Assembly (NCBI GenBank): GCA_963768175.1
Contig: CAVYGQ010000001.1
Coordinates: forward strand, 100,481 to 164,480
DNA: 64,000 nt
Direction: 5' to 3'
Origin: Candidatus Doudnabacteria bacterium
Lineage (GTDB): Bacteria; Patescibacteriota; Doudnabacteria; UBA920
Shown here: positions 1 to 64,000 of the stretch, one piece after another
Position numbering within the stretch: position 1 is the first letter of the stretch
Layout of the letters: every line of letters begins with the position of its first letter
Made by a program: the position numbers and the translations under genes
Notes under the pieces: generated by a model
Seen by the model: only the letters and a program-made list of their open reading frames with translations
Database searches by the model: none
What the model was told of the DNA's origin: nothing

Positions 1-1
1 T

Positions 2-1294
2 AACCACTCGTCTTTGCATTTAATGGGGATGGTCAGTCCGGGCGGCGTACATAGTTTTGACGAACATCTATACGCTTTGCTTTCAATGGCCGCGGACTTG
101 GGCCAAAAAAAAGTCTACATACACATGTTTACCGATGGGCGGGATACCGACCAAAAAATCGCCACAGAGACTTTAAAAGTGTTTTATGAAAGAATTGGCC
201 GTGCCGGCGTGGGCAAAATTGCTACTGTTACCGGACGTTTTTACGCCATGGACAGAGGCGGGCATTTTGGCCAGACGTTGATGACTTATCAGGCCTTGGT
301 GGAAGGCAAAGGCGATATTGCCCATTCGGCCGAGGAAGCGATAAAAAACAGTTATAAGGCGCAAATTTTTGATGAAATGATAAAGCCTACGGTTATTGTT
401 GACGAAGAAAACCAGCCGGTGGGCAAGATTTCCGATAATGATTCCGTGATTTTTATAAATTTCCGTTCCGACAGGGCGCTTCAGCTGTCACAGGTTTTTA
501 TCCAGCCCGAAATTCTGCCCGAGGAGATGCGCCCAAAACCATTGCAGAATTTATTTTTTGCCACCATGACCGAGTACGCTCCGGATTTGCCGGCAAAGGC
601 CGCTTTTGGGCCGGTAAGCCTGAAAAATAATCTGGCCGAAGTTATCTCCGACCGCGGTTTAAGCCAGTTCCATATTGCCGAGAGCGAAAAATACGCCCAC
701 GTTACGGCCTTTTTCAATTGCCGCAAGACCGAAAAATATCCGGGCGAGGAACGGGAAATTGTCACCAGCCCGGAAAATAACGCCCGTAATTATGTTGATC
801 ATCCGGAAATGTCTGCGGAAACATTGACCGATATTTTAACGCAGAAAATATTATCCACCGAGACGAATTTTTTTGTGGCCAATTTTGCCAACACCGACAT
901 GGTGGGGCACACCGGAAATTTACAGGCTGGGATTGAAGCCGTGGAGTTTATTGACGGATGCTTAAAGAAAATTATGGATGCGTGCTTAATGAGTGATTCC
1001 GCGCTGATAATTACGGCCGACCACGGCAACTGTGAGCAAATGATAAACACCAAAACCGGCGATATAGATAAAGACCATACCACCAATCCGGTGCCCTTTT
1101 TGCTGGTGGCTAATGAATTTAAGTTCTCCAAACCTTCAGGCCATGATTATTCTTTTTTGGCCGCGCGCGTGCCTGCCGGCGTAATTTCCGACGTCGCACC
1201 CACGATTTTAGAGCTTTTTGGCCTCCCTAAGCCCGTGGAGATGACGGGGGTTAGTTTGTTTACCGAAATAGACGTCGTGCCGAGGAAGAAATAA
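2..1294 (+). CDS. gpmI: 2,3-bisphosphoglycerate-independent phosphoglycerate mutase (iPGM), 5'-truncated by window start
   Basis: The reading frame is open from base 2, so the N-terminus lies upstream of the window. The translation contains the GGVHSF motif, a metalloenzyme core (TDGRD, ADHGN) and a C-terminal alkaline-phosphatase-like domain typical of iPGM. Confidence 0.88.
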   Translation, partial: NHSSLHLMGMVSPGGVHSFDEHLYALLSMAADLGQKKVYIHMFTDGRDTDQKIATETLKVFYERIGRAGVGKIATVTGRFYAMDRGGHFGQTLMTYQALVEGKGDIAHSAEEAIKNSYKAQIFDEMIKPTVIVDEENQPVGKISDNDSVIFINFRSDRALQLSQVFIQPEILPEEMRPKPLQNLFFATMTEYAPDLPAKAAFGPVSLKNNLAEVISDRGLSQFHIAESEKYAHVTAFFNCRKTEKYPGEEREIVTSPENNARNYVDHPEMSAETLTDILTQKILSTETNFFVANFANTDMVGHTGNLQAGIEAVEFIDGCLKKIMDACLMSDSALIITADHGNCEQMINTKTGDIDKDHTTNPVPFLLVANEFKFSKPSGHDYSFLAARVPAGVISDVAPTILELFGLPKPVEMTGVSLFTEIDVVPRKK

Positions 1295-1427
1295 GATTGA
1301 CAAAAATTTGTTAAAATTTGTTTGCTTCCAGTATGGTCGGCTAAGGGACTGGCTTTTTTTATCCAGCACCTTTTTAAGGTGTTTGGATTTATTTGGCTGA
1401 AAAATGCTAGAATGAAGTTATCCTTTA

Positions 1428-1513
1428 TTCGGCGTCATCCTGAGCGGAGCGAAGGATCTCTTTCTAGGTTGAGATTCTTCGGTCGGATGCTACTGCTTCA
1501 GAATGACGCCGAA
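1428..1513. repeat. Palindromic hairpin element, family 1 (core GGCGTCATCCTGAGCGGAGCGAAGGATCTC and its reverse complement)
   Basis: An inverted repeat, ttcggcgtcatcctgagcggagcgaagg ... cttcagaatgacgccgaa, lies just upstream of recJ. Related copies occur at 3160-3247, 8594-8698, 29472-29542, 30770-30870, 30958-30995 and 32128-32172. Confidence 0.8.
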
Positions 1514-1524
1514 AAACCATAATT

Positions 1525-3408
1525 ATGCCTAAAATTTGGAAAGTAAAAACCAAAATTCCCGATGACATCGCGCAAAATTTATCGGAGTATCCGGAACTTT
1601 TGCGGCAGCTGTTTTTTAATCGTGGATTGACGGGAAAAGACCAAATTCAGGATTTTTTGGAGCCAAAATACGAAAATCTATACAGCCCGTTTTTGTTTAA
1701 AGATATGGAAAAGGCGGTGGAGCGGATTTGGCAGGCAATTGACCGGAGTGAAAAAATTTGTATTTATGGCGACTATGATGCCGACGCGATTACTGCCAAC
1801 GCGGTGCTGGCGCAGACGTTTAAATATTTAGGCGTTGAGATTTTATCGTACATCCCTGACAGGTTTACCGAAGGATACGGCATTAATATCGATGCTCTGT
1901 TAAAGATAAAGGATGAAGGATCAAAGATAATCATAACCGTTGATTGCGGCACTAATTCCGCTGACGCGGCAGAGTTTTGCAAAAAAAATAATATCGATCT
2001 AATTATTACCGACCATCATGAAATCATCGGAGAGGTTCCTGATGCTTACGCGCTGATAAATCCCAAAAATCCCGATGACAATTATCTATACCGCGATATT
2101 ACGGGAGTCGGGGTGGCATTTAAGCTGGCTTGCGGGATTTTATCAAAACGTGAAAAAATTATCGCGCGTTTTGAACCCTCACCCCTAGCCCCTCTCCCAA
2201 AGGGGGAGGGGAAGCCCGGAGTTGTGGGATGGGAAAAGTGGCTGCTTGATTTGGTGGCCATCGGCACGGTGGCGGATTGCCACAGCCTACTGGGGGAGAA
2301 TCGGATATTAGTAAAGTATGGTTTAAAAGTTTTGGCCAAGACGAAGTGGATTGGTTTACGCGCGTTGATGGAATCCGCGGGTTTGGCAGAGGTGTCCCCT
2401 CTGCAGCAGAGGGGACACCTCTGCCCGTTGAAGCCGCTTGATACCTATACCCTAGGCTTTATCATCGCGCCGAGATTAAACGCGGCGGGCAGGCTGGAGC
2501 ATGCCGGCATTGCTTTGGATCTATTGCTGGAAACCGATGCCAATCGCGCAAACGAAAAAGCCCGCAAACTGGAAGCCATAAATACGCGCCGGCAGGGGCT
2601 GACTGCGGAGGTGTTAAGCGAGGCCAAGGAAAAGGTCTTATTGCTTAAGGAAAGAAAAGTTTTGGCACTTGTAGGTGAAGGTTGGCCCAAAGGCGTAATG
2701 GGCCTGGTCGCCGGTAAATTGGCCGAGGAATTTTATAAGCCTACGATTGTGTTGGAAAAAACGGAGAATTTATGCACTGGTTCGGCCAGAACCGCCGGCA
2801 AGTTTGATATTTTGGAGGCTTTAAAGTTTTCTTCCGAGCATTTGTCCAAATTTGGCGGCCATAAACAGGCCGCTGGTTTGAGTTTAGAGGCCAATAAATT
2901 TGACCTTTTTTACCAGAAACTATTGGAATATGCCGAGGTAAAAATTGCGCCGGAATCGGCACAAAAAGCCCTTGAGCTGGAAGCAAAACTTGAGGGTCAT
3001 GACCTAATACCTAACACCTATAACCTAATATCTAAACTCCAGCCATTCGGCGTGGACAATCCCACTCCAAAATTTTTAGTTTCCAATCTTGAAGTTTCAT
3101 CAATCCGCATGGTCGGCAAGCAAACCCAGCATTTGCAGGTGAGATTTATATTGCCTTTTCGGCGTCATTCTGACCCTGAGCGGAGCGAAGGGGAAGAATC
3201 TCAATCAAAAGGAGAGATCCTTCGCTCCGCTCAGGATGACGCCGGGGTGAGTGGCAGGGAAATCGCCGGTATTATGTTTAATGCGCCGGATTTTGCCAAA
3301 ACTTTGAAAATCGGCGATACTGTAGATGTCGCGGCAGAGTTAATTGAGGACGGGTGGAACGGGAAGAGGGAAGTGAAGTTGCGCATCGTAGACCTAAAAA
3401 TTATCTAA
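1525..3408 (+). CDS. recJ: Single-stranded-DNA-specific exonuclease RecJ (DHH/DHHA1), with three in-frame palindromic insertions
   Basis: The DHH motifs (ICIYGDYDADAITA, IITDHH) and a DHHA1 region with an OB-fold C-terminus are present. Extra peptide segments are encoded by palindromes at 2189-2211, 2387-2423 and 3160-3247. Confidence 0.9.
   Translation: MPKIWKVKTKIPDDIAQNLSEYPELLRQLFFNRGLTGKDQIQDFLEPKYENLYSPFLFKDMEKAVERIWQAIDRSEKICIYGDYDADAITANAVLAQTFKYLGVEILSYIPDRFTEGYGINIDALLKIKDEGSKIIITVDCGTNSADAAEFCKKNNIDLIITDHHEIIGEVPDAYALINPKNPDDNYLYRDITGVGVAFKLACGILSKREKIIARFEPSPLAPLPKGEGKPGVVGWEKWLLDLVAIGTVADCHSLLGENRILVKYGLKVLAKTKWIGLRALMESAGLAEVSPLQQRGHLCPLKPLDTYTLGFIIAPRLNAAGRLEHAGIALDLLLETDANRANEKARKLEAINTRRQGLTAEVLSEAKEKVLLLKERKVLALVGEGWPKGVMGLVAGKLAEEFYKPTIVLEKTENLCTGSARTAGKFDILEALKFSSEHLSKFGGHKQAAGLSLEANKFDLFYQKLLEYAEVKIAPESAQKALELEAKLEGHDLIPNTYNLISKLQPFGVDNPTPKFLVSNLEVSSIRMVGKQTQHLQVRFILPFRRHSDPERSEGEESQSKGEILRSAQDDAGVSGREIAGIMFNAPDFAKTLKIGDTVDVAAELIEDGWNGKREVKLRIVDLKII
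3160..3247. repeat. Family-1 palindromic element inserted in-frame in recJ
   Basis: ggcgtcattctgaccctgagcggagcgaagg ... ccttcgctccgctcaggatgacgcc encodes FRRHSDPERSEGEESQSKGEILRSAQDDAG without interrupting the ORF. Confidence 0.8.
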
Positions 3409-3483
3409 ACATCTAAACATATAAACATTTAAGCATTCAGTAGTTGCTTATATGTTTGCATGTTTAAATGTTAATATGTTTAT

Positions 3484-3885
3484 ATGAAACTTATCATCAA
3501 CACCGACGGCGGGGCGCGCGGTAATCCCGGGCCGGCGGGGATTGGCGTTGTAATTGCCGATGGCGTTGGGCATATCATCAGCCGCCACAAAAAATATATC
3601 GGCGAAGCGACCAATAACGTAGCGGAATATAAGGCCTTGATTTTGGCGTTAAAGGAAGCGCACAAGCTCAAAACTGATCAACTGTTGGTAAATATGGATA
3701 GCGAACTAATAGTCCGGCAAATGCAGGGCAGGTATAAAATAAAAGAGCTGTCGCTCAAGCTTTTGGCGGCGGAAGCGTTAAAACTCATCAGCCAATTTAA
3801 AAACGTGATTTTCCATCACGTCCCCAGAGAACAAAATAAGGAAGCGGATAAACTGGTAAACGAGGCGATAGATAAAGTTATCTAA
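3484..3885 (+). CDS. rnhA: RNase H family protein (type 1 RNase H-like)
   Basis: The translation carries the DGGARGNPGPAGIG..EATNNVAEYKALILAL pattern of the RNase HI fold with DEDD catalytic residues. Its size (133 aa) is consistent. Confidence 0.7.
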   Translation: MKLIINTDGGARGNPGPAGIGVVIADGVGHIISRHKKYIGEATNNVAEYKALILALKEAHKLKTDQLLVNMDSELIVRQMQGRYKIKELSLKLLAAEALKLISQFKNVIFHHVPREQNKEADKLVNEAIDKVI

Positions 3886-5182
3886 TCACCAAACTTTTTA
3901 ACTCGCCGTTGTCCAAAAGCAAAACGTTTTGGCCGGCGGAGTCTATATAAAACTTTTTTACATCAGTCCCTTGGTAAAGCTGGTACTGGTTTTGGTTATC
4001 GCGCGTGTCCAGTTCTATGGCCATAAGCTTTTCGCCTTGGAAATAGAAAGCGTTGCCGATGGAATTTAAAATTTTAGGGTTGGTCAAAGTTTCGCTGCTG
4101 CGCGTGACAAAGTTTAAATTTTCGCCTAACGGGTCATAATAATCCAATTCGCCGGAATGAATTACGGATAAAAGGGAATCGCTGGGGTTAAAACTGAAGC
4201 CGGAAATATTGTCAGCAAGCTGCTGCATGCCGGAACTTACTGAGTAAAGCTTCGTATCTGCCAGCAGAAAAATTTCTTTTTCAAAAGTTACAAACAATAC
4301 GCCAAAGTTAAAGGCAGGCAGGGTATCGGCCAAGTCCTGGCTTACGGAAAAGGGCGCCTGGCTTACGAAGAGAGCGTAATTTTGGCCTTTTTGCTGGACA
4401 AAATACAGCGCTCCACCCTCGGGGGAAAAAGTTTTGACCCCGGAAAATAGGACAATTTTGGTTTTGGTTGCCGGGTTTATTGAATATAAAACATTGTTGC
4501 TTAAGGCGTAAAGCCCTCCGTCATCCCCGAATTGCAACTCAGGCAGTGTGCCAAATAGACTGCTTATGTCGTAAATTTCTCCCACGTTTTGGTTGAAAAT
4601 CAGCAAAACCGGGGAAGAGGTAGCGGCTTGGGAATTAGTAAGGGCAAAAATTTTTCCGGCTCCATCCTCGGCTAAAATTTTGTTTACGTTTTTTGGCAGG
4701 CTATAGGTTTGCGCGGCATCGGGATTATCTAAAACGGAAGTTACTAAGCCGCCTTTGGTCAAATAAATAAAATTTTTATCGTGGCTGTAAAAGTCCAAAA
4801 CTCCCTGGACCAGATTTTGAACCGAAGGATTTTTTAAAAATAAATAAATGTTGCCGAAAGAGGGGTTGGCCCAAGTTACCTGCCCGGCTTCAATAGTCAG
4901 CCTTTTGGTCCAATCTGAGTAGCCGGGTTTTTTTAAGCTGACCGTGTAACTGCCGGGCAAAAGGAAGGTCAGGTCCCCCTGGCTTTGGCGTTTTTGTTGG
5001 CCGTCCAAAAAGATCGCCGCGTCTTGGGGGTTGCTGCGCACCGCTAAAATTCCGGTCTGAACAAAACTCTTGCTGTCAAAATCAAAGCCGACGCCTTTTA
5101 CGTAAAGCACAATTATCGGAGCGGCTATGAGGAAAAAAATAAAACCTATAGCGATAATAAAATAACGGCTTTTTCTGGTCAT
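3878..5182 (-). CDS. Membrane-anchored PEGA-domain protein with beta-rich extracellular region
   Basis: It has an N-terminal TM helix and a PEGA-like segment (ILAVRSNPQDAAIFLDGQ...PGSYTVSLKKPGYSDW). No catalytic motifs were seen. Confidence 0.5.
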   Translation of the reverse strand: MTRKSRYFIIAIGFIFFLIAAPIIVLYVKGVGFDFDSKSFVQTGILAVRSNPQDAAIFLDGQQKRQSQGDLTFLLPGSYTVSLKKPGYSDWTKRLTIEAGQVTWANPSFGNIYLFLKNPSVQNLVQGVLDFYSHDKNFIYLTKGGLVTSVLDNPDAAQTYSLPKNVNKILAEDGAGKIFALTNSQAATSSPVLLIFNQNVGEIYDISSLFGTLPELQFGDDGGLYALSNNVLYSINPATKTKIVLFSGVKTFSPEGGALYFVQQKGQNYALFVSQAPFSVSQDLADTLPAFNFGVLFVTFEKEIFLLADTKLYSVSSGMQQLADNISGFSFNPSDSLLSVIHSGELDYYDPLGENLNFVTRSSETLTNPKILNSIGNAFYFQGEKLMAIELDTRDNQNQYQLYQGTDVKKFYIDSAGQNVLLLDNGELKSLVIR

Positions 5183-5252
5183 GGTTACTATATTTTAGCG
5201 TAATTTTGCCGTTGTTACAATTGGTTAGGTTTGGTATAATAAGAGCTGTTTG

Positions 5253-5352
5253 TATAATCCGAATTATCCGAATACTGCAATCCAAATGACCCGAATGGGG
5301 GAACGGATAGATTTGGGGCATTCGGATATTAATTCGGGGTATTAGGATTATA
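5253..5352. repeat. ~100-bp inverted-repeat (MITE-like) element, copy A, immediately upstream of mreB
   Basis: tataatccgaattatccgaatactgcaatccaaatgacccgaat ... cattcggatattaattcggggtattaggattatat. The same arms occur at 11212-11658 and 13926-14022. Confidence 0.8.
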
Positions 5353-5357
5353 TTTCC

Positions 5358-6365
5358 ATGTTTGAAACGAAAATCGGCATAGATTTGGGCACGGCCAATA
5401 CTTTGGTTTACGTGCCCAAGCGGGGGATTATTATTAACGAGCCAACCGTGGTTGCCATTTCTTTGGAGGACAACCGTATTTTGGCAGTGGGGCAGGAAGC
5501 TAAGGAAATGCTCGGCCGCACTCCGGAGACGATTGTCGCCTCGCGCCCCATGAAAGACGGCGTAATTGCCGACTACCGCGTAACCGAAGCTATGCTCCGC
5601 TATTTTATCAATAAGGCTTTGGGCAACATCAGGTTTTTTAGGCCCGAGGTTATGATTTCCGTTCCGGGAGGGATTACTTCTACGGAAAGAAGGGCGGTTG
5701 TGGATGCGGCGCTCGCGGCCGGCGCCAAGGCGGCCTACGTGATAAAGGAAACCGTGGCCGCGGCTATTGGCGCGGGGATTCCCATAGCCGAAGCCAGGGG
5801 CAATTTGGTCATTGATGTCGGCGGCGGTACTACGGACGTGGCGGTATTATCTTTGGGCGGAATAGTTAATTCCACTTCCGTGCGCGTGGCCGGCAACCGG
5901 CTGGACCAGGCCATAGTGGATTTTGTCAGGAGAAAACACAGCTTGGCCATTGGTGACCGCACGGCCGAGGAAATTAAAATTACCATCGGCAGCGCCGTAA
6001 TTCTAAATGAAGAAGAACTTATGGAAGTTAAGGGCCGCGATATGATTTCCGGCTTGCCTAAAACCGTTACGGTTGCCTCTAACGAGGTGGTTCAGGCCAT
6101 TACCGAGGATCTTTTGGAAATTGCCAAGGCGGTAAAAACCGTGCTTCAGGATACCCCGCCGGAACTGGCTTCGGATATTATAGACAAAGGCATGGTTTTA
6201 ACGGGCGGAACGGCACTGTTGCGCAATATAGATCATTTTATTTCCCAGAGCGTGGGCGTTCCCTGTTTTGTGGCCGAAGATCCGCTTTTGTCCGTAGCCA
6301 AAGGTACGGGCGTGGCTTTGGATAACCTTGATAGTTATAAAAAGAGCATTTTAAGCGCGAAATAG
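5358..6365 (+). CDS. mreB: Rod shape-determining protein MreB (actin-like ATPase)
   Basis: The N-terminus IGIDLGTANTLVYV, the phosphate-binding motifs and the 335-aa length are typical of MreB. Confidence 0.95.
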   Translation: MFETKIGIDLGTANTLVYVPKRGIIINEPTVVAISLEDNRILAVGQEAKEMLGRTPETIVASRPMKDGVIADYRVTEAMLRYFINKALGNIRFFRPEVMISVPGGITSTERRAVVDAALAAGAKAAYVIKETVAAAIGAGIPIAEARGNLVIDVGGGTTDVAVLSLGGIVNSTSVRVAGNRLDQAIVDFVRRKHSLAIGDRTAEEIKITIGSAVILNEEELMEVKGRDMISGLPKTVTVASNEVVQAITEDLLEIAKAVKTVLQDTPPELASDIIDKGMVLTGGTALLRNIDHFISQSVGVPCFVAEDPLLSVAKGTGVALDNLDSYKKSILSAK

Positions 6366-6444
6366 GATTTTTTTGTAATTTGATTAAAATTTAAAATTAT
6401 CCTATAATAAAAACAAATCAATTTAAAATCCGAAACAAAAATAT

Positions 6445-6915
6445 ATGGCAAGGAAATCTTTGTATCTATTTTTGGCCGCTCTTTTAGGGACGCTTTTGTT
6501 TTTGATTGCCCATCAGGTAGTGTATTTTATTTACATTTACATGCTTAGCGCGGGGCTTGTAACCACCGGTATGAGCTATGTGGAATTTTTGGCCATTGAA
6601 TACTTTACCCTGACTATTACCCTTTTGCTCGGCGCGTGGTATGGTATTTGGCTGGGCCTTTATTGGTACGAAAAAGTTTATGAAGAAAAAAGCCATAAGG
6701 GTTTTGTGCACCATGTGGCGGTTAACTATTTTCCCGGCCCCAAACCTAAAGCTCCGGAAAGCCAAATGGCCCAAGTCAAGGAGCGTCTGGAGGAAAATTT
6801 GTGGCGACTGGAAGATTTGGCCAAAAGTGAAGCAAGTTTGCCGCCCATGGTTGAGCCGGAGCCAATTAAGTGTAGGGTTGTGCGTAAGCGCGCGCCAAAG
6901 AAGTTACAACAGTAG
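6445..6915 (+). CDS. Hypothetical membrane protein
   Basis: Several TM helices are followed by a charged C-terminus. No recognisable motifs were found. Confidence 0.4.
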   Translation: MARKSLYLFLAALLGTLLFLIAHQVVYFIYIYMLSAGLVTTGMSYVEFLAIEYFTLTITLLLGAWYGIWLGLYWYEKVYEEKSHKGFVHHVAVNYFPGPKPKAPESQMAQVKERLEENLWRLEDLAKSEASLPPMVEPEPIKCRVVRKRAPKKLQQ

Positions 6916-7089
6916 GCTTACGCGTTAGACAAATAATAGTGTTCGACCTTGTGGAGAACCTATTATTTGTCATAATTCCTTAAGCTTTTTTAGAAAAATA
7001 TCTTCTCCACAAGGTCGAAGGATATTTTTCTAACGATAGTTTCGTGAAATGCGTGAGTGCCGTTTAGTTTCAAATAATTTGATGTCTCC

Positions 7090-7470
7090 ATGACCCCCAA
7101 AAAATTCTTGTTGCTACTTTTTGTACAATGGCTGGTTTTGGCTTTGCTCAAAGCCTGGTTTTTTAACAGCCAAATTTTTTCCAATCCCGGCTTCCAGCAA
7201 ACTATTTATTGGATTTTAACGGCAGCAATTACAGCGGCTTTAATAAGGCGTTTTGAACATATAAACTTTTTGGAAGCATTTTTCGTGATTATCGCCTGGA
7301 CTTTGCTGGATTTGCTCTTAGATCTTATTGTGCTCAGTCCCTATACCGGCGTATCTATTTATTCCGCTCCGGAATATTGGTGGGGCATTGTTGTTATGGT
7401 TACATCTATTTTGCTTTTTCATAAAAAGCGCCATATTAAAGTCCGGCACGATTTGCGAGCGCATCATTAG
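7090..7470 (+). CDS. Hypothetical membrane protein
   Basis: The ORF encodes four predicted TM helices. Confidence 0.4.
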   Translation: MTPKKFLLLLFVQWLVLALLKAWFFNSQIFSNPGFQQTIYWILTAAITAALIRRFEHINFLEAFFVIIAWTLLDLLLDLIVLSPYTGVSIYSAPEYWWGIVVMVTSILLFHKKRHIKVRHDLRAHH

Positions 7471-7479
7471 AGTTGAAAG

Positions 7480-7857
7480 ATGAATATAAGAACGGCTCTT
7501 CCCAAAGATTTCGAAAGAATCAAGGTATTGATTGCCAGACATCCTAAACAGCTTATTCAGATTAACCTGCCAAAGCCGAAGGATTTTTTTGTGGCGGAAA
7601 AGGACGGTGAAATAATCGCCTGTTGCGCTTTGGAGGTATATTCCAAAAGAATGGCGGAGATTCGTAGCTTGGTGGTGGACCAGCGTTATTGGAGGCAGGG
7701 GATTGCCTCTAAGTTAATTAAGGAGTGTTTAAAAAAAGCTAAAAAATTTAAGGTTTACGAGGTACTTGGCGTGACCGGCTCGGTGTTGTTGTTTGAAAAC
7801 CAGGGCTTTAAAATGTTTAATAACGAGAAATACGCGCTGTTGAAAATCATGAAGTAG
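7480..7857 (+). CDS. GNAT family N-acetyltransferase
   Basis: An acetyl-CoA binding motif, VVDQRYWRQGIASKLI (Q/RxxGxG/A), is present. Confidence 0.7.
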   Translation: MNIRTALPKDFERIKVLIARHPKQLIQINLPKPKDFFVAEKDGEIIACCALEVYSKRMAEIRSLVVDQRYWRQGIASKLIKECLKKAKKFKVYEVLGVTGSVLLFENQGFKMFNNEKYALLKIMK

Positions 7858-8068
7858 GTGTGCGCGAACGAGAACCAGATATCTAACGACGGAGAATATC
7901 CGTTGTTTTTTGTTGTTCACACCCCAAAGCTTTAGCGAAGGGGTGTGAACAACTTTAGTTGCAAAAAGGTTCACCCAGCGCTAATTTACGCTGGTTTATT
8001 ATTGATGCTGGTTTAAAATTAAGCGATTGACTTTAAGACTGTTTATGAGTATATTTAAATTAGTGCTG

Positions 8069-8090
8069 GGTGAACGAGCGTATACTATAT
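8069..8090 (+). promoter_or_regulatory. Candidate LexA operator (SOS box) in the dinB promoter
   Basis: GGTGAACGAGCGTATACTATAT matches GGTGAACGTTCGTATATTGTAT upstream of lexA (35562-35585) at 20 of 22 positions. It overlaps a TATACT -10-like hexamer. Confidence 0.45.
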
Positions 8091-8245
8091 CAATATAAAC
8101 ACTAAATCCTAAAAACTAAAAACTAAACAAATTATAAATTCTAAAATATAAAGTACAAACTGCTCCGTTTAAGGTTTCTGTTTAAAAATTTATGATTTAT
8201 GGTTTGTTTAGAGTTTAGAAATTAGATTTTAGATTTTTTGAATTT

Positions 8246-9643
8246 ATGCAATCCGTCATTATGCATCTGGACATGAATAGCTATTTTGCCTCTGTAGAAC
8301 AGCAGGATAATTTAGCCTGGCGTGGAAAGCCTGTGGGGGTATGCGAACATTTGGGAGGCATTATTATTGCGGCTTCGGTAGAGGCTAAGCGTTGGGGCAT
8401 TAAAACCGGCACGCCCGTCTGGGAAGCCCGCAAGCTTTACCCCAAAATTATCATTAGCCCCACGCATCCGGACCGTTACCGTTTTTTTAACCGCTCTATG
8501 GTTAAGGTTGTGTCCGATTACACTTCCGCCGTGGAGGTTTACAGCATAGACGAGGTTTTTGCGGATTTGACCAAGGCTTGCAATGTCCGTCTCTGCCGGC
8601 GTCATTCCGAGCGAGTGCATCCGAGCGAGGAATCTCTTATTAGGCTAAGTGTAAGAGATCCCTTGTCCTCGGATGCACTCGGACTCAGGATGACGCCTGG
8701 GGAGAGCATGGCCGACCCTTTTGAAGAAGCTGTAAACATCGCTAAGGAAATCAAGCGGCGGTTTAAGGCCGAAGTGGGAGACTGGCTAAGGTGCAGCATC
8801 GGCATCGCCGAAAATAAATTGCTGGCCAAAATCGGTTCGGATTTTAAAAAACCCGATGGACTAGTGGTTATAACCGACAAGGGGCATCCTTGTGCAGCAC
8901 AAGGATGCCCCTTGTGGCTTTCTAAAGACGATATATACGATCGTCTGCGTCTTACCGACATCCCCGGTATTGGCCGGCGCCAAGAGAATAATTTAAACCA
9001 ACTTGGCATTAAGACGCTTAAAGAATTACGTGATTTTCCCAAAAGCCATTTAGTTGCCAGGTTCGGCAACATTATGGGCCATCATTTGTATAATATCGGG
9101 CAATTGCAGGGAACTTGGAAAGCTCCCGTCCATCAGGAACAAGAAATTAAGTCCATGGGCCATATGTATACTTTGCCGCAGGAGTTCCGCCGGCCGGAAT
9201 TTTTTATGCCCGTTCTCTATAAATTATGCGAGATGGTCGGCCGGCGCCTGCGCAGGAAGAGTTTAATGGGCAACCTTATTTACTTTTATTGTCACGATAA
9301 AGATTATCAGGGATTCGGCAAAAGCGTTAAGCTTGGATATTTTGTGCAGGACGGCAGGGAAATATTTTTGGTTGCCGCGGATATATACGCGGATCTGTTA
9401 CGCGGATCTAAACGCGGAGCGTTGGGGGTAAAGCTCATCGGCGTTACCGTGGCAGGCCTTCGGCCTTATGTCCATCAGCTTAGTTTGTTTGGTGATGTTG
9501 AGCGGCGGCTTAAGGCGACAAAGGCCCTGGACAAGATTAACGACAAATACGGGGAATTTACCATTTTGCGCGCGCAAATGCTGCCGGCCGGCAAAGCCTT
9601 TGCCGATTCCATAGGTTTTGGCAGGGTAAAGGAGCTTGGGTAG
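8246..9643 (+). CDS. dinB: DNA polymerase IV (Y-family, DinB) with two in-frame palindromic insertions
   Basis: The translation shows HLDMNSYFASVE, the finger/palm motifs and a little-finger domain. Insertions are encoded at 8594-8698 (family 1) and 8879-8915 (a perfect palindrome). Confidence 0.9.
   Translation: MQSVIMHLDMNSYFASVEQQDNLAWRGKPVGVCEHLGGIIIAASVEAKRWGIKTGTPVWEARKLYPKIIISPTHPDRYRFFNRSMVKVVSDYTSAVEVYSIDEVFADLTKACNVRLCRRHSERVHPSEESLIRLSVRDPLSSDALGLRMTPGESMADPFEEAVNIAKEIKRRFKAEVGDWLRCSIGIAENKLLAKIGSDFKKPDGLVVITDKGHPCAAQGCPLWLSKDDIYDRLRLTDIPGIGRRQENNLNQLGIKTLKELRDFPKSHLVARFGNIMGHHLYNIGQLQGTWKAPVHQEQEIKSMGHMYTLPQEFRRPEFFMPVLYKLCEMVGRRLRRKSLMGNLIYFYCHDKDYQGFGKSVKLGYFVQDGREIFLVAADIYADLLRGSKRGALGVKLIGVTVAGLRPYVHQLSLFGDVERRLKATKALDKINDKYGEFTILRAQMLPAGKAFADSIGFGRVKELG
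8594..8698. repeat. Family-1 palindromic element inserted in-frame in dinB
   Basis: ggcgtcattccgagcgagtgcatccgagcgagg ... cctcggatgcactcggactcaggatgacgcc encodes CRRHSERVHPSEESLIRLSVRDPLSSDALGLRMTPG. Confidence 0.8.
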
Positions 9644-9792
9644 AAAAGACAAGGACTGTCCTTTTGCAGGTAATGCCAAGTTTTAAGGACAGTCCTTGCG
9701 GAAAATATGGAAGTTCGCCGGGGCTGATTTTGACAAACACCAAAATAAATAATATACTAATTCAAGCATAGAATTAACTGAAATTTTAAAAT

Positions 9793-10593
9793 ATGGTTAA
9801 CTTAGATAATCCCATCCCATCTGATAACGAATCTCGGCCCGGCAAAAATTTAAATTATCCAGCCAAGATTATAGGCGCGTCAATAATAATCGGCGCGGTT
9901 ATGATTTCCGGCAGCTTATATTACGGTTTTAAAGAGCTGTATAAGCATTTGGATTACCTGATTCAGACGCCGGCTACCCAGGTTCAACCCGCCGCAGCCC
10001 CTTCTGCCACAGCGCCGTCGGTCGCAGCCCCAACCGCGGCTCCCACCACTGGCGCCGTTAACATTACTTTAAAACCCAATACTCCTTATTTGGGCGCCAG
10101 CAACGCCAATGTTACCGTGGTTGAATACGCGGACTATGAGTGTCCGTTTTGCGAGCAATTTTTTAAGAATGTTTTACCCGAGTTAAAAGCAAAATACATA
10201 GATACCGGCAAAATTAAGTTTTTCTACCAGGATTTCGCTTTTTTGGGCCCGGATTCCAACACCACAGCGGAAGCCTCCCATTGCGCCGAAGACCAAAATA
10301 AATTTTGGCAGTACCACGATTATCTTTTTAGCAACCAAGGGGCGGAAGGCAGCGGCTGGGCTACGTCAGATCACCAAAAACAATTTGCCGTGGCAATTGG
10401 TTTAAACACGGCGCAGTTTAACCAGTGCCTGGACAGCGGCAAATATAAGCAGGAAGTGCTGGATGAAACCTCCGCCGGCAAAAGTTACGGGGTCAGCGGT
10501 ACTCCCACGCTCTTTGTCAACGGTACGGCCATTGTAGGAGCTCAGCCTGCCACTGCCTTTGAAAAGGCCATTGACGCGGCGCTGAATAAATAA
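9793..10593 (+). CDS. DsbA-family thiol:disulfide oxidoreductase, membrane-anchored
   Basis: It has an N-terminal TM helix, an Ala/Pro-rich linker and a thioredoxin fold with a CPFC active site. Confidence 0.75.
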   Translation: MVNLDNPIPSDNESRPGKNLNYPAKIIGASIIIGAVMISGSLYYGFKELYKHLDYLIQTPATQVQPAAAPSATAPSVAAPTAAPTTGAVNITLKPNTPYLGASNANVTVVEYADYECPFCEQFFKNVLPELKAKYIDTGKIKFFYQDFAFLGPDSNTTAEASHCAEDQNKFWQYHDYLFSNQGAEGSGWATSDHQKQFAVAIGLNTAQFNQCLDSGKYKQEVLDETSAGKSYGVSGTPTLFVNGTAIVGAQPATAFEKAIDAALNK

Positions 10594-10945
10594 TTTTTTA
10601 CAGCACTTAAGCGGCGCATCTAATTGTGTCCTACCTTGTTAATAAAAGTATTAAAGATTATTACTTCAATCCCGACTGAACCGGAAGGACAGATATAAAC
10701 AACCAACCTAGAAAATGGCATTGCCGTTAAAAAATCATTGCGTCGCGCAATGGTTTTTCTAATAGCACGCCCGTTTGTCGGACATTCATATCCGTACGCG
10801 CAGTAACGGCAATAAATCGGGGCTAGGATTTTAAGCATTTGGCCCTTTGAGCTTTTTTATTTTTTATGTTATAATTTTATTAATAAATTAATATATATAA
10901 AAATCATTATTCCCGTGTAAGTCGGGAAAAAGGAGAAATAAAAAT

Positions 10946-11209
10946 ATGTCCGATCAGGAAGAGTATGGTAAAATGCTTACCGATTTAATCCAAAAGCAAA
11001 TGGTGGTGCTTGGTCCAAACATTGCTTTGGACAAAGCCCGTAAGGTTGCCGGATTAAAAGTCTCTGACGACGGGGTCGTTTTGGAGGTGACGGGGGATCC
11101 GAAACTGGTTTTAAAAGGCGTAGCCAACGAATATATGATGCTTTCCGGGCAGATTGTCCAAATGACCTTAAATTCGCTTTTGGAAAAATATCCGCAAATG
11201 AAAATGTAA
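10946..11209 (+). CDS. Hypothetical small protein
   Basis: It is preceded by an AGGAG-like RBS (aaaggagaaataaaaat atg). No motifs were recognised. Confidence 0.35.
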   Translation: MSDQEEYGKMLTDLIQKQMVVLGPNIALDKARKVAGLKVSDDGVVLEVTGDPKLVLKGVANEYMMLSGQIVQMTLNSLLEKYPQMKM

Positions 11210-11211
11210 AA

Positions 11212-11658
11212 TATAATCCGAATTATCCAAATACTGCAATCCAAATGACCCGAATTGTGGAAAAAGATTTATCCTACAAGATAACCGGTTTGTGTTTTAA
11301 AGTTCATAAAAAGTTAGGGAGATTTGCTAGTGAAAGACAGTATTGTGATGAATTTGAAAATTATCTAATAAAGGAAAATCTTCCATATGAAAGAGAGTTC
11401 GTAATCAAAAAGTTGTTACCTGATTCACCCGCAGGGAACAGGGTTGATTTTTTTGTTAAAGGGAAAGTTATTATAGACTTTAAAGCCAAACCTTTTATTA
11501 CCAAAGAAGATTATTTTCAGATGCAACGTTATTTGCAGGCAGCAAACCAGGAGTTGGGATTAATAATAAACTTTCGGGCTTATCGATTAACACCCAAGCG
11601 GATATTGAACAGCGGTTATTCGGGTCATTCGGATATTAATTCGGGTAATTAGGATTAT
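11212..11658. mobile_element. MITE-like inverted-repeat element, copy B, carrying a GxxExxY ORF between its arms
   Basis: The left arm at 11212-11256 and right arm at 11618-11658 are homologous to the arms of copies A and C. The ~360-bp interior is occupied by ORF 11245-11652. Confidence 0.6.
11245..11652 (+). CDS. GxxExxY family protein (PD-(D/E)XK-like fold)
   Basis: The GLCFKVHKKLG..E..Y..E.E... pattern is characteristic of the GxxExxY family, and the size (135 aa) fits. Confidence 0.65.
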   Translation: MTRIVEKDLSYKITGLCFKVHKKLGRFASERQYCDEFENYLIKENLPYEREFVIKKLLPDSPAGNRVDFFVKGKVIIDFKAKPFITKEDYFQMQRYLQAANQELGLIINFRAYRLTPKRILNSGYSGHSDINSGN

Positions 11659-13340
11659 TGTTTGAAACAAAAATGATTGTTAATATCCTCCTCATAATAG
11701 ATTTTCTAATGCTGGCGGTTGTTGTCAGCGCTTATATTTACGCCTCACTGCGCGAGCGCAAATATTTGCGCAAAGAAGCGGGGCAGTCACTGGAGCTGCA
11801 GCAAAAAGTTTATCAGGCCGAAGTTTTAAAAGAAATCAGTGAACGTATCGGTTACTCCTTGGACACCAATAAAATTGTGGATATTATTACCAGCTCGTTG
11901 GGCAACCTGCTGGATTACGACGCCGTCTCTTATATGGTTTTGGAAGAAGGCGGCAGGCCCGTGTTTAAATGCCACGTGCAAAATACCGTTAACCATCAAT
12001 TCATAGAAGACGTTAAGCAGAAAATGCTTATGTCCTACGAGGCCATTTTGGACAGCAAAATCCAAAGCAGCGATATGGATGAAAGCATTACCGGTAATAT
12101 TTTGGATGATAACCTAAAAGTTAAAGTGGAATCTTTTTTTAATTTGCCGGTGGTAATTTCCCAAAAATTAGTGGGGCTGATAAACGTGGCTTCCAAAGAG
12201 CGCGGCCGTTTTGGCGAAGAACAAGCGTCTATTTTATACGCCATTACCAACCAGGCGGCTACGGCTGTTTCCAAGCTCCAGGCAGTGCTGCAGAGCGAAA
12301 AAGGCAAACTGGAGGCGGTAATTTATTCTTTGGCCGACGGAGTCATAACTGTAGATTTAAACTACCATCTGGTTGTTTATAACCCGGTGATTAGGGATAT
12401 ACTGGGCATTGCCCAAGGCAAGCCCGTAACCATGTACGATATTGTCGATGGTTTGGCTGGTAAGGTTGATTTAAGGACTAAAATTGAGCAGGCCGTGGCC
12501 GAAGGCAAGGACATAACCTTGCCCGAAGTTATTTTAAGAGATAAAGCTTTGGAGTTGACCATTGCGCCGGTTAAAGACAGCCAGGGGGAGATTATCGCGG
12601 CCAGCGTCGTTTTTCATGACATTACCACGGAAAAGACTTTGGAAAAAACCAGGCAGGAATTTACGGCTATGATGGTGCATGAGCTGCGTGCTCCGCTAAC
12701 GGCTGTCCGTTGGTCTTCGGAATCCATGATCAAAAATTTAAGCCTGGCCTCCGGAGTTGGCCAGGCCAAAATTAAAGACACCATGCTGACCATTGAAACT
12801 GCTTCTAACAACATGCTGGAGCTGGTCAACGACCTTTTGGATGTGGCCAAAATTGAATCCGGAAAGTTTGAACTGAATCTTCAAGAGTATGATTTGGTAG
12901 AGGTTATTAACGATCAGGCCAAAGTTTTCAGGCCACAGGCGGAAATAAAGCATTTGGCGATTAATGTTATTACCCCGCCAAAGTATATGTTAAAATTTGA
13001 CCGCGTCAGGGTTGGCCAGGTGCTGGGCAATCTAATGAGCAACGCCATTAAGTATACCGACAGCGGGCAAATTGATATTAACCTTAACATCAATGCCGAA
13101 GAAAAAATGGCCACGGTTTCCATAAAAGATACCGGCATCGGCGTATCCCGTGAAGACCTGGCGGACCTGTTCAGCAAATTTAAACAGCTAAAAACCGGCG
13201 ACCGGAGCCGCAAAGGCACGGGCCTTGGGCTGGTGGTGAGCAAGGGGATTGTGGAAGCGCACGGTGGGAAAATTTGGGCCGAGTTTGCCGGGGAAAATTT
13301 GGGATCAACCTTTTCTTTTTCTTTGCCTTTGGATAAGTAG
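11658..13340 (+). CDS. Sensor histidine kinase (TM, GAF/PAS-like, HisKA, HATPase_c)
   Basis: The H-box MMVHELRAPLTAV is present, with N, G1 and G2 boxes (GNLMSNAIKYT, DTGIGV, GTGLGL). Confidence 0.85.
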   Translation: MFETKMIVNILLIIDFLMLAVVVSAYIYASLRERKYLRKEAGQSLELQQKVYQAEVLKEISERIGYSLDTNKIVDIITSSLGNLLDYDAVSYMVLEEGGRPVFKCHVQNTVNHQFIEDVKQKMLMSYEAILDSKIQSSDMDESITGNILDDNLKVKVESFFNLPVVISQKLVGLINVASKERGRFGEEQASILYAITNQAATAVSKLQAVLQSEKGKLEAVIYSLADGVITVDLNYHLVVYNPVIRDILGIAQGKPVTMYDIVDGLAGKVDLRTKIEQAVAEGKDITLPEVILRDKALELTIAPVKDSQGEIIAASVVFHDITTEKTLEKTRQEFTAMMVHELRAPLTAVRWSSESMIKNLSLASGVGQAKIKDTMLTIETASNNMLELVNDLLDVAKIESGKFELNLQEYDLVEVINDQAKVFRPQAEIKHLAINVITPPKYMLKFDRVRVGQVLGNLMSNAIKYTDSGQIDINLNINAEEKMATVSIKDTGIGVSREDLADLFSKFKQLKTGDRSRKGTGLGLVVSKGIVEAHGGKIWAEFAGENLGSTFSFSLPLDK

Positions 13341-13541
13341 GTATCGTCATTGCGAGGAGTTAGACGACGAAGCAATCTTTTTTTGGAAAGGTAAAGATTG
13401 CCGCGCAATTTAGGACAAAGCCCCTAAATTGCTCGCAATGACAGGAACGATATTGCCGTTATCGGTTTTCTAAATATTGTGGTATAATAAGGTATCAATA
13501 AATCCCTTCAAATAAGGGTTTAAAATTATTAAATAAAAACT

Positions 13542-13925
13542 ATGACAAAAATTTTATTGGCAGAAGACGACAAGCTTATTTCCAATTCGCTTTGCGATGC
13601 TCTTAAAACCGCAGGATTTGAGCCTGCTGTGGCTTATGACGGCGAAGAGGCTGTGGCTAAGGTCAAGGAAGCCTTGCCTGATTTAATACTTTTGGATATT
13701 ATGATGCCTAAACTAGACGGTATTTCCGTGCTTTGGGAGCTTAAAGCCAATCCTGCCACGGCTAAAATCCCAGTGGTAGTGCTTACCAACATCGGCGATG
13801 TGGAAACTATCAGTAAAATTGTGGAAGCCGGAGCTGTGGATTACTTGCTTAAGTCGGACCAGTCGGTAGATGATATTATCCAAAAAGTAAAAGACGTTTT
13901 AGCAAGGAACGTAAAATTAGCGTAA
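13542..13925 (+). CDS. Response regulator, receiver domain only (CheY-like)
   Basis: The translation has EDD, a phospho-acceptor Asp in LILLDIMMP and the conserved T and K residues. There is no output domain. Confidence 0.85.
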   Translation: MTKILLAEDDKLISNSLCDALKTAGFEPAVAYDGEEAVAKVKEALPDLILLDIMMPKLDGISVLWELKANPATAKIPVVVLTNIGDVETISKIVEAGAVDYLLKSDQSVDDIIQKVKDVLARNVKLA

Positions 13926-14022
13926 ATATAATCCGAATTATCCAAATGGGAACAATCCAAATGCTCCGAAAAGTAGAGCATTTGGGGCATTCGGATATTG
14001 ATTCGGGGAATTAGGATTATAT
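13926..14022. repeat. MITE-like inverted-repeat element, copy C
   Basis: tataatccgaattatccaaatgggaacaatccaaatgctccgaaaagtagagcatttggggcattcggatattgattcggggaattaggattatat. Confidence 0.8.
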
Positions 14023-14025
14023 TAA

Positions 14026-14444
14026 TGAAAATTATTTTACAAGACAGCAACCTTTACATCCTGCGTTTTGATAAAGGAGAGGAAGTTTTGGAAGGTATAA
14101 AAAAGTTTATGGGAGAGCAGGCTGTTTCGGCCTGCGCTTTTTTTGGCATTGGCGCTTGCTCCGTCGTTGAATTGGGGTATTTTAATATTCATATTAAGGA
14201 TTACCGGAAAAAACCTTTTACGGAAGAGCTAGAGATTTTATCTTTTAGCGGCAACGGAGGGTTAAGCAACGGTGAGCTGGTAATCCACAGCCATGGATTG
14301 TTTGGCAGGACGGATTTTACCAGCGTTGGCGGGCACGTTTTTAAGCTGATTGCTTCGATTACCTGCGAGATTTTTTTAATAGTATTAAATGGCGCTTTAG
14401 AACGCAAATTTGAAACTGATCTAAATTTAAATCTATTGGTTTAG
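14026..14444 (+). CDS. PPC/DUF296-domain protein (PD1-like DNA-binding fold family)
   Basis: The pattern EILSFSGNGGLSNGELVIHSHGLFG....VGGHVFK matches the DUF296 core. The likely start is the ATG at 14026, since the listed ORF start lies inside repeat copy C. Confidence 0.55.
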
Positions 14445-14453
14445 TGTTTCTAA

Positions 14454-14956
14454 ATGCCAAAAATAGGCAAGGAATTTTTTGTTATCGCCCATAACATCCG
14501 TTCCCTTTATAACGTCGGCTCAATTTTCCGTACAGCCGACGCTTTTGGAGTCCGCAAGATTTATTTGACCGGCTACACCGGCACGCCGGCAAACCCTGTC
14601 CATAAAAAGAAAATCGGCAAAGTGGCGCTTGGGGCAGAGGAGTGGGTGAGTTGGGAGTATTTCAAATCCGCTCAAGCGGTTATTCGCGTCCTCAAAAAGC
14701 GAAAGTTCACCATCGTCGGTTTGGAAAACAACGTCCCCCCTCTTATTTTAAGAGGGGCCAGGGGGTGATATTATTACCAAAATTCAAGCCCAAATTCCCG
14801 CTAGTCTTAATTTTGGGCGAGGAAGTTTCCGGAATTAACCACGCCTTGATAAAATCCTGCGATCGACTGATTGAAATACCGATGTCGGGCAAAAAAGAAA
14901 GCCTGAACGTTTCCGTGGCTTTTGGCATCGCGGCATACCAGATATCAAAAAAATAA
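14454..14956 (+). pseudogene. SpoU/TrmH-family RNA 2'-O-methyltransferase interrupted by a frameshift at a palindromic insertion
   Basis: The N-terminal half runs in frame 0 to a stop at 14766-14768. The C-terminal half (LVLILGEEVSGINHAL..IPMSGKKESLNVSVAFGIA) continues in the +2 frame. The junction lies in ccccccTCTTATTTTAAGAggggcc, flanked by C6 and G5 homopolymers. Confidence 0.65.
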
Positions 14957-15097
14957 TAAGATTAAGATATACTTGGTTATCGTTGGAAATTTGCAAAAAA
15001 TTGTAAAATTATGGTTTAATAATAAAAAATAGAAAAACAAGCGGTATTTTTCTAAACTACTGTGGATACAGGTTGGGTAAAGTTATAAAAATATTTT

Positions 15098-15128
15098 GAT
15101 ATCCCTTATTTAAGGGATATTTTTATTG
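15098..15128 (+). terminator. Rho-independent terminator-like hairpin
   Basis: gatatcccttatttaagggatatttttatt has a stem followed by a T-run. Confidence 0.5.
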
Positions 15129-15197
15129 TTTGGCGAGGTTTTATGAGCTTTGACTTATGGGGTTTTGTGGTATATAATATATGAGCAATGGTAAAAA

Positions 15198-15222
15198 GTG
15201 GATAAAGGTGGGGGTAAGTGGG
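15198..15222 (+). promoter_or_regulatory. Candidate MraZ operator: three GTGG(G) direct repeats with exact 10-bp phasing
   Basis: GTGGataaagGTGGgggtaaGTGGG lies ~100 bp upstream of mraZ, downstream of a TGgTATATAAT extended -10. MraZ is known to bind tandem GTGGG repeats in the mra promoter. Confidence 0.5.
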
Positions 15223-15324
15223 TATTTCTGTGTATAACTAAATCATAAAACATAAAACATTGAGCAAAAAGCATAGGACAAAATCAGTACTACCAAATGC
15301 TTCATGTTGTATGTCGTATGTTAA

Positions 15325-15765
15325 ATGATTTATATGTTTATCGGCGAATATCAGGCAAGCATAGACGACAAAGGCAGAATCTCCATTCCGGCCAAGTTTC
15401 GCCCGAGTTTGAAATCAAAAATAGTAGTTACCAGGGGTTTAGATAATTCATTGTTTTTGTATAGCATGGACGAATGGAAAAAGCTCGCGACCAAGTTGGC
15501 TAGTCTCCCAATTTCTACCGCTAACACGCGCGCTTTTTCCAGGCTCATGCTGGCAGGCGCCATGGATTGCGACATAGATAAGCAGGGCAGGATAATCTTG
15601 CCGGCTTATCTAAAGGCATTTGCCAAAATCGGCAAAAAAGTTATTGTGGCCGGTTTGTATAACCGCATAGAAATTTGGAGTGAGGAGCTGTGGGTCGCCT
15701 ATAAAGCGCAGACCGAAGCGGCGTCAAATCAGATTGCGGAACAGTTGGGGAGCTTAGGGGTTTAA
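15325..15765 (+). CDS. mraZ: Transcriptional regulator MraZ
   Basis: A duplicated SpoVT/AbrB-like fold with the DxxxR motifs (DDKGRISIP, DKQGRIILP) is present. Confidence 0.9.
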   Translation: MIYMFIGEYQASIDDKGRISIPAKFRPSLKSKIVVTRGLDNSLFLYSMDEWKKLATKLASLPISTANTRAFSRLMLAGAMDCDIDKQGRIILPAYLKAFAKIGKKVIVAGLYNRIEIWSEELWVAYKAQTEAASNQIAEQLGSLGV

Positions 15766-15901
15766 TAAATCCGAAGCACGAAATCCGAAATTCGAAACAA
15801 ATCCTAATATTTAAATTCAAATGTTTTAAACCCAAAGTTTTGAATTTCTGATTTTAAAATTTAGATATTGTTTCGGATTTCGATATTCGGATTTCGAATT
15901 T

Positions 15902-16840
15902 ATGACACCATATGAACACATTCCGGTTTTACTTAATGAGGTTTTGGAATATTTGGACCCTCGTTCCGGTCAAAATATTATCGACGCGACTTTGGGAGGC
16001 GGAGGGTATAGCCGGCAAATTTTAGACAGCATCGGATCGCGGGGAAGATTGTTATCTATTGATTTGGATGGGGACGCGATAAAATTTGCCGAAAATCAAA
16101 AATCAAAAATCAAAAATCAAAATTGGATTTTGGTTCAAGGAAATTTCGCGCACATTAATAAGATCGTAAAGAATCACAAGTTTCCGGCGCCCGACGGAAT
16201 TGTCGCCGACCTCGGGCTGTCTACGTATGAGCTTCAGCATCGCGGTATTAGTTTTCAGGCAAACCAGCCTTTGGATATGCGTTTTGATCTGTCACAGCCG
16301 CTGGACGCGAAATTTATTTTAAATAATTACAACCAAAAAAATTTACAAAAAATATTCAGCGAGTATGGGGAGGAAAAGTTTAGCAGGCAAATAGCGAGAA
16401 AGATTACAGATTACAGATTACAGATTAAAGAAATCAAATACACAAACGATCTTTATCAAATTATTGTAGAGGCGCTGCCCAAGCCGGTTAAACATAGGGT
16501 CGACGACAGCGCACGCAGGATTTTTCAGGCTTTAAGGATAGAAGTCAATCATGAGCTGGAGAATTTGAGGGAATTTTTACCAAAAGCCTTTGACTTACTG
16601 GCTCCGGGCGGCAGGCTGGTTGTGGTGTCTTTCCACTCTTTGGAAGACCGGATTGTTAAGCAATTTTTTACGGGACTGGCAAAAGGCTGTATTTGCCCGC
16701 CGGAATTTCCCCAATGCCTGTGCGGCAAAAATCCTAAAGGCAAAATTTTAACCAAAAAGCCCATCAGTGCTAATTCGCACGAATTAGCACTCAACCCAAA
16801 AAGCAAGCCCGCAAAATTGAGAGCGATAATTAAATTATGA
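15902..16840 (+). CDS. rsmH: 16S rRNA (cytosine1402-N4)-methyltransferase RsmH, with in-frame tandem-repeat insertions
   Basis: The translation has the HIPVLL start and the SAM motifs (DATLGGGGYS, VADLGLS). An in-frame AAAATC x4-5 repeat lies at 16093-16125 and a GATTACA x3.7 repeat at 16402-16427. Confidence 0.9.
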   Translation: MTPYEHIPVLLNEVLEYLDPRSGQNIIDATLGGGGYSRQILDSIGSRGRLLSIDLDGDAIKFAENQKSKIKNQNWILVQGNFAHINKIVKNHKFPAPDGIVADLGLSTYELQHRGISFQANQPLDMRFDLSQPLDAKFILNNYNQKNLQKIFSEYGEEKFSRQIARKITDYRLQIKEIKYTNDLYQIIVEALPKPVKHRVDDSARRIFQALRIEVNHELENLREFLPKAFDLLAPGGRLVVVSFHSLEDRIVKQFFTGLAKGCICPPEFPQCLCGKNPKGKILTKKPISANSHELALNPKSKPAKLRAIIKL

Positions 16841-17016
16841 GATACTGATATACGGATGCATTCGGATAATACCGATAATGCGGATATGGCGAAGCAGTAT
16901 TATCCGTTTCATCAGTATCAATCAGCATATCGGCATCAAATCTATGAAAATCAAAATCAAATCCGGCAAAAGCCAGAAATATAAAATCAAAATAAAGAAA
17001 CTAAAATAAAACAACC

Positions 17017-17412
17017 ATGTTAAAAGCTTTAGCTTTAGATAATTTTTGGTCGTCTCTTCCAAGGCGTAAAATTTCCGGCATACATACAATCAAGAAAACC
17101 GAAAGCCGCTACAGCATTTTTAGGTTTTGGTTTTCAATTTCCCTAATTGTTGTAAACGTTTTTTTGCTGATGAGTTATATTTATGGCGTTAATCAGTTCG
17201 CCAATACCGGATACCAGATTGCCGTTTTACAAAAACAGTTAACTAATCTAAACGACAGTAATAAAGCCATTACCTTGCAGGTTTCCGAAGCTTCATCCAT
17301 GGTGCAAATCCAAAATGACTTTTTAAGCGCTAATTTTGTTCCTGCCGGAACGCCAAAGTTTTTGCGGGTTTCGCAGGTTGCGGAAAGACAGTTTTTTGGG
17401 GGTGGTAATTAG
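17017..17412 (+). CDS. ftsL: FtsL-like cell-division protein (septum formation initiator)
   Basis: It lies between rsmH and ftsI and has a single TM helix followed by a coiled-coil (AVLQKQLTNLNDSNKAITLQ). Confidence 0.55.
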   Translation: MLKALALDNFWSSLPRRKISGIHTIKKTESRYSIFRFWFSISLIVVNVFLLMSYIYGVNQFANTGYQIAVLQKQLTNLNDSNKAITLQVSEASSMVQIQNDFLSANFVPAGTPKFLRVSQVAERQFFGGGN

Positions 17413-17564
17413 TTGTTAGTTTTAGGGGCCAGCGTTGTAGAAATTAATTTGTTGTAAGTTATAAAGACCAGTGTAGTCGTAAGGAATAAGTTGTAAAGTT
17501 CTTAAAACATATACTTATTACCACACTGGTTTCTACAACTTATAACCTATAACCGCCCCCAATC

Positions 17565-19298
17565 ATGGTCCGCAAAATAGTCCAAAGTTCTTTCAACCGC
17601 AGAAGCAGTTTTTTAACTGCTTTTTTATTGCTGTGTTTTGCCGCCATTGTCTGCAGGCTGTTTTATCTGGAAGTAATCCACGGCGCCCAGGCCAGGCAGG
17701 AAGCCGACTTGCAGCACAGCATCTATCAGAAATTATTTCCCAGCCGCGGGGAAATTAAGCTGGCTGATAAATTTTCCGGGCAGACCGTTCCGGTGGCCAC
17801 CAATACTAAGAGTTATTTGGTTTACGCCGTGCCAAGCGATATTTTAAACGCCAACTTAACCGCTAACAGCCTCGCGTTCGTGCTGGGGCTTGATCCCAAA
17901 GAGATTTTGGCAAAAATTACCGCAACCGACAAAAAATACGTGCCGTTAAAAAAACAGCTTACGGATACGGAGCAGCAAAAAATTAAAGATTTGGCTTTGC
18001 CGGGAATTTATTTTGACTCCGAAGACACGCGCGTCTATCCGCAGAATAATTTGTTAAGCCAGACTTTGGGCTTTGTGGGCTTCAACGCGGCGGGGCAAAA
18101 GGCCGGCCTGTATGGGCTGGAAAGATATTTTGACAAAGACTTGGCCGGCACGCCGGGAGAACTGGTGGCCGAAAAAGATCCCTCGGGAGCGCAAATTTTT
18201 GGCGCGACCATGAATGTTACGCCTGCGCAGGACGGTGTAGACTTAATTTTGACCGTGGACAAGACTATCCAGTTTCAGGTTCAAAGCGTACTGCAGACAA
18301 TGGTTACCAAAAATGGCGCCGACAGCGGCGATGTAATAGTCATGAACCCCAAAACCGGCGCGATTTTGGCCATTGCCAGCTATCCGGATTTTGACCCGAA
18401 TAACTATGGAAAAGTTACGGATCCTTCGGTGTTCAACAACCAGGCCGTGACCGGCACCTATGAGCCCGGTTCCACCTTTAAAGCCATTACTCTGGCCGCG
18501 GCTTTGGATGAAGGGAAAATTACTCCGGATACGACTTATACCGACACCGGCAAGGTTTCGGTGGATAATTATGTAATTAAAAATGCCGAACCGGGCGCGC
18601 GCGGCGTCCAGAGTATGACCCAGGTTTTGGATTGGTCTTTAAATACGGGGGCGATTTTCGCGGAAAATCAGCTAGGCAATCCGGACTTTTTAAAATACGT
18701 GCAAAACTTCGGTTTCGGCAAACTTACCGGAATTGAACTGCCGGAAGCCAAGGGCGACATAAGCGGGCTTAACGGTAACATCGCGGTCAATTATGACACC
18801 GTAAGTTTCGGCCAGGGGATTTTGGTAACTCCTCTGCAAATGCTCCAGGCTTACGGCGCTTTGGCCAACGGCGGGAAAATGATGAGGCCATATATTGTGC
18901 AGTCAAAAATTTATCCCGACGGGACGATAAAAAATACCCAACCGCAGGCGGCCGGACAGGTTGTCTCCCAGCAGACCGCCGCTACCATAGACGCCATGCT
19001 GGTGGACGTGGTGGAAAACGGTTATGGGAAAGAGGCTAAAGTTCCGGGTTATTATATAGCGGGAAAAACAGGAACGGCGCAGGTGGCGCAAAACGGCAAA
19101 TACATAATTAACGACAACATCGGCTCATTCATCGGTTTTGCGCCGGTGGAAAATCCGCAGTTCGTAATGCTAATAAGGGTTGACCATCCGCGCAACGCCA
19201 GCTTTGCCGAAAGCACAACCGTACCGCCCTGGGGGCAGCTGGCGCAGTTTATTTTAAATTATATGCAAATCCCGCCGACAAGGGCGGCGGGGAAATGA
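17565..19298 (+). CDS. ftsI: Peptidoglycan D,D-transpeptidase FtsI / PBP (class B)
   Basis: An N-terminal TM helix and PBP dimerisation domain are followed by a transpeptidase domain with STFK, SxN (SLN) and KTGT motifs. Confidence 0.9.
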   Translation: MVRKIVQSSFNRRSSFLTAFLLLCFAAIVCRLFYLEVIHGAQARQEADLQHSIYQKLFPSRGEIKLADKFSGQTVPVATNTKSYLVYAVPSDILNANLTANSLAFVLGLDPKEILAKITATDKKYVPLKKQLTDTEQQKIKDLALPGIYFDSEDTRVYPQNNLLSQTLGFVGFNAAGQKAGLYGLERYFDKDLAGTPGELVAEKDPSGAQIFGATMNVTPAQDGVDLILTVDKTIQFQVQSVLQTMVTKNGADSGDVIVMNPKTGAILAIASYPDFDPNNYGKVTDPSVFNNQAVTGTYEPGSTFKAITLAAALDEGKITPDTTYTDTGKVSVDNYVIKNAEPGARGVQSMTQVLDWSLNTGAIFAENQLGNPDFLKYVQNFGFGKLTGIELPEAKGDISGLNGNIAVNYDTVSFGQGILVTPLQMLQAYGALANGGKMMRPYIVQSKIYPDGTIKNTQPQAAGQVVSQQTAATIDAMLVDVVENGYGKEAKVPGYYIAGKTGTAQVAQNGKYIINDNIGSFIGFAPVENPQFVMLIRVDHPRNASFAESTTVPPWGQLAQFILNYMQIPPTRAAGK

Positions 19299-19329
19299 TT
19301 TTGAAATAATAATGCTTGTTATTTTAAAA

Positions 19330-19360
19330 TCATCCCCGCGAAAGCGGGGATCTTTATTTA
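19330..19360 (+). terminator. Rho-independent terminator after ftsI
   Basis: The hairpin catccccgcgaaagcggggatc is followed by tttattt. Confidence 0.7.
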
Positions 19361-19413
19361 AGAATAAGATTCCGGATATTTTTGGTATCAATGCAAAAAT
19401 TCCGGAATGACAT

Positions 19414-19791
19414 TTACTGTCCCAGTTCCTGAATTTGCTGGGGGGTGATTTTTTCAATTTGGCTCATATTCGCCCCGGTGCCGGCAAACAACAATTTCAT
19501 GCCAACGGCATACAGCAAAATGGATACGGCGGTTAAGGTTACGCACATCCAGGCAACATCACGCGCGTCGTCTTCGTCGCTGAAAAAATATTTCAGCGCG
19601 AACAGCAGGCCAAAAGGCGGCACTCCGATGGAAATCAAATATGCCCATTTTTTCCATTTGCCGGGGACTTTATTTTTGTCTTCATTCTGCAGCGCGTTTA
19701 ACATCAGCATCCCCACGTCCACATTGGGGTTGTCTTTGGCAACGCTTTGGTATAAATCTACTTTTTTTTCAAGATCTTTGTCCGGATCCAT
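19414..19791 (-). CDS. Hypothetical membrane protein
   Basis: Two TM helices follow a charged N-terminus. The overlapping plus-strand ORF at 19445-19795 looks low-complexity and is likely spurious. Confidence 0.4.
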   Translation of the reverse strand: MDPDKDLEKKVDLYQSVAKDNPNVDVGMLMLNALQNEDKNKVPGKWKKWAYLISIGVPPFGLLFALKYFFSDEDDARDVAWMCVTLTAVSILLYAVGMKLLFAGTGANMSQIEKITPQQIQELGQ

Positions 19792-19907
19792 ATAGTTTAA
19801 TTATACCATTTTTTAATAAAACTAAAAAACCGTCCTTTTGGGCAGTTTGGCTGGCCTTATTTGACTTAATCGGAGCTGAAATAGCTAGACTTATAAATAT
19901 TCCTTAA

Positions 19908-20537
19908 TTACTGGCAATTTTCATTTTTACTATGGGACACGACTTTTGCAAGGTCAGTTAAACCAATAAAAAATCCAGAATCAGATTTTTGAGAGCTAGC
20001 AATATAATTTTGGATTTCAGGATTTTTGCTCGTAATTCCAATAAAATAGGAAAATGAATCGCACAAATCTGGCTCGCTTAATAAACCCTCATCGTATGAA
20101 CTCTCAACAGTATCAAATTCTCCAAGATAATTATCAAGTTGTGCGTCTGTATACTGCCCGTGATTTTCTGTTAGTATGGGTTGCTTGCTCTCAATAGCGT
20201 CAATAATTTTTGTATTTGTATTATTGAAAAAAGCAGAATTTAAAGCGATGTTGTTCTCTGAAGCAGTTTGTTTTTTTGCATCATCAATAAGAACATAGGT
20301 CATAATAACTAGAATGACTGTAAAAGTCACTAAAGCCCAAGTAAGATACAAAAGCCTTTTTGAATATTTATCGCTACTGTTACTAAAATTTATTATATTG
20401 GTATTCAGTTCTTTTATGCCACCTCCAAGATTCCGCAATTCTATTACTGTCGTTTTCATCCTATCGTTAGTTGTTGCGGCTAAATCACGGTCTATACCGT
20501 TACCAGTTTTTATTTCTTTAAATTCATCTTCTCCCAT
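19908..20537 (-). CDS. Hypothetical single-pass membrane protein (island cargo)
   Basis: A ~60-aa cytoplasmic N-terminus and one TM helix precede an Asn/Ser-rich extracytoplasmic domain. The gene is AT-rich and is the last gene of a three-gene minus-strand operon. Confidence 0.45.
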   Translation of the reverse strand: MGEDEFKEIKTGNGIDRDLAATTNDRMKTTVIELRNLGGGIKELNTNIINFSNSSDKYSKRLLYLTWALVTFTVILVIMTYVLIDDAKKQTASENNIALNSAFFNNTNTKIIDAIESKQPILTENHGQYTDAQLDNYLGEFDTVESSYDEGLLSEPDLCDSFSYFIGITSKNPEIQNYIASSQKSDSGFFIGLTDLAKVVSHSKNENCQ

Positions 20538-20561
20538 AAATAAATTTAAAATTCAGGATAG

Positions 20562-21026
20562 CTATTTTTTCTTTAAAATTATCTCCGCCAAAATTTTAGA
20601 ATCCTCTTTTTTTAATTTCAGCTTTCCGTCTGGTTTTGTTTCTCCCTGATTACCCATTTGAGATTGGGAGGCAGTCCAAATACTTATCTCTGACAGACCA
20701 AATGTGCCTAGCAACGCTCCAGTTTTCACATTGACATTTTGGACTTTATCAAACGGCATTATTTTACTGCTCTTGGCTACGACGCCGCTGTTTATTGTTA
20801 TTTTGTCATCATCAAAAACAAAAGTTATAGCGTGATTTTCAATCATTAAAATAATAAAAATTGGTAGCACTAGAATAATAAAAAAGCCCCAAAAAATACC
20901 CCAAAAACTGGAATTAGGAATAAAGGAAAAAATCAGGGCAAATATCAAGGCCATTATTACCAGAGTAGTAAACTGATACCACTTTAAAATTTTAGGCAAA
21001 TGATTCAATTCATTTTTATTGAGCAT
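20562..21026 (-). CDS. Membrane protein with bacterial PH domain (DUF304/YdbS-like)
   Basis: Two N-terminal TM helices are followed by a PH-like segment (ITFVFDDDKITINSGVVAKSSKIMPFDKVQNVNVKTGALLGTFG). Confidence 0.5.
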   Translation of the reverse strand: MLNKNELNHLPKILKWYQFTTLVIMALIFALIFSFIPNSSFWGIFWGFFIILVLPIFIILMIENHAITFVFDDDKITINSGVVAKSSKIMPFDKVQNVNVKTGALLGTFGLSEISIWTASQSQMGNQGETKPDGKLKLKKEDSKILAEIILKKK

Positions 21027-21085
21027 TAGTTTGTGGACTTAATTTTAATTACAAATTCCGCTTATATTACACACCTTTTAAAAAT

Positions 21086-21706
21086 TTATGCGAACTGTTG
21101 CAACTGTCCTAAAATGGCCTGTTCCAGCTGAACAGTATCATAATGGCGTTGAGGCTTGATGTGTAAAATATTTAACTCTGAGGCTCTCAAAGCCCCGTCT
21201 AAAAAATCATCTCTTAATTTTCTATTGAAATAATTATGGGTATAATCATCCAGTTCAATAACCAAAAGTGGCGACAAATAAACTTTGTCAAAGATTACAA
21301 AATCTACTGTCTTTTTGTTTATCCTGTTAAAGTTGCTGTAAGTGGAATTTGTGCCGTATCTTTCCAGTCCGCCTTGGACTTCAATGATTCGGGATAAGGC
21401 AACCTGTGGCATAATAAAATACCTGTCCTTGATTATTTCCTGTAGCACTCCGAAAAACTTGTATTCGGTTTGGGTCATCAGGTATCGCTTTTTTCTGAAT
21501 GGATAAATTTTATCGTCTTTTTTTACTTCCTGAATTTTTGTATTGCCAGCATTACTAGGCGGTAAAGGTATCTCGGAATAATTTTGCTTTGAGCTTTTTA
21601 TGATGTAACTGGCAAGAATGATTATGATTATTAAACCAAATAAAAAATCCATAAATTTGCTTTTAGAAACACAAAGCCCCGGTCCAGCCGGGCTTTTACA
21701 CCCCAT
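21086..21706 (-). CDS. DUF2726-domain protein (NERD/restriction-endonuclease-like fold), membrane-anchored
   Basis: An N-terminal TM helix precedes the DUF2726 signature (TVDFVIFDKVYLSPLLVIELDDYTH ... RDDFLDGAL...LNILHIK). Confidence 0.55.
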   Translation of the reverse strand: MGCKSPAGPGLCVSKSKFMDFLFGLIIIIILASYIIKSSKQNYSEIPLPPSNAGNTKIQEVKKDDKIYPFRKKRYLMTQTEYKFFGVLQEIIKDRYFIMPQVALSRIIEVQGGLERYGTNSTYSNFNRINKKTVDFVIFDKVYLSPLLVIELDDYTHNYFNRKLRDDFLDGALRASELNILHIKPQRHYDTVQLEQAILGQLQQFA

Positions 21707-22000
21707 ACCCCTTTCGGGATATGACCATAAGACAGTAGCTGAACGCGGGGTTCAGTATGTCTTATGGTTTTACAGCCGTGCCTGATTAAAGGTTTAGGCC
21801 ATTCAGTTGTGATTAAATTATACCAAACTTGACAACAATTTTAAAGGGGTGTATGGTGGAGTTAGTTCATTAAAAAGTTAATAATTAAACGTAAGTTTTA
21901 TTTCTCCTCCCTCGGAGTAAGACAGGGGCTATGCCGTTTTGAACACAAAAACGGTGTGGCGTTTTGACCGCTTGTCTCAGCCATTAGAGGCCTTACAAAA

Positions 22001-22207
22001 GTGTTTGTGGGGTTTAATATGTCTGGGTTCAGTAATGAGCTAAAACAGCGTTTAATTGATTATTTTCAAACGAAATACGGACAAAAACTAACCTCAGAAC
22101 AAGCTGAGGCTTTTTTATTGTCCCTTGCGAATCTGTATTCGCTGGTGGTAGAGCGGCGGGCGGGCCCGCAGGGCCAGCCCGACCGCCGCTCTACCTGTAT
22201 TACTTGA
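22001..22207 (+). CDS. Small hypothetical protein upstream of the recombinase (possible accessory or directionality factor)
   Basis: The 68-aa ORF ends in a GC-rich hairpin (gagcggcgggcgggcccgcagggccagcccgaccgccgctc). No motifs were recognised. Confidence 0.25.
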   Translation: MFVGFNMSGFSNELKQRLIDYFQTKYGQKLTSEQAEAFLLSLANLYSLVVERRAGPQGQPDRRSTCIT

Positions 22208-22322
22208 ATTAAGCTACACATAAGGGGATTTAATAATTACATAATTAATTTTAAGTTCTGTCAAAATAATTTGTATTTTTCTTTTGGTTAGATATATAAT
22301 CAAGCTAATTAAAAAATCAAAT

Positions 22323-23792
22323 ATGAAATATATAATCTACACCCGTAAATCATCCGAGGCCTCTGACCGCCAAGTCCTGTCCATTGAATCGCAGGAAAAT
22401 GAGTTATTGGCTTTGGCTGATAGGAATGGGGCTAAGGTTGGTAAAATATTCCGTGAGAGTATGTCAGCCAAACAGCCAGGCCGTCCTGAATTTGAAAAAT
22501 TAATAAAACTGATTGAACAAAATCCCTGCTCTGTGCTATTCGTCTGGAAACTTGACCGCCTCGCTCGTAACCCCGTTGATGAGGGTAAAATTAAGTGGCT
22601 CCTGCAAAACAAGACCATAGCCCAAATTATTACGCCTGACAGAATTTATAATCCCAATGACAATGCCTTAATCGCTTCTGTGGAATTTGGAATGGCTAAT
22701 CAGTATATTCGTGATTTATCGTCCAATGTAAAACGAGGCAATAGGACTAAACTTCAAAAAGGTGAAATGCCTGGTGCGGCTCCTATCGGCTACTTGGATA
22801 ATCCCTTAACCAAATTAAAAACTATTGACGCTCTAAAAGCTCCACTGATAAAACAAGCATTTGAACTTTATGCGACTGGGGCATACAGCTTAAAAACAGT
22901 TGGTAAAATGATTGAGACTTCAGGCCTTAGAAGTAAACTCGGCAATCCTCTAAAAAAAGCCATACTGCACCATATGTTTACAAATCCTTTTTACTACGGA
23001 GCCATTAGGCATAATGGAGAAATATATCAAGGAGTTCACGAGCCAATTATTTCCAAAACATTATTTGATACAGTGCAATATGTCTTAAGCGGTAAAACCC
23101 GCCCTAAAAAACAAAAACACTTCTTCCCTGTTAGAGGCTATATGCTCTGTCATTCCTGCGGCTGTCTGCTTACTGCCACAACTAAAAAAGGCCATTCATA
23201 TTATTATTGCACTAATGGCAAAGGCAACTGCCAACAACACAAAAAATATTTAAGAGATAAAGCCGTGGACAAACTCGTGGCTAAAACCTTAAACGAAATT
23301 AAATTTGATACCTCAATGATTGAAATGGCTTATCTCGCTTACAAGGAAAAAATCCTAAATGGCAACGATAATTCTCAAACTAGAAAATCTGAACTCTCCT
23401 TACAGCTCAAATCTGAACAGGACAAGCTCTCTAATCTCGCCAAGGTTATTTCCTCTAAGCCGACACTCGCTAACTCCCTAGAGGCTGAAATTTTATCTCT
23501 AGAGGTAAAGATTAAATCCATTGAGCAACAGATTAAGCAAACTGACAAACAGACCCTCCAGGAGCAATTATTTACTTTGGAACAAACAAAAAAGGCCTTT
23601 TTACAGGCCAGTTCCGCATCTTTTGACTATTTGGATAGCGATGATTACCAAAAATTTGAACTGCTAAAAAATTTACTTTGGAACCTCAAGGTAGAAAATC
23701 AGAAAGTCCAACAATATCAGTTCAAAAGTTATTATCAACTTATGGCTGAAAGCCCTAAAAACCTTCAAATTTCTGGTTGGCTGGGGTGGTAG
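22323..23792 (+). CDS. Large serine recombinase (resolvase/invertase catalytic domain, recombinase domain, zinc ribbon)
   Basis: The N-terminus YIIYTRKSSEASDRQVLSIESQ carries the catalytic Ser, with a Cys cluster (CHSCGC...C) and a C-terminal coiled-coil. The likely start is the ATG at 22323. The 3' end overlaps a tRNA-Gln-derived repeat. Confidence 0.85.
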   Translation: MKYIIYTRKSSEASDRQVLSIESQENELLALADRNGAKVGKIFRESMSAKQPGRPEFEKLIKLIEQNPCSVLFVWKLDRLARNPVDEGKIKWLLQNKTIAQIITPDRIYNPNDNALIASVEFGMANQYIRDLSSNVKRGNRTKLQKGEMPGAAPIGYLDNPLTKLKTIDALKAPLIKQAFELYATGAYSLKTVGKMIETSGLRSKLGNPLKKAILHHMFTNPFYYGAIRHNGEIYQGVHEPIISKTLFDTVQYVLSGKTRPKKQKHFFPVRGYMLCHSCGCLLTATTKKGHSYYYCTNGKGNCQQHKKYLRDKAVDKLVAKTLNEIKFDTSMIEMAYLAYKEKILNGNDNSQTRKSELSLQLKSEQDKLSNLAKVISSKPTLANSLEAEILSLEVKIKSIEQQIKQTDKQTLQEQLFTLEQTKKAFLQASSASFDYLDSDDYQKFELLKNLLWNLKVENQKVQQYQFKSYYQLMAESPKNLQISGWLGW

Positions 23793-23803
23793 GATTCGAA
23801 CCT
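23778..23803 (-). repeat. Partial copy of the tRNA-Gln 3' end (candidate att-site direct repeat)
   Basis: tggctggggtggTaggattcgaacct matches the 3' 26 nt of tRNA-Gln at 26228-26253 with one mismatch. Confidence 0.6.
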
Positions 23804-23931
23804 TATTAGGTCTAGAACCAAACCCTTTTAATTATGGCCATAAATGTCCTTTAATATAAGTTGGGGCAATTTAGTTTCCAAAAGTATAAAGTGCTATACT
23901 ATAATTAAATAGATTATTATAGTATATAACT

Positions 23932-24639
23932 ATGGGGAAATATCCAAAAATTAAATTTATTATTGATTTTAAAGAAGACAAAAAAAATGCGCTGAGATTT
24001 TTAGGAGATACTAATGAATGGAAAAAGGAGCGTTTTTTTCCGTCTGAGTTACAATATGTTCTACAGAATAAATTAGCACAGAAAGAAAAACAAAGGATTG
24101 TTAATAACTTTGTTAAACAGTATTTTTTAAAAAATGAGTTTGAAATTAAAATTGGGGTAAGAGCAATTGCAAATGAATGGATGTCGATTGGAAGGTATTT
24201 TTTTGATCTAGTTGACAAGCTATTTTACGACCACCCTTGGCCAAAAGGAAACTACGTGGGATATGCAAGTATTTTTAATATGTTTCCTAGAGATATTGAG
24301 AAAAAAACCTTTTCATTTCCATATCGGAAGGAAGATGTCAGTTGGGCAATAAAAGTGATAGCCCATGAAATGTTACACTTTATTTTTTTTGACTATTTAA
24401 ATAAAGTGTATAGGTATACTCAAAATACCCAAATAAAAAATAAAAATTCAAACTTCATTTGGCAATTATCAGAGGCTCTAAACAATATAATAGAAAATTC
24501 GCGATCATACCGTAAGGTCATACCAATAAAAAAATTGAGCAAGCCATATCCAGGAAACGAAAAAATTTATAAAAAACTACTGGCCCAATGGAATAAAAAA
24601 AACGATATAAAAAAGTTATTGGATAGCGCTTTAGGGTAA
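23932..24639 (+). CDS. Hypothetical protein with an HExxH motif (possible zinc-dependent hydrolase)
   Basis: It has an IAHEMLH motif and an AT-rich composition. No other similarity was recognised. Confidence 0.45.
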   Translation: MGKYPKIKFIIDFKEDKKNALRFLGDTNEWKKERFFPSELQYVLQNKLAQKEKQRIVNNFVKQYFLKNEFEIKIGVRAIANEWMSIGRYFFDLVDKLFYDHPWPKGNYVGYASIFNMFPRDIEKKTFSFPYRKEDVSWAIKVIAHEMLHFIFFDYLNKVYRYTQNTQIKNKNSNFIWQLSEALNNIIENSRSYRKVIPIKKLSKPYPGNEKIYKKLLAQWNKKNDIKKLLDSALG

Positions 24640-24796
24640 ATAAAACGGAGCCCCAATCTTGGAAGAGAGGGGCTCCGCTACGATAGCGGCAGGAACGAGT
24701 CCTTGCCTAGGCGCAGTCGTAACCGCTGTTGACAGGTACCCCAAATTCTAGACACTTAGTCTGAGGTATAATAAGGCTAGAAAGGAATCTAACTTT

Positions 24797-25063
24797 ATGC
24801 CCAAAGGCAAATACAAAGTCAGTCCGGAAGTTAAAACTCAAATTCTAAAACGAATTAAGGAAGAAGGTGTCAGCGTCACCCAGGCGGCCGAGGAGCACGG
24901 CCTGTCCACCCAAACCATTTACGGCTGGATAGCCAAAGGGGTTACAGCTCCGCCGTCCGTGCTTGAACTCTCCCGCCTGAAGCGGGAAAATCAAACCCTC
25001 CACGAGATTATCGGCCGGCTGACAGTCAAACTGTCATTGGCGGAAAAAAAGGACATTGGTTGA
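24797..25063 (+). CDS. IS3 transposase OrfA (HTH plus leucine zipper)
   Basis: An HTH (VSVTQAAEEHGLSTQTIYGW) and a heptad-Leu C-terminus are present. The gene ends inside an A7G run at 25044-25051. Confidence 0.85.
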   Translation: MPKGKYKVSPEVKTQILKRIKEEGVSVTQAAEEHGLSTQTIYGWIAKGVTAPPSVLELSRLKRENQTLHEIIGRLTVKLSLAEKKDIG

Positions 25064-25895
25064 AGACCTGTCCGCCGCTATGCACCTTGAAAATCCGACT
25101 AAGACCGAGTTGGCCAGGAGCTTGGGAGTCAGCAGAGCCAGTCTGTATTACGAACCTACCCTGCCGCAAAAAGACTGGCTCCTTAAAATCCGCATTGAAC
25201 AAACCCTGCATGACCACCCCAGCTACGGCCACAAACGGCTGGCTCCGGCGCTACATGTTAACAAGAAAAGAATCCGGCGCACCATGAGGCTGTTTGGTAT
25301 TAAGCCTTACCGCAGGACAGGCAGAAAGCTAAGAAAAGCAAGGGATTTGGGACAAATTTCCGCTCCTTACCAAAACTGGCTGATGCTGATTCCGTTTCCA
25401 GAAGAGCCGGGAATTGTCTGGGTCAGTGACTTTACCTACATATCATTCCACGGCCGGTTTGTTTACCTGGCGACGATAATAGATTTATTCACCAGGGAGG
25501 TTGTCGGCTGGTCAGTCTGGACCGCGCATAGCAGCCAGCTAGTTCTACTGGCTTTAATTGACGCACTGGAAAAACATCCGGCGGCCAAATATCTCCATTC
25601 CGACCAGGGGCAAGAATACAAATCCCGAACCTACTGTAGGCTGGCCGAACAGGCCGGTATTACAATTTCCATGAGCCACAAATCATCACCGTGGGAGAAC
25701 GGCTACCAAGAATCCTTTTATGGCAAGCTCAAGACTGACTTAGGTGATCCGGGGAGGTTTAAGACCTTGGGAGAGCTAACGGCCGAAATTTACCTCCTCA
25801 TCTACAGCTACAACCACGACAGAATCCATACATCATTAAAAATGCCGCCGTCAGCATTTGCCGACCGGCAGCGGAATCAAGTATCATTAACTTAA
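25023..25895 (+). CDS. IS3 transposase OrfB (DDE integrase core), frame open from 25023 and overlapping orfA by 41 nt
   Basis: An rve-type DDE core is present (WVSDFTYI ... HSDQGQEY ... with a downstream E). It lies in the +1 frame relative to orfA. Confidence 0.85.
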   Translation, partial: QSNCHWRKKRTLVEDLSAAMHLENPTKTELARSLGVSRASLYYEPTLPQKDWLLKIRIEQTLHDHPSYGHKRLAPALHVNKKRIRRTMRLFGIKPYRRTGRKLRKARDLGQISAPYQNWLMLIPFPEEPGIVWVSDFTYISFHGRFVYLATIIDLFTREVVGWSVWTAHSSQLVLLALIDALEKHPAAKYLHSDQGQEYKSRTYCRLAEQAGITISMSHKSSPWENGYQESFYGKLKTDLGDPGRFKTLGELTAEIYLLIYSYNHDRIHTSLKMPPSAFADRQRNQVSLT

Positions 25896-26141
25896 CCTTA
25901 AAAAACCGCAGAGAAGGTGCCTAAAGAAATGGGTACCTTACAGGGGAAATTTCTTTCAGCTCTGTATAAAATTTAGCTATTAAAAGACAAAAAAGTGTAC
26001 CTGGAATGAAGTAGGACTTCGAACCAAGATAAACAATAGTTTAGACAAAAATAAGAGCATGGACTAAAATTCATGCTCTTATTTTCTATAAGTTCTTGTC
26101 CTTTAACTTAGGGTTGGTAGGTCTGTAGGAACCAAAATTTC

Positions 26142-26205
26142 TGGCTGCCCGGGTTGGATTCGGACCAACGCATGGAGGCTCCAAAGGCCCCCTTGCCCCG
26201 CACCA
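26142..26205 (-). other. Degenerate tRNA-Gln-like remnant (pseudo-tRNA)
   Basis: tggctgcccgggttggattcggaccaacgcatggaggctccaaaggccc... parallels the tRNA-Gln 3' two-thirds, including the CTTTGGAG anticodon region. The acceptor stem cannot pair and the length is only ~64 nt. Confidence 0.4.
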
Positions 26206-26227
26206 ATTTTTAACAAATTTATTCTCT

Positions 26228-26302
26228 TTGGCTGGGGTGGCAGGATTCGAACCTGCGAATGGCGCCTCCAAAGGGCGCTGCCTTACCACTTGGCGACACC
26301 CC
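26228..26302 (-). tRNA. tRNA-Gln (anticodon UUG)
   Basis: The minus strand reads UGGGGUGUCGCCAAGUGGUAAGGCAGCGCCCUUUGGAGGCGCCAUUCGCAGGUUCGAAUCCUGCCACCCCAGCCA. It folds as a cloverleaf with U1-A72, a 7-nt anticodon loop CUUUGGA and an encoded CCA. It is close to E. coli tRNA-Gln. Confidence 0.9.
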
Positions 26303-26439
26303 AAAATAAGACAACTAAGGTATATTATAAAATAAATTCGGGAAAAAAGAAAGCCCAACCTTGAGTATGGGGAGCTTGCGGAATTTGCGTTTGACAGCCA
26401 AAATGTGCTATAATTTCTTTAGGATTAATCCCTAAATTT

Positions 26440-26700
26440 ATGTCCAATGTAACCCTTGAGGGCATTGCCGCCCTTCTTAAGGTAGAGCTCGATCCAATCA
26501 GAGAAACCCTCGTTGAGCATACTAAAATTTTAACTGAGCATACTAAAATTCTTTCTATGCACACGGCGGCCCTTGACCAATTGCTCACAGAAAAAAAGAA
26601 CAGAGACGACAACAAAACGGTTGGTGATGGCCGCCTTGATTACCTCGAAAAATGGGCAAAGCAAGTCAGCCAGAAATTTGGAATTGAGTTTAAACCATAG
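26440..26700 (+). CDS. Hypothetical small protein (coiled-coil-like)
   Basis: It contains a repeated EHTKIL heptad-like segment. A TTGACA / TGtGcTATAAT promoter-like sequence lies upstream at 26391-26418. Confidence 0.3.
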   Translation: MSNVTLEGIAALLKVELDPIRETLVEHTKILTEHTKILSMHTAALDQLLTEKKNRDDNKTVGDGRLDYLEKWAKQVSQKFGIEFKP

Positions 26701-26784
26701 GCCGTCCAATATTTTTACAATCCGCCAACCGGCGGATTTAATTTTGCCATTTTTGCTTTGGGTTGGTAAGATTAAGGTAGGTAT

Positions 26785-27909
26785 ATGCCAAAACATCAAA
26801 AGGAAAAGGAAATAATTACCAATTTACTGGCGTTTGCCGATATAGTGCCGGGAGGCAGCCGGCCGTGGGATATTGCTGTGCATAATGACGCTTTATATGG
26901 CCGGGTGCTAAGCCAAGGCAGTCTTGGTTTGGGCGAAAGTTATATGGAAGGCTGGTGGGATTGCCCGGAGCTTGACCAGTTTTTTCACAAGCTGATGGCC
27001 GCGGATTTGAACCACAAAATCAAATATACTTTCAGCCTGGCTGCGCATTATTTAAAAAACCGTTTTTTTAACCTGCAAAAGAAAAAGTCCGCCTTTGAAC
27101 TTAAACATTATGACATCGGCAACAAATTGTTTTCCAAAATGCTGGATAAGCGCATGACCTATACTTGCGGCTATTGGGACAAGGCGGCGGATTTGGACGC
27201 GGCGCAGGAAGCGAAATTGGAATTGGTCTGCCGCAAAGTGGGGCTAAAACCGGGAATGAAAGTTTTGGACATCGGCTGCGGCTGGGGCAGTTTTATGAAA
27301 TACGCCGCGCAACATTACGGCGTCAGCTGTGTGGGCATTACCATTTCCCAGGCCCAGGTGGATTTGGGTCGGCAAATGTGCCAAGGATTGCCCGTTGAAT
27401 TTTATTTGCAGGATTATCGCGACCTAAAAGGGCGATACGACGCCGTAGTTTCTTTGGGTATGTTTGAGCACGTGGGCTATAAAAATTACCGGACATACAT
27501 GGAAATAGCCCGTGGCTGTTTAAAGGAAGGAGGCCTGTTTTTGCTCCATACTATTGGCAGTAACACTTCTGACCCGGCCGATACCTCCGACCCCTGGATT
27601 AGAAAATACATATTCACCAAAGGCGCTTTGCCTTCGGTTAAACAAATCGCCAAAGCCGCGGAAAATTTATTTATTCTGGAAGACTGGCACAGCTTCGGCG
27701 CGGATTACGACAAAACCTTAATGGCCTGGTTTAATAATTTCCAGTCAGCCTGGTTGGAGCTGAAACAAAGCTACGGCGATATTTTTTTCCGGATGTGGAA
27801 ATATTATTTGCTGTCTTGCGCCGGAGCTTTCCGCAGCCGCTCTATCCAGTTATGGCAAATCGTGTTTTCCAAAACCGGCATGCCGGGAGGGTATAAATCT
27901 ATTCGGTGA
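26785..27909 (+). CDS. cfa: Cyclopropane-fatty-acyl-phospholipid synthase family SAM-dependent methyltransferase
   Basis: The SAM motif VLDIGCGWGS is present and the overall architecture is CFA-synthase-like. Confidence 0.8.
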   Translation: MPKHQKEKEIITNLLAFADIVPGGSRPWDIAVHNDALYGRVLSQGSLGLGESYMEGWWDCPELDQFFHKLMAADLNHKIKYTFSLAAHYLKNRFFNLQKKKSAFELKHYDIGNKLFSKMLDKRMTYTCGYWDKAADLDAAQEAKLELVCRKVGLKPGMKVLDIGCGWGSFMKYAAQHYGVSCVGITISQAQVDLGRQMCQGLPVEFYLQDYRDLKGRYDAVVSLGMFEHVGYKNYRTYMEIARGCLKEGGLFLLHTIGSNTSDPADTSDPWIRKYIFTKGALPSVKQIAKAAENLFILEDWHSFGADYDKTLMAWFNNFQSAWLELKQSYGDIFFRMWKYYLLSCAGAFRSRSIQLWQIVFSKTGMPGGYKSIR

Positions 27910-27994
27910 TTGTTAATTAACGTTGAGATGGGCACCTTCTCGTAGCGAGAAGGTGCCCATATTTTAAGTATAAAAGATGTTATAATTAAGCTGT

Positions 27995-28573
27995 ATGAAA
28001 AGATTTCGGAAAATCGTAAAATATCTTTTATATATTATCGTAAGCTTTTTGCTGGTAGATTTGGCTGTGGTCGTTTTTTTTAGCGTTTATCGGCCGCCGC
28101 TACAAAAAGCAGATGCAATTATTATTTTAGGCTCGGCCATAAATACACCTTCCTTATATAACCGTACGATGGACGGGTTAAAATTGTATAATCAGGGCAA
28201 AGCCGCCGTAATGGTGCTTTCCGGCGGCGTGGATTATCCAAGGTCCATGCCGGAAGCGGACTATATGGAAAAAGTGATTTTGCAAAACGCTTCCAGCCCG
28301 CTGCCGAATTTAATTTTGGAGCCGAACTCCAACTCCACTTACCAAAATATTGTGAATTCCAAAGCCTTAATCCCGAATGCCAAAAGCATTATTGTGGTCA
28401 GCGACAGTTTCCATTTGGCCCGCGCCGTTTTGATGGCCGAGCGCGAAGGTTTTAGCCCGGTTTACTGGAGCTCGCCCGATCCGGTTTATTACAACAAAAC
28501 CGAACTGGCTTTTTACTATTTGCGCGAAGTTTTTGCAATGATAGATTATATTCCGAAGTTCATTTTTGGATGA
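27995..28573 (+). CDS. DUF218 (YdcF/SanA/ElyC-like) membrane-anchored protein
   Basis: An N-terminal TM helix is followed by AIIILGSA...VLSGG...IIVVSDSFHLARAV, typical of DUF218. Confidence 0.65.
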   Translation: MKRFRKIVKYLLYIIVSFLLVDLAVVVFFSVYRPPLQKADAIIILGSAINTPSLYNRTMDGLKLYNQGKAAVMVLSGGVDYPRSMPEADYMEKVILQNASSPLPNLILEPNSNSTYQNIVNSKALIPNAKSIIVVSDSFHLARAVLMAEREGFSPVYWSSPDPVYYNKTELAFYYLREVFAMIDYIPKFIFG

Positions 28574-28656
28574 ATTTTGCCCTTGACACTGCACCTTTTT
28601 GCTTGTAAGATGATTGGTCTTGCATAACCTGCAAGCGGAAAGAGGAGGATGTAAAC

Positions 28657-29124
28657 GTGAGAGCTTTCTTAGTATTCTTGACATTGTTGGCCCCGACGAT
28701 GGCCAGCGCCCAGCAGGTGGACAAGATTCTGTTCTTCGGTCCGGGGTTTTCTTCGTCCTTGGCGAACGGTGCCAAAAGCGTCTCTGCCATCGGCGGAGCC
28801 AAGCTGGTCATCCACCTTGGCACCGGCGGCTGGTTCTCGCAGCTGTCCTGCTCCGCGAGTTTCGTGGAGCCGCAGATGACGGGAGCCAAGTCGTATTGGT
28901 CCATGCGACCGTCTGTCACTTTGGGTTACCGGTTCCGCAGCGGGAAAAGCCGATTCTCGGTTTTTGACGGGTTCGGCGAAACCCGCAACAAGGTTGGCGA
29001 TTTCCTGCCGACAGCAGTCGGCGGGGTGATTGTCAATCTCAAGGGTCGTTGGGGCGACCTCACTGACGTGAGCAGGAATGCTCAGTCGTGGGGGTTTTCC
29101 ACAACACTCGGCTACCGTTTTTAG
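28657..29124 (+). CDS. GC-rich signal-peptide protein resembling a small outer-membrane beta-barrel (C-terminal ...LGYRF)
   Basis: The gene is ~58-60% GC against a ~42% background. It has a signal peptide (MRAFLVFLTLLAPTMASAQQ), alternating hydrophobic beta-strand patterns and an aromatic C-terminal Phe. Confidence 0.45.
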   Translation: MRAFLVFLTLLAPTMASAQQVDKILFFGPGFSSSLANGAKSVSAIGGAKLVIHLGTGGWFSQLSCSASFVEPQMTGAKSYWSMRPSVTLGYRFRSGKSRFSVFDGFGETRNKVGDFLPTAVGGVIVNLKGRWGDLTDVSRNAQSWGFSTTLGYRF

Positions 29125-29225
29125 GAGGCCACTTTTATGTGGTACTCCGATGCATGAGGCGCGCGGATGCGACAATCCGCGCGTTTCAATCTTAAATTTG
29201 ACGGATTTTGGGGGGTTTGGTATAA

Positions 29226-29476
29226 TATCAGCAATTAAACCCCCACACCAATTTGATATAAATTTGTTAAGGGTTTAGCAAAATCCTCCAACCATTTCAA
29301 AATGAATTGGTGTGGGGGTAAACCAAAGACAGTTGGCCTCCGACTGAAACGTCGGAGTTAATTATCATCGCAAGATGATTGCCCACCGAGGAAGTGTAGC
29401 GCGCCCATTCATGGGCTGCAGCCGATAAATCGGCGCGCTACATCACACTCGGGTAAGCCCGAGTATTTTTGTTCGG
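29226..29476 (+). ncRNA. Candidate structured sRNA (promoter, five consecutive hairpins, intrinsic terminator); class unknown
   Basis: A TGGTATAAT -10 at 29217-29225 is followed by stems aaacccccacaccaatt/aattggtgtgggggtaaacc, ctccgac/gtcggag, atcatc-gcaa-gatgat and gtagcgcgcc/ggcgcgctac. The final stem cactcgggtaagcccgagtg is followed by atttttg. Confidence 0.3.
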
Positions 29477-29542
29477 CGTCATCCTGAACGAAGTGAAGGA
29501 TCTCATTAAAGAGATTCCTCGCTGCGCTCGGAATGACGCCGG
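29472..29542. repeat. Family-1 palindromic element in the rplJ leader region
   Basis: ttcggcgtcatcctgaacgaagtgaaggatctc ... gagattcctcgctgcgctcggaatgacgccgg. Confidence 0.8.
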
Positions 29543-29728
29543 TGAGAGTTGACGGATATTTATTGGTTCACCCTGTTAAATAATTCGCCAAAGGCGAATT
29601 GCCGCGAAGCGGCATTTAACAGGGACACCCTGTTAAATAATTTTTTAGTAAAAAATTACTGCGTAGCAGTATTTAACAGGGTAAAGGTCGATACTAGGCA
29701 CTTAGCACTTAGCACTAATAACTAACTT

Positions 29729-30244
29729 ATGCCAAAAGCTAAATCACAAAAGATTGAAGATCTTAAAGAACTTACGGCCAAACTTAAAGAGGCCAAAGGC
29801 GTGGTCTTTTCCGATTACCGCGGCACAACCGTAAAAGACATGGACATTTTCCGCAAAACCCTGCGCAAGGAAAAAGTCTTTTGCAAAGTCTACAAATTGA
29901 CTTTGGTTAAAAGGGCCATGAAAGATGCCGGCTTAGACGGAGAAATCGCCGACTATAAGACGCCGGTAATACTTTCGGTCTCCAGCGACGACGAAACCAC
30001 CCCCGCCCGTTTGGTCAAAAACTTGTCCAAAGACTTAAAGACTATTTCGGTTTTGGAAGGCATTGTGGACAACAAATTGGTCAACAAGGCGCAAGTTTTG
30101 GCTCTAGCCGACTTGCCGAGCAAAAACCAGCTGCGCGCGCAAATCATCGCCACCATCAATGCGCCGGTTACGGGATTTGTCAATGTTTTGGTTGGCAATA
30201 TCAGAGGCTTGATAAACGTGCTCAACGCAGTCGTAACTAAATAA
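29729..30244 (+). CDS. rplJ: 50S ribosomal protein L10
   Basis: The N-terminus KSQKIEDLKELTAKLKEAKGVVFSDYRGTTVKDM is typical of L10. Confidence 0.9.
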   Translation: MPKAKSQKIEDLKELTAKLKEAKGVVFSDYRGTTVKDMDIFRKTLRKEKVFCKVYKLTLVKRAMKDAGLDGEIADYKTPVILSVSSDDETTPARLVKNLSKDLKTISVLEGIVDNKLVNKAQVLALADLPSKNQLRAQIIATINAPVTGFVNVLVGNIRGLINVLNAVVTK

Positions 30245-30332
30245 TCATTTAAACATCAAAACATTTAAACATATAAACACGAGGCAGACGCTTAAATGCT
30301 TATATGATTAAATGTTTAAATGAAAGGAATAT

Positions 30333-30744
30333 TATGTCAGATGACAAACAAACGATAGAAGTTCCCGCAAAGTTTAAAGCTTTGGTGGAACAAATTGAAA
30401 AGCTTTCCGTTTTGGAGCTTTCAGAATTAGTTAAAGTTTTAGAAGGCAAGTTCGGCGTTTCGGCCGCCGCTCCCGCCATGATGACCCCGGCATTCGCCGG
30501 GGCAAGTGGGCCAGCTGCTGCTGCCGAGGAAAAGACCGAATTCAATGTGGAATTGACCGAAACCGGCGCGAGCAAAATTAATGTCATTAAAGTTGTCCGC
30601 GAAGTTACCGGCGTAGGGCTAAAGGAAGCCAAAGACTTAGTAGACGGCGCTCCTAAAATTGTCAAAGAAAATATGCCAAAAGCCGAAGCGGAAGCATTAA
30701 AGAAAAAGCTGGAAGACGCCGGCGCTAAAGTGACATTAAAATAA
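30333..30744 (+). CDS. rplL: 50S ribosomal protein L7/L12
   Basis: The translation has an Ala-rich hinge and a conserved C-terminal domain ([28 protein letters not shown]...). The ATG at 30333 is the preferred start. Confidence 0.92.
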
Positions 30745-30769
30745 TTTTTATTGCTATAAAATTATTTTA

Positions 30770-30870
30770 ATGTCATCTCGAGCGAGTGCATCCGAGCGAA
30801 GGATCCATTCTTTGATAATATAGCATTATTATTTCAAAGTCATCCCGAGGGCTTTAGCCCGAGGGATCTC
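30770..30870. repeat. Family-1-related palindromic elements (two units) downstream of rplL
   Basis: gtcatctcgagcgagtgcatccgagcgaaggatc and gtcatcccgagggctttagcccgagggatc are each hairpin-forming. A further unit lies at 30958-30995. Confidence 0.7.
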
Positions 30871-30902
30871 TTCTAAGATAATATCGATTAAAATTAAATA
30901 TT

Positions 30903-30936
30903 TAAAACCGCCCCCGTTGCAAGGGGACGGTTTTTA
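30903..30936 (+). terminator. Rho-independent terminator of the rplJL operon
   Basis: aaaaccgcccccgttgcaaggggacggttttt is a GC stem followed by a T-run. Confidence 0.8.
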
Positions 30937-31005
30937 ACTTAAAATGTATTATAAATAGATCCCTCGTCGCTTTGCTACTCGGGATGGCAGCTATAATGTA
31001 AATTT

Positions 31006-32094
31006 ATGTTTGTCAATTTTTGGCAACAATTAAATAAGCCCATTTTTTGCCTGGCGCCCATGGAAGGCGTTACGGACGTGGCTTTTAGGGAAATGTTTGC
31101 GAGATATAGCGGGAATGGTTCCCCCTCATCCGGTCCGCCTACTGGCGGGCCACCTTCTCCCTCAGGGAGAAGGTGTAATGAATTTGTTCTTTTTACGGAG
31201 TTCATTAACGTGGACGGATTAACGCATCCCGAAGGCCGGAAAAAATTGGAAATTGATTTAAAATATACGGGAAATCAGCGGCCGATAGTCGCCCAGTTGT
31301 GGGGCAGATCGCCGTTAAAATTTGAAGAAGCGGCCAAGATTATCGCTTCTTTAGGTTTTGACGGCATAGATATAAATATGGGCTGTCCGCAGGACAAAGA
31401 AATTAAAATCGGTGCCTGCGCCTCCCTTATTAAGGAACCCCAATTGGCCATGGAAATCATCAAGTTTACAAAAAAAGGGGCGGGAGATTTGCCGGTATCG
31501 GTCAAAACGCGTTTGGGATACAGCGAAAACATTATTGGCACGTGGCTCAGGCATTTGTTATCAGCTGGGCCCGCGGCCATAACTGTGCACGGCCGCACCA
31601 AGCAGGAAAAGTCCAAAGTTCTGGCCGACTGGGGGGCTATCGGTGAGGCGGTAGTAATTCGCGATGAGATGTTCCCTCAAAACCCTCACCCTTCACCCTC
31701 TCCCAGAGGGAGAGGGAAAGAAGTTGGCCTGCGGCCGCTAATAATCGGCAACGGCGACATTAAATCGCGGCAAGAGGGTTTACAGCGCGTTAAAGAGTCC
31801 GGAGTTGACGGGGTTATGGTAGGCAGGGGAGCGTTTGGCAATCCGTGGTTCTTTAGATTGGATAGTTATCAGCCAAATATAAAAGAGCGCCTGTCCGTTA
31901 TGCTGGAGCACGCCGAATTGTTTAACGATATTTTGGGCGGCCAAAAATCTTTCTTTATTATGCGCAAGCACTTTAAAGCCTACTGCTCAGGTTTCAACGG
32001 CGCCCATGAACTCCGCGCCAAACTTTTAAGTGCCAAAGATTTGGAAGAAACTAGATTGATAGTCAGCGAATACTTAAACTCCGCCCCGGTATAA
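31006..32094 (+). CDS. dus: tRNA-dihydrouridine synthase (Dus family) with two in-frame palindromic insertions
   Basis: The LAPMEGVTDVAFR start and a TIM-barrel FMN-binding core are present. Insertions encode GSPSSGPPTGGPPSPSGRR (palindrome ccttctccctcagggagaagg at 31163-31183) and PHPSPSPRGRGKE (ccctctcccagagggagaggg at 31695-31715). Confidence 0.85.
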   Translation: MFVNFWQQLNKPIFCLAPMEGVTDVAFREMFARYSGNGSPSSGPPTGGPPSPSGRRCNEFVLFTEFINVDGLTHPEGRKKLEIDLKYTGNQRPIVAQLWGRSPLKFEEAAKIIASLGFDGIDINMGCPQDKEIKIGACASLIKEPQLAMEIIKFTKKGAGDLPVSVKTRLGYSENIIGTWLRHLLSAGPAAITVHGRTKQEKSKVLADWGAIGEAVVIRDEMFPQNPHPSPSPRGRGKEVGLRPLIIGNGDIKSRQEGLQRVKESGVDGVMVGRGAFGNPWFFRLDSYQPNIKERLSVMLEHAELFNDILGGQKSFFIMRKHFKAYCSGFNGAHELRAKLLSAKDLEETRLIVSEYLNSAPV

Positions 32095-32127
32095 ACAAGG
32101 GCGGTTTTAAAAATATTTTTGCGGGTT

Positions 32128-32172
32128 GCGAAAGGAAAGATCCCTCGCTTCGCTCGGGATGACTTTTCTATA
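32128..32172. repeat. Family-1 palindromic element half (gaaagatccctcgcttcgctcgggatgac)
   Basis: It is the reverse-complement version of the family-1 core. Confidence 0.7.
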
Positions 32173-32178
32173 AATAAA

Positions 32179-34218
32179 TTATGGTAAAGTCACTTTGAGC
32201 AAGCCCCCGTCGTTTAGCACGTAAATCGTTTTATTTTTTTCGTCAACCTGGAAATCTTTTAGGCCGGTAAAGCTATCGGAAAGCAGGGTGTTCATTAGAT
32301 TGCCGCTTTTGTCAAAAATTAAAATACGGTTGTTGCCCGGATCCAAAATATAAAGATATTTAAAATCTTTTTGGGTATAAATTTTGCTGTTGCCGGAAAG
32401 CGGGACGGGCAGATTTTGCAAAGCAAAATCGGTTAGCCGGCCGCTTAAAAATTTATTTACGCCGCTTTGGGTTAGCACGTAAATTCCGGTGTCAATGGTT
32501 ATATCCGCCGCCTGGCTTATGCTTGGGTCCGAGGCCGCCACCACGGGTTTGGAAAAAGCGGTTTTGCCGGGCAAAAAGCTGACTATCCGCGCGGTTTTTT
32601 TGTCGGCAACATAAACCCTGCTGTTGGTAGGATACGCCGCTATACCGCCAAAATCGTCCTTGCCCGGCACATTTTGCGCAAACCCTGTGCCCAAAATAAG
32701 GCCTTTGGAAAAATCCCAAATATATAAATTACTGCCGTCGTAAACGCAGGCCTGGGTGCCGCTTAAGTAAATGCCGGACACAGCGTTTAGGCTTAAATTA
32801 AGGGAGCCGTCGTGGATTTGCCCGGTGCTTTTTTGATAGCTAATAATGGCGGAATTTACCTGCGTGGCAACAAAATCCGGCAGTTTGATTAAAGTGTCGC
32901 CCGCCCCCAAACTGCCCAAATTAGTAACCTGGGGTTTAAAGATTTTTTCCATTTGGATTTCTATGTCGTTTTCCTGGGCAACCAATTTGTTGTAAAGGGC
33001 TTTATTCGTGGTGTTTACGGTATTGGCTTTGGGCAGCTTGCTTTTAGCCTGTTGCAAGAAGTTTGAAGCCGAAGTGTCGTCTTTGTATAAAAGCGAGGAC
33101 TGGGCGTTTGACAAAAGCGTCTGGATTTGGGAAAGCTGGGCGGCGGCTTGGCTTTGGGCAGTGCGAACTTTTTTTAAATGGATGGCAATACCGATGTTGG
33201 CAATCACGGCAATAAATAAAATTATTGCGGAAGCCAAAAAAAACTTTTTTGTTGAGCTTAATTGTTTAAAGTTTTCCAGGTTGGCGGTCGTGCGGACAGT
33301 TCTTGCTTGAGCTTTGGTAAATTGCCAAAAACCTTTGCTCTTGGCTAAAAAATTTTTTGTGTTTCCGGAAAAATTTTTTAGTTTTTGGCTGAAAGAAATA
33401 CCGGGCAGGCTGACTTTGGGCACGCGCGTCGGGGCGCTGCCCGGGGCAAAAGCGCTTTTAATGTAGTTAAAAATTTTACCGAATAAACTGGACTGCCCAC
33501 CGGGGGTTTCCACTACGTAATTTTCTAAATCCATTTCCTCTTCCGGAGTTTCGCCTTCCGGAACCTGTAGGTTCAACAAAGTGCCGAAACTGATTTGTGG
33601 TTCCGCATTTTCTTTCAGCAATTGGATAACGGTTTGTGTGGCCGTTAAAAAGTCCGTGTTGCCGAAAACATTCAGCAGGCGGTCCATGGAAACGTAATTG
33701 AACAGCTGGGCCGTGGAAAGCAAAATTAAATCGCCAAGGCGAATCTTGCCTACGGCGAAATTTTCAAAAGTTTTAAGCGGGTGGCTTTTTGACTGGGAGC
33801 ACGAAATGTCGGTGAGTTCGCCGCTTCGTAAAAGGTAGGCCGAAACCTTGCCGCAACTGGCCACGCTTAACTCCTGGCCTTCCTTAACCCCGATAATGCA
33901 GTTTAATTTATCTATCCATTGTGTTTGACCCACGGCGGCCAGCTTGCCGAGCTCTTCGTTGATTTGGCTTACGGCGTTTTCAAAATTGTTTTCTAACGCC
34001 ACTGTCCTGCGGTAACTGCGTTTTAAGGTGGAGGCGATTGCCAGGCAGATTCTTTCACAGGCTTCTTCGGCTGCCGGGTTAAGCAGCGGCAGCTCCGCTA
34101 CCAAATATAGCTCCGCTAAGCCCACCGGTGCTTTTTCCGCCATCACATAAACATAAGTCTGGGAAGATTTATTGTTGCCTAATTGGATTTTAGCGATTTG
34201 TGATTCTAATGCTTCCAT
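32179..34218 (-). CDS. Hypothetical single-pass membrane protein with C-terminal extracellular beta-propeller-like (NHL-like) repeats
   Basis: It has an N-terminal ~330-aa cytoplasmic domain, a TM helix (FFLASAIILFIAVIANIGIAI) and a C-terminus with repeated ...YV.D..N.RI..F... strands. Confidence 0.45.
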   Translation of the reverse strand: MEALESQIAKIQLGNNKSSQTYVYVMAEKAPVGLAELYLVAELPLLNPAAEEACERICLAIASTLKRSYRRTVALENNFENAVSQINEELGKLAAVGQTQWIDKLNCIIGVKEGQELSVASCGKVSAYLLRSGELTDISCSQSKSHPLKTFENFAVGKIRLGDLILLSTAQLFNYVSMDRLLNVFGNTDFLTATQTVIQLLKENAEPQISFGTLLNLQVPEGETPEEEMDLENYVVETPGGQSSLFGKIFNYIKSAFAPGSAPTRVPKVSLPGISFSQKLKNFSGNTKNFLAKSKGFWQFTKAQARTVRTTANLENFKQLSSTKKFFLASAIILFIAVIANIGIAIHLKKVRTAQSQAAAQLSQIQTLLSNAQSSLLYKDDTSASNFLQQAKSKLPKANTVNTTNKALYNKLVAQENDIEIQMEKIFKPQVTNLGSLGAGDTLIKLPDFVATQVNSAIISYQKSTGQIHDGSLNLSLNAVSGIYLSGTQACVYDGSNLYIWDFSKGLILGTGFAQNVPGKDDFGGIAAYPTNSRVYVADKKTARIVSFLPGKTAFSKPVVAASDPSISQAADITIDTGIYVLTQSGVNKFLSGRLTDFALQNLPVPLSGNSKIYTQKDFKYLYILDPGNNRILIFDKSGNLMNTLLSDSFTGLKDFQVDEKNKTIYVLNDGGLLKVTLP

Positions 34219-34405
34219 GAAAAAGTTGGCGGATTTAAGTTTTAAGATTTAAGCCAACCCAAAACTCGGGCTTTAATCTTTAATCCTAAATCATTAATCT
34301 GCCTATAATTATACAACATTTTTTGTCAAATTCAAAACCCAAATATGGATAATCTTTATAAGTATGCTATAATTGGAATAATGACATGAATTAAAAGAAT
34401 TAAAT

Positions 34406-34471
34406 GATTGACAAGATTAGACATAGATAATTCTTGTCAATCTTGGTCAATTATGTCATTCTTGTCAATCC
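34406..34471 (+). promoter_or_regulatory. Operator-like cluster: three copies of an 11-bp site (GATTGACAAGA, then TTCTTGTCAATC twice)
   Basis: An inverted copy lies at 34406-34416 and direct copies at 34431-34442 and 34459-34470. The cluster overlaps TTGACA and TAGATAAT promoter-like hexamers upstream of ORF 34476. Confidence 0.45.
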
Positions 34472-34475
34472 TACT

Positions 34476-35057
34476 ATGCTCGAAGAAATAATAGATTCCA
34501 AGGTAAATTCCGGTGTTTTAAGTTTTTTCCTGGCTATGCCCGAAAGGAGTTTTTCGGTCCTGGAGGTTTCCAGAAGGCTGGGTATTCCATATTTAAAGGC
34601 CGCACACAACTTGGCCAAATTAGCCGGCGTTGGTCTGTTAATAGTTTTTACCAAAAAGACCAAAAAGTATTATTACATTAATCCGCATTACAAGCTTCTT
34701 CCGGAAATAAAAAATTTTTGGGCAAAAAACGGGCAAAAGGGCAAAGACGAATTATTTTTGGCCATAAGAAGTCTGGGCGATGTCCGTGCCGCGTTTTTAA
34801 GCGGCATTTTTACCGGCTATTCCAATTTGCCGGTGGACGTTTTGCTGGTGGGCAAAATCAATTTGTGGAAACTTTCCGATTTCCTTAAAGCCGCAGAAAA
34901 AATGATGGGCCAGGAAATCAATTACAGCATAATGACCGTGGAAGAATTTTTACAACGCCGCGATACTTTTGATAAATTTATTAAAGACGTTTTTGACTAT
35001 CGGCATTTGGCAGTGGTCGACACGTTGCGCAAAAAATCCCCTAAAAGCGCAAAGTAA
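34476..35057 (+). CDS. Hypothetical protein with N-terminal winged-helix DNA-binding domain
   Basis: A MarR/ArsR-like wHTH (SVLEVSRRLGIPYLKAAHNLAKLAGVGLL) is present. The ATG at 34476 is preferred over the listed TTG start at 34434, which lies inside the repeat cluster. Confidence 0.45.
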   Translation: MLEEIIDSKVNSGVLSFFLAMPERSFSVLEVSRRLGIPYLKAAHNLAKLAGVGLLIVFTKKTKKYYYINPHYKLLPEIKNFWAKNGQKGKDELFLAIRSLGDVRAAFLSGIFTGYSNLPVDVLLVGKINLWKLSDFLKAAEKMMGQEINYSIMTVEEFLQRRDTFDKFIKDVFDYRHLAVVDTLRKKSPKSAK

Positions 35058-35081
35058 TCAAAATATGTTATAATTTAGTAT

Positions 35082-35324
35082 ATGTCTATAGCCGATATTC
35101 AAAGTTTATACCTGCAATTTTTAAGTAACTTTCCGGTGACTTTGCGCCCGCTAATTTCTATCGGCGTCGCTATATTAATAGTCTATTCCATTTTTAAGGT
35201 CATTAAAAAAGATTGGATTTTCCTTATCGCTTTGGTTATCCTCTTGCCGGCCAGCCAGCCCATTCTGCAAAGCGTCTGGCAGGGGATTGTGGCCTTTATT
35301 AAGTTTTTGTTGAATACAAAATAA
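35082..35324 (+). CDS. Small two-TM membrane protein
   Basis: Only the hydrophobic profile supports this call. Confidence 0.3.
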   Translation: MSIADIQSLYLQFLSNFPVTLRPLISIGVAILIVYSIFKVIKKDWIFLIALVILLPASQPILQSVWQGIVAFIKFLLNTK

Positions 35325-35552
35325 CAATAACAACAACTATAACTATAACAAACCCAAGATGAGCAAGTTATAGTTATTTTTATTTTATTGTTATAGTTAA
35401 ACTTGTGGATAACTTTAAGGTAAACGTTAGTTTACCCCGTACCAAATTTGGTGGATAACCAAATTTGGTGTTTTTTTATAATTATCAAAAAAAATCAAAA
35501 TGTCCAATAAAATAAGCATTTGATGCGGGGTTTACCTTGTTTTTATTGGTAT

Positions 35553-35585
35553 TTGACACTTGGTGAACGTTCGTATATTGTATAT
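35553..35585 (+). promoter_or_regulatory. lexA promoter (TTGACA -35) with candidate SOS box GGTGAACGTTCGTATATTGTAT
   Basis: TTGACA lies at 35553-35558. The motif shared with the dinB promoter contains the palindromic core GAACGTTC. Confidence 0.5.
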
Positions 35586-35609
35586 ATGTGAGCATTAACG
35601 AACAACAAT

Positions 35610-36227
35610 ATGGAAAAAGATATCACCCAGCGCCAAAAAGAGTTATTAAGCTTTATTACAAAACAGATTCGCGACCATGCTTTGCCTCCAAGCATATCAG
35701 AAATGGCCACTTATTTAAAAGTAAAGTCCAAGAACGGGGTTGCCAAACTTTTAAATGCGCTTGAGGCACAAGGTTATATTCGGACTAGCGGCAAGGCCCG
35801 CGGTATTGAAGTGTTAAATTCTTTGGGGGAAAGTTTGCAAAAGGGCTTGGTGGCGGTGCCGCTGCTCGGCAACATTCAGGCCGGAACCCCGCACTTGGCG
35901 GAAGAAAACATTGAGGAATGGATAAATTTGCCGCAAACCTTAATTAAAAGCCGAAGGGACGTGTTTTTGCTAAAAGTCAGGGGCGACAGCATGATAAACG
36001 CCGGAATTTTTGAAGGAGATTTGGTTATAGTCCGGCCAACCCATGACGTAAGAAATAACGACATTGTAGTGGCTCTGCTCCACGATGAAGCCACGGTCAA
36101 GCGGTTTATCCAAATAAAAAACCGGGCCTATTTGAAAGCCGAAAACCCGGACTACAAAAATATTTACCCCAAAGAAGAATGGATAGTCCAGGGCAAGGTG
36201 GTGGGGGTGATAAGAAATTTAGAGTAG
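35610..36227 (+). CDS. lexA: LexA repressor (S24 peptidase)
   Basis: An N-terminal wHTH is followed by the cleavage-site region and GDSMINAGIFEGDLVIV, with a Ser/Lys dyad. Confidence 0.92.
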   Translation: MEKDITQRQKELLSFITKQIRDHALPPSISEMATYLKVKSKNGVAKLLNALEAQGYIRTSGKARGIEVLNSLGESLQKGLVAVPLLGNIQAGTPHLAEENIEEWINLPQTLIKSRRDVFLLKVRGDSMINAGIFEGDLVIVRPTHDVRNNDIVVALLHDEATVKRFIQIKNRAYLKAENPDYKNIYPKEEWIVQGKVVGVIRNLE

Positions 36228-36263
36228 GTGGGTAGCTTGTAGGGATGTAGCTTAAAAAGATTT

Positions 36264-36617
36264 ATGCAAACTTATAAAGATCTTATTGTTTGGAAGAAGT
36301 CCATGGAATTGGTTGTCGTTGTTTACAAACTTACCGATTTTTATCCGGCCTCTGAACAATATGGTTTGACTTCTCAATCACGCCGATGCTCAGTTTCCAT
36401 ACCTTCAAATATAGCTGAGGGTAAACGGCGCGGGACTATTAAGGAATTCAGACATTTTTTGTTAATTTCTTATGGCTCCGGAGCCGAATTAGAAACTCAA
36501 ATTGAGATCGCAAAACGGTTATCGTGGGGGCAAAAATTAGATTTTACAAAAGTGGATAGGCTGTTAGAAGAAGTTATGAAGATTTTAAACAAAATGATTA
36601 ATAACTTACAAGGTTGA
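36264..36617 (+). CDS. Four-helix-bundle protein (TIGR02436-like, the '23S rRNA intervening sequence protein' family)
   Basis: YKLTDFYPASEQYGLTSQ.RR...SIPSNIAEG...EF..FL.IS.GS..ELETQ matches the family pattern. Confidence 0.7.
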   Translation: MQTYKDLIVWKKSMELVVVVYKLTDFYPASEQYGLTSQSRRCSVSIPSNIAEGKRRGTIKEFRHFLLISYGSGAELETQIEIAKRLSWGQKLDFTKVDRLLEEVMKILNKMINNLQG

Positions 36618-36868
36618 AGTTACGCATTGCAGGTTCCCCTACATTCTTACTAACCTACAAGCTACTTGCTAAGCTTATGTCCGAGCTCCAGAAACAAAAA
36701 TTAAATATCCTTGCCCAGTTACGCGGGCTTTGCGCGCATTGTTCCTGTGGTTCCTCCCACCCGCATCGCTGCCCGGTGCAGGAAATTTCCGCGCGTATCT
36801 CTTCCTTGCGCGGCGTACCGTTGATTGTGAACAACGAATTCAAAGGCGTGTTTTTTTCAAAAATTTAA

Positions 36869-37304
36869 AGGTTAAATAAACACCCTCAGCAGAGACGGTC
36901 TTCCGGTAAGCTGGAAGACCGCTCTGCGAGGGCGCCCTGCGCCAAGAGGGGTTAACACCGGAGGGGCTGGCGCAGGATTTTTTGGGGGGAAGAGGCCTGA
37001 GGAGGCACTACAGTTTGGCCTCAACCCCCTGCTGCCTAAGGAACTTTTGACACCTCTCCAGAGCACGAGAGAGGAGAGGGCTTAGGAGGTTACCTCCCGG
37101 AATCTAAAGTATCCGGGAATGTCCCTGGGGGCAGCGAGCTTATGATTCCGTCCTATAATGAATTTTTGAGCCGGCGGGAGCCCACAGGCGTGGGTCTCGG
37201 AGGAGAAGGATCCCCCGCCGGCTGTCCCGAAGTATGTAAATATATTATAGGATTTTCTGTAAAGAAAGCAAGACTAAAAACACCCCAAATAATTGGGGTG
37301 TTTT
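36869..37304 (+). ncRNA. GC-rich, highly structured non-coding region ending in a bidirectional terminator; candidate ncRNA of unknown class
   Basis: The region is ~55-60% GC with nested stems (cagagacggtcttccggtaagctggaagaccgctctg; gccggcggg...cccgccggc). No plausible ORF is present. The terminator caccccaaataattggggtg lies at 37281-37300 with flanking A/T runs. Confidence 0.3.
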
Positions 37305-37379
37305 TTGGTAGCGCTACAGGGAATCGGACCCTGATTTGTTGGCTGAGAACCAACCGTCCTAACCATTAGACGATAGCGC
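37305..37379 (-). tRNA. tRNA-Glu (anticodon CUC)
   Basis: The minus strand reads GGCGCUAUCGUCUAAUGGUUAGGACGGUUGGUUCUCAGCCAACAAAUCAGGGUCCGAUUCCCUGUAGCGCUACCA. It folds as a cloverleaf with anticodon loop UUCUCAG and an encoded CCA. Confidence 0.85.
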
Positions 37380-37619
37380 CATAATTGTATCAAATAATTC
37401 TTGCCTAGCTTTATAATAATGTTTAAGGTGGTATTCTCTTTTTCGTGCTTCCGTTAAGGTAGGGCATTCTTCAGTATAGACAATTTTAAAAGGTCTGTAT
37501 GGTTTGGTTGATTTGACCTTACCGTTGTTATGGTATCGCAATCTTTGTTCTTTATCTTCTGTACATCCGATGTACTTCCAATTTTGCTTTAAGCTTTGTA
37601 ATACATATATCCAAGCCAT
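37359..37619 (-). CDS. GIY-YIG nuclease superfamily protein (small, stand-alone)
   Basis: WIYVLQS...WKYIGCTEDKEQRLRYHNNG...FKIVYTEE..T.TEARKREYHLKH matches GIY-YIG motifs. The last 7 codons overlap the 5' 21 nt of tRNA-Glu. Confidence 0.7.
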   Translation of the reverse strand: MAWIYVLQSLKQNWKYIGCTEDKEQRLRYHNNGKVKSTKPYRPFKIVYTEECPTLTEARKREYHLKHYYKARQELFDTIMALSSNG

Positions 37620-37672
37620 AAAATCGATTTAATCATAGACCGTTTCCGCCGAAGGCGGACCCGCCTCCGGCG

Positions 37673-37694
37673 GGCTAACCATTAGACGATAGCG
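37673..37694 (-). repeat. Duplicate of the first 22 nt of tRNA-Glu (ggcgctatcgtctaatggttag), a direct repeat flanking the GIY-YIG gene
   Basis: It is an exact copy of 37358-37379 and lies ~290 bp upstream of the tRNA on the minus strand. It is followed by the hairpins cccgccggaggcggg and ccgccttcggcgg. Confidence 0.7.
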
Positions 37695-37928
37695 CCTCGT
37701 CGCGCTTTACTTCGCGCTTTCGTTCCGACTTCGATCGGAACTTTCGCGCTTCGTAAAGTGCTCCTCTTCCCCAAAAATCCGTGCTCGTCCCGACTAGTCG
37801 GGACTGCGCTCCTGATTTTTGGGGACCCCTTTATTAGGGGGTCTGTGATATTCTATCAAATTTTGAGAATTTAGCCAAGTGTGGCATAATTAAATAAAGC
37901 ATGTAACATAAAACATGTAGCATTTTGC

Positions 37929-39149
37929 ATGACACAAAAACAGATATTAAAATTCCCAGAAGGTTTTTTGTGGGGAGCGGCTTCAAGCGCTTATCAGACC
38001 GAAGGCAATAACACCAACACTGATTGGTGGGCATGGGAACATTCGCCCCGCCGGGAAGACCAGCTATTGGCGGAACGCAAAAACCTTATCGATTACCAAA
38101 GCGGGCTGGCTACGGATTTTTGGCATCGTTATGACGAAGACTTTGCTTTAGCACAGCAATTAAATCACAATGCCACGCGTTTTAGCGTTGAATGGTCGCG
38201 GATTGAACCAGTAGAAGGGAGGTTTGATGAACAGGTTTTGGACCATTATGAAAAAATGCTTCAGTCGGCCAAATTCCACGGTTTAAAAGTATTTTTGACC
38301 ATCCACCATTATACTTCGCCGGTTTGGTTTATGGAGCGCGGTGGTTTTACCAAACGTGGCAATTTGTTCCATTTTTTGCGCTACGCGCAAAAAGTCGCGG
38401 AGCGATTCCATGAATACGTGGATTTCTGGGTGACTATTAACGAACCCGGGCTTTACGCTGGGCAAAGCTATTGGCTCGGCGTCCATCCGCCGCAAGTTAA
38501 GAATTTCCGCCTGGCTTGGAAAGTCGCCGACAACATGATATTGGCCCACAACCAGCTTAGCCAGTTTCTCCGCACAAATTTTTCCCAACCAGTAAGCCTT
38601 GCTTTTAACCTGTGCGACTTTCAGCCGGCCGGATTTTTGGGCGGACTGGCTACGGATTTGGCCGATTACGTTGTTAACGAATATATTATCCGGCGGACAA
38701 TTGACGCCTGTGATTATATTGGCGTGAATTATTATTTTCATCACCACATCGGTATTTTTGGCATCCGCAAGCATAGCCACAGCCAGCATGACAACACCGA
38801 CCGCGGCTGGGGCATCCATCCAGACGGCATTGAACGGGTGCTTTTAGGATTAAAAAAGTTTCGCAAGCCGATTTACATTATTGAAAACGGAGTTGCGGAC
38901 GCTAAAGATGAAAAGCGGGAGCAATTTATTAAGGATCATCTGTTTTACGTATACAGCGCCATCCAAAAAGGCGCGGACGTGCGCAGTTATTTGTACTGGT
39001 CACTGACCGATAATTTTGAGTGGGAAGAAGGCTTCTGGCCCAGGTTCGGGCTTATAGAAATCGAGCGGGAAAATCTGCTTCGGCGCAAAGTGCGCTTTAG
39101 CGCCTTAAAGTATGCGGAAATATGCAAAACTAATACTTTAGAGTATTAG
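37929..39149 (+). CDS. Glycoside hydrolase family 1 beta-glucosidase
   Basis: The GH1 signatures are present: FLWGAASSAYQTEGN, the acid/base TINEP and the nucleophile I(I)ENG. Confidence 0.9.
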   Translation: MTQKQILKFPEGFLWGAASSAYQTEGNNTNTDWWAWEHSPRREDQLLAERKNLIDYQSGLATDFWHRYDEDFALAQQLNHNATRFSVEWSRIEPVEGRFDEQVLDHYEKMLQSAKFHGLKVFLTIHHYTSPVWFMERGGFTKRGNLFHFLRYAQKVAERFHEYVDFWVTINEPGLYAGQSYWLGVHPPQVKNFRLAWKVADNMILAHNQLSQFLRTNFSQPVSLAFNLCDFQPAGFLGGLATDLADYVVNEYIIRRTIDACDYIGVNYYFHHHIGIFGIRKHSHSQHDNTDRGWGIHPDGIERVLLGLKKFRKPIYIIENGVADAKDEKREQFIKDHLFYVYSAIQKGADVRSYLYWSLTDNFEWEEGFWPRFGLIEIERENLLRRKVRFSALKYAEICKTNTLEY

Positions 39150-39151
39150 TT

Positions 39152-39240
39152 TTTCTACTAAATACTAAAGTAACTAAATACGAAAGTGAGCAAAAGAAGG
39201 TTTAGTATTTCGCCCCCTTCGTATTTAGTAGAAAAAAAGA
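39152..39240. terminator. Long hairpin (bidirectional terminator-like) after the GH1 gene
   Basis: tttctactaaatac ... gtatttagtagaaaaaaa is an extended stem with flanking T/A runs. Confidence 0.4.
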
Positions 39241-40125
39241 ATGATAACCCTTCTAACAATCTTCCAATATCTAATCCAGGCGGTTGTAGATTTAATGGAT
39301 AAATTTTTGATTACCGCTCGGAGGGTGGAACCGGTAAAGTATACTTTTTATACCGTGGTAACGGGGTTAGTTATTTTGGTTATTTGGCCCTGGAATTACT
39401 ATTCTCTGCCGGCGCATTTTATTTTTTTGTGCTTGCTTTCGGGCGCCGTATTTTCTTTGGCGATGTATGTGTTTTTTAAAGCGCTTGCCCAAGGCGAAGT
39501 CTCCCGTGTGGTGCCGTTTGTATTCGGTCTCGTGCCAGTTTTTGACATTTTAATATCGGTAGTAACAGGCAGGGACGTATTGCGTCCCAATGAAGTAGCG
39601 GCGATGTTTTTGCTCATACCTGGCGCTTTATTAGTTTCCCACCAAAAAGCCGGCGGGTGGGGCAGCCACGCGGCGCTAAAGACTTTAGCCGCGTTTTTGA
39701 TGAGTTGTAATTACGCTCTTTGGCAATATGCCGCCCAAAAAGGCCCGGTGCTTAATAATTTGATGTGGAACCGTCTGGGTGCAGCTTTGGTTTTGTTTGT
39801 TTTGCTGATTTTGCCTAGTTTTAGGCATAAGGTTTTTTCTGTCGATGAAGTAAGAAGTAAATCTGGAACATCGGTTATATTTTTATTTAAACAATTGCTG
39901 GGCGGCCTGAATTTTGTATTTTTTAGTTTTTTGCTGGTCTTGGGCAAAATTGCCATTGTTAACGGCTTGCAGGGTTTCCGCTACGTATTTTTGTTGTTTT
40001 TCAGCCTGTTTTTGACTAAGAGACGGCGTTACTTGATATCGGAAAATCATAATAGTCAAATCCTAACCCAAAAGAGTTTTGGAATAGTTTTGATTTTTAT
40101 CGGTACGATTTTGCTATTTATGTAA
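39241..40125 (+). CDS. Polytopic membrane protein, DMT/EamA-like transporter
   Basis: It has ~10 TM helices arranged as two similar halves. Confidence 0.45.
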   Translation: MITLLTIFQYLIQAVVDLMDKFLITARRVEPVKYTFYTVVTGLVILVIWPWNYYSLPAHFIFLCLLSGAVFSLAMYVFFKALAQGEVSRVVPFVFGLVPVFDILISVVTGRDVLRPNEVAAMFLLIPGALLVSHQKAGGWGSHAALKTLAAFLMSCNYALWQYAAQKGPVLNNLMWNRLGAALVLFVLLILPSFRHKVFSVDEVRSKSGTSVIFLFKQLLGGLNFVFFSFLLVLGKIAIVNGLQGFRYVFLLFFSLFLTKRRRYLISENHNSQILTQKSFGIVLIFIGTILLFM

Positions 40126-40132
40126 ACTGCCT

Positions 40133-41122
40133 ATGCCGAAGAAAATTTTTATTGCTTTAATTGTGGTTATCATGGCCGTTTGGCTGGTGACTCTAAATGC
40201 CGGGCCAAAGGCCAAAACCATCCGTTATGGCGTGACTTTTAGCGTACCATACGCGCAGGGCCTTGGGATAGACTGGAAAGCGGCTTACTCCAGTGTAGTA
40301 ACCGATCTTAACGTAAAATTAATTCGCATTCCGGTTTATTGGGATGAAGTGGAAAATACACGTGACCAATATAATTGGGGCGACATAGATTATATGTTAA
40401 GTCTGGCTGAGCAAAATCATGTGCAGGTTATTTTGGTTGTCGGCAAAAGACTTCCGCGCTGGCCGGAATGCCACGAACCTTCGTGGGCTTCCAAATTGTC
40501 AAGCGCCGACGAACAAAACGCTCAGCTGTCTTATATGGAAACAGTAGTGCAAAAATATGAAGGCAATAGCGCCGTAACAACCTGGCAAGTGGAAAATGAG
40601 CCATTTTTGTCTTCTTTCGGCCTATGTCCGCCTTTGGACGTAAGTTTTTTTGATAAAGAAATCGCTTTGGTAAAAAGTTTGGACCCAGCCAGGCCGGTGT
40701 TGATTACCGACAGCGGCGAGCTTAACTGGTGGGTTTACGCCTCCGCCCGCGGAGACGAATTCGGCACTACCTACTACCGCTATGTTTATTCCGACGTGCT
40801 ACACCGCTACTGGACAAATTTTTATTTTTTTTCGTGGTTTTATCGTTTTAAGGCCGGTATGTTAAGATTAATGCATCCTGGGAAACCTGTTATAATATCC
40901 GAGCTTGAGGCCGAGCCTTGGACTACGGCCGGTATTCCTGACACCCCCATTGATCAGCAGTTTAAGACAATGAGCATGTATAATTTTAATACTATAATAG
41001 CCCACGCCTCCGGAACCGGATTTTCACCGCAGTACCTGTGGGGCGTGGAATGGTGGTATTGGATGAAGCAGCACGGGCATCCGGAGTTTTGGGAAAGAGC
41101 AAAACAACTTTTTGATCAGTAA
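40133..41122 (+). CDS. Membrane-anchored glycoside hydrolase, GH5-like (cellulase superfamily)
   Basis: An N-terminal TM helix is followed by a catalytic acid/base TWQVENEP (NEP motif) and a candidate nucleophile in IISELEAEPW, consistent with a TIM-barrel clan GH-A fold. Confidence 0.55.
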   Translation: MPKKIFIALIVVIMAVWLVTLNAGPKAKTIRYGVTFSVPYAQGLGIDWKAAYSSVVTDLNVKLIRIPVYWDEVENTRDQYNWGDIDYMLSLAEQNHVQVILVVGKRLPRWPECHEPSWASKLSSADEQNAQLSYMETVVQKYEGNSAVTTWQVENEPFLSSFGLCPPLDVSFFDKEIALVKSLDPARPVLITDSGELNWWVYASARGDEFGTTYYRYVYSDVLHRYWTNFYFFSWFYRFKAGMLRLMHPGKPVIISELEAEPWTTAGIPDTPIDQQFKTMSMYNFNTIIAHASGTGFSPQYLWGVEWWYWMKQHGHPEFWERAKQLFDQ

Positions 41123-41234
41123 TTAGTTTTAGGGTATGGCGGCCAGTGTAGTTATAAGGTGCTGGGTGTAAGGTATCCACTTTAAACTTACAACTAAAGA
41201 CCAAACCGGCTTCTAAAACTAACAACATACAACT

Positions 41235-42026
41235 ATGAATAAAATTATAGGAATTGACATTGGAGGGACAAAAATTACCGGTATTGTGTTTGACCCGTCT
41301 CGCTCTCGGCTCGCCGAGGCGGGCGGAAAAAAAGTTTTAAAAGAGTTGACTATCGTGACGCCAAAAACAGCCGCCGATTTTGCCTACAGCTTAAAACACC
41401 TTGTTGGTTTTTTATCGGCGGGACGTAAAATCCACGCTGTCGGCGTCGGCATGGCTGGGGTAATAGACACTAAGCGGAAGATCGCGGTTTATTCACCGAA
41501 TATTAAATGTATTAATAACTTTAATTTTAAGAAGTTGTTTGGCCGGCGGTTTAAGATTGAGGTTGCCAACGATGCCAAGTGTTTTGCTTTAGCGGAGGCC
41601 AGGTTAGGCCAAGGAAAAAATTACAACAGCGTTGTAGGAGTAATTTTAGGTACCGGCGTAGGTAGTGGTTTTGTTTTAGGCGGAAAAGTTTATACCGGAG
41701 AGCATTATGGAGCCGGGGAAGTAGGTCGGATGCTTTATGATGGCAGGCATACTTTTGAAAGCTTGTATCAAAAAGCCCGTGATTCCTATAATAACAAACA
41801 GTTATCGCAAATAGTAGGCGTCTTGCTGTGGGATTTTTGCCGCATGCTTGATCCGAATATTATTGTTTTGGGCGGGGGAGTCGCAACCGATAGAAAACGT
41901 AAATTCGTGGAAGAGGCTAAAACAATTTGTGCTGGTATGTTTTCATCTTACAGAATAAAGCCGCGCATAGCGGTTTCCAAATTAAAAAATGCGGGTGCTT
42001 TGGGCGCCGCGCTGTTGGTCGAATAA
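41235..42026 (+). CDS. ROK-family sugar kinase (glucokinase)
   Basis: The IGIDIGGTKI ATP motif and the overall ROK glucokinase pattern are present. Confidence 0.8.
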   Translation: MNKIIGIDIGGTKITGIVFDPSRSRLAEAGGKKVLKELTIVTPKTAADFAYSLKHLVGFLSAGRKIHAVGVGMAGVIDTKRKIAVYSPNIKCINNFNFKKLFGRRFKIEVANDAKCFALAEARLGQGKNYNSVVGVILGTGVGSGFVLGGKVYTGEHYGAGEVGRMLYDGRHTFESLYQKARDSYNNKQLSQIVGVLLWDFCRMLDPNIIVLGGGVATDRKRKFVEEAKTICAGMFSSYRIKPRIAVSKLKNAGALGAALLVE

Positions 42027-42033
42027 AAAAATT

Positions 42034-42168
42034 ATGGTTACAAACAAAAAGAAGTTTTTTTTACTCTTGGGACTGTTAACTTTACTGGCCGCGGCTTGCG
42101 CTAAAATTCAGTTGCAGCAGACGGTTCCGACTTCGCCAAAGGAATCTTACGAACAATTGCCGCAGTAG
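42034..42168 (+). CDS. Small putative lipoprotein (44 aa)
   Basis: MVTNKKKFFLLLGLLTLLAAACAK... has a signal peptide with a lipobox-like LAAC. It is below the ORF-track length cut-off. Confidence 0.3.
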   Translation: MVTNKKKFFLLLGLLTLLAAACAKIQLQQTVPTSPKESYEQLPQ

Positions 42169-42186
42169 GTTTGGGTTTTACGCTTT

Positions 42187-42981
42187 TTAGTTTGCCTCTT
42201 TCCCTTCGTCCTCGCCTTCTTTACTATTAATATTCTCTTGACTAGCGGGCTCTTGCGTTATAGATTTCGCGGTTTCGGTTTGCGCCGGCGCGGCTTCGGC
42301 AGGAGATTGGGGGCTTGATTCAAAAGTTAATGCTTGCTGGTTTAGACCTGGAGTTTGGGGAAGCTTAATTTGCTCCACTAATTTTGAAAATTCCGGCAGC
42401 TGGTTAACCGAAGCCAAACCCAAATGCATCAAAAATTCCGTTGTGGTTTGGTATAGGAAGCTCCGGGCATCGGCCGGGTTGCTGATTTTTTCTACTAGGC
42501 CGCGCATGAGCAAATGGCGCAGGCTGTATTGGGAGTTTACGCCTCTAATGGCTTCTATTTCTCCTTTGGAAATTGGCTGGCGGTAGGCGACTATGGCCAA
42601 AACTTCCACCGTGGCATCGGTTAGTTTTTCGCGGAGTTCGGCGTTTAGGAAATTTTTTACTTGTGTTGAGCAAGTGCTGTTGGTGGAAAGCTGGTATTCA
42701 CCATTATTTTTTAAAAGTATAATTCCGGAATCTTTTTTTTCTTCGGCCAAAGCTTCCAGCGCCATTTTAACGTCAGCTTCTTCCAATTCCAAAATCTTGG
42801 CAAAATCTTTAGCCTTAAAAGGTTTGCTTGCCACAAACAGTAAGGCCTCTAAAGTTTTCTTTACCCAGTTAGCGGACAACTTTGAAGGTTTTTCTTTCGA
42901 AACTTGTTTGGTAGTCGCCGTAAGCCCATCTTTCGTTTGATCACCCGTTCCGCTAATGAGGTTTAACTGTTCCTGTTCCAT
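42187..42981 (-). CDS. scpB: Segregation and condensation protein B (ScpB) with disordered terminal extensions
   Basis: Tandem winged-helix motifs are present (LEALLFVASKPF ... GEIEAIRGVNSQYSLRHLLMRGLVE). Confidence 0.85.
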   Translation of the reverse strand: MEQEQLNLISGTGDQTKDGLTATTKQVSKEKPSKLSANWVKKTLEALLFVASKPFKAKDFAKILELEEADVKMALEALAEEKKDSGIILLKNNGEYQLSTNSTCSTQVKNFLNAELREKLTDATVEVLAIVAYRQPISKGEIEAIRGVNSQYSLRHLLMRGLVEKISNPADARSFLYQTTTEFLMHLGLASVNQLPEFSKLVEQIKLPQTPGLNQQALTFESSPQSPAEAAPAQTETAKSITQEPASQENINSKEGEDEGKEAN

Positions 42982-43202
42982 AAAATGAATAATCCGATAA
43001 TTATTAAAATGCCTGCATATAATAAAATTGTCGGTTTGCGGCCTAAAAAGTTGCTTAAGCTTTTTTTATCCTGAAGCGGCGGTTTTATCCAGTCATGAGC
43101 CAGCAGCCAGCCTAGCGTGTGGTTGTAAATATCGTCTATGGCCAAAGAGCCGTAACAGACTCCGGCTAAAAGAAATATTAATCCAATAAGCGTCTTATCC
43201 AT
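42963..43202 (-). CDS. Small two-TM membrane protein
   Basis: Only hydrophobicity supports this. It overlaps the scpA start and scpB end by a few codons, consistent with an operon. Confidence 0.3.
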   Translation of the reverse strand: MDKTLIGLIFLLAGVCYGSLAIDDIYNHTLGWLLAHDWIKPPLQDKKSLSNFLGRKPTILLYAGILIIIGLFILWNRNS

Positions 43203-43917
43203 TGTTTGTGGTTTCCTGATTATACTTTTTTATTACCACATCCGCGAACAGCGCTTCCTGGTCGGCCACAAAAATTTTTTGCTTTATCAGCTCCAAAAGG
43301 GCTAAAAAAGTCACAATTATTTCACCCCTGTTTTTTGCGGTCGCGATTAAATCGCTGAGCTTGGTTTCTATTTTGGTGCTTAAAAAGTTCCTTAAATGGT
43401 CAATCTTTTCTTGAATAGAAATGGCTTCCTTAAGTTTGGCTTTGGGCAGGTTGTCCAGTTCTTTTAAGCCTTTCAAAACGGTTAAAATTGCCGCGTAAAG
43501 TTCTTTGGTGCTTATGTTGGGGTCGGGATAAAAATTAACCCTTTGTTCAAAGGTTATTGAACGTAAAAATCCTTGCCGTCTTTTATTGTCTAACTTTTTA
43601 AGGTATTTTGCGGCTTCTTTAAACTGTTTGTATAAAATCAGCTTGGCCTCCAAATCAAACCCGGCGTCTTCTTCTTCCGGCTCCAGCTCCAGCGTGGGCA
43701 AAATGGCTTTGGATTTTATAACCAAAAGTTTGGCGGCAATAGCTAGGTAATCTGCCAACACCGTCGGGTCAATTTTTTCCAAATGCTTGAGGTATTGCAA
43801 AAACTGCTCGGTAACTTCGGCCAGGGCGATTGTCGTAATATCCAATTGCCGCTGCTCAATAAGCGAGAGCAGCAAATCCAGCGGTCCTTCAAATTGTTTA
43901 ACTTTTGTTTGTAACAT
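43195..43917 (-). CDS. scpA: Segregation and condensation protein A (ScpA, kleisin)
   Basis: The FEGPLDLLLSLIEQRQLDI N-terminal motif is present. Confidence 0.85.
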   Translation of the reverse strand: MLQTKVKQFEGPLDLLLSLIEQRQLDITTIALAEVTEQFLQYLKHLEKIDPTVLADYLAIAAKLLVIKSKAILPTLELEPEEEDAGFDLEAKLILYKQFKEAAKYLKKLDNKRRQGFLRSITFEQRVNFYPDPNISTKELYAAILTVLKGLKELDNLPKAKLKEAISIQEKIDHLRNFLSTKIETKLSDLIATAKNRGEIIVTFLALLELIKQKIFVADQEALFADVVIKKYNQETTNNG

Positions 43918-43929
43918 CAGGCAGACAAA

Positions 43930-43969
43930 CCAGTGGGAAAGTTGTACAAATGTACAACTTTCCCACTGG
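43930..43969. terminator. Perfect 40-bp palindrome (ccagtgggaaagttgtacaaatgtacaactttcccactgg) between the ybaK-like gene and scpA
   Basis: A 17-bp perfect stem sits between tandem minus-strand genes. Confidence 0.5.
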
Positions 43970-43973
43970 CGGA

Positions 43974-44528
43974 TTATTTTTTATTTTTTGAAAAGTTACC
44001 CAAGACTGGTTTAACAAGTTTTTCAAAATCCTTGAGCGCGATTTCCACGCTGTCGGTGTAAGTGCCGGCGCTTGCAACCATTTTCTTGGCTCGCGACATG
44101 CCTTTGTCCAGTAACGTCTGAAGATTATATTCGGAGCCAAACGGGTGCAACAAGCCGACTTTGGTTTTTAGGTATACGGTGATATCTTTTTCCGAAGCCA
44201 TCGATACCTTTTTGGCCTTAAGCGCTTTTTTGATGCCGGAAAAGTCCACGTATTTGCCAGCGGGCAATACAATTAACACGAGATCAGAGGACAGTCCTTT
44301 TTTTAAGGGACTGTCCTCTTTCCATCCGTCAACCTTAACCAAAACCACTTTCGCTATTTCGTTAAGTTTCTTTTTAGTCGTTTGCGCGGCATCGTGTGCT
44401 GTATAAACCACCTTATGGCTTAAAGTTTTATATTTAACCTTGGCTTTGTCTAAAAGTTTGGTAACTTTGGTTTCCAGCTTTTTTACTTGCTTTTCAATGG
44501 TTGGTTTTTTTGATGCTTTTTTCTTCAT
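43974..44528 (-). CDS. YbaK/ProX-like aminoacyl-tRNA deacylase domain protein with a Lys-rich N-terminal extension
   Basis: A YbaK-like core (HKVVYTAHDAAQ ... LVLIVLPAGKYVDF..IKKAL ...) is present. An in-frame palindromic insertion lies at 44288-44319 (gaggacagtcctttttttaagggactgtcctc). Confidence 0.55.
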   Translation of the reverse strand: MKKKASKKPTIEKQVKKLETKVTKLLDKAKVKYKTLSHKVVYTAHDAAQTTKKKLNEIAKVVLVKVDGWKEDSPLKKGLSSDLVLIVLPAGKYVDFSGIKKALKAKKVSMASEKDITVYLKTKVGLLHPFGSEYNLQTLLDKGMSRAKKMVASAGTYTDSVEIALKDFEKLVKPVLGNFSKNKK

Positions 44529-44794
44529 AGGCTTTGAGCTTTTTTCTTATTCTTTACAAAGAAAATAATAATTAAAGCAACAATCAGATATACCACAACT
44601 GGCAAAAAAGCATTATTGAAAATATATTGTGCTTTAGAACAAAGACTTATTGTTATTTGCCTGTAAAAAATATCATGTGCGCAAAAAAATATTGCTTTTC
44701 CGCTACCGGGGTCGATAACACCCGAGCTTGGAGTTAAATACGGTAGCAGGATAATTAAAAAGCCCGCTGACAATCCGATAATTGTTTTTTTCAT
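44525..44794 (-). CDS. Hypothetical small membrane protein
   Basis: It has N- and C-terminal TM helices. Confidence 0.3.
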   Translation of the reverse strand: MKKTIIGLSAGFLIILLPYLTPSSGVIDPGSGKAIFFCAHDIFYRQITISLCSKAQYIFNNAFLPVVVYLIVALIIIFFVKNKKKAQSL

Positions 44795-44937
44795 AGGTTT
44801 TTTGTTATTTTTTAAAAGAAAAAACTTTTAATTTTACTGAGCTTTGTGTCCCGGATTTTTTTGCGGCTCATGATAATCATCAACGCAAAAAATTTCGGGA
44901 TGGGACTTGAAGATTCAGCGACAAATCAGTGTACTAA

Positions 44938-46788
44938 TCAGCGACCATTCGGCGGTTTTTTCGGCAAATCCAATTTAATATGCAATTCTTTCAGCTGCTT
45001 TTCTTCCACAGCGCTCGGAGCGCCCATCATTACGTCTTCGGCCGAGCCGTTTTTGGGGAAAGCAACGACTTCGCGGATGTTGGGCTCGTTTTCAAGCATC
45101 ATCAGTATCCTGTCTATTCCGGGCGCAAAACCGCCGTGCGGCGGCGCGCCGTATTCAAAGGCGCGGATCATGCCGCCGAATTTTTGGTCCACGGTTTCTT
45201 TGCTGTAGCCGCAAATCTCGAAGGCTTTATACATAATTTCCGGCTTGTAGTTGCGGATGGCGCCGGAAGAGAGCTCAAGCCCGTTACCAATAATATCGTA
45301 TTGATAAGCCCGTATCTCGTCGGGTTTCTGTGTTTCCAAAGCTTTCAGCCCGCCCTGCGGCATGCTAAACGGGTTATGCATAAAGTCCCAGCGTTTTTCC
45401 AAAGTGTTGTATTCAAACATCGGGAAATCGGTAATCCAGGCCCACGCAACCACGCTGGGATCTTTGAATCCAAAAATATCTCCCAGCTTGTCTCGGAGTT
45501 TGCCTAGTACTTTGTTCACGATAACTTTTTGATCGGCGCCAAAAAAGATTATGTCTCCGGTAGCGGCGCCGGTTTTGTCGATGATGGATTTTATTTCCTC
45601 AGGAGATAGGAATTTAAGGATGGGAGATTTAAGATATTTTTCAACCTCTCCCTCGGTCCCTCCCCAAGTCTTGGGGAGGGAAGACCCATTTGGTTGGTCT
45701 GCGACCACAATATACGCTAATCCGCCCGCGCCTTCTTTTTTTACCATTTCGGTTAATTCGTCAATTTGGGAGCGCGCTAGCTCGGCGCCGCCCTGGCAAC
45801 AAATGGCTTTTACCACGCCGCCGTTTTTTATGGCGTTGCCAAAAACGCTGAATTGCGTATTCTTTAAATCTTCGGACAAATCCACCAATTTCATTTCAAA
45901 ACGCAGGTCGGGTTTGTCGGAGCCGTACAAACCCATAACCTCAAGGAAGGGAAGGCGCGGAAAAGGTTTCCGCGCGCACTTTTTCCCGGCGAATTTTTCC
46001 GTCAGCTCCACAAATAACGGTTCCATTTCCTGAAAGACAATTTCATCTCGATCCGCAAAAGCTATTTCTAAATCTAATTGATAAAATTCGCCGGGGCTTC
46101 TGTCCGCTCGCGGATCTTCGTCGCGAAAGCACGGGGCAATTTGGTAATACTTGGGCACTCCGCCTATCATCAGTAATTGTTTAAATTGTTGCGGCGCCTG
46201 CGGCAACGCGTAAAATTTTCCGGGGTGCAGGCGGGACGGCACCAAAAAGTCGCGCGCGCCTTCAGGACTGCTGGAAGTTAAAATCGGCGTAGCCACCTCA
46301 ATAAAACCATGAGCCGTCATGTAGCGGTGGATGGTTTGAATCATCTCGTGCCGCTTTTTTAGCATCGCTTGCATTTTTTCGCGGCGCAAATCCAAAAAGC
46401 GGTACTTGAGGCGCAAGTCTTCGTTAATTTCCTGTTCCTCGCCGTGGCCGTGCGCTACGGGGAAAGGCAAAGGTTTGGAAGTGTTGAGGATGGTAATTGA
46501 TGAAGTTAAAATTTCCACGCCGCCGGTCGGTATATTTTCGTTTTTGGTTTCGGCGCTTCTTTCAATAATTTTGCCTTCAGCCTTAATTACAAACTCGTCG
46601 CGGCATTTGTCGGCCGCGGCAAAAGCTTCTTTGGCTTCCGGATGAACGGCAAGCTGGACAAGGCCGGTGTGGTCGCGCAAATCAATAAAAATAACGCCCC
46701 CGTGGTCGCGCCGGGAGTTTACCCAGCCCGAGACCGAGGCGTTTTGCCCGATTTTTTCGGGCGTTTCTGCGGATAGTGTTCGTTGCAT
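44938..46788 (-). CDS. aspS: Aspartyl-tRNA synthetase
   Basis: An OB-fold N-terminus (GWVNSRRDHGGVIFIDLRDHTG) and class II motifs 1-3 (FRDEDPRADR..., GGGIDR) are present. An in-frame palindromic insertion lies at 45658-45680 (ccctccccaagtcttggggaggg). Confidence 0.95.
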   Translation of the reverse strand: MQRTLSAETPEKIGQNASVSGWVNSRRDHGGVIFIDLRDHTGLVQLAVHPEAKEAFAAADKCRDEFVIKAEGKIIERSAETKNENIPTGGVEILTSSITILNTSKPLPFPVAHGHGEEQEINEDLRLKYRFLDLRREKMQAMLKKRHEMIQTIHRYMTAHGFIEVATPILTSSSPEGARDFLVPSRLHPGKFYALPQAPQQFKQLLMIGGVPKYYQIAPCFRDEDPRADRSPGEFYQLDLEIAFADRDEIVFQEMEPLFVELTEKFAGKKCARKPFPRLPFLEVMGLYGSDKPDLRFEMKLVDLSEDLKNTQFSVFGNAIKNGGVVKAICCQGGAELARSQIDELTEMVKKEGAGGLAYIVVADQPNGSSLPKTWGGTEGEVEKYLKSPILKFLSPEEIKSIIDKTGAATGDIIFFGADQKVIVNKVLGKLRDKLGDIFGFKDPSVVAWAWITDFPMFEYNTLEKRWDFMHNPFSMPQGGLKALETQKPDEIRAYQYDIIGNGLELSSGAIRNYKPEIMYKAFEICGYSKETVDQKFGGMIRAFEYGAPPHGGFAPGIDRILMMLENEPNIREVVAFPKNGSAEDVMMGAPSAVEEKQLKELHIKLDLPKKPPNGR

Positions 46789-46949
46789 ATATTTTGACCG
46801 TAATTGCGATAAACAGTCGCCACGGCAGTTAAAAATGAATACAAAAGTATTTTACAATAAAATCGTAAATATGGCAAAAATAATTAAAGCTACAGGGGAC
46901 ACTTCTTCCAGAAGTGTCCCCTGTAGCGGTTGATCAGTTTTTGACAAAA

Positions 46950-47385
46950 ACAGAGAGAGGGTTAGAATAAATTTAACCAATCCAAAGGGACAGGAGCCAA
47001 ACTGTGTCCTTCGGGGCACTCAATAGGCTGAAAGGCCTTATCAGTTTGGTTTAAAAGGGAGGGAATGGCCATATGACTGTGACCAATTCCGTCATGAAGA
47101 ACGGCTAAGAAGATAAGTTGTCACCCCACGGACGCGATCGTGGGGACAAAATCGCCTAAGGATCCGGCTAACGGACTGGAGACCAAAGGTGCCCGGGAGA
47201 TAGCCTGCCTATTTGCCGTGGGTAAGGTTTGTACCGGGCAGCAATCATAAGCTTGGCTGCGGGCGCAGCCACTCCTTCGGCGAAGTTTTTAGGAGAATTC
47301 AGGGTAGCACAAGCTACCAAGGAATAGCGATATTCCGCCCCACTTGATGCCGGCAAGTGGGGTTCGTTTTTGTCTTTTTACAAAA
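46950..47385 (+). ncRNA. Structured ~430-nt non-coding region with an intrinsic terminator; candidate ncRNA (RNase P RNA-sized, class unconfirmed)
   Basis: It has multiple stems (ctgtgtccttcggggcac; caccccacggacgcgatcgtggggac; ggctgcgggcgcagcc). The terminator gccccacttgatgccggcaagtggggttcgtttttgtcttttt lies at 47337-47380. It sits in a 750-bp divergent intergenic gap between aspS and the exonuclease gene. Confidence 0.3.
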
Positions 47386-47540
47386 AATTTTCTATACTAT
47401 ATGAGTAAAAATCAATTAAAAGGTATGATTGGATTTCCCCTCTTAAAATAAGAGGGGATTAAGGGGTGATATTTATCATCGGCGATATCCCCTCCTAGCC
47501 TCCCCTTATACTAAGGGGAGGGAAATCGCAGGAAACCAAA

Positions 47541-48123
47541 ATGGCTTTAAAAAAAATCATACTTGATTTAGAGACACAAAAATCTTTCCAAGATGTCGGG
47601 GGGCGGGGGAAGAACCATTTGCTAAAAGTCAGCGTGTGCGTAATTTACGATTACGCCACAAATAAATATACGGCTTACGAGGAGCACGAGCTGGGCAAAC
47701 TCGCGCCGGTTTTGCAGACGGCCGACCAGATTATCGGTTATAACATAAAAGATTTTGACTTTGAAGTCTTAAGGCCTTATTTGAATTTTAATATCCACGA
47801 AGTGCCGTATTTGGATTTGTTGGAAGAAATAGAAAAAGTTTTGCAGCATCGCATAAAGTTAGAAGTCAGTCGCCCAGGGTACACTGGGCAGCGGTAAATC
47901 CGGCACTGGGCTGGAGGCACTTTTGTATTATAAGAACGGTCGTATGGATTTGCTGAAGAAATATTGTCTGGACGACGTAAAAATTACCAAGCAAATTTAC
48001 GATTACGCGCTAAAAAACCAAAAAGTTTTGTATAAAGATTTTTTTAAGACCAAAGAGATACCGTTAAAGATTGCGGAAGCCGTGCCGAGGGTTGGGGTAA
48101 AACATCAAGCGTCTTTATTTTAA
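47541..48123 (+). pseudogene. Predicted 3'-5' exonuclease (RNase H-like fold, YprB/PolB-exo-like) carrying a +1 frameshift near 47862-47866
   Basis: The N-terminal part has exo motif I (IILDLETQ) and motif II (GYNIKDFDFEVL). The C-terminal part (…TLGSGKSGTGLEALLYYKNGRMDLLKKYCLDDVKIT, the motif III region) continues in the +1 frame from 47863. The ORF track shows two pieces, 47541-47897 and 47923-48123. Confidence 0.55.
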
Positions 48124-49013
48124 TGACAAAAACGACGGAAATGACAAAATTGACAAAAATAAGAATCATGCTTTATTTTTGCTCATTTTTGCTCATTTTT
48201 TTAATTTTTGTCATTTTATTCGGTTTTGTTTTTCCGGAGCGCGTTATCCTTCCCCAGTATTTCCATCTAGGACCGCTAATTATCCGTTATTACGGCGTTA
48301 TAATAGCCCTTGCCGCCGTTAGTGGCTTTTACTTGGCGATAAAAAGAGCGCCGCAATTTGGCCTTGAGCAAAAACGTGCCGAGGATATTTTGTTTTGGGT
48401 AGTTTTAGGAGGTTACGTTGGCGCGCGGTTGTACCATGTATTATCATCAATCGGTTATTATTCGCAAAACCCCACAGGTATTTTTAAAGTCTGGAACGGC
48501 GGTCTGTCCATTTACGGCGCCGTCCTCGGTGGCATTTTAAGTCTGTGGGTTTTAAAAAGATTGTACACCGTGCACTGGCCACTGCTTGCTCTTTTGGACT
48601 GGCTCGCGCCTTGCGTCTTAGTTGGGCAAATCATCGGCCGCTTTGGCAACCTGTTTAATTACGAAGCTTTTGGCTATCCGACCAATTTGCCTTGGAAAAT
48701 GTTTGTGCCCGAAATATTCCGCCCAATCCAGTACGCGTCGGCGGCATTTTTCCACCCATGGTTTTTGTACGAGGCTTTAGGCAATATCATTATCTTAGTT
48801 TTTTTGCTTAAAATTTTTAAACCCAAAGCCGCCGGAGAGGTTGTTTTTATGTACCTTTTATTGTATAATAGTTTAAGATTTGCTTTGGAATTTTTGAGAA
48901 TAGACAGCACTTTTATAGGTTGGGCGAGGCTAAACGCGAGTGTAAGTCTGTTTTTGATATCGGTATCTTTGGGTGGGTTATTTTATGTCAGAAAACGTGT
49001 TAAAACATCATAA
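48123..49013 (+). CDS. lgt: Prolipoprotein diacylglyceryl transferase
   Basis: It is polytopic and has the Lgt signature G(Q)IIGRFGNLFNYEAFG, with a conserved Y..H region. Confidence 0.85.
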   Translation: MTKTTEMTKLTKIRIMLYFCSFLLIFLIFVILFGFVFPERVILPQYFHLGPLIIRYYGVIIALAAVSGFYLAIKRAPQFGLEQKRAEDILFWVVLGGYVGARLYHVLSSIGYYSQNPTGIFKVWNGGLSIYGAVLGGILSLWVLKRLYTVHWPLLALLDWLAPCVLVGQIIGRFGNLFNYEAFGYPTNLPWKMFVPEIFRPIQYASAAFFHPWFLYEALGNIIILVFLLKIFKPKAAGEVVFMYLLLYNSLRFALEFLRIDSTFIGWARLNASVSLFLISVSLGGLFYVRKRVKTS

Positions 49014-49740
49014 GCTAATTTCTATCTGCATTGGACTGATGTTTTTGTTGGTTGTCCAGAATTTTTCCCAGCCTATGCCGGTTTTCAGATTTTTATTGCC
49101 CGCCGTTTTATTTTACGTAGGTTTAGTGGCAGCTTATAACCGCTGGTATTTGAAGCAGATTGGGAAATATAATTTTTGGGCGCTGCTCTTGCCCGAGCTT
49201 TTAATGGCCGCGGGGTTTGGCGCTTTTTTGGTTATCCATTCACAAAATTTGCGCGGTTTATTTTTAACTGCGACCGTTGTTTTTATAGCTTTTGCTGAAA
49301 TTATTTTAGGCAATATGTCGGAAAATTTAATGCTGAACCAAACCTTGATTATTGCCTTTGGCCTGTTTTTAAGTTTTTTCGGTGCTTATTATTACACCCC
49401 AAGTTTTCAGCCGATGTATTTAATCGGCGTGTTTTTAGGCGGCGGGATTTTGGCCAGGGTTTTTTATGAATCGGTCCCGCAGCCGGAAAAAACCAAATTA
49501 ATTGGCGCTATGGTTATTGGGCTGTTTTGCGCGGAATTATTTTGGGTTTTAAACTTTTTACAGTTTCATTTTAGCGTTTTAAGTTTAATTTTGTTTAATA
49601 TTTTTTATTTCTGTTTGGTTTTAAATTACTACCATCTGTTTCATAACTTGAATTTTAAAAAAGTCCAGTTTCATTTATTGCTGATTGCTTTTTGCAGCAT
49701 ATTGGTTGTAATGGAAACACCTTGGGCCATCCGTCCTTAA
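48973..49740 (+). CDS. Hypothetical polytopic membrane protein
   Basis: It has ~7 TM helices and overlaps the 3' end of lgt in another frame. Confidence 0.4.
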   Translation: MGYFMSENVLKHHKLISICIGLMFLLVVQNFSQPMPVFRFLLPAVLFYVGLVAAYNRWYLKQIGKYNFWALLLPELLMAAGFGAFLVIHSQNLRGLFLTATVVFIAFAEIILGNMSENLMLNQTLIIAFGLFLSFFGAYYYTPSFQPMYLIGVFLGGGILARVFYESVPQPEKTKLIGAMVIGLFCAELFWVLNFLQFHFSVLSLILFNIFYFCLVLNYYHLFHNLNFKKVQFHLLLIAFCSILVVMETPWAIRP

Positions 49741-49746
49741 AATTAT

Positions 49747-50811
49747 ATGTCAAAAAAACAAGCAATAGGAATAGTTATAGTTGCGGTTTTAATAGGCTGG
49801 ATTTTTAACGTTTTTGCCGGGCGTTTTTTAATGGCTAGAGTTTCCACTTGGCCGCTTTTAAATAAGTGGAAAATTTTAAGCCCGCAGGCGCCGATTGTCA
49901 TTAATAACCATGAGACGGTGCGCGTTAGCGACAGCGGCGATATTGCCGCGGCCGCGGACGACGTTAAATCAAAAATTAGCAGCGTGGCGCAGGTTTTCGG
50001 CAGCTCCGTGATTTTTTCCGGTACCGCGGTAAATTTGACTTCTGACGGAAGCTTTGTCACCGCCCCCGGAAGTTTTAAAAGCAAGTCCATAGGGGCTTAT
50101 TATGTTGTTTTAAACGACGGCACTTTTGGCAAAGTTAGCCAGCAAACAACTGATCCGGCGACTTCTTTGATATTTTTTAAAGCGGAGTTAAGCGGGGTGC
50201 CGGCGGCTAACCTGGCAGTTTCCGGCGACATTAAAGTCGGAGATAAAGTTTTATTCGCGCAAGACTCCCTGCAAAAATTTGACATTAAAGCGATTGCGGC
50301 TTCTGTCACCCAGGGGCAAAATGACGTCGAGGGGCAGATTTTTCAAACCGATTTTCCCAGCCGTTCTTTCGCTGCTTCAGCGGATACCACTTTGGCGCCC
50401 GGAGAAGCGGTGGTTGATACCAGCGGAAACATAGCGGGCGTTTGGAACGGCAGCGCCATAGTTTCTTCCGATGTGCTAAAACAGGCTATCGCTGTGTATT
50501 TTAACAACCCGCAAAACATTATTCGCCCAAGTTTTGGTTTTAGTTACTCCATAATTACGCAAAGCGACAGCAAATTAATTAGTTTGCCCGAAGGGGCTAT
50601 GGTAAAAGAGGAGGATGCCAATTCGCCTGCCCGTTTGGCGGGGCTGCAGGTTAACGATGTAATAACCGCTCTTGGCGGCCAGGCGGTAAGCGAAAGTTCG
50701 CCGTTTGAGCAAATGTTGGAACAATTTAAACCTGGCGATAAAATGGTTTTAACAATAACGCGTAAAAGCCAGACAGTAAATTTAACTTTGACCGTCGGAC
50801 AATTAAAATAA
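49747..50811 (+). CDS. HtrA-like protein: TM anchor, trypsin-like domain (catalytic Ser motif not evident) and C-terminal PDZ domain
   Basis: The PDZ pattern is present (GAMVKEEDANSPARLAGLQVNDVITALGGQAV...GDKMVLTI). The upstream region is beta-rich, and GEAVVDTSGN replaces the canonical GDSGGP. Confidence 0.5.
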   Translation: MSKKQAIGIVIVAVLIGWIFNVFAGRFLMARVSTWPLLNKWKILSPQAPIVINNHETVRVSDSGDIAAAADDVKSKISSVAQVFGSSVIFSGTAVNLTSDGSFVTAPGSFKSKSIGAYYVVLNDGTFGKVSQQTTDPATSLIFFKAELSGVPAANLAVSGDIKVGDKVLFAQDSLQKFDIKAIAASVTQGQNDVEGQIFQTDFPSRSFAASADTTLAPGEAVVDTSGNIAGVWNGSAIVSSDVLKQAIAVYFNNPQNIIRPSFGFSYSIITQSDSKLISLPEGAMVKEEDANSPARLAGLQVNDVITALGGQAVSESSPFEQMLEQFKPGDKMVLTITRKSQTVNLTLTVGQLK

Positions 50812-50967
50812 TAGGATTTACGTGGTCGCCAGTTGAGGACAGCCCTCTGGCACAGTATCGGTAATAATTAAAACGATTTATAAATATCAAGTCATTATTT
50901 ATTTAGTGGCGTTGGCTTGCCAGAGGACTGTCCTCAAGCTCGTTGGCATCAACAATTTACTCAAATG

Positions 50968-51414
50968 GAAATATCAAAATTGGGATTAGAAGAGGCCAAA
51001 AAAGTTAAGACTTACGACCACCGGGGCAAAGAAAACGGTTGGTTGGTGGAACTGTATAAAGATAAGGGAACTGGCAAAAAAACCGAAAGCTACCTTACAG
51101 CGGTTTTGCCCGGGGCCTTTAAGGGTTACCACTTGCATCGCGTACGCGCAGCGCGCTATGTGGCCATAAAGGGTAAAATGAAAATTACTTGCTACGAAAA
51201 CCACGATGGCAAATGGCAGTCTACCGAGTTTATTTTATCGGCTGACAACCCCCAAAGATTGTTCATTCCAAAAAATGTGGCAACCGGTTTGAAAAATATC
51301 GGCAACGAAGAAGCCTGGCTAATAAATTATCCGGACCCGGCCTACGATCCATTATTGGAAGATGAACAGGTGGAATATACGAAGGAGGAATTAGAGCAAG
51401 GGATTATTAAATAA
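50968..51414 (+). CDS. rmlC: RmlC-like cupin (dTDP-4-dehydrorhamnose 3,5-epimerase family)
   Basis: It has a cupin beta-barrel pattern (D.RG...G.......GYHLH......YV.IKGK) and sits directly upstream of rmlB-rmlD-rmlA. The ATG at 50968 is preferred over the listed start at 50917. Confidence 0.6.
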   Translation, partial: EISKLGLEEAKKVKTYDHRGKENGWLVELYKDKGTGKKTESYLTAVLPGAFKGYHLHRVRAARYVAIKGKMKITCYENHDGKWQSTEFILSADNPQRLFIPKNVATGLKNIGNEEAWLINYPDPAYDPLLEDEQVEYTKEELEQGIIK

Positions 51415-51438
51415 ATCCGAAATTTAGAGCGGAGATTT

Positions 51439-52458
51439 ATGAAGATATTAATTACCGGCGGAGCTGGATTTATCGGTTCCAACTTTGCGCATTATTGGAT
51501 AAAGCATTATCCGGACGGCCAAATTGTGGTTCTGGATAAGTTGACTTATGCCGGGAATCTAGAGAATTTATCTGATGTTATCAATCGCATAGAGTTCGTC
51601 AAAGGAGATATTTGCGATGAAGCGGTTGTCGGACGGGTAATGAAAGGCGTGGATGTGGTGGTGCATTTTGCGGCGGAAACTCATGTTGACAGGTCAATCC
51701 AAAATCCTGATGTTTTTGTCCGGACTAATGTTTTAGGCACGCAAGTTTTGCTTGAGGCGGCAAAAAAATATCAGGTAAAAAGATTTCATCACGTCTCCAC
51801 CGACGAAGTTTTCGGTAGCCTGCCGCTGGGCTCAAAAGAAAAGTGGAATGAGCAAACGCCTTACAACCCACGCAGCCCTTACTCGGCCAGTAAAGCCGCA
51901 AGTGACCATTTAGTCCGCGCTTATTATCATACCTACGGCTTGCCGATAACTATCAGCAACTGTGCCAATAACCTTGGCCCTTATATGTTTCCGGAAAAAT
52001 TAATTCCTCTTGCAATTACCAATCTTTTGGAAGGCAAAAAGGTGCCGATTTACAAACCAGGCAACCAAGTCCGCGAATGGCTGTATGTGGAAGACCATTG
52101 CAGCGGCATTGATGCGATTTTGGAAAAAGGGAAAATCGGTGAAACGTATTTTATCGGGCCCGACAATCCCGAGTTTACAAATTTGGAAGTTATCAGGAAA
52201 CTTTTGGTGCTTATGAAAGCGGGCGATGATATGCTGGAAATGGTCAGCGACCGCCCGGGGCACGACCAAAAATATGCGATGGATCATAGTAAAATATCAC
52301 GCGAACTTGGCTGGCGACCAAAGTACGGGCTGGATGATTCTTTAAAAATGCTTGTTGATTGGTATACGAAAAATCAAGACTGGTGGAAAGAGGTTAAAAG
52401 CGGGGAATATCAAAAGTATTACGAACGGCAATATAAAGGGAAAACAAATAACCGATAA
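51439..52458 (+). CDS. rmlB: dTDP-glucose 4,6-dehydratase
   Basis: The motifs ILITGGAGFIGSN and YSASKAASDHLVRAY (YxxxK) and an SDR-extended fold are present. Confidence 0.95.
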   Translation: MKILITGGAGFIGSNFAHYWIKHYPDGQIVVLDKLTYAGNLENLSDVINRIEFVKGDICDEAVVGRVMKGVDVVVHFAAETHVDRSIQNPDVFVRTNVLGTQVLLEAAKKYQVKRFHHVSTDEVFGSLPLGSKEKWNEQTPYNPRSPYSASKAASDHLVRAYYHTYGLPITISNCANNLGPYMFPEKLIPLAITNLLEGKKVPIYKPGNQVREWLYVEDHCSGIDAILEKGKIGETYFIGPDNPEFTNLEVIRKLLVLMKAGDDMLEMVSDRPGHDQKYAMDHSKISRELGWRPKYGLDDSLKMLVDWYTKNQDWWKEVKSGEYQKYYERQYKGKTNNR

Positions 52459-52521
52459 TTGATAATTAATAACTCTGGAAACTGTAAGTAGTTATCGGTT
52501 ATAAATTAATAGTTATAAGTT

Positions 52522-53376
52522 ATGGGCACTATTTTAATTCTAGGGTCGCAAGGCTTGCTAGGCGGGGAGTTTAAAAGGACTTTTTCGCGCGCTTTGGGTT
52601 GGGACAGAAAAGAAATCGATATTAGCGAGGCGGAAAGTTTGGAAAACAAAATTTTAGCGCTTGGGCAAAAGCCCGCCGCCATTATTAATTGCGCGGCATA
52701 TAATAACGTTGACGGCGCGGAAAAAGAAAAAGACAAAGCTTTTTTAATAAATGCCACGGCTGTGGGCAATTTGGCCAAGGTGTGCGGTAAATTGGATATT
52801 TTATTGGTGCATTTTTCGACTAATTACGTGTTTGACGGCGAAAAAGGCGAGTACGCGGAAATCGACCAGCCTAACCCCATATCCGTATATGGGCAGTCTA
52901 AATATGAAGGGGAAAAATTGCTGGAGGCAAACTGCTTGAGATACTATTTGATTCGGACTTCGGTTTTGTTTGGCCAGGAGGCGGAAAGCCCGTATGCGAA
53001 AAAGAGTTTTATAGAAGTTATGTTGGGTTTATCAGAAAAAACTGCTACAATTAAGGCAGTAAATGACGAAACCAACAGCCTGACCTATGCAGCCGATTTG
53101 GCCAAAGCCGTAGAGGATTTAATTGTTAAAAAGTTTTCTTACGGCATTTACCATATAATTAACAGTGGGCAAGCGTCTTGGTATGATTTTGCCAGGGAAA
53201 TTTTTAGCATCAGCGGCAAAAAAATTAATTTGGTTCCGGTAAAGTCTACGGAATTTTTGCGCCAAGCCAAGCGGCCGAAAAAAGCCGTCTTGCTGAATAC
53301 CAAACTGCCGCCGCTTCGGAGCTGGCAGGAAGCGCTGAAAGAATACTTGAATCAGGAATCAAGAAGTATGAATTAG
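52522..53376 (+). CDS. rmlD: dTDP-4-dehydrorhamnose reductase
   Basis: An ILGSQGLLGGE Rossmann motif is present, and the length and YxxxK are consistent with RmlD. Confidence 0.88.
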   Translation: MGTILILGSQGLLGGEFKRTFSRALGWDRKEIDISEAESLENKILALGQKPAAIINCAAYNNVDGAEKEKDKAFLINATAVGNLAKVCGKLDILLVHFSTNYVFDGEKGEYAEIDQPNPISVYGQSKYEGEKLLEANCLRYYLIRTSVLFGQEAESPYAKKSFIEVMLGLSEKTATIKAVNDETNSLTYAADLAKAVEDLIVKKFSYGIYHIINSGQASWYDFAREIFSISGKKINLVPVKSTEFLRQAKRPKKAVLLNTKLPPLRSWQEALKEYLNQESRSMN

Positions 53377-53381
53377 GGTCT

Positions 53382-53440
53382 CCTAATTCCTAATTCCTAA
53401 TTCCTAATTCCTAATTCCTAATTCCTAATTCCTAATTCCT
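53382..53440 (+). repeat. Heptanucleotide microsatellite (CCTAATT)x8 plus a partial unit, ending 5 nt before the rmlA start codon
   Basis: It is a perfect tandem repeat in the rmlD-rmlA intergenic spacer and replaces any recognisable RBS. Confidence 0.9.
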
Positions 53441-53444
53441 TTTC

Positions 53445-54179
53445 ATGAAAGGCATTATTCTCTCCGGCGGCAGCGGCACGCGCCTGCATCCTTTAACCAA
53501 AGTTACCAGTAAACAGCTTTTGCCGGTTTACAATAAACCGATGATTTTGTATCCGCTGGAAACCCTGCTTAAGGCCGGCATCAAAGACATTTTGATAATT
53601 ATCGCGCCGGACCACCCGGGTGACTATATGAAACTGTTGGGCTCAGGCCGCGAGTTTGGCGCCCGTTTTTCTTACGAAATTCAAGATAAGCCGGAAGGCC
53701 TGGCCCAGGCTTTTATTATTGCCGAAGATTATATTGGAAGCGATAACGTTTGCATGATTTTAGGCGACAATATTTTTGAAGACGATTTTTCCAAAACTAT
53801 CAAAAATTTCAAAAAAGGCGGGCACGTTTTTGCCAAAAAGGTGACCGATCCCCAGCGGTTCGGCGTTGTTAAATTCAACGAAAATATGGACGCGGTTAAA
53901 ATTGAAGAAAAGCCCAAGGAGTTTTTGTCCGATTACGCAATTACCGGGCTTTATCTTTACGACAATCGCGTAGTACAAGCGGCAAAATCGGTTAGGCCAT
54001 CGGCGCGGGGCGAATTGGAAATTACGGAATTGCACAACTGGTATTTAAAAAGGAATGAACTGAAAGTAGACATAGTCAAAGGGCAGTGGATAGACGCCGG
54101 CACTTTTGAATCGCTGCACCGCGCCGGCGAGCTTATGCGCCGGAAGGCATTAAATAAACCGACACCAATCCACGAATGA
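53445..54179 (+). CDS. rmlA: Glucose-1-phosphate thymidylyltransferase
   Basis: The motif MKGIILSGGSGTRLHPLT is present, with a short (244 aa) nucleotidyltransferase fold. Confidence 0.9.
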   Translation: MKGIILSGGSGTRLHPLTKVTSKQLLPVYNKPMILYPLETLLKAGIKDILIIIAPDHPGDYMKLLGSGREFGARFSYEIQDKPEGLAQAFIIAEDYIGSDNVCMILGDNIFEDDFSKTIKNFKKGGHVFAKKVTDPQRFGVVKFNENMDAVKIEEKPKEFLSDYAITGLYLYDNRVVQAAKSVRPSARGELEITELHNWYLKRNELKVDIVKGQWIDAGTFESLHRAGELMRRKALNKPTPIHE

Positions 54180-54226
54180 GACACGAATGACGCGAATCCA
54201 AACCTAAATCCGTATTCGTATCATTC

Positions 54227-55210
54227 GTGTGCGATCCGTATATTAGTGTCGCTATTATGACCAATAAAACCCAGAAAATTATCGCCGTCTCCCTTATTGC
54301 CATTGTGGTTTTTGGCGGTTTTGAGGCGCTGATTTATATTTTAAACCTTAATCAGCCGGTAATATATTTGCAGACGGCTCTGTGGATTTTTTTGTATCTG
54401 CTTTTTAATATTGTATTTTTCTTTGACCTGCATTTTAAAACTCCGGGCAGTTGGCAGAGAGCCAAAACCAAGCATCAAAATTTGGCTAAGGGGTTGGGAC
54501 GTTTTATAAAAACCGTTTTTTCCGCGTTCTGGGACCGCTTTGAGCATTTGCGGGAGCTGGAGTATTTAAAGCGATGGATTTATTTTTTACTGTTGCCCGG
54601 GTTTATTTTTTGGGCGTCGGTTTCTTTGTTTTACTCAAACTTCGGTTTCTATAAAAACCAGCAAATTATTGCCTTGTTTTCCGGTGTCGCTTTGGTGGTC
54701 TATTATTCCTATATAAAAGAAATTTTTAACCGCAAAAAAGAAGTTGTTGATAGCGATATTTTTATTGTTTTGTCGGTGATAAAAATTTATACGGCTGGCG
54801 TGCTGTTCGCGGCCAGCATGGCCATGCTAAGGAGCTATTGCCTGCAGCCTTTATATTTTAGCGCTGAGGTTTTTTGCTATACTTTTTTGCTGATTTATCA
54901 GGCGCTTTACCAGCACCGCAAAGCTAACGGTGCCACAACAGCCCAGGCTTTAATTATTTCTCTGGTCATGGCCGTTATTGGCCAGCTGGTTTATGTTTAT
55001 TGGGGATTTAATTATTTCACCGCGGCTGTGTTTTTAACCGCCTGCTATAATTTTTTCTGGGGCGTTTTCCATTACCACTTGGACAGAGCCTTGACCTGGC
55101 GGGCTTTTTTGGAAATCCTGATCATTAGCCTGATAATGGGAGGCATGGTAATTTCCGTGACCAACTTTAACGCCCGGCTTTTGGATAGCTGCCAGTATAG
55201 GGTGTTTTAA
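54227..55210 (+). CDS. Hypothetical polytopic membrane protein downstream of the rml cluster
   Basis: It has ~9 TM helices. A glycan-processing role is possible, but no motif was seen. Confidence 0.35.
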   Translation: MCDPYISVAIMTNKTQKIIAVSLIAIVVFGGFEALIYILNLNQPVIYLQTALWIFLYLLFNIVFFFDLHFKTPGSWQRAKTKHQNLAKGLGRFIKTVFSAFWDRFEHLRELEYLKRWIYFLLLPGFIFWASVSLFYSNFGFYKNQQIIALFSGVALVVYYSYIKEIFNRKKEVVDSDIFIVLSVIKIYTAGVLFAASMAMLRSYCLQPLYFSAEVFCYTFLLIYQALYQHRKANGATTAQALIISLVMAVIGQLVYVYWGFNYFTAAVFLTACYNFFWGVFHYHLDRALTWRAFLEILIISLIMGGMVISVTNFNARLLDSCQYRVF

Positions 55211-55283
55211 ACTGATCATTTAAGATTTTAAAACCCGTGGGTTTACCGCGGGTTTTTTGTTAGTTCTTGTTAATTCGTTTATC

Positions 55284-56339
55284 TTATAGCCAATACATAA
55301 ACGCAATAACGACCAAGGAAATTATCAGGACAATAAGATTGTTGAATTTTTTGTCCAAATGCCCAAGTTTTTTTTGCACGTGTTTTTGGATGTCGGAAAG
55401 CATGAGAAAAAGCAAAATAACCCCGGCAAACAAAACCAAATAGCGGTTGGCTTGGTAACCGGCCAGAGCGGAGCTGTTTAAACTGCCAATAACGGGGAGC
55501 GAAGTTTGAAAGGAGGTGGAAGAAGTCGAAGAGGCGGCAGGCTGAGAAGACACGGAAAAATTGCTTTGCGGGTTGTTTTGCGCAAACTCCTGTCCCGCTC
55601 TGGGTAAAACGGGCTGGGCAAGAGGCGAAGGTGTGGCAGGAGCGGGGGAGGGGGTTTGTGATTGCGCAGTCGTGGTTGCTGGTGCCTGTTGCAAGCCTAA
55701 AGTTTGTGGCTTAGGTGCCGGGGAAACCGGTTTGGGCGTGGCGGCAGGAGTGCTTGCGGGTACGGCAGGCGTTTTAGGTTTTGGAACGGGAGCCAGCGTG
55801 CCAAAAGTGTTGTCTATTACGGAATGGTATTGGCCGGCTGCGCTGTTACCAAAAGCAAGCCCCATGCCCTGATCCCGGAAGCCATCGTTTAAAATGTTGG
55901 CGCGGTGTTCCGGGCTGTTCATCCAGGCGTTTATTAAACTGTCGGTGTCGTAAAATTCTATGGCGATATTTTCGCCAAGCTCCAAATAAGGGGTATAGCC
56001 CGCGGCCACGATTTTATCCCAAATGTAATGGCCGTCGGGATCCACATGGGCAAAGTAGTGCCTGGCCTGCATGTCATCGCATTTGCTTTGCGCCGCCCAG
56101 GTCAGTTTGTTGTTGGTGTTTAATGTCGTTAAATCCCTTAGGGAACGTTGCTGGTTTACGGCGTTAAGAATATTGCCTGTGGTTAAATCCGAAGCTTGAG
56201 AAATCCCGTTTTGGGGGATTACCAGGGCAATAAAAACCTTTACGGCTAAAAAGGCAAGCAATAAAAGTCCAAGGGTATTGGGTTTTAGTAATCCTTGGTA
56301 ATTATCCGAATTTTGCTTAGGTAAGGGCTTTTCTGCCAT
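55284..56339 (-). CDS. CAP/SCP (PR-1-like) domain protein with Pro/Thr/Ala-rich linker and C-terminal TM anchor
   Basis: It has an N-terminal TM/signal and a CAP core (QQRSLRDL...HYFAHVDPDGH...NAWMNSPEHRANIL). The low-complexity linker is PAVPASTPAATPKPV. Confidence 0.75.
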   Translation of the reverse strand: MAEKPLPKQNSDNYQGLLKPNTLGLLLLAFLAVKVFIALVIPQNGISQASDLTTGNILNAVNQQRSLRDLTTLNTNNKLTWAAQSKCDDMQARHYFAHVDPDGHYIWDKIVAAGYTPYLELGENIAIEFYDTDSLINAWMNSPEHRANILNDGFRDQGMGLAFGNSAAGQYHSVIDNTFGTLAPVPKPKTPAVPASTPAATPKPVSPAPKPQTLGLQQAPATTTAQSQTPSPAPATPSPLAQPVLPRAGQEFAQNNPQSNFSVSSQPAASSTSSTSFQTSLPVIGSLNSSALAGYQANRYLVLFAGVILLFLMLSDIQKHVQKKLGHLDKKFNNLIVLIISLVVIAFMYWL

Positions 56340-56436
56340 AAAAAGAGGTTATGATATTCCTATTTTACCACGTAATTAACAACTTGACAAATTTTAACTT
56401 TTATGCTAGTATGCTATGTTGATATAAATTCCATAT

Positions 56437-57756
56437 ATGACCCAAGATTCTTCAATCAAAAAATATCCCCATACAACCGCTGAAGTGGCGCAAATGTTAG
56501 GTATGCACCCGACCGGCCAGAATTTGCCCATGGGCAGTTTTGCTGTTTCCGATTTGCCGGTGGCAGACTTGCCGGTGGCCGAGGATGTTGTCTCCGGCCA
56601 AAAGCAGGCGGAGCCGGCAGCTTACGCGCCTGAGTTATCCGAAAATATGGGCAATGAAAAAGCCGCTTTACCTGACGAAAGCGAACTTGAGTCAATTCAG
56701 GAAAGGGCGGCTGACCAGCCTGTTTATGTTAAAGTGGGCAAAGCGCTTTTGCCTTACGCCGCTATTTTTTTGATCGGGATATTCTTGTATTATTTCTTTT
56801 TTACCAAAGTGGATTTTACCACGGTGTTTAAATTTTCTCCCAAAGCCGCCACCCCGCAAATAACGGAAATTCAGAAATTGGAACAACAGGACGCGGCTTC
56901 ATACCAAAGTTGGGTTGCCAGTTACTATTATGATGTCAGCGACCCCAACATTTTAGACCCCGAAGCCGACAATTCCGGCAACGGCTTATCTAATTTTCAA
57001 AAGTACCTTTTGAATTTAAACCCCAAATCTTACGATACTTTGGGCTTGGGGCAAGCCGACAGCCAGAGTATTGCCATGGGCATTAATCCGCTTACAGGCG
57101 GCCCTGAAACGGATGCCCAAAAAGCCATTGTCAGCAAATATATAGACATGGAAGTGGTGATGAACCGCTTGACCTTGTCTAATATGCAAAACCCTCCGGA
57201 AGTGGCCGGAGCCAATACCTCTGACGGCAACTCCGCGGAAAGCCAAAAGTTTTCCATCAGGGGCGGGACGTCCGCAAACCAGATTAACAGCAGCCAGGTG
57301 GACATTAATACCGGCGTGCCCGGTCTTTTGGAAATTCCCGATTTAAAAATAAAGGTCCCGATTATTTGGAGCACGGATCCTAAAAATTTCGACAATGATT
57401 TACAAATTGGCGTAGTCCATTATCCGAGCACGGCTTTGCCCGGGGAAATCGGCACCGCATACATAGCCGGCCACAGCAGCAATTATGTTTGGGCCAAAGG
57501 CAGTTATAACCAGATTTTTTCCAAGTTAGGGGATTTGGCCCTTAATACCTCGTTCAAAATTACGGTTACGCAACAAAGCGGCAAAACCGCGGTGCTTGAT
57601 TATGTTGTCACCAAAATCCAGCAATACAGCCCCACCGATCAGGCGCAATTTGAGAGCTCGGATAAATCCGTTGTCGCCCTTTCCACCTGCTGGCCGGTTG
57701 GCAGCACGGCAAAAAGATTGGTTGTGTTTGGACAGCTGACGCAAGTAGTAAAATAA
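56437..57756 (+). CDS. Sortase-family transpeptidase with long N-terminal extension
   Basis: A TM helix is followed by the sortase His (YIAGHSSNY), the catalytic Cys (VVALSTCWP) and the Arg (KRLVVFG). Confidence 0.75.
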   Translation: MTQDSSIKKYPHTTAEVAQMLGMHPTGQNLPMGSFAVSDLPVADLPVAEDVVSGQKQAEPAAYAPELSENMGNEKAALPDESELESIQERAADQPVYVKVGKALLPYAAIFLIGIFLYYFFFTKVDFTTVFKFSPKAATPQITEIQKLEQQDAASYQSWVASYYYDVSDPNILDPEADNSGNGLSNFQKYLLNLNPKSYDTLGLGQADSQSIAMGINPLTGGPETDAQKAIVSKYIDMEVVMNRLTLSNMQNPPEVAGANTSDGNSAESQKFSIRGGTSANQINSSQVDINTGVPGLLEIPDLKIKVPIIWSTDPKNFDNDLQIGVVHYPSTALPGEIGTAYIAGHSSNYVWAKGSYNQIFSKLGDLALNTSFKITVTQQSGKTAVLDYVVTKIQQYSPTDQAQFESSDKSVVALSTCWPVGSTAKRLVVFGQLTQVVK

Positions 57757-57913
57757 TCTTAAATTTTACTGAGTAGACAGTGCCTATCATCGCAGTAATT
57801 TACGATGGTAGGCGTTACTCTACTCGGGCTTCGGCCGCGAGTTGCATCCCGATTTGTAAATCGGGGTGAAGTTCGGCCGATGTGCCGAGATTACAGTTCG
57901 GATCGGAGGATCC

Positions 57914-58702
57914 ATGAAAATCGCTCGTTTGAATGTAGGCCAGATTTTGGCTGTGACTATGGCAGTGCTTTTGGCACTCGCCGGCGTCCAGCCCGTTGTC
58001 GCTGCCGAACCGGCCGCGGCTTCTGATCCGGCAACCCTGACTAGGGAACGGGTCAACAAGGTCGGCCGCGGACGTTACGTAGCGGCTGATGATTTCCGGG
58101 TTAACTCGACCATAAGTTTCTCGCAGCCGGACTACAAGTTCGAGAGCCGGCTGCCGCAGGGCTTCGGTCGCGCTACCGCTAAGCATCTGGGCGTCGCTGG
58201 GAAGAGGTTCTGGAATGAGTATCCTGGCATCGGTGCGGCGCTAGTCGTAATGGCACCGGAAACGGTCCTCATTTACGACACGGTCTCCCGTGTTGCGCTG
58301 TATGTAACCGGTTGCCATCGGGAAGGGAAGAAAGGCGGACTCAACCGTATTAAGGAAGAGAATCCTCCACAACCCGAACTAACTTCCGTACCTTCTGTGG
58401 TTCCTCCCACAGAACTGAAAGGAGAACTGAAGGGTTCGCAGCCGACCCCAACTCCTACGCCTACACCGGTGCCAACGCCGATGTTGCGTGTCGACCACAA
58501 CACGACGAACGTGCACGTTGATAACAGCACGCGCATCGTCAACGTGACCGAACACAAGGCGAAATGCGGCCGAGGCTGCAAGGTAGCGATATTCATCGCC
58601 ATCGGCGCGGCCGGAGCTGCCGGAGCTGCTCTCGCGATCGGGCACAAAGGTGGCACTACCACTTGTGCCTCCTGCACAGGAGGCCCAGGACCCAGGCCAT
58701 AA
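57914..58702 (+). CDS. GC-rich secreted/anchored protein (signal peptide, PT-repeat linker, C-terminal hydrophobic segment)
   Basis: The gene is ~60% GC. It has a signal peptide (MKIARLNVGQILAVTMAVLLALAGVQPVVAAEP), a PTPTPTPTPVPTP linker and a C-terminal VAIFIAIGAAGAAGAALAIG segment. Confidence 0.45.
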   Translation: MKIARLNVGQILAVTMAVLLALAGVQPVVAAEPAAASDPATLTRERVNKVGRGRYVAADDFRVNSTISFSQPDYKFESRLPQGFGRATAKHLGVAGKRFWNEYPGIGAALVVMAPETVLIYDTVSRVALYVTGCHREGKKGGLNRIKEENPPQPELTSVPSVVPPTELKGELKGSQPTPTPTPTPVPTPMLRVDHNTTNVHVDNSTRIVNVTEHKAKCGRGCKVAIFIAIGAAGAAGAALAIGHKGGTTTCASCTGGPGPRP

Positions 58703-58823
58703 GGACCCAACGAGCACACTGGAAGGGGGTCGTCGCTTGCGACTACCCCCTCATCCTCTCCTCAATTTTTATATACTTTCAACTTTTTCGCTTATTTAAA
58801 AGGTAAATTATTTGGCTTAGGTC

Positions 58824-58852
58824 TTGACAAAACGTCAATTTGATACTATAAT
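58824..58852 (+). promoter_or_regulatory. Canonical sigma70-like promoter of the giant surface protein gene
   Basis: TTGACA (58824-58829), a 17-bp spacer, then TATAAT (58847-58852). The gene starts ~70 bp downstream. Confidence 0.65.
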
Positions 58853-58919
58853 GTGAAGTTATTAAAATTAATCATGGATTTAAGTTTGAGATAGTTTAAT
58901 AACATTTTAAGTAAATGAT

Positions 58920-61900
58920 ATGAGCATCAAAACATTCTCTAAATTTAGTATGGGCTTAAAGGTCATCGCTATTTTAGGTATTACCTCTATGGCTGTTTTG
59001 GCGTTAGTCCCTAGGGAGGCTGGCGTTTTGCTGGCAGATAATAATGCTAATTGCACTACTTCCACCACGCCGACGTTTAACCCGTATCCGGTTTCAAATA
59101 ATCCCGGTAACTGTCAGGACTACCCGTTCATCGCTTCCAAAGTAATACACAGCGATGGTTCGCAAACCGGTTTTAGTACTGGTTCAATACAAGCCCAACC
59201 CGGTGATAAAGTTGAAGTCCAATTATACATAGATAACGGAGCCGCTTTAGGTTCTCCTGCTCTAACAAATATTCAATTAACAACCAGTGCCGTTCTAAGC
59301 GCAGGTTCTTCCCATTCCGTTTCGGCTTCCGTTACAGCCAGCAATGCCAATAACTCTTTAAGCGGTAGCTTAAACATTTTAACCCCAAACAGTTCCACTT
59401 TGCAGGTTGATCCTTTAACCGGGCAATGGTACCAGCAAACTACCTCCATGGGCAATTTGGGCAATATTGTTAACACTACGACCCATTTGCCCGACCAGGC
59501 CGCTTGTTTCCCTTATGTCCGATTTATTAATATGGTTTTTGATGTTGTCGGGCAACAGGTAACCCAATCCGTTACCTTAACCGCCACGCCAAACCCTGTT
59601 TGTATTGGAGCTTTAACTACCTATTCAATAACTTCTACTGTAAATGGCCCGATTGTTTGGACCTCAACTTTTAACGGCCAACCGACCGGTGAGAACAATT
59701 CTTATCCCGGACAGAATTTAACCCCGCAAAACGGAGTGTATGTTTGGAGCGCCGTGGGTGATTATTGGGGCGATCATTTCCACAGCGGCAATCCCTTGGC
59801 CGATGTCGGTACTTGGACTAAAACGGCGACCATTAATGGCGTGCAGAGCAATACCGTAACTTTTCAGGTTAAGGATTGTACGCCCCCCGTACAAAAATCC
59901 GCCAGCATCACCGCCACTTTAGGCAGCGCCAATAAAGCTCAGTGTTTATATAACGGCAATGTGACTTGGCAGAGCAGTGGTTATGATGCCGTGGCGGTTT
60001 ACGTCCAATCGGTTGGCGCCAACGACTATTCGCTGGTGGCTGCCAACCTTCAGGGCAGTACCAATATTCCCTGGTTCATTCCGGGCAGAAATTACGAGTT
60101 TACCCTTTGGACGGTCAGTGTTTCCAACGGCGTATACACCAAAGTAAGCCAGATTGCCGATCCGGCGATTGTCAACGTGCCTGCTTTGGATTGTACCGTG
60201 CCGGTGACTTTAACCTGCAGTGCTTCTCCTATTTTAGCCAATATCAACGATCCAGTAACTTTTGGTGCTTTAGGCGGTTCCGGTCCATACTCTTGGACTA
60301 ATGGCGAAAATCCCGCCACTGGTAGTGGCCAGAGTTTTACCACCAGTTTTTCTTCAGCCGGTAACAAAACCGTGACTGTCCACAGCCAAGACGGCCAGAT
60401 TGCCTATTGCAGTGTGACTATAAAACAGCCGGTTCAGAAACCCGCGACTTTAAATTGTGCTACCCCGACCATCCAAGCCAATATTGATGATACCGTAACC
60501 TTTGGTGCTAATGGCGGCACCGCTCCTTATTCCTGGAGTAATGGTGGCAATCCTTCCAACGGTAGCGGCCAGAATTTTTCTACCAAGTTTTCTTCTTCCG
60601 GCAACAAAACGGTTACCGTCTCTAGTTCCGACGGTCAGACTGCCTATTGCAGTGTGACTATAAATCCGCCCCCCGTAAACAAATCCGCCAGCATCACCGC
60701 CACTTTAGGCAGCGCCAATAAAGCTCAGTGTTTATATAACGGCAATGTGACTTGGCAGAGCAGTGGTTATGATGCCGTGGCGGTTTACGTCCAATCGGTT
60801 GGCGCCAACGACTATTCGCTGGTGGCTGCCAACCTTCAGGGCAGTACCAATATTCCCTGGTTCATTCCGGGCAGAAATTACGAGTTTACCCTTTGGACGG
60901 TCAGTGTTTCCAACGGCGTATACACCAAAGTAAGCCAGATTGCCGATCCGGCGATTGTCAACGTGCCTGCTTTGGATTGTACCGTGCCGGTGACTTTAAC
61001 CTGCAGTGCTTCCCCTAATCCGGTTGACATTAACAATCCGGTTATCTTTACCGCCACTGGCGGCGCCGCTCCTTATAATTGGAGTAACGGCGGCTATCCT
61101 TCCACCGGCAGCGGCCAGAGCTTTTCCACTACTTATTCCACAGCCGGCACCAAGACAGCTACGGTTTCCAGTTCCGACGGCCAGACCGCTAACTGCAGCG
61201 TGGTTGTCAAGCCGACAGTACAGCAAAATGCCCAGTTAACTTTGACTAAACAGGTCAAGAATCTGGGTCCCAGCCAGACCACCCTTTATGATAAAAGCGT
61301 GCTGGCCGAGCAAGGCGATGCCGTCCGCTATCTAATAACCGTAACCAATATCAGCTCCGTAACCGCCAACAATGTTTCAGTGACGGATACTCAAGGATCA
61401 AGTGCCGGTAATGTTACGACTTCCGGGTCAAACGGCAGTGCTGTTCCAATTTCTGGCAGCTTACAAAACGGTTTAAACTTCGGCTCTTTAGCCGCCGGAA
61501 GTTCGGTTTATATTACCTATACTTTACCGGTAAATGTCAACAGCGGCAGCATTGACAATACGGCAACGGTCAGCGCTTCCAATGCCAACAGTGCCAGCGA
61601 TTCGGCCGTTGTTACTATTACAGCAATTCCTATTTGCCAGGCCGACAGCAATTTTGCCTTAAACGCTTCTACTCCGGTCAAAAACGGCTCAAGCTATTCG
61701 GTTACTTTAACTTGGTCTTCCACAGGGAATAATCAAATTAAAATCACCCAAATTAATCCGGGCGCCGGTTATGAAAATACTATAGCCATCGGCAGTTCGA
61801 GTGGCAGTCAAACTATTAACGGCCTACTTCCGGGCAGCACTTACATCTTTAAGATGTATGATGTTTCTTGCAGCCAATTTTTAACCTCCGTCCAGGTTGT

Positions 61901-63338
61901 TACTCCTTCTAATCCGGGTCAGCTGACTTGTTCTGTTCAAAGTTCAACCATCAATTCGGGCTCTGCGGCTAACTTTACCGCCCAGGGCGGCATGGCTCCT
62001 TATAACTGGAGCGGTGATGGCAGTCCGTCAAGCGGAAGCGGTTCTTCTTATAATCCGGTTTACACCAACACTACTACGTCTTCCATAAATCACAGTGTTT
62101 CGGTTACAAGTTCCGACGGCCAGACCGCTAACTGCAGCGTGGTTGTTAACGGCCAGCAGCAAAATAACGGTAACATCAATAATAATTGCGTCAACAATTC
62201 CTGCAACGACACGACTAATAATACGGATAACTCTGTCAATAACAGCAATAATCCAATCACAACCAACACCGACAATTCCATTAATAATAGCTATAATAAC
62301 ACCAGCTCAATAAATGACAGCTACAACAATTATACCTATAACAACACGGTATATATTAGCAGCAACGGCAATGTGGTGCCGGCTAATCAGTTCAGCCAGC
62401 TCTCTATAACCAAAAGCGTCAGGGATGTTTATAACAATTATAACAGTTACAACAACTATTATAACGGAAGCTTCAGCAACAGCGTCAGCGCCAATAACGG
62501 CGATACCGTGCAGTTCCAAATTGTGGTCAGTAACAGCGGCTCGGCGACCGCCAACAACGTGCGCGTTACCGACATCCTGCCTTCGGGATTGAATTTGGTT
62601 TACGGCAGCGTAACGGTTAACGGGAGCCAGGCTTCCGACAACAATCTTTCCAACGGCATGTATTTGGGCAGCTTAAGCTCCAGCCAGTCGGAAACCATAA
62701 CCTTTTCGGCTACGGTTTCGGGATACGGCTCTTCCAGTAGCATCCAAAATACGGCTACAGCCAGTTCAGATAATGCCGGTTCGGTTCAGGCCAGCGCTTG
62801 GGTATTTGTTAACGGCAACGGCAATGTTTTGGGCGGCAACGTTAATTTAACCTACAGCAAGAGCGCGCTTAACAACACCAAAAATCAAGACGCCACCGCG
62901 GTAGCCGCATCCAGGGAAGACTTTATTACCTACACTTTGACCGCTTCCAACAGCGGCAACACGCCAGCTACCAATTTCATTATTACCGATGATTTATCCC
63001 AGGTTTTGCCTTATGCCGACATGACAGACTTCGGCGGCGGCAGCCTAAACGGCAATGTGATTACTTTCCCCGGGATAACCGTGCCGGCCAACGGTAGCGT
63101 CACCAGGAGCTTTGAGGTTAGGGTTAAGTATTCGCTCTCTAGTAATTTAAGCTATGTTATGACTAACACTTACGGCAATACCGTGACCATTAGGATTAAC
63201 ACCCCGCAAGTCTTAGGCGCCTTTACCGCTCCCAAGACCGGCGCGGACACCAATGCCTTTGTCTTTGCCGGAATCTTAACGTCCGGACTTGCGATCTACA
63301 AAAAGAAAAATTTGCTGATGAAATTGATATTTAATTAA
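58920..63338 (+). CDS. Giant (1472 aa) repeat-rich cell-surface protein with candidate sortase sorting signal
   Basis: The N-terminus has a signal/TM segment. Several ~90-aa Ig-like modules are present (TFGA.GG.APYSW.NG.NP..GSGQ.F.T.FSS.G.KTVTV.S.DGQ.A.CSV.), with three DUF11-like domains and an Asn-rich low-complexity tract. The C-terminus reads TAPKTG, then a hydrophobic stretch, then KKKN. Confidence 0.8.
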   Translation: MSIKTFSKFSMGLKVIAILGITSMAVLALVPREAGVLLADNNANCTTSTTPTFNPYPVSNNPGNCQDYPFIASKVIHSDGSQTGFSTGSIQAQPGDKVEVQLYIDNGAALGSPALTNIQLTTSAVLSAGSSHSVSASVTASNANNSLSGSLNILTPNSSTLQVDPLTGQWYQQTTSMGNLGNIVNTTTHLPDQAACFPYVRFINMVFDVVGQQVTQSVTLTATPNPVCIGALTTYSITSTVNGPIVWTSTFNGQPTGENNSYPGQNLTPQNGVYVWSAVGDYWGDHFHSGNPLADVGTWTKTATINGVQSNTVTFQVKDCTPPVQKSASITATLGSANKAQCLYNGNVTWQSSGYDAVAVYVQSVGANDYSLVAANLQGSTNIPWFIPGRNYEFTLWTVSVSNGVYTKVSQIADPAIVNVPALDCTVPVTLTCSASPILANINDPVTFGALGGSGPYSWTNGENPATGSGQSFTTSFSSAGNKTVTVHSQDGQIAYCSVTIKQPVQKPATLNCATPTIQANIDDTVTFGANGGTAPYSWSNGGNPSNGSGQNFSTKFSSSGNKTVTVSSSDGQTAYCSVTINPPPVNKSASITATLGSANKAQCLYNGNVTWQSSGYDAVAVYVQSVGANDYSLVAANLQGSTNIPWFIPGRNYEFTLWTVSVSNGVYTKVSQIADPAIVNVPALDCTVPVTLTCSASPNPVDINNPVIFTATGGAAPYNWSNGGYPSTGSGQSFSTTYSTAGTKTATVSSSDGQTANCSVVVKPTVQQNAQLTLTKQVKNLGPSQTTLYDKSVLAEQGDAVRYLITVTNISSVTANNVSVTDTQGSSAGNVTTSGSNGSAVPISGSLQNGLNFGSLAAGSSVYITYTLPVNVNSGSIDNTATVSASNANSASDSAVVTITAIPICQADSNFALNASTPVKNGSSYSVTLTWSSTGNNQIKITQINPGAGYENTIAIGSSSGSQTINGLLPGSTYIFKMYDVSCSQFLTSVQVVTPSNPGQLTCSVQSSTINSGSAANFTAQGGMAPYNWSGDGSPSSGSGSSYNPVYTNTTTSSINHSVSVTSSDGQTANCSVVVNGQQQNNGNINNNCVNNSCNDTTNNTDNSVNNSNNPITTNTDNSINNSYNNTSSINDSYNNYTYNNTVYISSNGNVVPANQFSQLSITKSVRDVYNNYNSYNNYYNGSFSNSVSANNGDTVQFQIVVSNSGSATANNVRVTDILPSGLNLVYGSVTVNGSQASDNNLSNGMYLGSLSSSQSETITFSATVSGYGSSSSIQNTATASSDNAGSVQASAWVFVNGNGNVLGGNVNLTYSKSALNNTKNQDATAVAASREDFITYTLTASNSGNTPATNFIITDDLSQVLPYADMTDFGGGSLNGNVITFPGITVPANGSVTRSFEVRVKYSLSSNLSYVMTNTYGNTVTIRINTPQVLGAFTAPKTGADTNAFVFAGILTSGLAIYKKKNLLMKLIFN
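59895..60226 (+). repeat. 332-bp internal direct repeat, copy 1 (identical copy at 60681-61012)
   Basis: By eye the two stretches are nucleotide-identical, with a period of 786 bp (262 aa). Confidence 0.85.
60681..61012 (+). repeat. 332-bp internal direct repeat, copy 2
   Basis: See copy 1. Confidence 0.85.
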
Positions 63339-63589
63339 GACGCGAATTTTGCGCGTAAGTAGGGGCGGCCATTGGCCGCCCCTAACTTTGTTTTACTGAT
63401 TATTTCGGGCAGGAATTACATTGTTTGTGGATATGTTACAATAGCTTAGAGTTTTAGCCGTATTTAAGACTACTTGCAATAAAGGATAAAAGTGCTATTA
63501 TAAATTAAACGGCGTAATAATAAACAAAAACAAACAGCCCAAAAGAGCTGTTTTATTTGTAATATTGGAAAAATCAGAAAATCAGATAA

Positions 63590-64000
<411 letters not shown>

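Follow-up and report, generated by a model that had tools for sequence, protein, structure and literature searches.

Genes and features at the tRNA-Gln locus

In the tiny genome of a Candidatus Doudnabacteria bacterium, positions 19847-26303 of the window (the whole stretch of 64,000 nucleotides that was analysed) constitute an insertion hotspot downstream of tRNA-Gln(UUG). This segment and its left flank carry the following features:

19414-19791, minus: m125, a small conserved membrane protein, last core chromosomal gene before the insertions
19807-19846: B arm, native flank downstream of the tRNA, weak hairpin and T-run
19847-19854: attL core TTGGCTGG, antisense of ..CCAGCCAA, the tRNA CCA end
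19855-19907, plus: P' arm, displaced 3' end of the large serine recombinase (LSR) ORF, last 17 codons (ALFDLIGAEIARLINIP, then stop)
19908-20537, minus: TM209, third cargo gene, no family, one transmembrane helix
20562-21026, minus: second cargo gene, bPH_2 (formerly DUF304; bacterial PH domain) membrane protein, PF03703, E = 1.4e-11
21086-21652 (first-ATG ORF to 21706), minus: first cargo gene, DUF2726 protein, PF10881, E about 7e-28 to 9e-28
21668-21689, minus: LOOT 3' extension beyond the Rfam model, with the pseudoknot 3' strand (21688-21676), then U-rich CUUUGUGUUU
21690-21800, minus: LOOT RNA, Rfam RF03000, 111 nt, 70.3 bits (gathering score 46.4), E = 3.5e-11
21817-21857, both strands: back-to-back promoter-like sites, from sequence boxes
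22001-22207, plus: small ORF, 68 aa, coding status uncertain
22323-23792, plus: LSR, integrated C-terminally swapped form, 489 aa, PF00239, PF07508, PF13408
23777-23784: attR core TTGGCTGG, at the LSR/tRNA junction
23778-23803, minus: B' arm, 26-nt 3' fragment of tRNA-Gln, one mismatch to the intact tRNA
23932-24639, plus: HExxH protein (HEMLH), 235 aa, no Pfam family
24723-25946, plus: IS3-family insertion sequence, orfA 24797-25063, orfB 25056-25895
26011-26228: decayed junction remnants, comprising the next four lines
26011-26025: T-arm-like piece
26111-26136: copy of att-junction sequence
26127-26205: P-arm-like AAATTTCTGG and pseudo-tRNA-Gln
26214-26228: P-arm-like CAAATTTATTCTCTT
26229-26303, minus: tRNA-Gln(UUG/ttg), intact, 64.4 bits

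Horizontal acquisition of this DNA at tRNA-Gln, as put forward in a sequence-only reading of the stretch, was supported by the end of synteny after m125 and by a GC content lower than that of the flanks. The order FtsL-FtsI-m125 was kept in nine Doudnabacteria-like relatives; m125 followed FtsI in 7/10 closest relatives, with 44-81% identity, and gave no match in family searches. Directly past m125 synteny stopped and gene content differed between these relatives. GC amounted to 0.364 in 19856-23803 and to 0.308 in 23804-24700, the flanks having 0.44-0.447. A claim that the entire ~6.5 kb is AT-rich was not quite true, since the IS3, at 0.494, is richer in GC than the rest of the region. LSR genes adjoin tRNA-Gln in two of the relatives too. 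The B arm is terminator-like in the tRNA orientation, and in the relative L247 a clear terminator follows tRNA-Gln, with no recombinase gene within the 4.7-kb contig.

Taken as a whole, the observations of the sequence-only reading were confirmed, and its interpretation was partly supported. The tRNA-Gln gene is indeed intact and on the minus strand, one base away from where it had been placed. More than one integration event at this tRNA, also proposed there, was supported by repeat and tRNA remnants together with the att cores. We consider it likely that the region is an integration hotspot at tRNA-Gln with two inserts, A (19847-23784) and B (23804-26228), an estimate that includes the LSR mechanism and the LOOT leader described below.

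Ends of insert A, the split recombinase ORF and insert B

Insert A (about 3.93 kb, GC 0.36) is an intact, complete minimal integrative element moved by its LSR, and contains the LSR gene, a divergent promoter region and an operon of three cargo genes. Of the proposed island, the LSR element occupies only the left block, 19847-23784. Its left end consists of an 8-nt core rather than a long tRNA repeat. In the window and in the sister elements L332 and L333, which have intact tRNA-Gln genes and LSRs 67-69% identical to that of the window, TTGGCTGG was found at the LSR/tRNA junction and again 4-5 kb leftward in an intergenic spot. The attL core is the sole copy between 19300 and 23700, and attL is spanned by an independent Logan contig at 100% identity. 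No long direct repeats flanking insert A were found and no recombination directionality factor was identified for it. Neither an excised circle nor an empty same-species attB was seen; a true empty site is not demonstrable because the available relatives are too distant. Present-day mobility of insert A and its crossover dinucleotide are putative.

The 26-nt copy of the tRNA 3' end was present as described earlier (0/100 shuffles gave such a match) and extends to a repeat of 33 nt at 91% identity (23771-23803 and 26222-26254). Its overlap with the LSR stop (23790-23792) was likewise borne out and arises because attP lies inside the LSR ORF: the strand opposite the B' arm encodes the final LSR codons W-L-G-W-stop. 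L332 and L333 have an intact tRNA-Gln(CTG) where the window has the fragment.

The LSR carries Resolvase, Recombinase and Zn_ribbon_recom domains and matched the phrog_95 integrase with E = 2e-76. The database protein P0039 is identical to it, and homologues bearing names came from Doudnabacteria, Parcubacteria and Patescibacteria. With attP within the LSR 3' end and attB across the tRNA CCA end, integration splits the ORF. Read through the reconstructed attP, the LSR frame continues as ..ISGWLALFDLIGAEIARLINIP* in the window, WLALFDQVGTEINK.. in L333 and WLGLWDKVGAV.. in L332. Rightward of the distal core the DNA is conserved, and in this frame it encodes WL-ALFDLIGAE, WL-ALFDQVGTE and WL-GLWDKVGAV in the window, L333 and L332, respectively. 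Just this tail was present, uninterrupted, in homologue P0051 (64% identical, 518 aa, on a 4375-bp contig), whose real C-terminus reads ..DWLALFDQVGTYITLNSG.. Among the 120 best LSR homologues, about 86% had tRNA-antisense tails (62 T-loop-antisense, DSN-type; 41 with the stop at most a few codons from the CCA-antisense Trp); a native-type tail was present in 10. At nine further loci the LSR ORF enters a convergent intact tRNA by 15-87 nt. The distal tail was not located in the fetched flanks of loci outside the sister group.

We propose that, via the common core, the LSR would recombine the attP contained in the 3' end of its ORF and an attB spanning the CCA end of tRNA-Gln. The integrated copy has two tRNA-antisense codons at its end (..WLGW*), and the native tail of 17 codons (ALFDLIGAEIARLINIP*) is stranded at the opposite end of the element, beside attL; excision would rejoin the two ORF parts. 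The conserved P' arm could partly reflect DNA-site recognition by the LSR and not coding. The small ORF between the promoter region and the LSR contains two hairpins, one terminator-like (22092-22109), the other GC-rich and 19 bp long (22147-22195), and gave no match in family searches; L333 keeps its position and the GC-rich hairpin, protein similarity being absent.

Insert B is what remains, in decayed form, of at least one further element and contains the HExxH gene, an intact IS3 and att/tRNA remnants. Among these are copies of the tRNA and of a P arm like that of insert A. Insert B now lies between insert A and the intact tRNA. A degenerate tRNA-Gln-like remnant noted previously was recovered at 26142-26187 and beyond, with 74% identity to the tRNA. 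The HExxH protein is probably a minimal zincin-like metallopeptidase; H145, H149 and E181 are invariant and E146 nearly so. Its 69 homologues are all hypothetical, the organism-named ones belonging to Patescibacteria groups; its model reached a pLDDT of 95.8, and similarity to M1 aminopeptidase catalytic domains was non-significant. The IS3, a single copy in the window, is typical of its family and shows nothing unusual, with overlapping orfA (HTH_Tnp_1) and orfB (rve, DDE domain), a slippery A-run near 25045 and terminal inverted repeats that match imperfectly; a target-site duplication was not recognised.

The LOOT RNA and the cargo operon

The LOOT RNA, overlooked in the sequence-only reading, is a full-length match to the whole 121-position Rfam model. 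Beyond the model, its 3' tail forms a pseudoknot with the P2 loop (5' strand 21751-21738), a 13-bp helix that was 88.5% paired, against 37-49% with the partner strand slid. Over 107 LOOTs the pseudoknot covaries, with 208 double-change cells against 63 expected; 0/500 shuffles reached the observed value. G-U pairs are frequent, which fits an RNA transcribed from the LOOT strand. A predicted minus-strand promoter, TTTAAA-17-TATAAT (21845-21817, with TG), would drive LOOT, its -10 box ending 17 nt upstream of the match, whereas a predicted plus-strand promoter, TTGACA-17-TATGGT (21829-21857), aims at the LSR. A -10-like box 2-22 nt (mostly 11-22) upstream of LOOT was present in 62/110 loci, with 26.6 expected. 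Furthermore, LOOT is associated with LSRs: 43/120 metagenomic LOOT loci contained an LSR gene, a density of 60 per Mb where controls (79 loci, mostly Patescibacteria) had 1.6 per Mb, an enrichment of about 40-fold. LOOT is missing from the sister elements L332-L334 and is thus a feature of the cargo module, not essential to this LSR.

The DUF2726 protein has a Vsr-like PD-(D/E)XK fold, a class taken from PMC3424549 and PMC3710099, and an N-terminal membrane anchor. Its start is likely the second ATG (21652); the first (21706) falls within LOOT and its tail. bPH_2 is likewise the second gene after LOOT at locus L189, and TM209 has a conserved all-helical C-terminal domain with two conserved Cys. 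A sigma-70-like promoter, divergent from the LSR, would start a transcript whose first ~135 nt are LOOT (111 nt) and the pseudoknot-forming tail, and which would run on into membrane-protein cargo, namely the anchored DUF2726 nuclease-fold protein, bPH_2 and TM209, the functions of these genes being putative.

Alternative readings and relation to known systems

It appears highly improbable that 23804-26228 is a single island bounded by the 33-nt repeat in the style of tyrosine integrases, with the LSR and the DUF2726 operon as ordinary chromosomal neighbours. This repeat is the longest direct repeat of the region and brackets the HExxH gene and the IS3, but the segment has no integrase besides the IS3 transposase, and the LSR block, lowest but one in GC and absent from this position in the closest relatives, has its own ends in the core and the displaced ORF tail. 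The core, split-ORF, P0051 and homologue-tail results all contradict such an island. The cargo trio had been read as a defence module; that it is a dedicated anti-phage or abortive-infection system, two membrane sensors controlling a tethered nuclease, seems quite unlikely to us. None of the three proteins matched PADLOC (E <= 0.01), and the trio is not conserved as a unit: TM209 homologues in six other contexts never occurred with DUF2726 or bPH, other partners being 269-296-aa proteins and NUDIX/S51 operons. The first genes after 65 LOOTs code mostly for small proteins, secreted or membrane-located, from many unrelated families. Hints in favor of defence are the restriction-endonuclease fold of DUF2726, known from fusions with AbiJ N-terminal domains, the fact that a mobile element carries the operon, a TM209 homologue that has Mrr/NUDIX genes on one side and a HEPN_AbiV gene on the other (L324), a Shedu SduA_C gene aboard sister element L334, and a LOOT followed by trypsin-like peptidase, Hypoth_Ymh and HsdM (L004).

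LOOT might also be a stand-alone trans-acting sRNA, or work with the recombinase, for example in control of excision or directionality, to which we give a rather low probability. Rfam assigns the sRNA type to it, and in the window its own promoter and a terminator-like hairpin (21692-21678) with U-tract at the 3' end would fit an independent sRNA equally well. In 19 loci LOOT lies <200 nt from an LSR gene, 12 of them with LOOT 27-89 nt past the stop codon of a distinct ~440-aa LSR clade, and the high conservation of its junction nucleotides and GNRA loops suggests that LOOT folds compactly and might bind a protein or ligand. Most LOOT loci, however, have a same-strand ORF next, at a short and fairly constant distance (in about 65 loci such ORFs, diverse in kind, start 40-130 nt downstream), and in 46% of loci (14% of shuffles) the tail is able to pair with sequence downstream of it, resembling an expression platform. 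Long unpaired guide-like loops are not present in LOOT, and sister LSR elements exist, and perhaps function, without it. Most likely, LOOT is a cis-acting leader gating the expression of variable cargo in LSR elements.

The window LSR shares Resolvase, Recombinase and Zn ribbon domains with phage and ICE large serine integrases (phiC31, Bxb1, SPbeta, A118; SCCmec Ccr; XisF), its NCBIfam similarity to CcrB and XisF being weak and far under cut-offs. Like them, it uses short att sites with only a small core in common and no long flanking repeats. In model serine integrases attP is, as far as known, intergenic and attB sites lie in protein-coding genes, whereas here attP is inside the recombinase ORF, integration replaces a conserved C-terminal tail, and tRNA genes are targeted at their CCA end. 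In SSV-type archaeal integrases attP is inside coding sequence and the int gene is partitioned; in Brujita-type mycobacteriophages, with integration-dependent immunity, the repressor loses a C-terminal tag on integration. Common to all three is an attP in coding sequence and a gene product altered by integration, but those are tyrosine-integrase systems, and in the window a serine recombinase's own C-terminus is swapped. A full-text literature search found no description of attP inside an LSR ORF at a tRNA CCA end.

The element further resembles the tycheposons of Prochlorococcus, small cargo elements integrating at tRNA genes, where successive integrations displace older elements and leave partial tRNAs and degenerate elements behind, as in the window (bioRxiv 10.1101/2020.12.28.424599). 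These differ in host phylum, in mostly using tyrosine recombinases (27/937 use a large serine recombinase) and in att repeats of about 40 nt, and their description mentions no LOOT-type RNA and no split recombinase ORF (bioRxiv 10.1101/2020.12.28.424599).

LOOT (RF03000; Weinberg et al. 2017, PMC5737381; Rfam 14, PMC7779021) appears in the literature covered by our search only as an sRNA derived from metagenomes and as an extreme example of 'cross-covariation' (PMC5737381; PMC7779021), with no function or gene context. Apart from what the supplement of PMC5737381 may already note, our data add for LOOT its association with LSR elements, a promoter immediately upstream, and, outside the Rfam model, a pseudoknot that covaries and has a U-rich 3' tail.

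The tRNA-Gln hotspot

The DNA behind ftsI is a real composite hotspot of mobile DNA and, as an island at a tRNA gene, belongs to an already known kind. Every feature listed by the sequence-only reading was found present in the locus, whose main parts are:

19847-23784, element A
19908-20537, minus strand, TM209 (209-aa membrane protein)
20562-21026, minus strand, bPH_2 protein
21086-21652, minus strand, DUF2726 protein
21690-21800, minus strand, LOOT RNA (Rfam RF03000)
21817-21857, both strands, back-to-back promoter-like sites, from sequence
22323-23792, plus strand, large serine recombinase (LSR)
23804-26228, insert B
26229-26303, minus strand, tRNA-Gln(UUG), from ARAGORN and Rfam

The intact tRNA-Gln gene stood at the island end, as claimed. 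The copy of its 3' end, 26 nt with one mismatch, was present at 23778-23803 and had no counterpart in 100 dinucleotide shuffles; the repeat containing it extends to 33 nt with 91% identity. The degenerate tRNA-like copy was present from 26142 onward. Pfam bore out DUF2726, the PH domain, the LSR with its three domains and IS3 orfA/orfB, and found no family for TM209 or the HExxH protein. The marked AT-richness proposed for some 6.5 kb held for 19856-23803 (GC 0.364) and 23804-24700 (GC 0.308), against 0.44-0.447 in both flanks, but not for the IS3 copy (GC 0.494). The contrast of 0.364 with 0.44-0.447 is the compositional shift of a genomic island. Just after ftsI, at 19288-19368, there were inverted repeats that overlap one another, along with a strong hairpin of terminator type (ATCCCCGCGAAAGCGGGGAT and a T-run), and this is probably the dcw-cluster terminator mentioned in the same reading. 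On the other side, an 86-aa ORF with an internal repeat (EHTKILTEHTKIL) adjoined the tRNA at 26440-26700; Pfam, PHROGs and NCBIfam assigned it to no family.

Insert B held an AT-rich gene for the HExxH protein, an apparently intact single IS3 copy and, at 26011-26228, decayed copies of junction sequence like that of element A. One of these, AAATTTCTGG, was followed by the pseudo-tRNA-Gln, and another, CAAATTTATTCTCTT, stood directly before the intact tRNA. Repeated integration at a single tRNA is expected to leave this pattern, in which older elements are displaced from the tRNA and decay; the same has been described for tycheposons (bioRxiv 10.1101/2020.12.28.424599). The IS3 copy had the two overlapping ORFs (HTH and rve DDE), frameshift site and terminal inverted repeats of its family; its ends are uncertain, and no clear 3-4 bp target-site duplication was seen at the flanks around 24723 and 25946. 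The HExxH protein had 69 homologues, all hypothetical, and those carrying organism names all came from Patescibacteria groups. Residues H145, H149 and E181 were invariant and E146 nearly so. In Foldseek its structural model (pLDDT 95.8) matched catalytic domains of M1 aminopeptidases, but not significantly, and a PDB sequence search gave nothing significant. One homologue, P0218, was fused to a Pyr_excise domain (PF03013, pyrimidine-dimer glycosylase).

The best relatives by FtsI (53-87% identity) were MAGs labelled Candidatus Doudnabacteria; a Saccharibacteria label on some of them is probably loose labelling. The order FtsL-FtsI-m125 (17017-19791), m125 being a small membrane protein gene after ftsI, was syntenic in relatives, and gene content differed straight after m125. 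An exact-protein look-up of m125 gave no match. No clean empty tRNA-Gln site was available among the relatives examined, because they are species-level representatives. Two of them carried tRNA-Gln(UUG) at a distance of 1-1.6 kb beyond m125 and, immediately downstream of it, a different LSR (30-32% identity):

L242, 13310-18101, tRNA-Gln(UUG) and different LSR
L243, 13811-15290, tRNA-Gln(UUG) and different LSR

The tRNA-Gln gene is therefore a recurrent landing site of LSR elements in this lineage. In L242 a LOOT RNA (63 bits) preceded the gene of a Zn-ribbon membrane protein. L243 also carried a SAM riboswitch (62.6 bits, 20950-21061), which has no connection to the hotspot.

Ends of element A and the split recombinase frame

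By its domain make-up the window's enzyme is predicted to be a large serine recombinase (serine integrase). The resolvase domain (PF00239, E = 2.5e-20, residues 4-148; N-terminal YTRKSSEASDRQ) had the conserved Ser/Arg motif, a Recombinase domain (PF07508, E = 2e-14) lay C-terminal to it, and the zinc ribbon PF13408 scored 25.6 bits at a cut-off of 25.3. The match to the integrase family phrog_95 reached E = 2e-76. The protein is on record as P0039, though an exact-protein look-up gave no match, and a search of IMG/VR with it found no relatives.

Its closest homologues, which share 65-69% identity with it, lay on the contigs of three sister elements, L332, L333 and L334. The LSR ORF ended 30 nt (L332) or 12 nt (L333) inside an intact convergent tRNA-Gln(CTG) gene, which the sister elements abut, and the window's LSR stop codon lay inside the tRNA-Gln 3' fragment. 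The sister layout must be that of the window before something parted the LSR from its tRNA. Two histories are possible. Element A may have arrived before insert B; alternatively, it may have used the displaced 26-nt tRNA fragment, together with native flank, as attB.

The ends follow from the comparison of the window, L332 and L333. They had in common, at the junction with the tRNA, the 8-nt core TTGGCTGG, the antisense of tRNA CCAGCCAA. The same 8-10-mer recurred once to the left of each LSR in intergenic DNA (window 19847, L332 1865, L333 3406), and the DNA right of this distal core was conserved among the three. In the window, the core stood at 19847 and again at 23777, alongside the conserved P' arm of attP. 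We concluded that element A runs from 19847 to 23784, with the displaced recombinase tail at 19855-19907. It has the tRNA 3'-end location, a recombinase at one end and a repeated att sequence at both. The attL junction is also covered by a separate contig from Logan (L001, which matches 19825-21762 at 100% identity), so it is not an assembly artefact.

The ends of L001 (19825 and 21762) were rejected as excision junctions, as the contig continues 22 nt beyond the core into chromosomal flank. This short contig (Logan ERR10755942) ended inside the P2 region of LOOT, where conserved segments common to elements may break the assembly graph. By eye, the window's attP half-sites looked pseudo-symmetric (TCAAAT/ATTTGA), but this was dropped as evidence because L333 did not keep it. 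The far ends of other LSR elements had no long tRNA-derived direct repeats, as expected for serine recombinases. L332 (3586-4419) and L334 carried, directly upstream of their LSRs, a Rep protein of rolling-circle type (REP_ORF2-G2P). Elsewhere in its element L334 had a Shedu-type SduA_C gene besides (coordinates given for L334: 6232-7032 and 4041-5174). The window element was without Rep.

When the LSR frame was read through the reconstructed attP (P arm, core and P' arm), it continued as ..ISGWL-ALFDLIGAEIARLINIP* in the window, ..NDWL-ALFDQVGTEINK.. in L333 and ..SNWL-GLWDKVGAVLIINF* in L332 (asterisks are stop codons), and the differences between the three P' arms were largely conservative or at third codon positions. 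An uninterrupted form was found in the database: P0051, a protein of 518 aa with 64% identity whose contig measures 4375 bp, ended with ..LSDWLALFDQVGTYITLNSG... Tails were classified in the best 120 LSR homologues. A native-type tail such as LAVWDDIRT was present in 10 of these 120; 62 had tails with D-S-N-like motifs, as encoded by the antisense of the T-loop GGTTCGAATCC, and 41 stopped a few codons at most after the Trp encoded by the CCA antisense; the other 7 had different tails. At nine further loci the LSR ORF entered an intact convergent tRNA of various specificities by 15-87 nt. At nine more distant LSR loci, no regex match to the displaced native tail turned up in the flanks that were fetched. 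We concluded from these sequences that in this clade the recombinase ORF contains attP at its 3' end and attB lies across the tRNA CCA end. Integration swaps the last ~17 LSR codons.

LSRs of 530-565 aa in the LOOT loci L135/L153 (7779-9371) and L216 had native-type tails (..ILDDVRTLWL.. and ..ALDSIRTQWL..), although the L135 contig measures 145 kb. They are possibly non-integrated or differently integrated copies.

The LOOT RNA and its cargo

The window's LOOT matched its model over the full length (positions 1-121) with 70.3 bits at a gathering score of 46.4. The literature searched gave no functional information on this RNA. A pattern scan of metagenome contigs gave at least 120 LOOT loci, all but two true LOOTs. 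In viral contigs a loose pattern gave 120 stretches, of which L004 alone had the expected GAAA hairpin at its 3' end; Rfam then confirmed it as LOOT. This prophage-like contig (IMGVR_UViG_3300035698_033475) carried its LOOT (5922-6043, 90.9 bits) between a ParB-methylase/terminase block and genes for a trypsin-like peptidase, Hypoth_Ymh and a type I HsdM, with an LSR and tRNA-Ser at the contig start.

Among the matches listed, a profile built from LSR hits found an LSR gene in 49 of 121 LOOT loci; at 100 bits or more it was 43 of 120, or 60 genes per Mb, compared with 1.6 per Mb in 79 FtsI loci, mostly Patescibacteria, and 1.0 per Mb in unrelated viral loci. In 12 loci among the matches listed, LOOT began 27-89 nt past a same-strand LSR stop codon, in 7 it was divergent from the LSR within 200 nt, and in 21 more the LSR was divergent at a greater distance, an arrangement that the window shares. 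The directly adjacent LSRs formed a separate clade of ~440 aa with an intact conserved C-terminus (..EKRELL..LKNK..LEK*):

L215, L168, L125, L165, L167, L210, L219, L166/L228, L214, L136: ~440-aa LSR, stop 27-89 nt upstream of LOOT, same strand

LOOT was followed at several of them by one or two cargo ORFs, beyond which lay a tRNA (Lys, Ser or Gly) in convergent orientation. Among the matches listed, a -10-like box stood 2-22 nt (mostly 11-22 nt) upstream of LOOT in 62 of 110 distinct loci (26.6 expected), and very diverse same-strand ORFs started 40-130 nt past the motif, encoding Zn-ribbon membrane proteins, DUF4352, secreted nucleases, Excalibur, C5-methyltransferase or trypsin-like peptidase.

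Beyond the Rfam model, we found a conserved tail, CUGGCG(G/C)(C/G)G(G/A)G-CUUUGUGUU, which pairs with the long P2 hairpin, in its apical part, as a 13-bp helix (window strands 21751-21738 and 21688-21676). Among the matches listed, this helix was 88.5% paired, compared with 37-49% when the partner strand was slid. Its double-change cells numbered 208, where shuffles gave 63, and none of the 500 shuffles got as high as 208. The type of pair switched, with 58 CG and 37 UA at one pair and 45 CG and 37 GC at another. Abundant G-U pairs argue for an RNA from this strand rather than a DNA structure. Since the tail pairing overlaps the apical P2 stem, it would form a pseudoknot or an alternative fold, and may explain the 'cross-covariations' reported for LOOT (Weinberg et al. 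2017, PMC5737381; Rfam 14, PMC7779021). The tail could instead pair over at least 7 bp with sequence 6-50 nt downstream in 46% of loci among the matches listed, compared with 14% in shuffles. Together these features fit a promoter-proximal cis-acting leader with an expression platform, linked to LSR elements. A stand-alone sRNA is an alternative compatible with the same features.

In the window, the minus-strand promoter-like site (TTTAAA-17-TATAAT with TG) had its -10 box end 17 nt before LOOT. As LOOT overlaps the first ATG of DUF2726, its start is most likely the second one (21652), which would give a protein anchored in the membrane at its N-terminus. Next came bPH_2 and TM209, at spacings of 59 and 24 nt; the trio is therefore one operon, reading outward toward attL. 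The plus-strand site faced a small ORF (22001-22207) and then the LSR. This 68-aa ORF is of doubtful coding status, contains two hairpins, one of them GC-rich in AT-rich surroundings (22147-22195, 19 bp, 95% complementary), and had no homologue in any fetched locus. L333 kept the layout including the GC-rich hairpin at the same relative position, and its 66-aa ORF there had no protein similarity to the window's.

The trio had been compared with abortive-infection or defence modules. This was not supported: none of eight region proteins, cargo included, matched a PADLOC-DB v2 family at E <= 0.01. DUF2726 (PF10881) scored 97 bits at a cut-off of 24.7, and an E-L-D-D-x-x-H motif is visible in the sequence; any nuclease activity is putative. 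The family has a Vsr-like PD-(D/E)XK fold of unknown role and was noted as mobile-element-associated and fused to AbiJ N-terminal domains (PMC3424549, PMC3710099). TM209 had about 28 full-length homologues. In L321-L323 the homologue was once more the cargo of a tRNA-associated LSR element, downstream of a LOOT; in L326 and L328-L331 it adjoined LSRs at tRNAs, and in L324 it stood among Mrr, NUDIX and HEPN_AbiV genes. Since DUF2726 and bPH were absent from all these contexts, the trio is a mosaic of exchangeable cargo and not a conserved system; in L189, bPH_2 was the second gene after LOOT. The TM209 model was an all-helical domain with only generic matches, and a PDB sequence search gave two chance-level ones (E >= 0.1). 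A role of the cargo in defence or exclusion is possible but unsupported.

A tentative joint reading, and the significance of the locus

One reading would join these observations, and we put it forward as a rather doubtful one: a large Patescibacteria LSR clade with attP at the ORF end and attB at the tRNA CCA, whose two enzyme forms report the integration state. The free form would end in a conserved tail, A(L/V)(W/F)D.(I/V)(G/R)T, the integrated form in a junk tRNA-antisense one, the swap acting as a built-in control of directionality or stability. In the same elements LOOT would act as a pseudoknot switch, a leader dedicated to the riboregulation of exchangeable cargo genes.

Two features go beyond the routine: the recombinase ORF split by integration across a large Patescibacteria LSR clade, and the orphan LOOT RNA, promoter-proximal with a pseudoknot and linked to LSR elements. 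Patescibacteria (CPR) have tiny genomes, and their gene exchange is little understood. Element A is exactly delimited and very small (3.9 kb), and its attP and attB can be reconstructed, are directly testable and might serve as a tool. Related recombinase genes with tRNA-antisense tails number hundreds in public data, which suggests that rewriting of the recombinase C-terminus on integration is a general architecture. LOOT, an ornate RNA of no known biology, now has a genomic context of LSR elements, its own promoter and variable downstream cargo, and a structure that a pseudoknot and a U-tract extend, so that experiments on its function become feasible.

Follow-up and report, generated by a model that had tools for sequence, protein, structure and literature searches.

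The DUF2726 gene described here encodes, as judged from its sequence and a structural model, a single-pass membrane protein with a C-terminal PD-(D/E)xK domain of the Vsr/DUF559 type and predicted nuclease activity, and it heads a row of three unrelated membrane-protein cargo genes carried by an integrative element of ~4 kb (~19.85-23.80 kb) that is inserted at the tRNA-Gln gene of a Patescibacteria genome. Positions are those of the window, that is, the whole 64,000-nucleotide stretch that was analysed. The function that we consider most likely for the protein, at a probability of about 0.45, is that of a membrane-tethered nuclease which, by analogy with SNIPE, would exclude incoming DNA and is carried by the element as cargo. 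The gene is ordinary and belongs to a very large family that is uncharacterised; what is new is the link between the LOOT RNA, a serine recombinase and membrane-protein cargo. Within the element, a small gene (p68) and a large serine recombinase gene are divergent from LOOT, the DUF2726 gene, bPH and p209. The element and its surroundings comprise the following features:

19414..19791, minus strand: host gene p125, left flank; a 52% identical homologue lies beside PBP2 and FtsL in locus L008
19908..20537, minus strand: p209 cargo gene, 209 aa, one transmembrane (TM) helix, no Pfam match
20562..21026, minus strand: bPH cargo gene, 154 aa, two TM helices ahead of a bPH_2 domain (Pfam E 1.4e-11)
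21086..21652, minus strand: DUF2726 coding sequence with corrected start, 188 aa, membrane-tethered, predicted nuclease
21593..21649, minus strand: codons of the TM helix (residues 2-20 of 188 aa), from the AF2 model and family hydropathy
21668..21692, minus strand: terminator-like hairpin and T-rich tail, CCCGG-CTGGA-CCGGG and then GCTTTGTGTT
21690..21800, minus strand: LOOT RNA (Rfam RF03000), directly upstream of DUF2726, with conserved sequence over ~21666-21813
21817..21845, minus strand: promoter-like site TTTAAA-17-TATAAT with TG, upstream of LOOT, from a consensus scan
22001..22207, plus strand: p68, small conserved protein upstream of the recombinase, start probably ATG 22019
22147..22195, no strand assigned: GC-rich 49-nt palindrome at the p68 3' end, before the recombinase; RNA fold -41.6 kcal/mol, z -3.7
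22284..23792, plus strand: large serine recombinase (integrase) with Resolvase, Recombinase and Zn_ribbon_recom domains
23771..23803, minus strand: partial tRNA-Gln copy (its 3' part) across the recombinase stop; right attachment-site remnant and element border
26229..26303, minus strand: intact tRNA-Gln(UUG), the target gene, found by ARAGORN and Rfam

The reading frame of the DUF2726 gene was first called on the minus strand at 21086..21706, with 206 aa. Its start codon is the second ATG at 21652 (M19, 'MDFLFGL...') and not the first ATG at 21706, because 12 of 12 full-length homologues begin at the equivalent of M19; the 18 spurious codons (54 nt, 21653-21706) overlap the 3' end of LOOT and the terminator-like hairpin (21678-21692). 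The product matches Pfam DUF2726 (PF10881) with E 9.1e-28 and 97 bits, the cut-off being 24.7, and the match covers aa 74-198 and profile positions 2-123 of 126. An AF2 model built from 13 sequences (pLDDT 83.5) shows three parts: a helix (residues 2-20), a disordered linker (22-44) and an alpha/beta core (50-188). The N-terminal membrane anchor that an earlier note on this DNA had described is thus retained, with the start moved. In model comparisons, the nearest folds to the core are those of Vsr, DUF559 and I-Bth0305I (a restriction-endonuclease-like alpha-beta core), and DUF2726 has already been grouped with Vsr and DUF559 (PMC3424549). The comparison of folds proposed in that note gave a predicted nuclease-type fold near Vsr and DUF559 for the DUF2726 protein and generic helical matches only for p209. 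By sequence, the DUF2726 protein matched no solved structure even at E<=10. A kinship with NERD had also been claimed, but NERD is not the nearest relative: a Pfam scan at E<=0.1 returned DUF2726 as its sole hit, with no NERD match. The expectation of intact catalytic residues fared better in substance than in detail, as the D/E...K signature that had been named is the wrong motif, whereas the D...E-x-D...H motif of the Vsr-type branch, to which the family conforms, is intact in the window protein. E63, D117, E133, D135, D136, H139 and D148 are all present, and each is 99-100% conserved among 80 diverse relatives, a figure that is partly an artefact of retrieving relatives in part via these conserved motifs. 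D117 lies in strand 2, and I-E-L-D-D-x-x-H spans strand 3 and the loop behind it. Vsr, NGO0050 and I-Bth0305I differ from the DUF2726 protein in having no N-terminal TM anchor.

The TM-anchored architecture is the norm for a large family borne on mobile DNA. A strongly hydrophobic N-terminal 18-mer precedes the DUF2726 domain in 78 of 85 related loci, which span Patescibacteria, Clostridia, Thermoguttaceae, Vibrio and others. In 68 of 72 family members, lysine and arginine cluster on the C-terminal side of the helix, predicting an N-out, C-in orientation, where topology is read from charge bias alone (the positive-inside rule) and TM segments are called by hydropathy. With this orientation, the DUF2726 domain is predicted to face the cytoplasm and to be held at the inner face of the membrane. 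An exhaustive HMMER search recovered 5351 representative clusters at E<=1e-3 (1482 at E<=1e-10), mostly of 160-230 aa and with the domain at the C terminus. Family members occur in inovirus-like prophages, on plasmids (160 of which carry a homologue) and in serine-recombinase elements that integrate at tRNA-Gln. Neighbouring genes were clustered over 82 non-redundant DUF2726 loci and the resulting families were then named by Pfam, with ORFs in the fetched loci called by a simple longest-ORF heuristic. The rolling-circle Rep of filamentous phages (REP_ORF2-G2P) lies near DUF2726 in 11 loci and in L008, and Zot, the inovirus assembly ATPase, in 19 loci. A 72-aa HTH_3 protein is encoded immediately upstream of DUF2726 in 10 loci, in most of them with a gap of 2-13 nt. 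Seven Vibrio filamentous phages carry a DUF2726 homologue; in the one examined for position (PQ189324), the gene lies in an accessory region past the morphogenesis genes and adjoins a PD-T7-4 defence gene. A homologue of the window serine recombinase is found near DUF2726 in L006, L014, L015 and L019; its 3' end overlaps a tRNA gene in all four, and L006, L015 and L019 have a whole tRNA-Gln. In L001 and L003, tRNA-Gln lies directly before DUF2726. Overall, tRNA-Gln adjoins either DUF2726 or the recombinase in L001, L003, L006, L009, L011, L015, L019 and L035.

The element in the window conforms to this pattern, and the earlier note's placement of the gene on a mobile island agrees with its low GC and the adjacent serine recombinase and IS3 transposase. 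GC is 33-37% in the cargo region against ~44% around it, and this region adjoins the large serine recombinase, the IS3 transposase and tRNA-Gln. The recombinase has all the expected domains (PF00239, E 3e-20; PF07508, E 2e-14; PF13408, E 2e-5) and matches the PHROG 95 integrase (E 7e-77). At the right border, the 33-nt tRNA copy at 23771-23803 is 91% identical to 26222-26254, and a second insertion, comprising p235 (23932-24639) and IS3 (24797-25895), parts the element from the intact tRNA-Gln. The left border falls between 19792 and 19907 and is approximate; a search for the left attachment site gave, near 19850, no more than 9 nt (CCAGCCAAA) that match the tRNA 3' end. No Rep or Zot genes or remnants were detected in the window by tblastn with the Rep and Zot proteins of related loci. 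The element is a minimal recombinase-and-cargo unit and differs from temperate and filamentous phages in having no structural, replication or packaging genes. In other respects it resembles the setting of moron and superinfection-exclusion genes: small, variable, low-GC membrane-protein genes with their own promoter, beside an integrase and an attachment site. The accessory-region position of DUF2726 in Vibrio inoviruses is likewise moron-like, and the bPH protein matches PHROG 3707, 'membrane-flanked domain, moron' (E 0.0017). In L008, a second Doudnabacteria contig that shows synteny with the window (FtsL, PBP2 and p125), DUF2726 is the last gene of an operon. A HARE-HTH protein and, judged by eye, two putative DNA methylases are encoded in the same operon, and the G2P Rep and a p68 homologue lie beside DUF2726. 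By BLAST, p68 homologues adjoin Rep or recombinase genes in L008, L013/L177 and L128. A p68-like 75-aa protein was also seen in L015, judged by eye only.

The cargo genes are preceded by a LOOT RNA, reported by Weinberg et al. 2017 (PMC5737381) and classed in Rfam as an sRNA gene; the literature search found no functional study of it. The window copy was detected by cmscan (E 3.5e-11) along the whole 121-position model, with 70.3 bits where the gathering score is 46.4; it scores 97.7 bits with a covariance model built here (R1) and has a minimum free energy of -55.5 kcal/mol (z -3.7). It retains the conserved 5' box and the 3' GGGCTTTGTGTTT. R1 mainly models sequence and has two helices, the only Rfam helices that the underlying MAFFT alignment of LOOT copies captured. 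Conserved sequence reaches past both ends of the Rfam model. The idea that the 5' ACAA box and 3' TTGT form a closing helix was rejected, as the flanking position pairs in 27 of 56 copies against 24.7 expected by shuffling. The only promoter-like site that could serve the cargo lies upstream of LOOT, none being found between the hairpin and ATG 21652, and several other LOOT loci have a TATAAT in the corresponding position. The terminator-like hairpin is ~25 nt ahead of the DUF2726 start codon. Because the sole promoter-like site is upstream of LOOT and the hairpin precedes the DUF2726 start, LOOT appears to be the head of the cargo slot, acting as a leader or attenuator. Together with the HTH_3 genes of other loci, LOOT and its hairpin would be close upstream regulators, consistent with tight control of the kind that would fit a toxic product.

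LOOT also lies directly upstream of DUF2726 in L013, L014, L019, L177 and L189. The DUF2726 proteins of L013, L014 and L019 are 35-41% identical to that of the window, with LOOT found there by the Rfam model, and LOOT is 38-50 nt ahead of the start codon in four divergent DUF2726 loci. LOOT was nevertheless ruled out as an obligate partner of DUF2726, since few DUF2726 loci have LOOT (our own model detected it in only 3 of the others) and few LOOT loci have DUF2726. A scan of metagenomes with the LOOT 5' pattern, which restricts the set to copies with the 5' box, returned at least 120 stretches, and the covariance model confirmed LOOT in 77 of 80 metagenomic loci among the matches listed. Among these listed matches, DUF2726 is the first ORF after LOOT in 2 of ~64 usable loci. 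The ORFs downstream of LOOT are very diverse and include trypsin-like proteases with a TM helix, zinc-ribbon-plus-TM proteins, DUF4352, a pilin-like protein, a NucS-like protein, a type IIG restriction-modification enzyme and one bPH_2 protein. Membrane proteins are enriched among them: of 59 such ORFs, 42 encode a strongly hydrophobic segment, compared with 90 of the 475 remaining ORFs in these loci (odds ratio 10.6, Fisher P = 1e-15, among the matches listed). Where eight loci were examined closely, the ORF starts 18-63 nt past LOOT in seven. Of 77 LOOT loci, 22 have a recombinase homologue; in the 47 with at least 1.5 kb of upstream sequence, it lies within 3 kb of LOOT 15 times, divergent in 15 of 15 (both counts among the matches listed). 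In contrast to the sRNA label, then, the window LOOT seems to act as the head of a cargo operon, and the ORFs behind LOOT mostly encode membrane proteins.

The closest functional parallel to the DUF2726 protein is SNIPE, in which an N-out TM helix tethers a cytoplasmic nuclease that cuts phage DNA at injection and which is toxic without the TM helix (Saxton et al., Nature 2026, PMC13190303). Both would have a short external N terminus, one TM helix and a cytoplasmic nuclease (as predicted for DUF2726), both are single genes carried in variable regions, and in both a tether is a plausible solution to the problem of telling self from non-self. The SNIPE nuclease, however, is of the GIY-YIG type, whereas the DUF2726 protein is a Vsr-type PD-(D/E)xK protein; it is much smaller (188 aa), and a Pfam scan found in it neither GIY-YIG nor DUF4041, the latter being the domain with which SNIPE binds DNA and the tape measure. 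We infer that the DUF2726 protein works like SNIPE without being a member of the SNIPE family. The membrane tether would keep a potentially toxic nuclease off the host chromosome, as in SNIPE, and would put the enzyme at the point of entry of foreign DNA, whether from phage, filamentous phage, plasmid or transformation. In this way the element would shut out competitors and shield its host, with the LOOT leader and the terminator-like hairpin probably gating expression. Several points count against such an exclusion nuclease. It has no DUF4041 domain with which to recognise entering DNA, and no PADLOC model matches it. Vsr-type enzymes are sequence- or structure-specific nickases and not bulk DNases. 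Furthermore, the sole named relative of the family, DDP3, is annotated as a replication-origin 'DNA distortion' factor and not as a defence nuclease.

DDP3 (NCBIfam NF041452, from R6K/IncX plasmids) is at the centre of one alternative, in which the DUF2726 protein would serve the element's own DNA transactions, either as an origin-distorting or structure-specific factor for rolling-circle or plasmid replication or in membrane-associated ssDNA processing. DDP3 likewise places a DUF2726-type domain on a mobile element, its gene is annotated as an IncX replication accessory gene, its annotated role being origin topology and not defence, and its profile gives a weak, partial match to the window protein (E 5e-10). 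The frequent linkage of DUF2726 to the rolling-circle Rep (G2P) and Zot points the same way, as inovirus replication and assembly are membrane processes. Yet the window element has neither Rep nor Zot, nor do many other loci, and in the Vibrio inovirus examined for position the copy is set among accessory genes after the morphogenesis genes, beside a defence gene. The DDP3 score of 39.6 bits is also far under the cut-off of 140, and the profile, of 116 positions, covers the domain only and probably no TM helix. We regard this role as unlikely, and hold slightly less probable still an addiction toxin, that is, a nuclease kept in check by an upstream regulator (LOOT here, an Xre-type HTH in Clostridia) that kills cells losing the element. 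Nuclease toxins are common on mobile DNA, the upstream control elements are tightly coupled to DUF2726, and a structured LOOT 38-50 nt ahead of four divergent DUF2726 start codons would suit such a regulator. LOOT, however, heads dozens of unrelated and mostly non-enzymatic membrane or secreted proteins, and so is no dedicated antitoxin; both LOOT and the HTH gene are missing from most DUF2726 loci; and the membrane anchor would be left unexplained.

Far less probable than either is the system that the earlier note had envisaged, in which a DUF2726 nuclease effector and sensor partners, the bPH and single-pass proteins, form one membrane-associated defence or toxin system. The gene order it described is correct: next on this strand come a two-TM PH-domain protein and a protein with a single TM helix (p209). 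The three genes share one orientation, are separated by 59 nt (DUF2726-bPH) and 24 nt (bPH-p209), have a common low GC and all encode membrane proteins, and SNIPE homologues sometimes have PH-like membrane-binding domains (PMC13190303). The triplet, however, was found nowhere else, an outcome that the earlier note had itself named as refuting the idea: it is absent from 82 related DUF2726 loci, 5 bPH loci and 5 p209 loci, and none of the ORFs in 85 DUF2726 loci was a BLASTP homologue of the window bPH or p209 protein, so that not even a pair with DUF2726 recurs (0/85). Only 33 of 82 DUF2726 loci have any same-strand ORF within 400 nt downstream. In a Pfam scan of 45 such ORFs, the sole recurrent family was a second DUF2726 (3 loci), and bPH_2 was outside the 25 commonest families, that is, present in at most 1 of 45. 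Homologues of the two partners keep quite different neighbours: those of bPH adjoin GIY-YIG and MORC-like ATPase genes or a C5 methylase gene, and those of p209 adjoin Mrr, NUDIX and HEPN_AbiV genes or a serine recombinase, or sit in a prophage-like locus. In other elements, any one of the three cargo gene types can be seen behind LOOT without the other two; for example, L159 has a bPH_2 protein, unrelated to the window bPH, directly behind LOOT, and a p209 homologue lies within a LOOT-headed operon in L245/L246. The p209 protein has a conserved N-terminal motif and an all-helical C-terminal domain with two nearly invariant cysteines, and in a model-based fold comparison made for resemblance to sensors it matched generic helical proteins alone, giving no recognisable sensor fold. 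None of the three proteins matched a PADLOC-DB v2 model at E<=0.1. Of the proposed defence or toxin role, then, defence or exclusion remains plausible for the DUF2726 protein, and the three-gene system is unsupported. Least probable of all is a host housekeeping nuclease for DNA uptake and nucleotide salvage, like the membrane nucleases of competent bacteria. Patescibacteria rely on scavenged nucleotides and the protein is membrane-anchored, but its domain is predicted to be cytoplasmic, the gene is part of a low-GC integrative element, and its distribution over phages and plasmids from many phyla is patchy.

With SNIPE-like exclusion as the preferred reading of the protein, TM-anchored DUF2726, which is widespread, almost always solitary and borne on mobile DNA, becomes a candidate for a second form of immunity, after SNIPE, by cutting DNA at entry. 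A broader joint reading is held more tentatively. According to it, LOOT might be a cis-acting leader and not a free-standing sRNA, gating a swappable slot for membrane-protein cargo, of which TM-DUF2726 would be one occupant and an independent second SNIPE-like nuclease. As part of the same possible but doubtful reading, the slot would be located in minimal serine-recombinase elements and prophages, mostly on Patescibacteria-like metagenomic contigs. The orphan LOOT RNA in any case gains a genomic context, divergent from a large serine recombinase and ahead of variable genes for membrane or secreted proteins, and this context turns the sRNA label into a testable leader or attenuator hypothesis. 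Our analysis also brings out a family of very small elements that integrate at tRNA-Gln in Patescibacteria, a group whose mobile DNA is poorly known. Among viral contigs, a pattern scan returned four further LOOT copies on three contigs, all confirmed with Rfam, and a homologous serine recombinase is present on two of the three. We note that a LOOT-like copy in L102, a weak match to our own model, is also near a homologous serine recombinase.

Among the matches listed, 77 further loci carry LOOT, the structured RNA (RF03000) found directly upstream of the gene for the membrane-anchored DUF2726 protein, with highly diverse ORFs just downstream, most of them encoding proteins that are membrane-bound or secreted, and, often, a large serine recombinase gene in divergent orientation. 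Conservation of the RNA reaches past the Rfam model on both sides, with a 5' box (ACAAYTKAAT) and a 3' extension (GGYGGGCTTTTTGT). The copy in the window is placed as follows:

21690-21800, extended 21666-21813, minus strand: LOOT RNA (RF03000), overlapping the annotated start of the DUF2726 ORF

Some contigs carry two LOOT copies with a separate ORF behind each, which suggests tandem cargo slots. Examples are:

L198, 11406-11531 and 12757-12882: paired LOOT copies
L088/L110: paired LOOT copies, both loci being one 40-kb viral contig

DUF2726 genes also occur in other arrangements. A 72-amino acid Xre-type HTH_3 gene precedes the DUF2726 gene in ten loci, mostly from Clostridia MAGs and several with a Zot gene nearby; in six of the ten, no more than 2-13 nt separate the two genes. 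This pairing recalls restriction enzymes and their controller proteins.

L060, L064, L066, L067, L069-L072, L076 and L053, about 5600-5900 in each locus: HTH_3 gene followed by DUF2726 gene

On a syntenic Doudnabacteria contig (L008, 2387-6456), DUF2726 is the final gene of an operon that also encodes two putative DNA methylases, as judged from their sequences, an unknown 299-amino acid protein and a HARE-HTH protein; this operon is adjoined by a G2P-type Rep and a homologue of p68, the small ORF that precedes the recombinase gene in the window. In three loci the DUF2726 gene is immediately followed by another of its kind, forming a tandem pair, according to a Pfam scan of downstream neighbours that gave the count only; by our reading, these pairs correspond to L024, L033, L034 and similar loci.

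In the window, the recombinase stop codon is overlapped by a 33-nt copy (23771-23803) of the 3' part of tRNA-Gln (26222-26254; 91% identity), and this copy is an attachment-site remnant. Between the remnant and the intact tRNA-Gln lies a second insertion, composed of an IS3 transposase and a 235-amino acid ORF that contains an HEMLH motif and had no family match. Directly adjoining the intact tRNA-Gln is a degenerate tRNA-like sequence (26135-26187) with 74% identity to its 3' two-thirds, called by neither ARAGORN nor Rfam.

A 49-nt GC-rich palindrome (22147-22195; -41.6 kcal/mol, z -3.7) stands out from AT-rich surroundings at the 3' end of the p68 ORF, just ahead of the recombinase gene, and may serve for termination or as a site where a protein binds. 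Outside the element, a strong bidirectional terminator-like hairpin (19332-19351; ATCCCCGCGAAAGCGGGGAT) between the convergent PBP2 and p125 genes, the latter a host gene at the left flank, is an ordinary host feature.

Follow-up and report, generated by a model that had tools for sequence, protein, structure and literature searches.

A GC-rich islet of about 620 bp in DNA from a Candidatus Doudnabacteria bacterium is a real and autonomous one-gene cassette of a CPR chromosome, and it probably encodes a Sec-exported, OmpX-like barrel that would embed in an extracytoplasmic lipid layer. Structure prediction identifies the encoded protein with high confidence as a minimal eight-stranded up-and-down barrel of the outer-membrane protein (OMP) type. 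The gene is found between the same neighbours in DNA from other samples, it is under purifying selection, and it belongs to a small family that carries no annotation. The analysis covered a window of 64,000 nucleotides, that is, the whole stretch of DNA, taken from a contig of 949 kb.

Layout of the cassette and its expression signals

The islet lies between a DUF218/YdcF-family gene and the promoter and leader of rplJ. The features are, in window coordinates:

27995-28573, plus strand: DUF218/YdcF-family gene, the left neighbour (Pfam PF02698, E = 8e-26)
28574-29196, plus strand: inserted cassette, from the DUF218 stop codon (28571-28573) to the -35 box of the rplJ promoter (29198)
28583-28611, plus strand: sigma-70-like promoter match TTGACA-17-TAAGAT (10/12 in a consensus scan), putative in function
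28619-28635, plus strand: hairpin CTTGC-ATAACCT-GCAAG in the 5'-UTR, read from the sequence
28640-28649, plus strand: ribosome binding site (RBS) AAGAGGAGGA, read from the sequence, 7 nt ahead of the GTG start
28657-29124, plus strand: barrel ORF with GTG start, 155 aa, stop codon included in the coordinates
28657-28710, plus strand: signal peptide MRAFLVFLTLLAPTMASA, residues 1-18, with predicted SPase I cleavage between ASA and QQ
28711-29124, plus strand: predicted mature eight-stranded beta-barrel of 137 aa, ending in TLGYRF, and stop codon
29155-29188, plus strand: terminator-like GC-rich hairpin GCGCGCGGAT / ATCCGCGCG, then TTTCAATCTT (inverted repeat I11)
29198-29470, plus strand: rplJ promoter TTGACG-17-TATAAT with TG (scan 11/12) and structured leader, the right neighbour, outside the cassette
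29447-29470, plus strand: terminator closing the rplJ leader

The cassette holds a single gene, and its limits, as given by the comparison of occupied and empty sites, are essentially those of the segment 28560-29180 singled out in the original prediction. Neither the list of inverted repeats nor the comparison with relatives revealed terminal repeats or target-site duplications at its ends. Judged by consensus matches, the cassette is an autonomous unit with promoter-like, RBS and terminator-like signals of its own. These signals recur in the orthologous locus of contig L005, where both promoter hexamers, TTGACA and TAAGAT, are kept, the 5'-UTR hairpin retains its stem with an altered loop (CTTGCGCAACCCGCAAG), the counterpart of the RBS is AAAAGGAGGGGG ahead of an ATG start, and the terminator-like hairpin is present with altered arms. 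Any termination efficiency ascribed to this hairpin is putative, as its T-run is weak. Analogous promoter-like and terminator-like signals flank every other copy of the barrel gene that was read. An ORF of 168 aa on the opposite strand (28669-29175) was considered as a gene and is taken to be a by-product of high GC, since it is the plus frame that agrees with dN/dS and with the pattern of conservation.

The barrel gene is flanked by housekeeping genes, DUF218 on one side and rplJ-rplL on the other. The nearest mobile genes are an rve transposase (25056-25895) and a serine recombinase (22284-23792), and both are separated from the cassette by backbone genes that are common to relatives. The core of the rplJ leader is kept in six genomes, with compensatory changes at seven base pairs; a scan of 28500-29760 against Rfam gave matches at chance level only, and none for this leader.

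Composition of the islet

The barrel ORF has a GC content of 58.1% (GC1/2/3 of 0.50/0.51/0.73) compared to 43.9% in the whole window and 43-49% in the adjoining genes, whose GC3 is 0.44-0.58. The GC3 of 0.73 also exceeds the value of about 0.54 in host genes. Among all 468-bp windows of the 64 kb the highest GC, 0.592, is found at 28701, and the GC of the ORF itself is matched by just 0.55% of such windows (z = 2.6). A contrast of 58-60% with a background of 42% had been predicted; this holds for the ORF but slightly overstates the case for the segment 28560-29180, which has 55.6%. A check of tetranucleotide frequencies had also been suggested, and the profile of 28575-29194 does deviate from that of the window (z = 2.5), although it ranks 13th of 634 and not first.

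Much of this excess follows from the protein that is encoded. When the protein was recoded with the codon usage of the host, the expected GC was 53.1% and the expected GC3 0.59, as against the observed 58.1% and 0.73. The protein is rich in Gly (15%) and Ser (13%), and from the recoding approximately two thirds of the GC excess over the mean of the window is attributable to amino acid composition and one third to GC3. The barrel homologues measured have 54-59% GC on contigs or in hosts of 44-53% GC, and the barrel gene is richer in GC than its flanks at the loci measured (six distinct genes), by 3.5 points on the higher-GC contigs and up to 13 points for the copy in the window. On the higher-GC contigs its GC3 is not anomalous. 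High GC is accordingly largely a trait of the barrel family and is therefore no proof of recent import. An origin from a high-GC donor, with amelioration still incomplete, could have contributed too, since synonymous sites are near saturation.

The same locus in other genomes

An islet that holds the 468 bp with the highest GC in the window and deviates in tetranucleotides could in principle be a chimera, or a contaminating fragment of a higher-GC diderm within a CPR contig, and the original prediction had raised this origin. Independent assemblies refute it, and we regard it as extremely unlikely. The Logan contig L001 (run ERR10755942) is identical to the window base for base over 28011-29503 and spans both GC boundaries. 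The order CMAS, DUF218, barrel gene, rplJ and rplL is found also in L005 and in L006/L059, which come from other samples and carry a barrel gene 79% identical to that of the window; the same barrel gene as in these is present in the short third contig L007. A partial copy with 73% identity lies upstream of rplJ-rplL-dus in L060, and in the P0014 contig a 60%-identical copy follows a DUF218 gene of 61% identity. Orthologues with 60-81% identity thus occur between the same neighbours in DNA from other samples and assemblers. Furthermore, the alignment of the window to L005 shows that non-coding DNA, junctions included, is kept on both sides of the barrel ORF, and at synonymous sites the barrel gene has diverged about as far as the genes that flank it.

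Occupied and empty sites were sought through 151 DUF218 homologues. Three relatives share the DUF218 gene and have no barrel ORF: L061/L062, L063 and L065. The first of these, a Doudnabacteria MAG (PLYC01000010) whose DUF218 gene is 76% identical, has an empty site, and in L062 only about 35 bp, with no gene between, lead from the DUF218 stop codon to the rplJ promoter and leader. In L063 and L065 the same site is filled by unrelated small genes on the minus strand. Because relatives show sites that are empty or otherwise filled, the barrel unit is to be seen as an inserted cassette, and the space between DUF218 and rplJ as a hot spot of small accessory genes. Since some relatives have no barrel gene, it must have been lost or replaced there, or else inserted at this site more than once. 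The small minus-strand gene in L063 is itself GC-rich (55% vs 45%).

Beyond this locus, close homologues of the barrel occur in three or more further genomic contexts, and each of these has promoter-like and terminator-like signals of its own. The contigs that carry other members of the family (L002, L004, L070/L071 and L066-L069) have no further gene in common with the window. Among JGI metagenome contigs the barrel gene was found at two loci only, both from one peat sample. The orthologues come from samples of peat and permafrost, 3300014839 being an example.

Predicted structure of the encoded protein

The N-terminus of the protein resembles a signal peptide as judged from its sequence: the n-region is basic and is followed by a hydrophobic core and an A-x-A site. 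In all 21 members of the family alignment the sequence of this segment varies while its type is kept, and the invariant region begins at AQQ. A lipobox Cys is absent from the N-terminus, and AlphaFold places a helix at residues 2-15.

The remainder is predicted to form eight strands, at residues 21-34, 40-53, 59-72, 80-92, 100-110, 116-127, 132-140 and 144-154. AlphaFold2 returned eight strands with a pLDDT of 74 when supplied with 14 sequences, and with 21 sequences the pLDDT was 92.8 and the pTM 0.79, the five models all falling between 91 and 93. In the model the barrel is closed and consists of eight antiparallel strands of membrane-spanning length. The closest structures in the fold search were eight-stranded transmembrane barrels of Gram-negative outer membranes. 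With the weaker first model, Foldseek had already placed OmpA, OmpX, PagP and designed transmembrane barrels at the top, although the TM-scores were 0.4-0.5 and the E-values fell short of significance. The beta-barrel fold that had been predicted is thus borne out both by the structural model and by its nearest matches.

The two faces of the strands differ markedly. One is 64% hydrophobic or aromatic with a conservation of 0.60, and the other is 30% hydrophobic and 50% Gly/Ser/Thr with a conservation of 0.72, a contrast that across the eight strands was reached by only 4 of 2000 within-strand shuffles. Trp, Tyr and Phe are found at both ends of the strands, and strand 5 is ambiguous. The signal peptide, the alternation of hydrophobicity and the C-terminal Phe noted in the original prediction are all present, the alternation being beyond chance.

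The main rival to a membrane barrel is a secreted, water-soluble barrel, likewise of eight strands and comparable to YceI, avidin or the lipocalins, which would bind a small or lipidic ligand outside the cell and might for instance scavenge host lipids. The putative lipid-facing side of the protein is moderately hydrophobic, with a mean Kyte-Doolittle value of 0.93. The polarity of the faces, with inside and outside assigned from the sequence pattern, would fit a membrane barrel and is the reverse of that expected for a soluble one. We consider the soluble alternative rather unlikely, and favour a barrel that resides in a lipid layer.

All predicted loops are very short, with 3-7 residues at either end of the barrel. 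The protein ends in STTLGYRF, and 18 of the 21 family members end in Phe or Trp. The beta-signal consensus, zeta-x-G-x-x-[aromatic/hydrophobic]-x-[aromatic/hydrophobic], is located at the C-terminus, and internal BAM signals have been described at the -5 strand (PMC10945584). The Y-x-F end of the protein fits the aromatic-x-aromatic end of the beta-signal, and position 3 is Thr where the consensus has Gly. The C-terminal GYRF is shared with E. coli OmpX, which ends in GVGYRF (checked in the PDB). Strand 4, the -5 strand, also ends in LGYRF. An internal duplication of two four-stranded halves, each ending in TLGYRF, was considered and rejected, as hhalign aligned the nine-residue motif only (probability 6%).

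A rare and unannotated family under purifying selection

A word-indexed search of approximately 15 billion proteins yielded 14 sequences with 59-100% identity. Seven members at greater distance, all full-length, came from a profile search against 1.84 billion cluster representatives, and a single further one from a second search of this kind. With a weak partial match to a protein of 1063 aa left out of the count, the family comprises about 23 sequences, all of 150-176 aa and all unnamed or labelled 'hypothetical protein'.

Comparison with curated collections gave no assignment. The window protein had no match in Pfam or NCBIfam at E <= 1-10, and it scored below every cut-off for the curated OMP families, which included PF13505 (OMP_b-brl), OmpA_membrane, Ail_Lom and OmpW as well as those of NCBIfam. 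PF13505 was touched by P0002 alone among the 21 members, at 19.1 bits against a cut-off of 28.7. As these tests of sequence membership failed, the protein is filed in no curated OMP family. Sequence searches of Pfam, NCBIfam and the PDB returned nothing above threshold, whether the query was the single protein, each of the family members or the profile, and the profile matched PDB sequences at noise level only. Homology to OmpX was examined by profile comparison and rejected, the hhalign probability of 0.3% being not significant. These proteins make up a new sequence family, so far unannotated, whose fold is known yet unexpected in this lineage.

Two divergent members of the family lie adjacent to an NMT1_2 gene, and for one distant homologue there is an apparent overlap of 4 bp with it. 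This overlap is probably due to an over-extended gene call, as a terminator and a later ATG are found between the genes. The NMT1_2 protein has no obvious signal peptide.

Selection on the barrel gene was assessed against the orthologue in L005. The dN/dS ratio is 0.11, and the dS of 1.19 is similar to that of CMAS, DUF218 and rplJ (0.88-1.06). The identity of the barrel tracks that of DUF218, with 79 vs 72% in L005 and 60 vs 61% in the P0014 contig. The low dN/dS, the neighbour-like dS and the parallel identities indicate that the barrel gene is functional and has long been inherited together with its neighbours.

These data bear on the idea that the gene is a recent passenger from a diderm neighbour or host, functionless in the CPR bacterium, with its GC as the signature of the donor. 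The cassette architecture and the empty sites do point to insertion, and with a GC3 well above that of the host an ancestral GC3 may still be ameliorating (pS about 0.6). However, a functionless newcomer is difficult to reconcile with a dN/dS this low across lineages with near-saturated synonymous sites, with divergence in step with DUF218, or with a GC of 54-59% in every host examined, even where this is not anomalous. Nor was any relative found in the 185,579 GTDB species representatives, which were scanned with two peptide patterns that divergent members may escape, or in IMG/VR, GenBank phages and PLSDB plasmids. We find a recent passenger quite unlikely. Horizontal acquisition from a diderm, as put forward in the original prediction, is likewise unsupported as stated, since these scans and the protein searches revealed no relative outside the tiny unannotated family, the gene has diverged at the pace of its neighbours and the GC is largely a family trait.

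The host and its envelope

The host is, by its sequence, a CPR (Doudnabacteria-like) bacterium. For the AspRS encoded in the window, identity reaches 85% with MAGs labelled Candidatus Doudnabacteria or Patescibacteria group, and the gene content of the window is CPR-like. Bacteria of the CPR are ultra-small and for the most part dependent on other cells. A monoderm host of the CPR type had been predicted, and this agrees with the AspRS placement and with the view of CPR as monoderm and devoid of an outer membrane (PMC12102498; bioRxiv 10.1101/2021.05.31.446380). In the window a sortase gene adjoins that of a DUF11 surface protein of 1472 aa, whose C-terminus is sorting-signal-like, with APKTG, a hydrophobic stretch and KKK. 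Sortase and surface protein, paired by their adjacency, look like wall anchoring of the Gram-positive type. No domain for outer-membrane biogenesis was found in about 35 proteins scanned within the 64-kb window.

To our knowledge CPR also lack BAM. As an outer membrane and BAM are both considered to be missing, the barrel has no known destination or route of insertion.

One way to accommodate the protein is that this Doudnabacteria lineage possesses an unrecognised outer lipid layer of its own, in which the barrel would be a regular outer-membrane protein. The protein does have the features of a resident OMP, and its gene has strong signals and is monocistronic, in the manner of ompX or ompA. 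The Gram-positive-type anchoring suggested by the sortase, the negative scan for outer-membrane biogenesis domains and the literature on CPR envelopes cited above all speak against it, and the family is too rare and patchy for a core component of the envelope, with close relatives that do not have the gene. An outer layer of this kind is therefore highly unlikely.

A model for export and insertion

In the reading that we prefer, that of an exported barrel embedded in an extracytoplasmic lipid layer, the protein would be exported by Sec and its signal peptide cleaved between ASA and QQ. The mature barrel would then become embedded in a layer of lipid beyond the cytoplasmic membrane. OmpA-TM, OmpX, PagP and designed barrels insert spontaneously in vitro, and by analogy the insertion of the present barrel may be spontaneous, probably without the BAM machine. 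It could act as a membrane anchor or contact point, or else let small hydrophobic molecules through a narrow conduit; such roles are likelier than those of an adhesin or a porin because the loops are so short. The most plausible target would be the interface with a diderm host cell. That a CPR lineage exports a minimal barrel of the OmpX/NspA type which inserts BAM-free into some membrane that is not the cytoplasmic membrane of the exporting cell is a more specific proposal, which we put forward tentatively and hold to be doubtful. The outer membrane of the host diderm would be the most interesting target, and there the barrel might function as an anchor or conduit.

Monomeric transmembrane beta-barrels count as a hallmark of diderm outer membranes and of their descendants in organelles, and they are assembled by BAM/Omp85. 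A conserved and selected OMP-type barrel in CPR, by its sequence exported by Sec, clashes with this view, and three readings follow. The protein may be delivered to the membrane of another cell, a reading relevant to the way in which CPR epibionts attach to their hosts and draw on them. Some CPR may possess an unrecognised outer lipid layer. Or a membrane-type barrel may have been repurposed, as the original prediction also allowed. If BAM-free insertion into a foreign membrane is true, a monoderm would here for the first time be using a monomeric OMP-type barrel, and the protein would offer a molecular handle on the contact between epibiont and host. The family is very rare and is known here from computation. 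As it has no annotation and no Pfam model, it is invisible to marker-based surveys of diderms and monoderms.

Comparison with known systems

The closest folds to the predicted barrel are small eight-stranded barrels of outer membranes: NspA of Neisseria (1p4t), the transmembrane domain of OmpA (1qjp, 3nb3) and OmpX (1qj8), and further PagL (2erv), OmpW (2f1t), the N-domain of OprF (4rlc) and TtoA of Thermus (3dzm). Compared to these, the mature form of the window protein is small, with just 137 aa, and its CPR host is presumed to have neither an outer membrane nor BAM. The window protein also differs from barrels of the OmpX, NspA and OmpA type in having no detectable sequence homology to them. 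NspA, OmpX and Opa carry extracellular extensions for binding, whereas the loops of the window protein are restricted throughout to 3-7 residues. Transmembrane beta-barrels designed de novo (6x9z, 6x1k) have a comparable fold and no sequence similarity to the window barrel, which unlike them is natural, conserved and under purifying selection.

At the level of gene organisation, the cassette resembles the morons of phages. Morons encoding small OMPs, such as lom and bor of lambda, are units of promoter, gene and terminator that lie between two genes and deviate in composition. The cassette is moron-like in being its own transcription unit, as far as consensus matches to expression signals indicate, in its position as an insert between two genes that adjoin each other in relatives, and in its deviant GC (58% vs 43-47% in the neighbours). 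The likeness may extend to the protein, as Lom is listed as a relative of OmpX (PDB entry) and the OmpX/Ail family consists of eight-stranded barrels. Unlike the lambda morons lom and bor, the cassette lies outside any prophage or mobile element, between housekeeping genes.

The DUF218/rplJ intergenic site and the barrel gene

In two relatives, the position between the DUF218 gene and rplJ, where the window carries the barrel gene, is occupied by other small genes.

L063 4688-4915, minus strand: small gene in the DUF218/rplJ intergenic site
L065 4829-5179, minus strand: small gene in the same site

Both are unrelated genes, and both lie on the opposite strand. One encodes a 75-aa hydrophobic protein, has its own terminator and a GC content of 55% compared to 45% for its contig, and the other encodes a 116-aa protein. 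The site seems to gather small accessory genes.

Antisense to the barrel gene runs an ORF that spans nearly all of it and probably reflects nothing more than the high GC.

28669-29175, minus strand: antisense ORF, 168 aa

The most distant members of the barrel family (28-30% identity to the window protein) were found on three contigs, in each case followed by a terminator and a gene for an NMT1_2-domain protein of 464-501 aa.

L066 2166-4129: distant family member and NMT1_2-domain gene
L068 5611-7574: the same pair
L069 5422-7364: the same pair

This adjacency is conserved in all three. The remaining neighbours vary, and no obvious signal peptide was seen in the three NMT1_2-domain proteins.

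Envelope genes and the low-GC region

56437-57756: sortase gene
58920-63338: surface-protein gene

The surface protein (1472 aa), whose gene comes after that of the sortase, contains DUF11 repeats, and its C-terminus resembles a signal for cell-wall sorting: APKTG, a hydrophobic stretch and KKK in that order. The two genes point to an envelope of Gram-positive type in this genome.

Apart from the barrel cassette lies a region (about 19900-26300) of low GC (0.31-0.37) and mobile-element content, probably an integrated element adjoining tRNA-Gln.

21086-21706, minus strand: DUF2726 protein
21690-21800, minus strand: LOOT RNA (70 bits)
22284-23792: large serine recombinase
25056-25895: rve-type transposase
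26229-26303, minus strand: tRNA-Gln

The rplJ leader

A structured leader upstream of rplJ is conserved across loci, both with the barrel orthologue (L005, L060) and without it (L062, L063, L065).

29198-29470, plus strand: rplJ leader
29447-29470, plus strand: intrinsic terminator at its 3′ end
29567-29685: tandem pair of palindromic 57-nt units (CACCCTGTTAAATAATT...ATTTAACAGGG in each)
L005 4459-4609; L060 438-595; L062 4679-4830; L063 5000-5142; L065 5168-5292: counterpart leaders

The tandem units, which lie downstream of the leader terminator and ahead of the start codon of rplJ, hold all four arms of the palindrome 12-mer present in the window, a number reached in none of 100 shuffles. 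The corresponding stretches that were read from L005, L062, L063 and L065 lack them. They could be a binding site for a protein, or a palindromic insertion of small size.

The leader starts at a strong promoter (TTGACG-17-TATAAT with TG), after which two hairpins are enclosed by one outer stem, and compensatory changes occur at seven base pairs among the six loci. An invariant box, TTGCCCACCGAGGAA, lies 3′ of the enclosed hairpins and is separated from the terminator by variable hairpins; its CCGAG could act as an antiterminator by pairing with the terminator 5′ arm. Rfam gave no match to the leader, L10_leader included, and the leader is probably an L10/L12 autoregulatory attenuator of CPR type.
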